From the IMG/VR virus record IMGVR_UViG_3300047181_000007: a DNA stretch of 20,000 bases. One strand, written 5' to 3'. Shown here piece by piece: positions 1-20,000 of this stretch. How positions within the stretch are numbered: the first letter of the stretch is position 1; each line of letters begins with the position of its first letter. The notes under the pieces are model-generated. The model worked only from the letters and a program-made list of their open reading frames with translations. It did not search any database and had not been told where the DNA came from. Position numbers and translations under genes: made by a program. Source of the DNA: an uncultured virus (IMG/VR IMGVR_UViG_3300047181_000007). Taxonomy: Duplodnaviria > Heunggongvirae > Uroviricota > Caudoviricetes.

Positions 1-584
1 GCTGCATTACGGATACCACCATTGCCACCGTTACCGCCCCCATTTGTACCTGTGGCACCTGTGATCGTTGTAGCGTCTGTGCCTACATTGGCATTACCCG
101 CTCCTGCACCAGCACCACCACCCCCTGAAGAGCCATTCTGATTTGCCCCATTGCCTCCTTTATAGGAAGTAATGCCACCACCAGAGACATTCGCAGCACC
201 GCCAATTCCTGCACGATTGCCTGTGTTGTTACCTCGTAGACCGCCACCGCCTCCATTGGCGCTTACGATAGTTGATGTATTGCCTCCATTATTGTTATTG
301 AACATGGATGCGCCACCAGGAGTGCCATTGTTATTACCAGCCACCCCACCAGCACCAGCAACACCAACCACAAATGCATAGTTGTTACCAACAACTATGC
401 TAGATAGGGTAAATTTAGCATACGCACCAGCTCCACCACCACCCGCACCGCCAGTAGTAGTGTTGCAGTTTAGCCCGCCACCACCGCCAGCGCCGCCACC
501 CCAACACTCTATTAGAGCATTATTGGTGTTGGCAGGAAAGACTTGTCCATATGTTCCAGCAGTAGTCTGATTATTACTTGGCAT
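1..584 (-). CDS. Glycine-rich virion/tail-appendage protein (partial, runs off left edge)
   Basis: Missing from the ORF track because it is open at the edge. ATG at 584 overlaps the end of the upstream gene and reads MPSNNQTTAGTYGQVFPANTNNALIECWGGGAGGGGG...GAGGGGAGAYAKFT...VVGVAGAGG with no stop before position 1. The 'ECWGGGxGGG...GGGGAY' pattern is typical of phage Gly-rich tail/surface domains. Confidence 0.8.
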   Translation of the reverse strand, partial: MPSNNQTTAGTYGQVFPANTNNALIECWGGGAGGGGGLNCNTTTGGAGGGGAGAYAKFTLSSIVVGNNYAFVVGVAGAGGVAGNNNGTPGGASMFNNNNGGNTSTIVSANGGGGGLRGNNTGNRAGIGGAANVSGGGITSYKGGNGANQNGSSGGGGAGAGAGNANVGTDATTITGATGTNGGGNGGNGGIRNA

Positions 585-1260
585 TTACACCCCATTTCTG
601 GAGTACCTCCTGCATCTGTACAATCTTGGTTGGGATGTCAATTGTGTACTGATGCCAGAAGTAACTGCCCGTGTCACCAAGTCTAGACTGAATACTAAAG
701 AGATTCTCAAAGTGTAGACCATACTTAGCGATATTACGGGATAGAACATAATCATCAATTAGGTGCTCTTTCTTGACTACTGTATTGAGCTCATCCTGAA
801 TTGGGAAGATGTTCTCTAATGCTTCTTCATAAGTAATATCATCTAGGGGATGCCATAATTCTCTACACCAATCGGATGCAATCGTGAGCCAGTTACAGGA
901 ACCAATGTTTCTGCCATCTCTACGGAAGAACCGATCATAGCGCCAGCGATTACCAGCCATGTCATTACCATTATGAGCAACGGTGTCTTTGTGTAAATAG
1001 TTAGTAGGGTCCCACATATCAGGATGAATAAGAGCATCGCTATCCACGAAAATGCTCCAGTCATCGCTGCGCTCGTATTGCAATTCATAGATTTGTAGCT
1101 TTTCATAGACTGGTGCATAATGTTTAGGAAATACACGCTTGTCTATTACATAGAACTCAGCTTCAATCTTGTTCGCCCATCTCTTTATCAATGGATAAGT
1201 AAGTGCTGTAATTTCAGGACTGTAGTTATCTATATTTAGGGTATACAATGTCTTCTTCAT
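574..1260 (-). CDS. Glycosyltransferase, GT-A fold (GT34/GMA12-MNN10-like)
   Basis: 228 aa. The 'WANKIEAEF...YEKLQIYEL...DWSIFVDSDALI' pattern has a DxD after a hydrophobic strand. Tightly packed in the operon. Confidence 0.7.
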   Translation of the reverse strand: MKKTLYTLNIDNYSPEITALTYPLIKRWANKIEAEFYVIDKRVFPKHYAPVYEKLQIYELQYERSDDWSIFVDSDALIHPDMWDPTNYLHKDTVAHNGNDMAGNRWRYDRFFRRDGRNIGSCNWLTIASDWCRELWHPLDDITYEEALENIFPIQDELNTVVKKEHLIDDYVLSRNIAKYGLHFENLFSIQSRLGDTGSYFWHQYTIDIPTKIVQMQEVLQKWGVNAK

Positions 1261-1261
1261 T

Positions 1262-2815
1262 TTAGTTCTTCTCCATGAAAGTTATTGGTATTAGATAGTA
1301 TGCAGACCCACCATCAAGGATGGTGCACAAGGGTTCCATATCTGCCCTGTTGGTAAAATAAACAGAATGAGTTAGTCCCCAATGGTCCTTGAAAACGATA
1401 GTATCTGAAGGTGTAGTATTAGGACCAGAGAGTGTAAAGAATGACTCGAAATCTACACTATTGCCCCATTCGGTAGTACTACCAATAGTGCCGATTGGTA
1501 CAAAGAGCGTATATCTTCGTTGTCTCATCATGGGTCCAGCCTGCTTGTCAATCTTTCCGCTAATAGTATAGCCGATAGTGTCCATGCGAGTATACACTGG
1601 TGCCATCTCGATAGCCTTGAATCTCTTCTCAGTCACAGGCGAATTTACACTATTGTTTAGGGTAATATAGTTATTTAGTACCGCAACTTCACCAGCTATT
1701 ATTGCTGATCGTGACGATATTGCTGTTCCTGCACCTCGCAGGAAAGCATACTGACTGCTGATTCCTCCTGCACCAAAAGTGTATGCAGCCCTGGAGTCGA
1801 CTAAAATCGCTCTACCCCTCAGGTATCCATGCTTAGAACTGCTGGTTATAACACAGCCTTTTAGGTAGGAATGCTTACTACTTAGACTGGAAAGAGCACC
1901 ATACAAATACGATGGCTTAGAACCAGCAGATACAGTTCCACCTTTGATAAAGGCAGAGTGAGATGTGATTGTCGAAGTCTGTCCACGCAAGTATGCTGGT
2001 TGATTTCCATTAGATGGAATACCTCCATGCAGGAAAGCAGACTTATTGTCTAGTACAGCACTTGTTCCCATCAGGAAGGCTGGTTTATTAGTTACAATAG
2101 ATTGTGTTCCATGAGTGTATGCGGCGTGAGAAGCTAATGTCGTACTTAGCCCCTTGAGATAAGCAGATTTAGAGCCAGTAAGTATATCGCCTGCTTGTAC
2201 ATAAGCATGTTTAGATGTAATAGCCACATCTAAGCCCTTTTGGTATGCAGACTTACTGGTTGTAGAAGTTACTCCACCCTTTAGAAAAGCTGACTTGCTA
2301 CTTGCTAGACTTGATTGACCCTTGAGATAAGAAGTTTTGGAGGCTAGTGCTGAAGTTCTACCATTTAGATAAGCTGACTTTGCTGTTGTGCTAGTAGACC
2401 AGCCTTTTAGGTAGGCAGCATGAGAACTAGCTGTACTAGTTTGCCCTTTCAAATAAGCAGACTTGGAAGCAGCTGCACTATTGCCACTTGCTATGCAGGC
2501 AGATTTAGATGATACACCTGCATTTCCCCCTTTCAGATAACTTGATTTGCTCCCCCGTTTCAATAGACCGAAACCTATTGGAACAATAAATCTAATAGAG
2601 GGTGTAGCTGGCGATGGAGGTAGAGTACCCTCTAAATAAGCTGAAGTATGGTCAGTTGTAGATGCTTTACCCCATGTGCACACATGTTTGCTGCTATCGT
2701 ACCAACCGAATACCCAATCTCTGGTAATAGCATCGCCTCCACTCCTTGTTGTACAAAGAGCAGTGGTAATACGACTATCACCAAAGATATTTAGGTACCC
2801 GTGTCGCTTTGCCAT
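1262..2815 (-). CDS. Virion fibre-like protein with 21 x 14-aa repeats and a C-terminal distal-tail/tail-tube-like domain
   Basis: 517 aa. Residues ~87-379 repeat xxSKSAYLKGxxxx. The C-terminal ~130 aa (RRYTLFV...IVFKDHWGLTHSVYF...YLIPITFME) resembles small Dit-like beta domains by eye. Confidence 0.6.
   Translation of the reverse strand: MAKRHGYLNIFGDSRITTALCTTRSGGDAITRDWVFGWYDSSKHVCTWGKASTTDHTSAYLEGTLPPSPATPSIRFIVPIGFGLLKRGSKSSYLKGGNAGVSSKSACIASGNSAAASKSAYLKGQTSTASSHAAYLKGWSTSTTAKSAYLNGRTSALASKTSYLKGQSSLASSKSAFLKGGVTSTTSKSAYQKGLDVAITSKHAYVQAGDILTGSKSAYLKGLSTTLASHAAYTHGTQSIVTNKPAFLMGTSAVLDNKSAFLHGGIPSNGNQPAYLRGQTSTITSHSAFIKGGTVSAGSKPSYLYGALSSLSSKHSYLKGCVITSSSKHGYLRGRAILVDSRAAYTFGAGGISSQYAFLRGAGTAISSRSAIIAGEVAVLNNYITLNNSVNSPVTEKRFKAIEMAPVYTRMDTIGYTISGKIDKQAGPMMRQRRYTLFVPIGTIGSTTEWGNSVDFESFFTLSGPNTTPSDTIVFKDHWGLTHSVYFTNRADMEPLCTILDGGSAYYLIPITFMEKN
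1679..2557 (-). repeat. Coding tandem repeat, 21 units of 42 nt (14 aa; one unit is 13 aa)
   Basis: Units counted manually, e.g. AASKSAYLKGQTST / ASSHAAYLKGWSTS / TGSKSAYLKGLSTT / LSSKHSYLKGCVIT. Diverged at the DNA level. Confidence 0.9.
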
Positions 2816-2816
2816 G

Positions 2817-3623
2817 TTATGCGTCTATGATAGCTAGCGTTCCTATAACTTGAGATGCTGTAGCAGCTCCACCTTGCCAGATGAGGAAGAGACAGGCATC
2901 GTTTGGTATTTGAGGCAATGCTAGTGCTGCCCAATCTAATGTCTTTCCCTGTGCAGCTGGATAAACATCAATCTGAGCAATACGTTTGCAGATCGTCATA
3001 CCCCATGAGCCAGAAGTCCATGTGGCACTGTTAGCCACACTAACTAATGATCTAACACTCAAACCAGCTCCTGACTGTAATGGAACTTGTTGCATTTGTC
3101 CAATCAGGGGTGAGGATACCACTGCTGGAATAACTCCAGTTTCACTAGAATCGGCTGCGTTCTTATAAACACAAGTTAGTGTGCCACTAGCTGAGCCTGC
3201 TGCTACAAATTGTTCTGTCCAAAGTTCGCAACCTACACCATAATCTGTGATACGTGCTGGAAGCTCACCAGGTGTAGTCACAGTATAGGTATTTATAGCA
3301 AAGCCCATACCTGAGCAAGACCACAGGCGATCCATTAGCAAGAAAGTTCCTGCAACCACAGATGTCTGGAACCACTTAGCTAGATAGTTCTGCACCGTGG
3401 CATTGTTGTAGATGAAACCTCCCGTAGTAGCGTCATCACAAGTATAGCCAGAACCAGCGGTATAGACAGGTGCCGTAGCTCCAGCACCAGGATTACCTGT
3501 ACCCAACCAGCTACTTTGCCACGAGCCAATTGCTTTTGGAACAGTAATGTTCTTCATAAAGTTTATTTTCTGACAAGGGGCTGCTAAAGCACTTGCAATT
3601 GTATCGACACTTGAAATAGTCAT
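2817..3623 (-). CDS. Putative virion structural protein
   Basis: 268 aa, rich in G/T/S/A/W with a beta-type composition. SD GGAGG upstream; lies in the structural operon. Confidence 0.55.
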   Translation of the reverse strand: MTISSVDTIASALAAPCQKINFMKNITVPKAIGSWQSSWLGTGNPGAGATAPVYTAGSGYTCDDATTGGFIYNNATVQNYLAKWFQTSVVAGTFLLMDRLWSCSGMGFAINTYTVTTPGELPARITDYGVGCELWTEQFVAAGSASGTLTCVYKNAADSSETGVIPAVVSSPLIGQMQQVPLQSGAGLSVRSLVSVANSATWTSGSWGMTICKRIAQIDVYPAAQGKTLDWAALALPQIPNDACLFLIWQGGAATASQVIGTLAIIDA

Positions 3624-3636
3624 AATAAACCTCCGT

Positions 3637-5262
3637 TTATGTTATTGCCATGATGGTAATTCTTATCCTCAGGTCTTCGTAGTCTGATATTAGAGTAATT
3701 TCACCTGAGGTTAGCACTCTACGAAAAGTCACTATACTGCTTGAACTAAGGACCTCCGTATCACTTGCAATCATAGTATTATTTCCCTGTCTAAGCTCAC
3801 ATTTCAATGTTACTGAAGCAACACCATCCTTCTTGTAGGCATCCCAAACAATGGTGTGGTTTCCTACTCCTGGTGCACCGATTGGATCACTTAGACCAAC
3901 CTCAAAATATTGACCAATAACCGCTTCACTATACCACACATAGGTAGAGGCACTATTATCAGCCAAAGATGCATAAAGAATAGAACCACCAGTTTCGTTC
4001 TTCCACGAACCTACATAAACATCAGAATCTGGAGTAAGTTCTTGACCAAAACCACTAAGATAGACATGCTTGCTAGATGTAGGATTAGCCCCGCCTCTTA
4101 GAAAAGCAGGTATACTAGATGTATCTACTGCAATAACAGCGGTATAGGCAGGTTTAGAGCCAGAAGCATCAGCGGATAGATTGATGCGCTCAAAATATAA
4201 ATAGTAGGTTGTAGGGTCCCAAAAGAGAAGATGAATCGCAGGACCAGTGTTATTGAAGTGAAGGTTGTATTCTGGATATAGGTAGCCGTAGCTTGTTGAG
4301 CTCCATTGGTAGGCATTCTCCTTTACCCAAGCCTCACTCTCGTTTCTTTTGTTTACGTACATGACATTAGTACGTATCATGGCACAAATAATCGTGTTAC
4401 CAACACGATTTAGAGCTGACCAAATATCTCCCTCATCGGCTTTACCTGGAGAAATGTACCCTACTGGATTTCCGTCTTCAAGAACATAGTCGCCGTAGCC
4501 AGAAACATTCCCATAAATAATTGGCGTTCCATTACTAGTCTCTAATATTCCTTTACCACATAAATCCCATGGTCCCTCTTGTAATACGTCACGTGATTGC
4601 CATGAGCCGCCTATCATCTTGACACGGATAATTTTCGTGGTTGTAGTCTCGCCAGGGTCCTGACTAGTAGTAATACCAAGAGTGATTGTGTTACTATCGT
4701 GGACAACTACGCCGAAATTATCGGGTTCAATAGATGTTCCACCAATTGGAACATCTCCTTCAGAAGACCAGGAACCAGAAGTTCGATCTTTATATTTGAT
4801 ATAGTAAGTGGTTCCACTCCCAACGGCGAACAGGCTCCAGAAAATCCAAGGGTATCCATTGTTGTCGAGGCAGCATAAGCATTTATCTATCTGATGTGTG
4901 GAGTCTGTACTAGCGACTGTTTCCCATGAACCTGTCCAGGTGTCTGAGGCAGTAAGGAATTTGCGCCATTTGATAGCTACAACACTGTCGTCATTATAGC
5001 GCCATGCTGCGACATGAATATTGTCGCTTCCGTCAACTTGCACTGAAAAGTACGATGAAATACTAGCTGAACCCCAAATAGTGGTAGATGAAACCGTGGT
5101 AAGCTCCGACCAATTCTCTCCTGTATCAGTGGACTTATAAATATAGAAAGTGAATGGTGTGCTTGAATCACGCAGGAAAGCATAAATGGTTGTACCATTG
5201 CTAAGAGTTGCTAGATCATGGGGCGATTTAGAACCAGAATCTTCAATTAGATAGGCAGTCAT
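3637..5262 (-). CDS. Asp-box (BNR) beta-propeller virion/receptor-binding protein with C-terminal beta-sandwich
   Basis: 541 aa. Asp-box 'YKSTDTGENWS' and repeated blade-like motifs ('VDGSDNIHVA', 'LDNNGYPWIFW', 'SGSWSS'), followed by three 14-aa SxxAYLxG-type units and a ~130-aa C-terminal domain. Confidence 0.65.
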   Translation of the reverse strand: MTAYLIEDSGSKSPHDLATLSNGTTIYAFLRDSSTPFTFYIYKSTDTGENWSELTTVSSTTIWGSASISSYFSVQVDGSDNIHVAAWRYNDDSVVAIKWRKFLTASDTWTGSWETVASTDSTHQIDKCLCCLDNNGYPWIFWSLFAVGSGTTYYIKYKDRTSGSWSSEGDVPIGGTSIEPDNFGVVVHDSNTITLGITTSQDPGETTTTKIIRVKMIGGSWQSRDVLQEGPWDLCGKGILETSNGTPIIYGNVSGYGDYVLEDGNPVGYISPGKADEGDIWSALNRVGNTIICAMIRTNVMYVNKRNESEAWVKENAYQWSSTSYGYLYPEYNLHFNNTGPAIHLLFWDPTTYYLYFERINLSADASGSKPAYTAVIAVDTSSIPAFLRGGANPTSSKHVYLSGFGQELTPDSDVYVGSWKNETGGSILYASLADNSASTYVWYSEAVIGQYFEVGLSDPIGAPGVGNHTIVWDAYKKDGVASVTLKCELRQGNNTMIASDTEVLSSSSIVTFRRVLTSGEITLISDYEDLRIRITIMAIT

Positions 5263-5272
5263 ATTAATTGCC

Positions 5273-5503
5273 CTAAATAAGCCACCATACCATTACTCTA
5301 CGTCCTTTGGTGGGGTCGTATGCCATACGTGTACCCCATTTTCCAGACTCTACCAATTTCTCCATAAAAGGATATACATTTTGCATATTTCTTTTCAATA
5401 GTACTGAAAGCTCTTTGGCTGTAAGTTCGGATGTCTTCTTCGGATTATCCGTAACTTGTTGGAGGTATTCGATGGCAGCGGCTCTAAGTTCATCCTCCGT
5501 CAT
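5273..5503 (-). CDS. Small winged-helix DNA-binding-like protein
   Basis: 76 aa with the 'LTAKELSVLL...VYPFMEKLVESGK...VWWL' wHTH pattern. Start overlaps the stop of the phosphoesterase gene. Confidence 0.6.
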   Translation of the reverse strand: MTEDELRAAAIEYLQQVTDNPKKTSELTAKELSVLLKRNMQNVYPFMEKLVESGKWGTRMAYDPTKGRRVMVWWLI

Positions 5504-6360
5504 AATTTCTCCTTAGTACGCCTATCAATTGTGCGTGTATAACGTTTGTATCCGATAAGATTTCCATCAACAATCTCAAGAGCTACAACCCCGTGTGTAA
5601 ATCGAGCCTGTCCTCTAGTAGTAGCTGTTGTCCACATATTGGGAAAATTGAATGATGGCATTACAAATAGAGTAGATATGTAATCATTGTCTCCAACAGA
5701 TACAGTTTCTGATACCCAAATCCATTCATGATAATGACCATAGCCATACAATCTCGGCGGTGTCTTTCCTGCCATCAATTCTATTGTCATTTTGTCTCTA
5801 AGAAATTGATGTGCAATATTTCCTTTCAGGTGTTGGCGACTACCAGTAAATGCTCCTTGATGAGCATATTCAATATCCACTCCATCTATACTTGCTAATC
5901 CAACCTCAACAGTCTCACAGTTAACTTTGGGATAACGAAGTTTTAGATTGTCGATAATTATCTTTTCTGCACTAGAATCATCAAAGTTATGGGCATCTGT
6001 ACCAGCTACAAGTCTAAATGAGCGTACATTTGGTAAGCTCAAAACAGGCTCCATATTAGCAATAGCTATGGCTGGTTGATCTGCTAACTCTGTACTTACT
6101 AGAGTTTTGGGATATTTATTACCATGAGTAGCATCCCCAAAATGGATAACAACAATCGGGTCACCATTAGCAAATTCTTCAACTGCTTTGATACCTCGTG
6201 TGTATAGATGCCAGAAGTATTTCTGAACAGCAGTTGGCTCAGGAGTATAAGGAACAAGATTGCCTTCCTCATCTCTATCGTGAAGTTCAACATTAGGATT
6301 CATAAGACCTAACTTGAAACCACCATGCGTATCTGATATACACAAACCAATTGTTCTCAT
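5500..6360 (-). CDS. Calcineurin-like metallophosphoesterase
   Basis: 286 aa with motifs ISDTH, GDATHG, AGTDAH (variant of GNH), AHQG and GHYH in canonical order. SD GAGG upstream. Confidence 0.85.
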   Translation of the reverse strand: MRTIGLCISDTHGGFKLGLMNPNVELHDRDEEGNLVPYTPEPTAVQKYFWHLYTRGIKAVEEFANGDPIVVIHFGDATHGNKYPKTLVSTELADQPAIAIANMEPVLSLPNVRSFRLVAGTDAHNFDDSSAEKIIIDNLKLRYPKVNCETVEVGLASIDGVDIEYAHQGAFTGSRQHLKGNIAHQFLRDKMTIELMAGKTPPRLYGYGHYHEWIWVSETVSVGDNDYISTLFVMPSFNFPNMWTTATTRGQARFTHGVVALEIVDGNLIGYKRYTRTIDRRTKEKL

Positions 6361-6373
6361 TAGATAAACCTCA

Positions 6374-6403
6374 ATCCCTACGATGGTGAACCATTGTAGG
6401 GAT
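6374..6403. other. Intergenic 13-bp hairpin just upstream of the phosphoesterase SD
   Basis: ATCCCTACGATGG-TGAA-CCATTGTAGGGAT (12 WC pairs and 1 G-T). No U-tract follows on either strand. Confidence 0.6.
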
Positions 6404-6452
6404 GAAAATGCCGTAGCCTTTCGACTATGGATGAAGTTGTAAAAGGTCTAGG

Positions 6453-6830
6453 TTATAAGATGATATGCGGCATACTTACTTCAACCGAGCGGATTTCCTG
6501 TGTGATCTCGCCTTCGGTACTAATCCAAATAATATACACCTTATCACCTACGACTGCACCAATACCCTGCTTTAGACTTTCTTTGCCAGTGAAGAGAGAC
6601 TTGGTTGCTTCATAGGCGTGGTAGTATCCCTCACATTGTTTCTGTGGAAGAGCAGATAACACTACATCACCACGCCGAATCTTTAGAGAAGTAATCTTCA
6701 GATTGTTGTCCTTGCATTTTCCAATTAACTTTCTCCAAGACGAGATGTCATTTGGTATGGGGTCAGTCTCGTACACCGTTTCGCCATTGCTAAGATTTGC
6801 TATCCATCCACCATGAAATTCATTTACCAT
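6453..6830 (-). CDS. Hypothetical phage protein
   Basis: 125 aa ORF with SD GAGGT, packed in the operon. Confidence 0.75.
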   Translation of the reverse strand: MVNEFHGGWIANLSNGETVYETDPIPNDISSWRKLIGKCKDNNLKITSLKIRRGDVVLSALPQKQCEGYYHAYEATKSLFTGKESLKQGIGAVVGDKVYIIWISTEGEITQEIRSVEVSMPHIIL

Positions 6831-6832
6831 AT

Positions 6833-8314
6833 TTACCTCACCTTCATGTATTCAAACTCACTTATAGGCATAAACCCTATTTCTTTCAAGTAATCAGAGA
6901 ACCAACCACTATGGTCATAGTGTTGTGGGTATATATCCTGCTGATGGAAGTTAGTCGAGAAACCGAGACTCCCACCCACCTTCAGCACCCTATGTATATT
7001 GAGCAACACATCCTTCAGATCGACTTCTGCAAGATGCTCGAAAGTATCTGTAGAGACTGCATTATCGAAAGATGCATCTGGAGTAAGTTGACGCCATGTA
7101 TCATCCACAATTGAAAGCATCCCAATCTCTCCAGAGAAATCTTTCGCATAATCCTTCCAGCGCATATCCTGAAAACGGCGAAGAACAGGATTTACTTCTA
7201 CAGAAAGAACGTTGCATCCCTGGACACATAGTTGGATTGCTAACGAGCCAATACCAGAACCAATCTCGATGATATTTCTCTCTCTCAAGGAAACAAACCG
7301 CTGCCTAATTTGGTTGTATACACCACCAAAGTTCCAATGAAGTAACTCATTGACATAGAGCTGACCAGTCTTTTCCTCAAGATAGAATGCCTCAGCTTCT
7401 TCAGCAGAAACTACTTTATCGCCAAACTTCTCTCGCCAATAGTCACCAGTCTCGTGTTCATTGCTAGCATCAAGTGCAATCTTGGCTTCGTCAAGAGAGA
7501 CACCAAAGAAGTTTGACCACCAAAGAGCTGCATCCTTCTTACTGAAAGATGTAGAATTGATACCAAGGTTGATATAGTTCATCCTAAACTGTGCTTGTCC
7601 CATTGGAACCCAATGGTAGTGACCACAGATCGTAGAGAAGTCACAGTAGATAGGGAAACCGTGTTCCTTGGCTTCCTTGCAGAATACCAGGTCCTCGGAG
7701 TTGCCACCATAGCGATATTCAAAGATCGGCTTGGGCATAGCTTCAAGAACAGAACGGTGGATAGCAATACAACCTGTTGCTACAGCATCTACTTCCATTA
7801 GAGCATTAGGGTCATTCTCCACCACAAGTGCACCATCACGCATAGGAATATTGTGAGAGTCGAGGTAAGCAAATACCTCTTTCTTCATGGCTCGCCATAG
7901 CAGGGCGGGACGACCATAGTCGTCCAGCCCCGCATTAGGAGTATATCTAAAGGCGAATGGGTCATGGCTAGTTCCACGATGGAAATACAACGCTCCAACA
8001 ATGGGTTTGTTCCATCTCACTAGGCGCATTGGCGCATCAATGGGATGCTCCATATCGGTATCTATCATCACTAACCATTCGGGCTTATCTTCCCTTCTCA
8101 GGAAGTCCTCACAGATAGTGTCCCGATTGCGGTCTACTCGATGACCTTCGGCTTGAAAGTAACCACCACCTAAACCAGCCTTTGCTAACTCGGTTAGAAT
8201 GGCATCACGGTTATCTACAAACTGTGTCAAGTAGATGCGTTCACGTGGTATCCCGATAAAGATTTTCCCTTTTCCAATTTCTTCTTTCTTAGATTTCTTG
8301 GATTTTCTAGTCAT
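6833..8314 (-). CDS. Glycosyltransferase (GT2-like) fused to a class I SAM-dependent methyltransferase
   Basis: 493 aa. N-terminal GT-A motifs: 'IFIGIP', 'RNRD', 'WLVMIDTDM' (DxD), 'VGALYF', 'ATGCIAIHRSVLE', 'SEDLVFCKEAKEHGFPIYCD'. C-terminal MTase motifs: motif I 'IIEIGSGIG', 'SVEVN', 'SFDNAVSTDTFEHL', 'HRVLKVGG'. Confidence 0.88.
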   Translation of the reverse strand: MTRKSKKSKKEEIGKGKIFIGIPRERIYLTQFVDNRDAILTELAKAGLGGGYFQAEGHRVDRNRDTICEDFLRREDKPEWLVMIDTDMEHPIDAPMRLVRWNKPIVGALYFHRGTSHDPFAFRYTPNAGLDDYGRPALLWRAMKKEVFAYLDSHNIPMRDGALVVENDPNALMEVDAVATGCIAIHRSVLEAMPKPIFEYRYGGNSEDLVFCKEAKEHGFPIYCDFSTICGHYHWVPMGQAQFRMNYINLGINSTSFSKKDAALWWSNFFGVSLDEAKIALDASNEHETGDYWREKFGDKVVSAEEAEAFYLEEKTGQLYVNELLHWNFGGVYNQIRQRFVSLRERNIIEIGSGIGSLAIQLCVQGCNVLSVEVNPVLRRFQDMRWKDYAKDFSGEIGMLSIVDDTWRQLTPDASFDNAVSTDTFEHLAEVDLKDVLLNIHRVLKVGGSLGFSTNFHQQDIYPQHYDHSGWFSDYLKEIGFMPISEFEYMKVR

Positions 8315-8326
8315 ATAATGTCCTCT

Positions 8327-8926
8327 TTATGAATAGGTTAGGGCTATCCCGAAGTCGAATTGCGTCTTTGCTCCAACTGATTCAGGAGTAGCAGAAACAG
8401 CGATGTAGAAAGTGTGAGAAGCGGCTGCTGCTTGATCGGAAAGACCAAGACGCTCGCCAGAATTATCACCACCAATGTTACCACTATCATCGTTGATTTG
8501 GGTCCAGGTTGTTGCTGCAACACCACGCTCGAAAGCGTAGGCTTCAACACCAATTGCTTCAGCTGTGACGGTTGAGCCGTCAAACGAGTAGAAGCGAGCC
8601 GATGAAGTTGCTACTGAAGAAGCATCTGTAAATAGGATTTGCAGAGTGCATTCAGTTGCTGCAAGGTTAGTGTCATTTAGTGTTTCTGTGCCACCACCTG
8701 TATCCATCTGAGTGCTAGATACCCATTTGACATTTCTCATGTGGTTAGCGCCACATTGGTCGGTGCCTGGGTCGCCGTTGCCAACATGAGTACCAGTATT
8801 CCACTGTCCTACAGTAATAGGAGTAGTGCAATCTGAGGCGCTTCCAGAAAAGACGATGGTATTGGATGCAATATCAGCCCAAGCAGGACCAGCACCCATA
8901 TACGCATTCCACGTAAATGTAGCCAT
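8327..8926 (-). CDS. Putative virion structural protein
   Basis: 199 aa, rich in T/G/A/S and poor in Lys, with a strong SD (AGGAGG). Second gene after the portal. Confidence 0.6.
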   Translation of the reverse strand: MATFTWNAYMGAGPAWADIASNTIVFSGSASDCTTPITVGQWNTGTHVGNGDPGTDQCGANHMRNVKWVSSTQMDTGGGTETLNDTNLAATECTLQILFTDASSVATSSARFYSFDGSTVTAEAIGVEAYAFERGVAATTWTQINDDSGNIGGDNSGERLGLSDQAAAASHTFYIAVSATPESVGAKTQFDFGIALTYS

Positions 8927-8936
8927 TTAGAGCCTC

Positions 8937-9332
8937 CTAGGTTCCTTGTAAGTAGGCAGAGTGCTGGATTCTCTTTACACGTGAGGCAAGAGTCCGTATG
9001 ATATTCACTGTGCCAGTCATAACAGTTTCTTCATATCCATTGGCATCTACTACATTTAGGTGGTGTCTGAATGTTCCATATATAGATCGGGTATCTGCTG
9101 AAGTTAGATGAATGATACAATCTCCATCTGTAGGAGGAACTACAATCTCAATACCATTATCCTCGCTGGTTTTCCTTAGCACCTCGACATACTTATCAGT
9201 CATCAGTACATAGTTCAACTGAGCATCAGTCAACTCTTTGTCAGCGCCAAGATGGTCTACGATGTGGACATGAATGTCTTTATCGTTTCCTGAGTAGAAG
9301 TCCTCTTTGATGTCCTGCTTTTCTAGTGTCAT
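8937..9332 (-). CDS. BppU N-terminal/Ig-like virion adaptor protein
   Basis: 131 aa. 'FYSGNDKDIHVHIVD..GADKELTDA...GDCIIHLTSADT...GTFRHHLNVVD...TVMTGTVNI' fits the BppU_N-type pattern. SD GGAGG. Confidence 0.6.
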   Translation of the reverse strand: MTLEKQDIKEDFYSGNDKDIHVHIVDHLGADKELTDAQLNYVLMTDKYVEVLRKTSEDNGIEIVVPPTDGDCIIHLTSADTRSIYGTFRHHLNVVDANGYEETVMTGTVNIIRTLASRVKRIQHSAYLQGT

Positions 9333-9357
9333 AGGTCCTCCATTCCATTAGATGGAA

Positions 9358-10950
9358 TTAGTCGGCAACTGGTTTCTTTGGAGTAGCTGGTTTCTTGGGT
9401 TGGGTAGTAGAGTTATTGACTGTAGTATTACCACCACCAAAGGGGACAGGAGGGGGAGCAAACTTAGCCTGAACCTTAGCATTTGTAGTAGCCAAGTCCT
9501 CAACCCACTGCAAGATTTGCTTGCGCTCTTCTGGAATATCCTCAACATCACCAGTAAGCTCAAGTAGATGCTCGATTGAACCAAGATTAGCACTTGCTCT
9601 CTGAACCCACTCTTGAACATCAGTCTCACGATCACGAGGCAGATTAGGTGCCCACATCTGCTTGATACGCATTTTGGTATGTTCTTCAGTAATACCAGCT
9701 AATCCTTTTATCTGCATCATACGAAGAAGCATTCGTTCTAATACATCAAGACCAGCTGTCCAGAAATATCGCTCCATATTGGTGTGACTTAGAAGTGCCC
9801 AAAAGCGCATGGCGAGTGTCATACCAGAACGCTGACTGCCCTCGTCTTCGCCTTCTGCAATTGCAGGAACGAATGAGTCTCTACGGTATTGATTATAGAT
9901 TTCTTTTACAAGGGATTGCATTGCAGCTGAAGCACGTGGAGTACGCACTTCTTCCATAGTAGGCTCTGGTTCTTGACCACTAATACCCTGCGAGTTTCCG
10001 AGGTCTACTACCTCTAACCACTCATTGACACGCTTGACTTGAATAGAACCGTTGATGTTTCGTACTGAGATAATAGGATGAGAGTCGTCATTTATAGCAT
10101 CTCCATAGTCACCATACCTAAGATTGAGTTCCTTGACCAGACCTTTCAGATGATCGAAAGCATTCCTACCTATGAACTCCCCTACACGGATGTGCGGAAT
10201 ATAGACAATTGGCACTTCTCCAAATGGATTATCTCCACCAAGTGGATACTTGGTTCCACCAATATCTACAGAGGCTTCCTGGTTATTGATACGAACCTCA
10301 TAAGTATCCCGAAGCCAATGCTCAGTGTACCAATAAGATAGATCATTGCCAGTTGGCTCATATCCCCAATGGACCGCTTGCTGTTGAGTAATCTCGTAGG
10401 CAATCCATCCTTCAGAAAGACGGTACATATCTGAAGCATCAGGATAACCAACAACAAATTTAGGATTGAGTAGCTCGACACGGATTGGAATAGACCGCCA
10501 TGTTTCCCACGGCACGTAGGTTGCCTTGAAGAAGCAACCACCATATATCTGAGACAGAATGGCATTCTCTACCATCACAGCCCGCCCATGATTTTCCCAC
10601 CAGACCATATTGAGTGGCTCTTCGGCTTTATCGGATTCGGGACCAGCAGGTAGCAACTTTGGTATTACTAATGGACGACCATCATTCTCTACTTCTCCAA
10701 ATAAGATATAGGCGTGTTTTAGAACAGTAGTTATGATTGGATTTATGTGCATCGGATAGACTTCTACTGGTTTTCCAGCAGCGTTGCTCCGAGTTTCATT
10801 TAGAGATTCACCAGTAAACCAAGTCTCTTGCTCCTGGTATACCTGAAGTTGTGCATTGTAGTCACTAGCAGGAAAATCAGGGAGGGTTTCCAACGAAAAG
10901 GCTGGTGTTGGAACAAAGAGTCCTTTGATAGTATTCAGAGTATTGAGCAT
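9358..10950 (-). CDS. Portal protein (SPP1 gp6-like)
   Basis: Follows TerL, ~530 aa. Motifs 'NPFGEVPIVYIPH...GRNAFDHLKGLVKELN', 'SGMTLAMRF' and 'WAPNLPRD'. Start placed at ATG 10950 (SD GGGAGG) rather than 11007. Confidence 0.85.
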   Translation of the reverse strand: MLNTLNTIKGLFVPTPAFSLETLPDFPASDYNAQLQVYQEQETWFTGESLNETRSNAAGKPVEVYPMHINPIITTVLKHAYILFGEVENDGRPLVIPKLLPAGPESDKAEEPLNMVWWENHGRAVMVENAILSQIYGGCFFKATYVPWETWRSIPIRVELLNPKFVVGYPDASDMYRLSEGWIAYEITQQQAVHWGYEPTGNDLSYWYTEHWLRDTYEVRINNQEASVDIGGTKYPLGGDNPFGEVPIVYIPHIRVGEFIGRNAFDHLKGLVKELNLRYGDYGDAINDDSHPIISVRNINGSIQVKRVNEWLEVVDLGNSQGISGQEPEPTMEEVRTPRASAAMQSLVKEIYNQYRRDSFVPAIAEGEDEGSQRSGMTLAMRFWALLSHTNMERYFWTAGLDVLERMLLRMMQIKGLAGITEEHTKMRIKQMWAPNLPRDRETDVQEWVQRASANLGSIEHLLELTGDVEDIPEERKQILQWVEDLATTNAKVQAKFAPPPVPFGGGNTTVNNSTTQPKKPATPKKPVAD

Positions 10951-11068
10951 GCTTCCTCCCAATTGAAAATGCAGAAAGAATGGAGTTTCATCCATTTCAA
11001 TCTGCATGTAGAGTAATTATAGTCTATCTTGACATTATTTACTAGCTTATCGGTTGACTTCATTTCTT

Positions 11069-12745
11069 TTATCTCGGTGGATGCTGCGCTTGGTGTGCTG
11101 TACCTGATCTACGGCTTCTTGCTTCACCAGATAACCTTCTAGCACCCACATCCAAGCCCTTATTACCCTGACTAGCACGAGCAAGTATTTCTTCAGTATC
11201 GACATGGAAGAATCCTCTTATTCCGTAAGCTGACATAGACATACAGGCTACAATGTCCTGTGCTATCTTCTTGTCTCTTTCAGCATCATAGTTAGTTAGT
11301 TGGCTACGTATTCCAGAAATAGACTTTGCCCAGGTCAAGAGTCTTGACTCAATAAACAGTCGGCAACAGGTAAGGTAAGCACTCTTGCCACCTCCTGAGA
11401 AATCCATCCCATGGATACCACGTACTATACCCAAAGGACTAACATAACCAGGGTCTTCAATAAGTGCATTAACATCATCTGGTGCTTTCTTTTGAGTAAA
11501 TCTCTTCCTAAAGATATGTTCATTGATAAGCTGAGCTGAGTTCTTTTGTGGTCCAGTGGAGTCAATATAGAATCTAACGGGTTTGTAGATTTCTGCAAAG
11601 TCAAGCATCCTATCCACAAAAGGAGCAATCTTTCCTCCACCATCCCCCCAATAAAAGGCAACGAGATGTGCTGGTAATTTGGGGAAATCCATGACATCCC
11701 AAACCATCAAGACAGGTGCATTCCGTTGAGGAGCTGTACCAATACCTGGGTCGCCAAAACCAATGTAGAGTTTTCCTGCTATTGGAGGCACAGTGAAGTA
11801 AGTAACACCAGCGCCATGCATTTTCTCAAAGGCGTAGTTAGGTTCGCCAGCAGCAGCAGCTCTTTCTACTAATTCACCCTCTAGAAGATCCTCGCAAGCA
11901 TAGACACTCTGTCTGTCAAAGAAGTTGCCACGTCCTTCTGGACGAGTACCCTCAATGAACCGTTCACGCTCTTCAATGGGGATACGAGCAACCATACGCT
12001 TCAGTTGCTCATCAGTCACATTCTTATTATGTCTAGTAGACACCACAAGAGAAAGATAGTTTTCGGGGTCTGCCATGGCTTGGTCAAAGTAATACCAGAG
12101 ATGGAAGTTATCCCACGAGTTTGAAATCATCGAGAAACGTCCTAGACGTTCTCTTCCTTTGACAGCACCACGTAAACGGGAACCAACATTGATAATAATG
12201 TCTTCAAGATTATCCAATAGACCAGCTTCGTCAATATTCAGCCAGTCACCTTCCCATGACAAGATACCTGTAGCATCTCTATCAGCAGACATGAACTCCA
12301 GATTGCTTTCATAAAGGGACTTGCCAATTCTATATCTAATGACAATTTTGGGAAATGGTTTCCTAGGTTGCTCCCAAATTAGGTCTTCAAAGCGTGTATT
12401 TCTAGCCCATAACAGAACCAGATCGTACATCTGCTTGGCTTGCCACGCTTTCTCTGCAACATTTAGGAATTTGAAATCCTTAGTAAGTAAACACCATGTA
12501 CAAGCAGACATGGCGATTCCCAAGGTCTTACCCGTACCAAAACCACCAATTACCGTTATATCCTTTTGGGATGCTTCATGTACTGTTCTCTGCCATGCCC
12601 CCTCTGGTACAAAGTTATCGTCAAACAACCAGCCCTTATCTGTTCCTGGCTGTCGGAAGAAGTAGTTGGTAATTACACTTGGGTCTTCGACACCTTGTTG
12701 CAGTATCTCTATCTCGCTAGGAGTGAGTACTGCTTCTTGTCTCAT
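11069..12745 (-). CDS. terL: Terminase large subunit
   Basis: 558 aa with Walker A 'GGFGTGKT', Walker B 'WLNIDEAG', motif III 'ISN' and an RNase H-like C-terminal domain ('IGFGDPG', 'YIDSTG', 'QDIV'). Directly upstream of the portal. Confidence 0.93.
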   Translation of the reverse strand: MRQEAVLTPSEIEILQQGVEDPSVITNYFFRQPGTDKGWLFDDNFVPEGAWQRTVHEASQKDITVIGGFGTGKTLGIAMSACTWCLLTKDFKFLNVAEKAWQAKQMYDLVLLWARNTRFEDLIWEQPRKPFPKIVIRYRIGKSLYESNLEFMSADRDATGILSWEGDWLNIDEAGLLDNLEDIIINVGSRLRGAVKGRERLGRFSMISNSWDNFHLWYYFDQAMADPENYLSLVVSTRHNKNVTDEQLKRMVARIPIEERERFIEGTRPEGRGNFFDRQSVYACEDLLEGELVERAAAAGEPNYAFEKMHGAGVTYFTVPPIAGKLYIGFGDPGIGTAPQRNAPVLMVWDVMDFPKLPAHLVAFYWGDGGGKIAPFVDRMLDFAEIYKPVRFYIDSTGPQKNSAQLINEHIFRKRFTQKKAPDDVNALIEDPGYVSPLGIVRGIHGMDFSGGGKSAYLTCCRLFIESRLLTWAKSISGIRSQLTNYDAERDKKIAQDIVACMSMSAYGIRGFFHVDTEEILARASQGNKGLDVGARRLSGEARSRRSGTAHQAQHPPR

Positions 12746-13011
12746 TTGTCCATCACCTGATTCAACCTGTAGAGGTTGTTCTTGAATATACGCTCAGCTT
12801 GCTCAATTTTGCCAATGTCATCAATTGGTATCTTCTCCCCACGCATCTTCCTGTCATAAATTTCCTTACAGCAGGCAGCGAATTTGAATAGCAAGATATG
12901 CTGTTCGGTCTTGGGGTCAACGTATACTCTGATTTCCTTAGGTGCATTACCTAGGGCAATCAAGGTAAGAATCATCCATCTGTCTTTTACCTCAAAATCT
13001 TCGTCTGTCAT
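12742..13011 (-). CDS. Small phage protein, DUF5659-like
   Basis: 89 aa with the pattern 'FEVKD..ILTLIALG...LLFKF...G..IPID...AERIFKNNLY', recognised by eye. ATGA-coupled to terL. Confidence 0.5.
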   Translation of the reverse strand: MTDEDFEVKDRWMILTLIALGNAPKEIRVYVDPKTEQHILLFKFAACCKEIYDRKMRGEKIPIDDIGKIEQAERIFKNNLYRLNQVMDK

Positions 13012-13229
13012 TTTGATATTCCTTTCGTGCTTCGTGACGAATAGAAGTCTTCGGCTGTACCTTGACGCACAAACATCACTGCATTATCCGTGTGACGTTG
13101 AAGCACTTTCCATAAAGCTCCCCCAAAGTCGATATAGCCAGGATGCTTCTCTTCTTCCCACATTGCAAGCATCACTGAGTATTGATCGTCTTCAGGATAA
13201 ACTCGAACCTCTTCAGTCGTTCCACTCAT
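13008..13229 (-). CDS. Hypothetical protein (73 aa)
   Basis: Start reassigned to MSGTTEE (SD GAGGAGG). ATGA-type overlap with the next gene. Confidence 0.65.
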   Translation of the reverse strand: MSGTTEEVRVYPEDDQYSVMLAMWEEEKHPGYIDFGGALWKVLQRHTDNAVMFVRQGTAEDFYSSRSTKGISK

Positions 13230-13371
13230 CGTCAATATCCTCCTCGGCATCTTCCATAATTTCTTTCAGACAATCAGGGCAATACCAATTCCCATCTTTG
13301 TATAGATAAGAACCAGTAGCTCCACAAGAATCACATGGTTCATCTGAATTGAAGGGTATTTCAATTGCCAT
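13213..13371 (-). CDS. Zn-ribbon microprotein with acidic tail (52 aa)
   Basis: Below the ORF-track cutoff: MAIEIPFNSDEPCDSCGATGSYLYKDGNWYCPDCLKEIMEDAEEDIDDEWND. Fills the gap between its neighbours with overlaps. Confidence 0.75.
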   Translation of the reverse strand: MAIEIPFNSDEPCDSCGATGSYLYKDGNWYCPDCLKEIMEDAEEDIDDEWND

Positions 13372-13642
13372 CCTTCTCTTTCTCCTCGATTCTATTATAG
13401 AGTTCCTCTAATCTTTCCATTAGATGGAACACTTTGACCAGAGTATCTAATCTTCTATCAATTTCATCGAGTCTTTTAGCAATATAGTCTTTCAGTGATT
13501 CTGGAGCAGCTGGAAATGGTGGATAAGGAAGGGAATAGGTTGTACCTGGGCAAGTATGTACATCACCATATTTCACAAAAGCCCCACAGGTAAAACATAT
13601 ATACCCATTTACATAATAGGCGTTTTCACTCTGATTAGACAT
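13361..13642 (-). CDS. Hypothetical protein with CxxC...HxC Zn site and coiled coil
   Basis: 'CFTCG...HTC' followed by the heptad 'IAKRLDEIDRRLDTL'. Start at MSNQ (SD GGAGG). Confidence 0.7.
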   Translation of the reverse strand: MSNQSENAYYVNGYICFTCGAFVKYGDVHTCPGTTYSLPYPPFPAAPESLKDYIAKRLDEIDRRLDTLVKVFHLMERLEELYNRIEEKEKDGN

Positions 13643-13775
13643 AGCATCCTCCATGCAGCATGAACTAATCCGTAATCGGCTCCATTTTCATTTTCATATA
13701 AGCAGCTGCGCTTGCCTAGTTGTTGTCCCCTTCACAAGCAGTAATGATTATACACCAATAATATACAAATAATGT

Positions 13776-14315
13776 TTACTTACCGATATGTTTCTGATCG
13801 AATGGGTCTTTGTCTATCCATAGAGTGATGTTCTTACCACCTACTCTACACTCATGTACTACTCTACCATGGGGCTCTTCACCAGGAGTAAAGTATGTGG
13901 CTCGTGTCTCTTCCATTATCTTATCCCGCCATACTTCAATTGCATCTAAGACCTTACCACAAGTCTTATACTCGACCACAATATACTCATCTAGCTTGAA
14001 TTTCCCCAATCTTCTCATTATCTGAATCCAGTGAATAATGTCGTTGGCAATTGTCTCTAGATACAGGTCTGGTGTCACATCTGTATCTAGCGCAATTGTG
14101 TAACCTCGTGACTCTTTGACAACCCACTTAGGCATACTGTACTCCTCTAAAATCTTATCAGATAACTTGGCTCTTTCAGAAATCTCTATATCTTCTCGAA
14201 AGAGTATCATACAGGCAATTCTGCGAGCTGTACTGCGTGCACCTTGACTATATCCAACTAACATACCAAGCCAGAAAGCCCCTACAGTAAAAGCGACTAC
14301 TATCCAATCAGGCAT
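13776..14315 (-). CDS. N-terminal TM segment fused to an IleRS type-2 C-terminal-like (DUF5915-like) domain
   Basis: aa 61-179 'GYTIALDTDVTPDLYLETIANDIIHWIQIMRR..KF.LDEYI.V.Y...VLDAIEVWRDKIMEETRA' parallels the remembered IleRS2 tail consensus 'VALDT.LTPEL..EGLARE.VRRIQ.LRK.AG..V.DRI...AI..H.DYI..ETLA'. aa 5-22 are hydrophobic. Confidence 0.72.
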   Translation of the reverse strand: MPDWIVVAFTVGAFWLGMLVGYSQGARSTARRIACMILFREDIEISERAKLSDKILEEYSMPKWVVKESRGYTIALDTDVTPDLYLETIANDIIHWIQIMRRLGKFKLDEYIVVEYKTCGKVLDAIEVWRDKIMEETRATYFTPGEEPHGRVVHECRVGGKNITLWIDKDPFDQKHIGK

Positions 14316-14354
14316 TATCCCATCTCCATTCTTCTCCTACTGCGACTTCTTGTG

Positions 14355-14984
14355 TTATTTGTAATGATAATCCAGCTCAGGATGTCTTTCACTGTACACA
14401 TCTCGCCTTCTAATTGAGGTATATCGCAATTCTGGTGGTTGTAGTTGCACAAGACTAATATCTAGCTTTCTTGGATGAATAAAATCGAAGTATAGGTCAA
14501 TAGGCTCAATAAGATGCTCCTTGTCCATCACAACAAACCACCAGGGAAGCTTTGTCAGACTATTGAGCTTGAACGTAGTATAGAAGTACTCTTTGTACCA
14601 GTATGGCACCCAAAACATGCCTGTATTCGATTGATTTACCAAGGCGTAGGCACACAATGGTAATGGGTACTCCTTGTAGTAAATATGGTTTTCACTATCA
14701 ATGAAAATGTTTGCTGTGTGCCAATCATCATAACAGCGATAATCCCATCCATGATTCTGTTTTACTTCAACTCGACCTGTTTCAGGAAGATATACATGAA
14801 CATCACCTCTATCATTGTGTTTTCGCTCTTTCTTGGAATATTCAACCCACTTAGCCTTGAAACCTTGCTCTAACAGAAACTTGCATACCGCTTTCTCAGA
14901 TTGCTCTGCACCTTCTACTAAATCATCAAACTGCTTTTGAGTAAGTCCACTAGGCGCTACATCTTCAGGCTTCACTATACTCAT
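14355..14984 (-). CDS. PD-(D/E)XK nuclease-like protein
   Basis: 'SEKAVCKFL..QG...RGDVHV......VEVKQ' catalytic pattern. Start at MSIVK by ATGA coupling with the upstream stop. Confidence 0.6.
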   Translation of the reverse strand: MSIVKPEDVAPSGLTQKQFDDLVEGAEQSEKAVCKFLLEQGFKAKWVEYSKKERKHNDRGDVHVYLPETGRVEVKQNHGWDYRCYDDWHTANIFIDSENHIYYKEYPLPLCAYALVNQSNTGMFWVPYWYKEYFYTTFKLNSLTKLPWWFVVMDKEHLIEPIDLYFDFIHPRKLDISLVQLQPPELRYTSIRRRDVYSERHPELDYHYK

Positions 14985-15346
14985 TTTGCTTTCCTCATTG
15001 TCCAAATGAATGCCTTTGTAAGCCCTGTCACTACCCTCTCTTCATGCTCAAGCCCATCTTCCCTCATCTCGTTGACTAATATGTGTACCAACTCGTGAAC
15101 AACGATCCGCTCAACCTTCCACTTCTTTAGCCCCTTGAACGCTGGCACATTTATGTAGACATGCGCTACCCCATACATCCAATTTACATCTACCTTCGAT
15201 GCTACAATCCTCCCATCACTCGCTGCCCCAAATGTGTCCAGTATCTCCTTCGCCTTATCTGCCCATATAATGTTTACCTCCCACCACCTAAGACCAAGCG
15301 GCGTCAACCACTTATTTATTACCTTCATTATCCCTTTTCTCTTCAT
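14981..15346 (-). CDS. Zincin-like metallopeptidase (HExxH)
   Basis: 121 aa, 'IVVHELVHILV...HEERVV'. Confidence 0.65.
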   Translation of the reverse strand: MKRKGIMKVINKWLTPLGLRWWEVNIIWADKAKEILDTFGAASDGRIVASKVDVNWMYGVAHVYINVPAFKGLKKWKVERIVVHELVHILVNEMREDGLEHEERVVTGLTKAFIWTMRKAK

Positions 15347-15681
15347 ATATCCTCCATCCTAATCATAATCTCGTCAGCTAACATACACTTTCCCGACCAC
15401 TTCAACCTTATATTCCCACGTACATAACACTTAATAATATACCTGTCCATCCTGGTATGCAAAGCACCAAAGAACTCCATGGCTCTCTCTTCACTATCAA
15501 AATAATGCCAACCCGATTTATAGTACTCCCCACCAGAACCATCACTGACCCATTTATGCCTACATTTATACCATATACCTAACGGTATAACTCTACTACG
15601 ATTGGTACCATGAAACAACGACATCACCTTGTCCCCCACTATCTCCACTACCTTGTATCCAACCACTACCCCATCATCCAT
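15343..15681 (-). CDS. Hypothetical phage protein, probably leaderless (112 aa)
   Basis: 'GYKVV...MSLF...SGWHYF...KCYVRG' pattern, common in phage accessory proteins. ATG 15681 is the 7th nt after a TATAAT. Confidence 0.65.
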   Translation of the reverse strand: MDDGVVVGYKVVEIVGDKVMSLFHGTNRSRVIPLGIWYKCRHKWVSDGSGGEYYKSGWHYFDSEERAMEFFGALHTRMDRYIIKCYVRGNIRLKWSGKCMLADEIMIRMEDI

Positions 15682-15687
15682 CCCTGT

Positions 15688-15717
15688 ATTATAGCGCATA
15701 GGCTTCGATATTTTCAA
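15688..15717 (-). promoter_or_regulatory. Sigma70-type leftward promoter
   Basis: TTGAAA (15717-15712), 18-nt spacer, TATAAT (15693-15688) at the head of the minus-strand arm. Confidence 0.7.
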
Positions 15718-15774
15718 CACCGTCCATTTTTAATAGGGTGATACTGGTTGGGGGGGACATATAGAAGTGAACGT

Positions 15775-15811
15775 GGGGTATGTTGACAAACTACCCCTGC
15801 TTCTATACCCT
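15775..15811 (+). promoter_or_regulatory. Sigma70-type rightward promoter with an inverted repeat over the -35
   Basis: TTGACA (15783-15788), 17-nt spacer, TACCCT (15806-15811). GGGGTA-N11-TACCCC dyad (15775-15797) brackets the -35. Confidence 0.55.
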
Positions 15812-15869
15812 CTACTACTCCCTACCCCCTAATGGGGGGAGGGGAGGCTCCCCTGGGGGGGGAGTATCG

Positions 15870-16180
15870 TGCCGCTTGGTGGCTCTTCTCTGCCTGAGCA
15901 GAAAAGGAGACTAACATGACACTATTTGAGGTTTATATCAATGGTGCACATACACTCAACATCTGCTGTAAGGATGGAGTAGAGCTTATCAACATGCTAA
16001 CTAAGATGGCTTTCCTATGCCAAAACGTAAGCATAAGAGATGTATTCTATGACTTATGGTTTGCTTGGAATGGCAAGTTCTTAGTACCACACAAGCAGAT
16101 AGGTTCTTATCAACGCTATCTGCATATAGTGGCTGACTAATCAATCTATAGCTCAGGCAGAAGAGAGCTACTAAGCAGCA
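15870..16180. repeat. 30-bp imperfect inverted repeat pair (15870-15899 / 16151-16180) enclosing one ORF
   Basis: TGCCGCTTGGTGGCTCTTCTCTGCCTGAGC vs GCTCAGGCAGAAGAGAGCTACTAAGCAGCA: 25 WC pairs, 3 G-U, 2 mismatches. Confidence 0.85.
15916..16140 (+). CDS. Hypothetical protein (74 aa)
   Basis: Strong SD AAGGAG close to the ATG; first gene of the rightward arm. Confidence 0.7.
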   Translation: MTLFEVYINGAHTLNICCKDGVELINMLTKMAFLCQNVSIRDVFYDLWFAWNGKFLVPHKQIGSYQRYLHIVAD

Positions 16181-16213
16181 GCATTGGACTCTATAAGGAA
16201 AGGAGAATAACCC

Positions 16214-16351
16214 ATGTTCATTACAGAGACAATCCAGATGCTGACTACTATGGCATACAACTTAGCTGGTGCTCTTAGTGTAGGCACATGCTTACCACTA
16301 ATGGTACTTGTTATGTTTGGCTATGTCGTATTTAGAGCAGCGAAAGACTAG
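16214..16351 (+). CDS. Small membrane peptide (45 aa)
   Basis: SD AAAGGAG; MFITETIQMLTTMAYNLAGALSVGTCLPLMVLVMFGYVVFRAAKD, one hydrophobic helix with a basic C-terminus. Confidence 0.65.
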   Translation: MFITETIQMLTTMAYNLAGALSVGTCLPLMVLVMFGYVVFRAAKD

Positions 16352-16531
16352 GTGCCCCTAAGCCTAGTGCGTTGCTATGCAAGAGTGCATGCTTGCATAG
16401 CAGGTGGGCAGTCCTGCCTATGACAATAGGCGCTCAGGATAGACAGCCTTATATCTTGCCCTAAGCAGGCAGTATTACACTGTTACTGCAAGAAGGCAAA
16501 GGCTGCTATCGCCAGGTACGATGCATTCAAT

Positions 16532-16738
16532 CACACGTGCATGCGTGCCAAAGATACGTAATCAGTACAGCTAAGCACAGTAATAGCGTGCTTGCATGTG
16601 CATGTTTACTAGTACGCAATACGCTATGCCTAGGCATAGTAGTACACGCATGTACATGCTTGCATACGCTACTACATGTGCATGTGTGTATGCATGTGTG
16701 TAGTATAGCATGTGCATATACATGTGTATGTGTATGTA
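16532..16738. repeat. Alternating purine/pyrimidine, palindrome-rich non-coding tract
   Basis: Strict RY runs at 16532-16548 (17 nt), 16642-16659 (18), 16673-16702 (30) and 16708-16738 (31). Perfect palindromes CTATGCCTAGGCATAG (16624-16639) and GCATGTACATGC (16648-16659). Confidence 0.85.
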
Positions 16739-16881
16739 GCTGCTACTGCTAGTATAGAGTAGTGCATTGACTGTCGTAGAGACTGTAGTGTGAAGCCTGT
16801 GCAAGACCCTTACTGTAGCATACATGACGTAAAGCAAGGGCATACATTTAGGCATCCATAATCACAGAAGATGGAAGGACT

Positions 16882-16977
16882 ATGCAAAGATGGAATAAGT
16901 TGAAAGCCTTCCCTTCAAAGCAACGATTGAGAGTTGACGTTGCAGAGATGAACGCATACATTCAACATGCACTTTAG
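16882..16977 (+). CDS. Possible microprotein (31 aa)
   Basis: GGAAGGA upstream; MQRWNKLKAFPSKQRLRVDVAEMNAYIQHAL. Confidence 0.35.
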   Translation: MQRWNKLKAFPSKQRLRVDVAEMNAYIQHAL

Positions 16978-17142
16978 CAGTGATGTTTGCTGCACATCAT
17001 GTCGTCTTAGGACGACTGCCCGCTTACAACACTAACCAATTGGCGTGTTCAGGGCAATTACTATGTCGTTCCTGCTTATCAAGGGCTAATCGGTGCAAAC
17101 CCGAAGGAACGCTTTTATCCCTTAGGAAAGGAGGTGATAAAG

Positions 17143-17316
17143 ATGGCTAGTAATTGGTGGTACGGTGATCCAGTGACTGGTACTTGTGATAAATGTACTG
17201 GTCCAACAATTGACGGTTATTGTGCCAATTGTGCCGAGTTTGTTCAATCCGCTGAGTTATCCGAGGAGCATGAATTGACTCCTGAAGAAACAGCGGAATA
17301 TTCGTTGGATGCATAA
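17143..17316 (+). CDS. Zn-ribbon microprotein with acidic tail (57 aa)
   Basis: Full-length SD AAAGGAGGTGAT; CDKC-x8-CANC followed by an E-rich tail. Confidence 0.75.
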   Translation: MASNWWYGDPVTGTCDKCTGPTIDGYCANCAEFVQSAELSEEHELTPEETAEYSLDA

Positions 17317-17325
17317 GGAGGTACT

Positions 17326-17541
17326 GTGGGCAAGACTCGAAAGCCTGTCTGGAAGCGACAGGGATATGGCAAGAAGCAAGAAAATGAGAAAGAACGTGCA
17401 GAACTGACGGAAGATGCTAGTCGTGGCTTCGTTGTTTGCACGTACACTCACAGGTCAAATGCTGATTGGATTGATGGAGAATCAGCCAATGCTCTACGCA
17501 GAGCAATCAATCAGGTTCAGGGAGAGCAGAATGGCGACTAG
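17326..17541 (+). CDS. Hypothetical protein (71 aa)
   Basis: SD AAGGAGG before GTG. Confidence 0.65.
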   Translation: MGKTRKPVWKRQGYGKKQENEKERAELTEDASRGFVVCTYTHRSNADWIDGESANALRRAINQVQGEQNGD

Positions 17542-17755
17542 AGTGATTTTCCATACCGCAAATGGAAATCCATGTTCACTTACCATCGAGCACAACGGCA
17601 AGAAGCTGGAGTTCAATGAAGTTCAGGACACACAGTTTTATCGCCTAATCGAGCAAGCTACCAGGGATTTACCAAGCAAGATCGAGTATCCTGAAGACAG
17701 TGCTGGTCAGGAAGTCTATGAGTTTGACCGCATTGTATGGCGTAACATCAGGTAG
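17531..17755 (+). CDS. Hypothetical protein (74 aa)
   Basis: Start reassigned to MATRVIF (SD GGAG), overlapping the upstream stop region. Confidence 0.65.
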   Translation: MATRVIFHTANGNPCSLTIEHNGKKLEFNEVQDTQFYRLIEQATRDLPSKIEYPEDSAGQEVYEFDRIVWRNIR

Positions 17756-17759
17756 GAAT

Positions 17760-18017
17760 ATGGCTAAGACCGAGATCGTAACAGTACCAAAGTTTGACCG
17801 CAATACCATGTTTGAGTTCCGCACTGGTCTATCCAAGGGAACGATCATCCTGGTGGACTATAAGAAAGGGGAATTGATGCGGAATGGCTCCTGTGGTGTT
17901 CGTGTGTTTAGCCCAGGTGACATGGCATGGCGTGTCCGTACAGGCTTCTCGTTTGAACAGAAGCATACCAAGGTAGTTCTAACTTCCACTAACCCAAGTC
18001 TTCAGAAAGGTCTATAA
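17760..18017 (+). CDS. Hypothetical protein (85 aa)
   Basis: Start at MAKTEIV (AGGTAGGA upstream), 4 nt after the previous stop. Confidence 0.65.
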   Translation: MAKTEIVTVPKFDRNTMFEFRTGLSKGTIILVDYKKGELMRNGSCGVRVFSPGDMAWRVRTGFSFEQKHTKVVLTSTNPSLQKGL

Positions 18018-18018
18018 A

Positions 18019-18258
18019 ATGTCTGCAACAACCGTATCCGTAATGATTGCCAAAGTTTCCAAAACCACCAAAGGCAAGCCCTATGCTGCATCTGCTGCAT
18101 CCAAGGGTGGCAACTTCTGCATCTTCCCGAAAGTTGGTGATGAGAAGGCTGCCAAGCTCGTAGCTGGTCTTGAAGCTGGCAAATTCGCTACCCTTGAGAA
18201 CGTTGCGATCTACAATGGTGGCGTAATCGTTTATGGCGATACAGTCGTATCCCAATAA
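18019..18258 (+). CDS. Small basic protein, possible OB-fold nucleic-acid binder
   Basis: 79 aa; 'IAKVSKTTKGKPYA...GNFCIFP' resembles OB-fold strands. Fold unverified. Confidence 0.5.
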   Translation: MSATTVSVMIAKVSKTTKGKPYAASAASKGGNFCIFPKVGDEKAAKLVAGLEAGKFATLENVAIYNGGVIVYGDTVVSQ

Positions 18259-18273
18259 ACGAACCTATCCAAC

Positions 18274-18295
18274 GGGGGAGGCACAAGCCTCCCCC
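18274..18295 (+). terminator. GC-rich hairpin (terminator-like or RNA-stabilising)
   Basis: GGGGGAGGC-ACAA-GCCTCCCCC, a perfect 9-bp stem 15 nt after a stop codon. Lacks a U-tract. Confidence 0.5.
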
Positions 18296-18319
18296 ACCAC
18301 ATTCTATGGAGGATCTGAA

Positions 18320-18523
18320 ATGTCTATGTTCAAGCATGTAAGTGACAGTAATTCCGTACAGGCAGATGAGAATCTGTGGAAGCTCCATGAAACCGATGCT
18401 GGTTGGCTCCGTGATAATCGGATTCCTGGTCGCTCCGACAATATCCACTGCGGTGTTGTGTTAGCCCGTATATCCAAGAAGTTGCTCAGACAAAACTACA
18501 AGAAAGGAACACAAAGAGGATAG
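18320..18523 (+). CDS. Hypothetical protein (67 aa)
   Basis: SD GGAGG before MSMFKH. Confidence 0.65.
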   Translation: MSMFKHVSDSNSVQADENLWKLHETDAGWLRDNRIPGRSDNIHCGVVLARISKKLLRQNYKKGTQRG

Positions 18524-18524
18524 T

Positions 18525-19406
18525 ATGTTCATCAAGATACTCAGCACTGACCGCAAGACAGAACTCGACACGATTGAACCAAGAAGCTGGCTGCAATTCA
18601 GCTTGCTTGAGAAGTCTGACGAGTCCTTCGTTGTCGCTCGTGAAGATAATATCTTCGCACTACGAGCTGTAGCATGGTGCATTCGCCATCCCAATGTGGA
18701 GCATCACTTTGGTCTTCATCTGTGGAAACCACTGGATACTCTGCTCAGTGATTCCAATGGCATTGGTGTGATTTCCAGTAAGTTCACTAGTAAAGGCAAG
18801 TTTGCTGCCCTGCCACGACCTGAGCTGAAGGATTTCCCGTTTGGATGGGCAGTCCTACATGTTTGTGCTGGACACTTCCGACTGATCGAACCACGGCAAG
18901 CACATCTTGAAGAGCCTCACGAAAAGCTGGACGAATGGGGCAAGAAGTTCGACTTCATTGATGTGATGACCAAGGCTGCCATCTGCACATGGGCAGACAG
19001 TACTAAGAATTATGTGCAGTCCGTACTTGATCTGATGAAGCTGGACCCAAAGGAACGAGCCATTCAATCTCAATCCCTGTATATTTCCATAAATCTGAAG
19101 GATTCTACTCCTCCAGTGGAAAAGCCAGCCAATGCCAATCTGCCAACTGATGAACCAGAGAAGCTCCTGGTCAAGGCAGTCAATCTCGGTCATCAGAGAG
19201 ATGTTGTCATGGTTGATTTGATGAAGATTGACAAGTGGAATTTCAATCTCATCAACCAGGGTTATGAGAACAAGACCGTGATGGTTTGGGATAGGGACCT
19301 TTATCTCAAGCATCAGGCTTGGAAGGCTACTTTCAAACAATTCGCCAACAATCCCAAAGATTTCCAGCTAATAGGCTATGTCAATGAAGAGTGGATAGAG
19401 CAGTAA
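18525..19406 (+). CDS. Hypothetical protein (293 aa)
   Basis: Long ORF with SD AGAGGA; no motif recognised. Confidence 0.8.
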   Translation: MFIKILSTDRKTELDTIEPRSWLQFSLLEKSDESFVVAREDNIFALRAVAWCIRHPNVEHHFGLHLWKPLDTLLSDSNGIGVISSKFTSKGKFAALPRPELKDFPFGWAVLHVCAGHFRLIEPRQAHLEEPHEKLDEWGKKFDFIDVMTKAAICTWADSTKNYVQSVLDLMKLDPKERAIQSQSLYISINLKDSTPPVEKPANANLPTDEPEKLLVKAVNLGHQRDVVMVDLMKIDKWNFNLINQGYENKTVMVWDRDLYLKHQAWKATFKQFANNPKDFQLIGYVNEEWIEQ

Positions 19407-19431
19407 TATCCACAAGCTAGCCTTGCTAGTT

Positions 19432-19559
19432 CGCAGGACTACAATACTTGAGATGCAGCTACTAAAGTTGACCCCTGCGTTGCCTTCCACCTGTGTTACA
19501 CATGCGAGCTGTGCTGCATCTCGCACACGCTCGTGTGGCACAGGTGTTTATACATGGCA
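19432..19559 (+). ncRNA. Candidate structured (pseudoknot/kissing-loop) RNA element
   Basis: Long hairpin 19488-19546 whose loop region GCTGCATCTC is the exact complement of GAGATGCAGC (19450-19459), which lies inside stem CGCAGG/CCTGCG. Confidence 0.5.
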
Positions 19560-19592
19560 TGTTGTTTGAATCCAGCACAAAAGGAGTCACGC

Positions 19593-19727
19593 ATGAATGG
19601 TATATCCGATCTTGGATGCGTTATAATCATTGTACCACTTGTGTTTGGTGTGATAATAGGCTGGTTCAGCCACAAATGGTATGGTCATATTCCATTAGAT
19701 GGAACAAAAGGAGTTTCGCATGAGTAA
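19593..19727 (+). CDS. Small membrane peptide (44 aa)
   Basis: SD AAGGAG; MNGISDLGCVIIIVPLVFGVIIGWFSHKW..., single TM segment. Confidence 0.65.
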   Translation: MNGISDLGCVIIIVPLVFGVIIGWFSHKWYGHIPLDGTKGVSHE

Positions 19728-19917
19728 ACCACTACGTATATATCACGGACATGAGAAGCGTGAGGTGATTCGGCGCAGGCTTGAAGAGAAAACTGGCGGT
19801 CTTGGCTATTGGGCAGCAGTCGATGCAGATAAAGCAGGTGCCCTTGTTATTGTAAAGGACAAAACACCTGAACTACACACAGAAGAACCCCAAAATGCGA
19901 CAGCAAGTGCCAAATAA
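19720..19917 (+). CDS. Hypothetical protein (65 aa)
   Basis: SD AAGGAG before MSKPLRI. Confidence 0.65.
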   Translation: MSKPLRIYHGHEKREVIRRRLEEKTGGLGYWAAVDADKAGALVIVKDKTPELHTEEPQNATASAK

Positions 19918-19943
19918 GCACTTGAAAGGGCTTTCAGTCTGAG

Positions 19944-19952
19944 TGGTATAAT
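19944..19952 (+). promoter_or_regulatory. Extended -10 promoter (TGnTATAAT)
   Basis: TGGTATAAT in the intergenic gap, followed by GGAG and an ORF start (M)SQYEILK at 19976 that runs off the window. Confidence 0.6.
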
Positions 19953-20000
19953 ATGCGTGAAAATGGAGAATGGCTATGTCGCAATATGAGATACTGAAGC

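Follow-up and report, generated by a model that had tools for sequence, protein, structure and literature searches.

A phage open reading frame that appears to fuse a small membrane protein with a free-standing C-terminal domain of type-2 isoleucyl-tRNA synthetase

The open reading frame (ORF) at positions 13776..14315 (minus strand) of a 20,000-nucleotide stretch of DNA from an uncultured member of the Caudoviricetes (IMG/VR record IMGVR_UViG_3300047181_000007; this whole stretch is hereafter called the window) is very probably an in-frame fusion of two genes that form a mobile phage cassette. Its first part corresponds to a small membrane protein, and its second to ARD3, the last anticodon-recognition domain of type-2 isoleucyl-tRNA synthetases (IleRS2). 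As to what the product might do, the best explanation overall is that of a membrane-associated binder of anticodon loops on the cytoplasmic face, derived from the fused two-gene cassette; this reading is a tentative one and has not quite an even chance of holding.

Genomic context of the ORF

The ORF starts with an ATG, ends with a stop codon at 13776-13778 and encodes a protein of 179 aa on the minus strand, in agreement with the way in which it had first been delimited. An identical protein (P0001) is present on 8 contigs, the longest of which measures 81,011 bp. The run of same-strand genes around the ORF includes genes for a portal protein (9358..11007; phrog_64, E 1.1e-17), a large terminase (11069..12745; phrog_2, E 3.9e-15) and a tail protein, each identified by a PHROG match, and the occurrence of these three matches in the window identifies it as phage DNA. 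The stretch is present in sequencing runs labelled as freshwater sediment metagenome, and 11 of the 19 listed runs contain 50% or more of the words sampled. Searches of INPHARED returned neither a DNA match nor a terminase match to the window, and tRNA genes were found neither in the window nor in seven loci searched for them. Scanning of positions 13300-16400 for promoters and terminators yielded 11 promoter-like sites, for 8.6 +/- 3.2 expected, and 2 terminator-like sites, for 1.8 expected.

The C-terminal module resembles the last domain of IleRS2

Residues 61-179 (13776..14135, minus strand) form an ARD3-like module, and profile, structural-model and superposition evidence supports the proposal of the earlier note that it is a stand-alone phage copy of the tRNA-contact domain found at the C-terminus of IleRS2, carried without the enzyme. 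When compared by HMMER with the Pfam family DUF5915 (PF19302), the 179-aa protein gave a significant match (aa 55-169 against profile positions 83-194 of 195, E 2.3e-14), with a score of 53.8 bits for a curated gathering cut-off of 27 bits. The 119-aa part by itself scores 53.2 bits, the extra 60 aa thus adding 0.6 bits, and the homologous ARD3 head from the metagenome locus L003 scores 54.8 bits. In the reverse direction, a profile built from three phage sequences alone retrieved residues 927-1028 of the 1032 residues of P. megaterium IleRS2 (8C8U/V/W, 8C9D; E 4.4e-7), as well as the yeast IleRS (8WND; E 3.3e-4).

The predicted structure points in the same direction. In the AF2 model, computed from a 133-row alignment, the pLDDT ranges from 84 to 98 for aa 61-170 and from 50 to 56 for aa 1-60, and no confident packing of these first 60 residues onto the ARD3 domain is predicted. 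The top-ranking Foldseek match is 8c8v (E 3.3e-7, 108 columns, rmsd 1.8 A), with further IleRS entries ranking behind it, and VIA-align superposes residues 48-171 of the model onto residues 912-1032 of the 8c8v chain with a Z score of 14.3 (121 residues, rmsd 3.2 A); the first unrelated family in that comparison, a V-ATPase subunit, appears at Z 6.3.

As DUF5915 is the only Pfam family above its cut-off in the 179-aa protein, the HUP catalytic core with its HIGH and KMSKS motifs is missing, as had been claimed from the letters of the sequence. Likewise, neither the editing domain nor ARD1 or ARD2 was detected with Pfam and NCBIfam. The single NCBIfam hit is a local match to MupA residues 912-990, which scores 12.4 bits for a cut-off of 1900. 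The best PHROG match of the 179-aa protein has an E-value of 0.019, and no PADLOC family matched it at E<=0.01.

The N-terminal module is related to a small single-pass membrane protein

Residues 1-60 (14136..14315, minus strand) are homologous to a free-standing, single-pass membrane protein of 67-69 aa. The transmembrane helix that had been noticed near the N-terminus is predicted at aa 5-23 (IVVAFTVGAFWLGMLVGYS; 14247..14303, minus strand), which is the best 19-residue Kyte-Doolittle window of the protein (mean 1.85) and its sole strongly hydrophobic stretch. D3 lies to the N side of the helix, R27, R31 and R32 lie to its C side, and the residues directly following the helix form the motif GARSTAR(R/K)IA, invariant in all three homologues. 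According to the positive-inside rule, the anchor would be oriented N-out/C-in, its C-terminal part lying in the cytoplasm.

Among the free-standing homologues, P0004 (67 aa) aligns to residues 4-60 of the query alone, with 63% identity, and ends in ...EEFKYA, and the 69-aa ORF found at 7980..8189 of the metagenome loci L003 and L004 is about 67-68% identical to the anchor of the window. In the comparison with L003, conservation is higher in the anchor than in the head (67% vs 45% amino-acid identity). The dN/dS of the anchor is 0.14 (dS 1.69, 60 codons), far from the value near 1 by which the earlier note would have recognised decay; for the ARD3 head dS is saturated, and the ratio is not computable. 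The anchor belongs to no Pfam, PHROG or PADLOC family, the word-index search retrieved no homologue of it, and in the ESM Atlas aa 1-60 gave no usable feature match, the structural rows being generic helices.

The superposition with 8c8v starts at model residue 48 and the HMMER envelopes begin at about aa 26-30, which prompted the idea that the anchor tail could be the piece of IleRS located upstream of ARD3. This candidate was rejected: hhalign assigned it a probability of 0.2%, the L003 anchor has no Pfam match, and the gain in DUF5915 score is limited to the 0.6 bits given above.

One base separates two overlapping genes from one ORF

An exhaustive HMMER search returned 464 matches at E<=1e-3, P0002, P0003 and P0004 among them. 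In the relatives, the membrane protein (67-69 aa) and the ARD3 protein (119-128 aa) are encoded by separate genes. P0003 (119 aa, 47% identity) aligns its own residue 1 to Met61 of the query, and P0154 (128 aa), which is 79% identical to P0003, begins with MPNY. P0002 is longer (132 aa, 75% identity), and the 18 residues located upstream of its MPKW have no relationship to the tail of the anchor. In L003 and L004, the 69-aa ORF ends with EEYKHA-stop and the ARD3 ORF comes next, in another frame; the ARD3 ATG of L003 (8182-8184) is positioned within the final 8 nt of the anchor gene, and this 8-nt overlap (ATGCCTAA) suggests that the two genes are translationally coupled.

The DNA of the window can be aligned with that of L003 over 255 columns, and the sole gap in this alignment is found just upstream of the ARD3 ATG, where the window reads GAGTAC-AGTATG and L003 reads GAATATAAGCATG. 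This single-base difference in length (14138..14139, minus strand) sets both modules in one frame and makes the difference between a pair of overlapping genes and a single ORF of 179 aa. The fused frame does not result from faulty assembly: the contigs of all four metagenome runs examined (X7, X8, X9 and X12, which come from four studies, possibly of one campaign) span the junction and display no indels and no letter differences, for a coverage of 30 of 30 bins in three runs and 20 of 30 in X12, bearing in mind that contigs can hide rare variants. Since neither P0002, which is the closest relative, nor the P0003/P0154 branch is fused, the fusion seems to be derived in the lineage of the window and not ancestral; this polarity is read from few lineages, with P0002 known from its protein alone, and hinges on the 18 upstream residues of P0002 being unrelated to the anchor tail.

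An internal start at the domain boundary

The earlier note had also drawn attention to a second, internal start lying exactly at the boundary between the two modules, and the sequence agrees with this description. The Shine-Dalgarno sequence AGAGGAG (14142..14148, minus strand) is separated by a 6-nt spacer from an in-frame ATG (14133..14135, minus strand) which encodes Met61, i.e., the residue at which the ARD3 gene starts in the relatives P0003 and P0154 (MPNW/MPNY). The anti-Shine-Dalgarno duplex energy at this site (-8.6 kcal/mol) ranks sixth among the 130 internal in-frame ATGs of 29 ORFs; for comparison, the start at 14315 has an energy of -6.4 kcal/mol, and the median of the listed starts is -4.9. 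The five internal ATGs with a higher rank sit 4-31 codons from the listed start of their own ORF and are probably the true starts of over-extended ORFs. As all five are found within 31 codons, the site at 14135, located 60 codons into its ORF, is the strongest deep internal site.

At the equivalent place, L003 possesses the weaker GGAAGAA. The difference involves synonymous Glu codons, GAG GAG in the window and GAA GAA in L003, and it is the window that has the stronger Shine-Dalgarno sequence. The presence of a strong Shine-Dalgarno sequence and an ATG at the domain boundary is explained by the origin of the ORF from two genes. Retention of this strong site would fit with translation of the 119-aa product still being initiated on its own, and the production of a free 119-aa protein beside a tethered 179-aa protein is plausible from the sequence.

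Distribution and origin of the cassette

The family of phage ARD3 proteins comprises about four lineages, with intact ORFs and 44-79% identity. The four proteins are mutual best matches, with scores (69-213 bits) above those of the best IleRS-type sequence (50-68 bits), which suggests that ARD3 was captured once, fairly long ago. By blastp (E<=1e-4), L003 and L004 have no ORFs in common with the window other than those of the anchor and the head. Conversely, five IMG/VR loci with a 55-58% identical terminase have in common with the window the terminase, the portal and one weak match, and the anchor/ARD3 pair was found in none of these five loci, three of which (L006, L007 and L008) include enough upstream DNA to be informative. 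Being absent from loci with related terminases and shared on its own with L003/L004, the pair makes up an accessory cassette, and the region upstream of the terminase in which it lies is variable.

The search for other stand-alone copies, which the earlier note had called for, yielded the relatives P0002, P0003 and P0154 and nothing in phage libraries, where PHROG, INPHARED and BFVD contained no significant match of this kind. Word-index searches for relatives gave 2 of 34, none and 2 of 3 candidates. Two tblastn matches in INPHARED, in two records, were discarded as not stand-alone: one is a 1052-aa IleRS and the other the end of an IleRS in a 5'-open ORF. Both IleRS ORFs are followed by a glycogen-phosphorylase-like ORF, and both records were taken as bacterial DNA. 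Pattern scans of IMG/VR retrieved 2 and 48 stretches fitting the pattern, none of which was confirmed; in the scan of genome contigs, 47 stretches fitted the pattern and the only one confirmed proved to be a full-length IleRS, in a 3'-open ORF of 1008 aa. The short DUF5915 matches of the representative library are mostly located on contigs of <=2.5 kb or partial, and fragments and cellular stand-alone copies are indistinguishable among them.

It had further been expected that the closest IleRS would point to the host of the phage, an expectation that was not borne out: the best cellular matches display 31-35% identity with near-equal scores and are mostly metagenome fragments. Of the 20 cellular matches checked, few are named, these being called IleRS, and two are from Chloroflexota (Nitrolancea and Anaerolineales), which is too thin a basis for naming a host.

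The G34 pocket and the putative ligand of the head

In the main text of Modrusan et al. 2026 (PMC13752280), whose ARD3 nomenclature is used here, residues Q961, R964, K965 and L969 in ARD3 of the P. megaterium enzyme (PmIleRS2) are described as a pocket near the anticodon base G34. There, the R964A substitution lowers aminoacylation more than 100-fold, the Q961A and K965A substitutions entail a loss of about 10-fold, and the only anticodon base recognised by ARD3 within IleRS is G34, jointly with ARD1 (PMC13752280). In the alignment of the phage profile to PmIleRS2, these four residues correspond to Q98, R101, R102 and F106 (codons at 13998..14024, minus strand). Across 128 IleRS-type rows, the pocket columns are occupied by Q (126 rows), R (128), K or R (100 and 28, respectively) and F, L or Y (85, 30 and 13), and the pocket positions Q-x-x-R-K/R-x-x-x-F/L are retained in all four phage proteins.

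Conservation over the remainder of the domain was assessed from the columns with a consensus of at least 80% in 44 IleRS-type rows, 7 of which, out of 15, are retained in all four phage proteins. The near-invariant ARD3 residues G88, R91 and L138 are not kept, and the window protein has T88, N91 and R138 instead. The first two replacements, of residues found in 126 (G88) and 128 (R91) of the 128 IleRS-type rows, are shared by the window protein and P0002, and the third, of a residue found in 124 of these rows, by every phage protein. R95 and R111 are replaced by H and Y, respectively, in the four phage proteins. Altogether, 10 phage-invariant positions are rare (<=15%) in IleRS-type rows, including Y85, H95, Y111, R138, C156 and K161. 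The ARD3-like domain has a net charge of -2 and a pI of 6.1, IleRS-type ARD3 being more acidic (median -7).

The head would be a non-catalytic binder, positioned at the inner membrane face, and its ligand would most likely be an anticodon loop with G34 (tRNA-Ile-like). Taken separately, the claim that RNA or tRNA is the ligand of the head is conceivable and somewhat doubtful. Because ARD3 in IleRS reads G34 only, and does so together with ARD1, a lone ARD3 may bind tRNA weakly or unspecifically.

The replaced residues can also be read in another way, namely that the ARD3 fold was re-used for contacts between proteins, without any RNA binding, and recruits a partner from the host or the phage, such as the host IleRS or another translation factor, to the anchor. 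Such an adaptor would be in line with the loss of arginines conserved in IleRS (R95 and R111 in four of four proteins, R91 in two of four), with a domain that is near neutral and not basic, with the 10 positions peculiar to the phage proteins, and with the presence among the best fold matches of the UNE-I domain of chicken IARS1 in complex with glutamyl-tRNA synthetase (7wrs_B). However, the residues of the G34 pocket are the most strictly kept of all (Q98 and R101 in four of four proteins, K or R at 102), for which selection on another surface gives no reason, and we consider the adaptor a serious rival, although a rather unlikely one.

A putative anchored binder of anticodon loops and its alternatives

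Under the favoured reading of a membrane-associated binder of anticodon loops, gene 1 of the cassette encodes a small single-pass membrane protein and gene 2 a stand-alone ARD3. With the anchor oriented N-out/C-in, the ARD3 head would face the cytoplasm, and the anchor and the head may work together as a complex at that side of the membrane. Such a complex is suggested by the co-occurrence of the two parts, by the 8-nt overlap of their genes in the relatives and by their fusion in the window, and it is fairly probable that the two parts act together. From the fused ORF, the phage could produce both the tethered form of 179 aa and the free form of 119 aa. The consequence of binding might be shielding of the tRNA, its sequestration, or mimicry of IleRS, and the decoy for a defence directed at tRNA or synthetases, which the earlier note had put forward, is conceivable as well.

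A more specific version can be formulated, in which the captured G34-reading domain and its anchor would act in trans as a clamp on anticodon loops, so that tRNA-Ile, or another tRNA with G34, would be protected or sequestered at the membrane. The threat countered during the infection could be, for example, anticodon nucleases of the host or toxins that modify tRNA, and how much of the protein is tethered and how much is free would be determined by the fused ORF, which has kept the internal start. Specified to that degree, the proposal is improbable.

The membrane protein could instead be the effector of the pair, with a holin-like, exclusion or otherwise membrane-perturbing activity, the ARD3 protein being its cytoplasmic regulator or chaperone and its IleRS ancestry incidental. 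It is the anchor which is the better conserved partner (67% vs 45%, with the dN/dS of 0.14), and a tight gene overlap of the kind seen in the relatives (8 nt) is typical of genes for stoichiometric partners; the accessory nature of the pair and its location upstream of the terminase, in a region that varies, would be compatible with such a role as well. The anchor, however, falls in none of the PHROG, Pfam or PADLOC families, its gene has no recognisable endolysin or spanin gene as a neighbour, and a role as regulator leaves the retention of the G34 pocket unexplained, all of which makes a membrane-active pair a quite unlikely solution. Finally, a captured fragment drifting to loss, in which the fusion would be a neutral accident and one start or neither would matter, is disfavoured as very improbable: the family is very small in the word-index searches, the pair is missing from five of five loci with a 55-58% identical terminase and R91 and G88, otherwise invariant, are lost in the lineage of the window, but the ORFs are intact across four lineages at 44-79% identity, the anchor has a low dN/dS (0.14), the confidence of the fold prediction is high, the internal Shine-Dalgarno sequence is stronger and not weaker in the fused version, and the sequence is identical in the four runs examined.

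Relation to known systems and significance

The anchored binder of anticodon loops that we tentatively favour can be compared with several known systems. The ARD3 of IleRS2 itself (P. megaterium 8C8V, yeast 8WND, C-terminal half of DUF5915) resembles the phage module in fold, sequence and G34 pocket. Unlike it, the phage copy is free-standing (119 aa) or fused to an anchor, not to an enzyme, and comes without the HUP core, the editing domain, ARD1 and ARD2; moreover, R91 and G88 are changed in the lineage of the window, and every phage copy has R in place of L138. An ARD3-like fold serving outside anticodon reading is also found in the chicken IARS1 UNE-I domain with EARS1 (7WRS; Foldseek E 6.4e-4; VIA superposition with 7wrs_B at Z 12.8 over 90 residues, rmsd 2.4 A). 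In contrast to the phage domain, UNE-I stays within the vertebrate cytoplasmic IleRS and, as the title of the entry indicates, binds a protein partner of the multi-synthetase complex; the identity is 18-24%. Giant viruses also encode IleRS sequences (Homavirus, Bodo saltans virus and Moumouvirus in BFVD), in which ARD3 can be aligned (E 4.4e-7 to 6.3e-4), but these belong to viruses of eukaryotes and, judging from their names and lengths, are whole or fragmentary synthetases of up to 1070 aa, not a domain-only phage gene.

Free-standing paralogues of aminoacyl-tRNA synthetase (aaRS) domains exist, such as the Trbp111-type tRNA-binding proteins, AlaX and the trans-editing proteins YbaK/ProX. 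Like the phage ARD3, they consist of a single aaRS-derived domain turned into a small protein of its own, and they act on tRNA in trans; they differ from it in being derived from other domains (OB-fold, editing) and in being cellular and soluble. Thus, the domain family, its role in IleRS (clarified in 2026) and the existence of free-standing aaRS domains as a kind were already known. To our knowledge, no free-standing aaRS paralogue has been derived from the ARD3 of IleRS2 or is paired with a membrane protein.

In the paper library that was searched, no description of a free ARD3 or of a phage copy was found and no paper mentions DUF5915, and neither phages nor a stand-alone domain, DUF5915 or PF19302 are mentioned in the main text of Modrusan et al. 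(PMC13752280). What is new here is an ORF that very probably unites, in frame, the anchor and ARD3 genes that are separate in its relatives. This split or fused pair provides an example for annotation, in which a change of one base converts two coupled genes into a single ORF with a candidate internal start. As a naturally isolated ARD3, the head offers a test of whether this domain binds the anticodon loop by itself, given the essential contact between R964 and G34. Free-standing aaRS domains are a known route to new tRNA-handling factors, and the phage protein would be, as far as we found, the first such factor to come from the ARD3 of IleRS2 and the first with a membrane partner.

Translation starts

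Immediately upstream of the 179-aa ORF, which joins the membrane anchor to the IleRS-like module, lies a mini-ORF of four codons and a stop (ATG GAG ATG GGA TAA; 14329-14315, minus strand), preceded at a 4-nt spacer by AGGAG (14338-14334, minus strand), the best Shine-Dalgarno (SD) sequence of this intergenic gap. The stop codon of the mini-ORF overlaps the start ATG of the 179-aa ORF on the minus strand as TAATG. Instead of this arrangement, the anchors of the metagenome locus L003 and of the 67-aa homologue P0004 possess 7-8 additional in-frame N-terminal residues.

Elsewhere in the window, the in-frame ATGs at 13229, 13642, 10950 and 18320/18326 are preceded by SD sequences that pair very strongly (-9.3 to -11.8 kcal/mol). 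They lie 4-31 codons inside the listed starts, which mark the longest possible ORF of each gene; translation of these genes probably begins further downstream than listed.

Neighbouring genes and related records

Among the structural genes sits a 493-aa ORF (6833-8314, minus strand) whose PHROG matches are to a glycosyltransferase over aa 168-243 and, over aa 335-472, to families of SAM-dependent and tRNA methyltransferases. Two minus-strand ORFs, of 121 aa (14981-15346) and 216 aa (14355-15005), had no match in Pfam, PHROG or PADLOC; by eye, we spotted in the former HELVH, an HExxH-like motif, and in the latter a D...EVK pattern that resembles PD-(D/E)xK nucleases.

In L003, the second gene downstream of the anchor-module cassette is an ORF of 366 aa (8865-9965) that combines an N-terminal hydrophobic segment with a long Pro/Thr-rich low-complexity region; a Pfam search with it returned no match.

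Two records filed as 'Bacteriophage sp.' (MT835536.1 and MT839989.1) carry a type-2 IleRS, full-length or 5'-open, followed by a glycogen-phosphorylase-like ORF, and have the appearance of bacterial, not phage, contigs.

Genome organization

Gene strand changes at about 15720-17400 of the window, and the GC skew, about -0.34 at 15-16 kb, turns positive (+0.08/+0.14) at 16-18 kb. A divergent regulatory region likely separates the late and early modules here.
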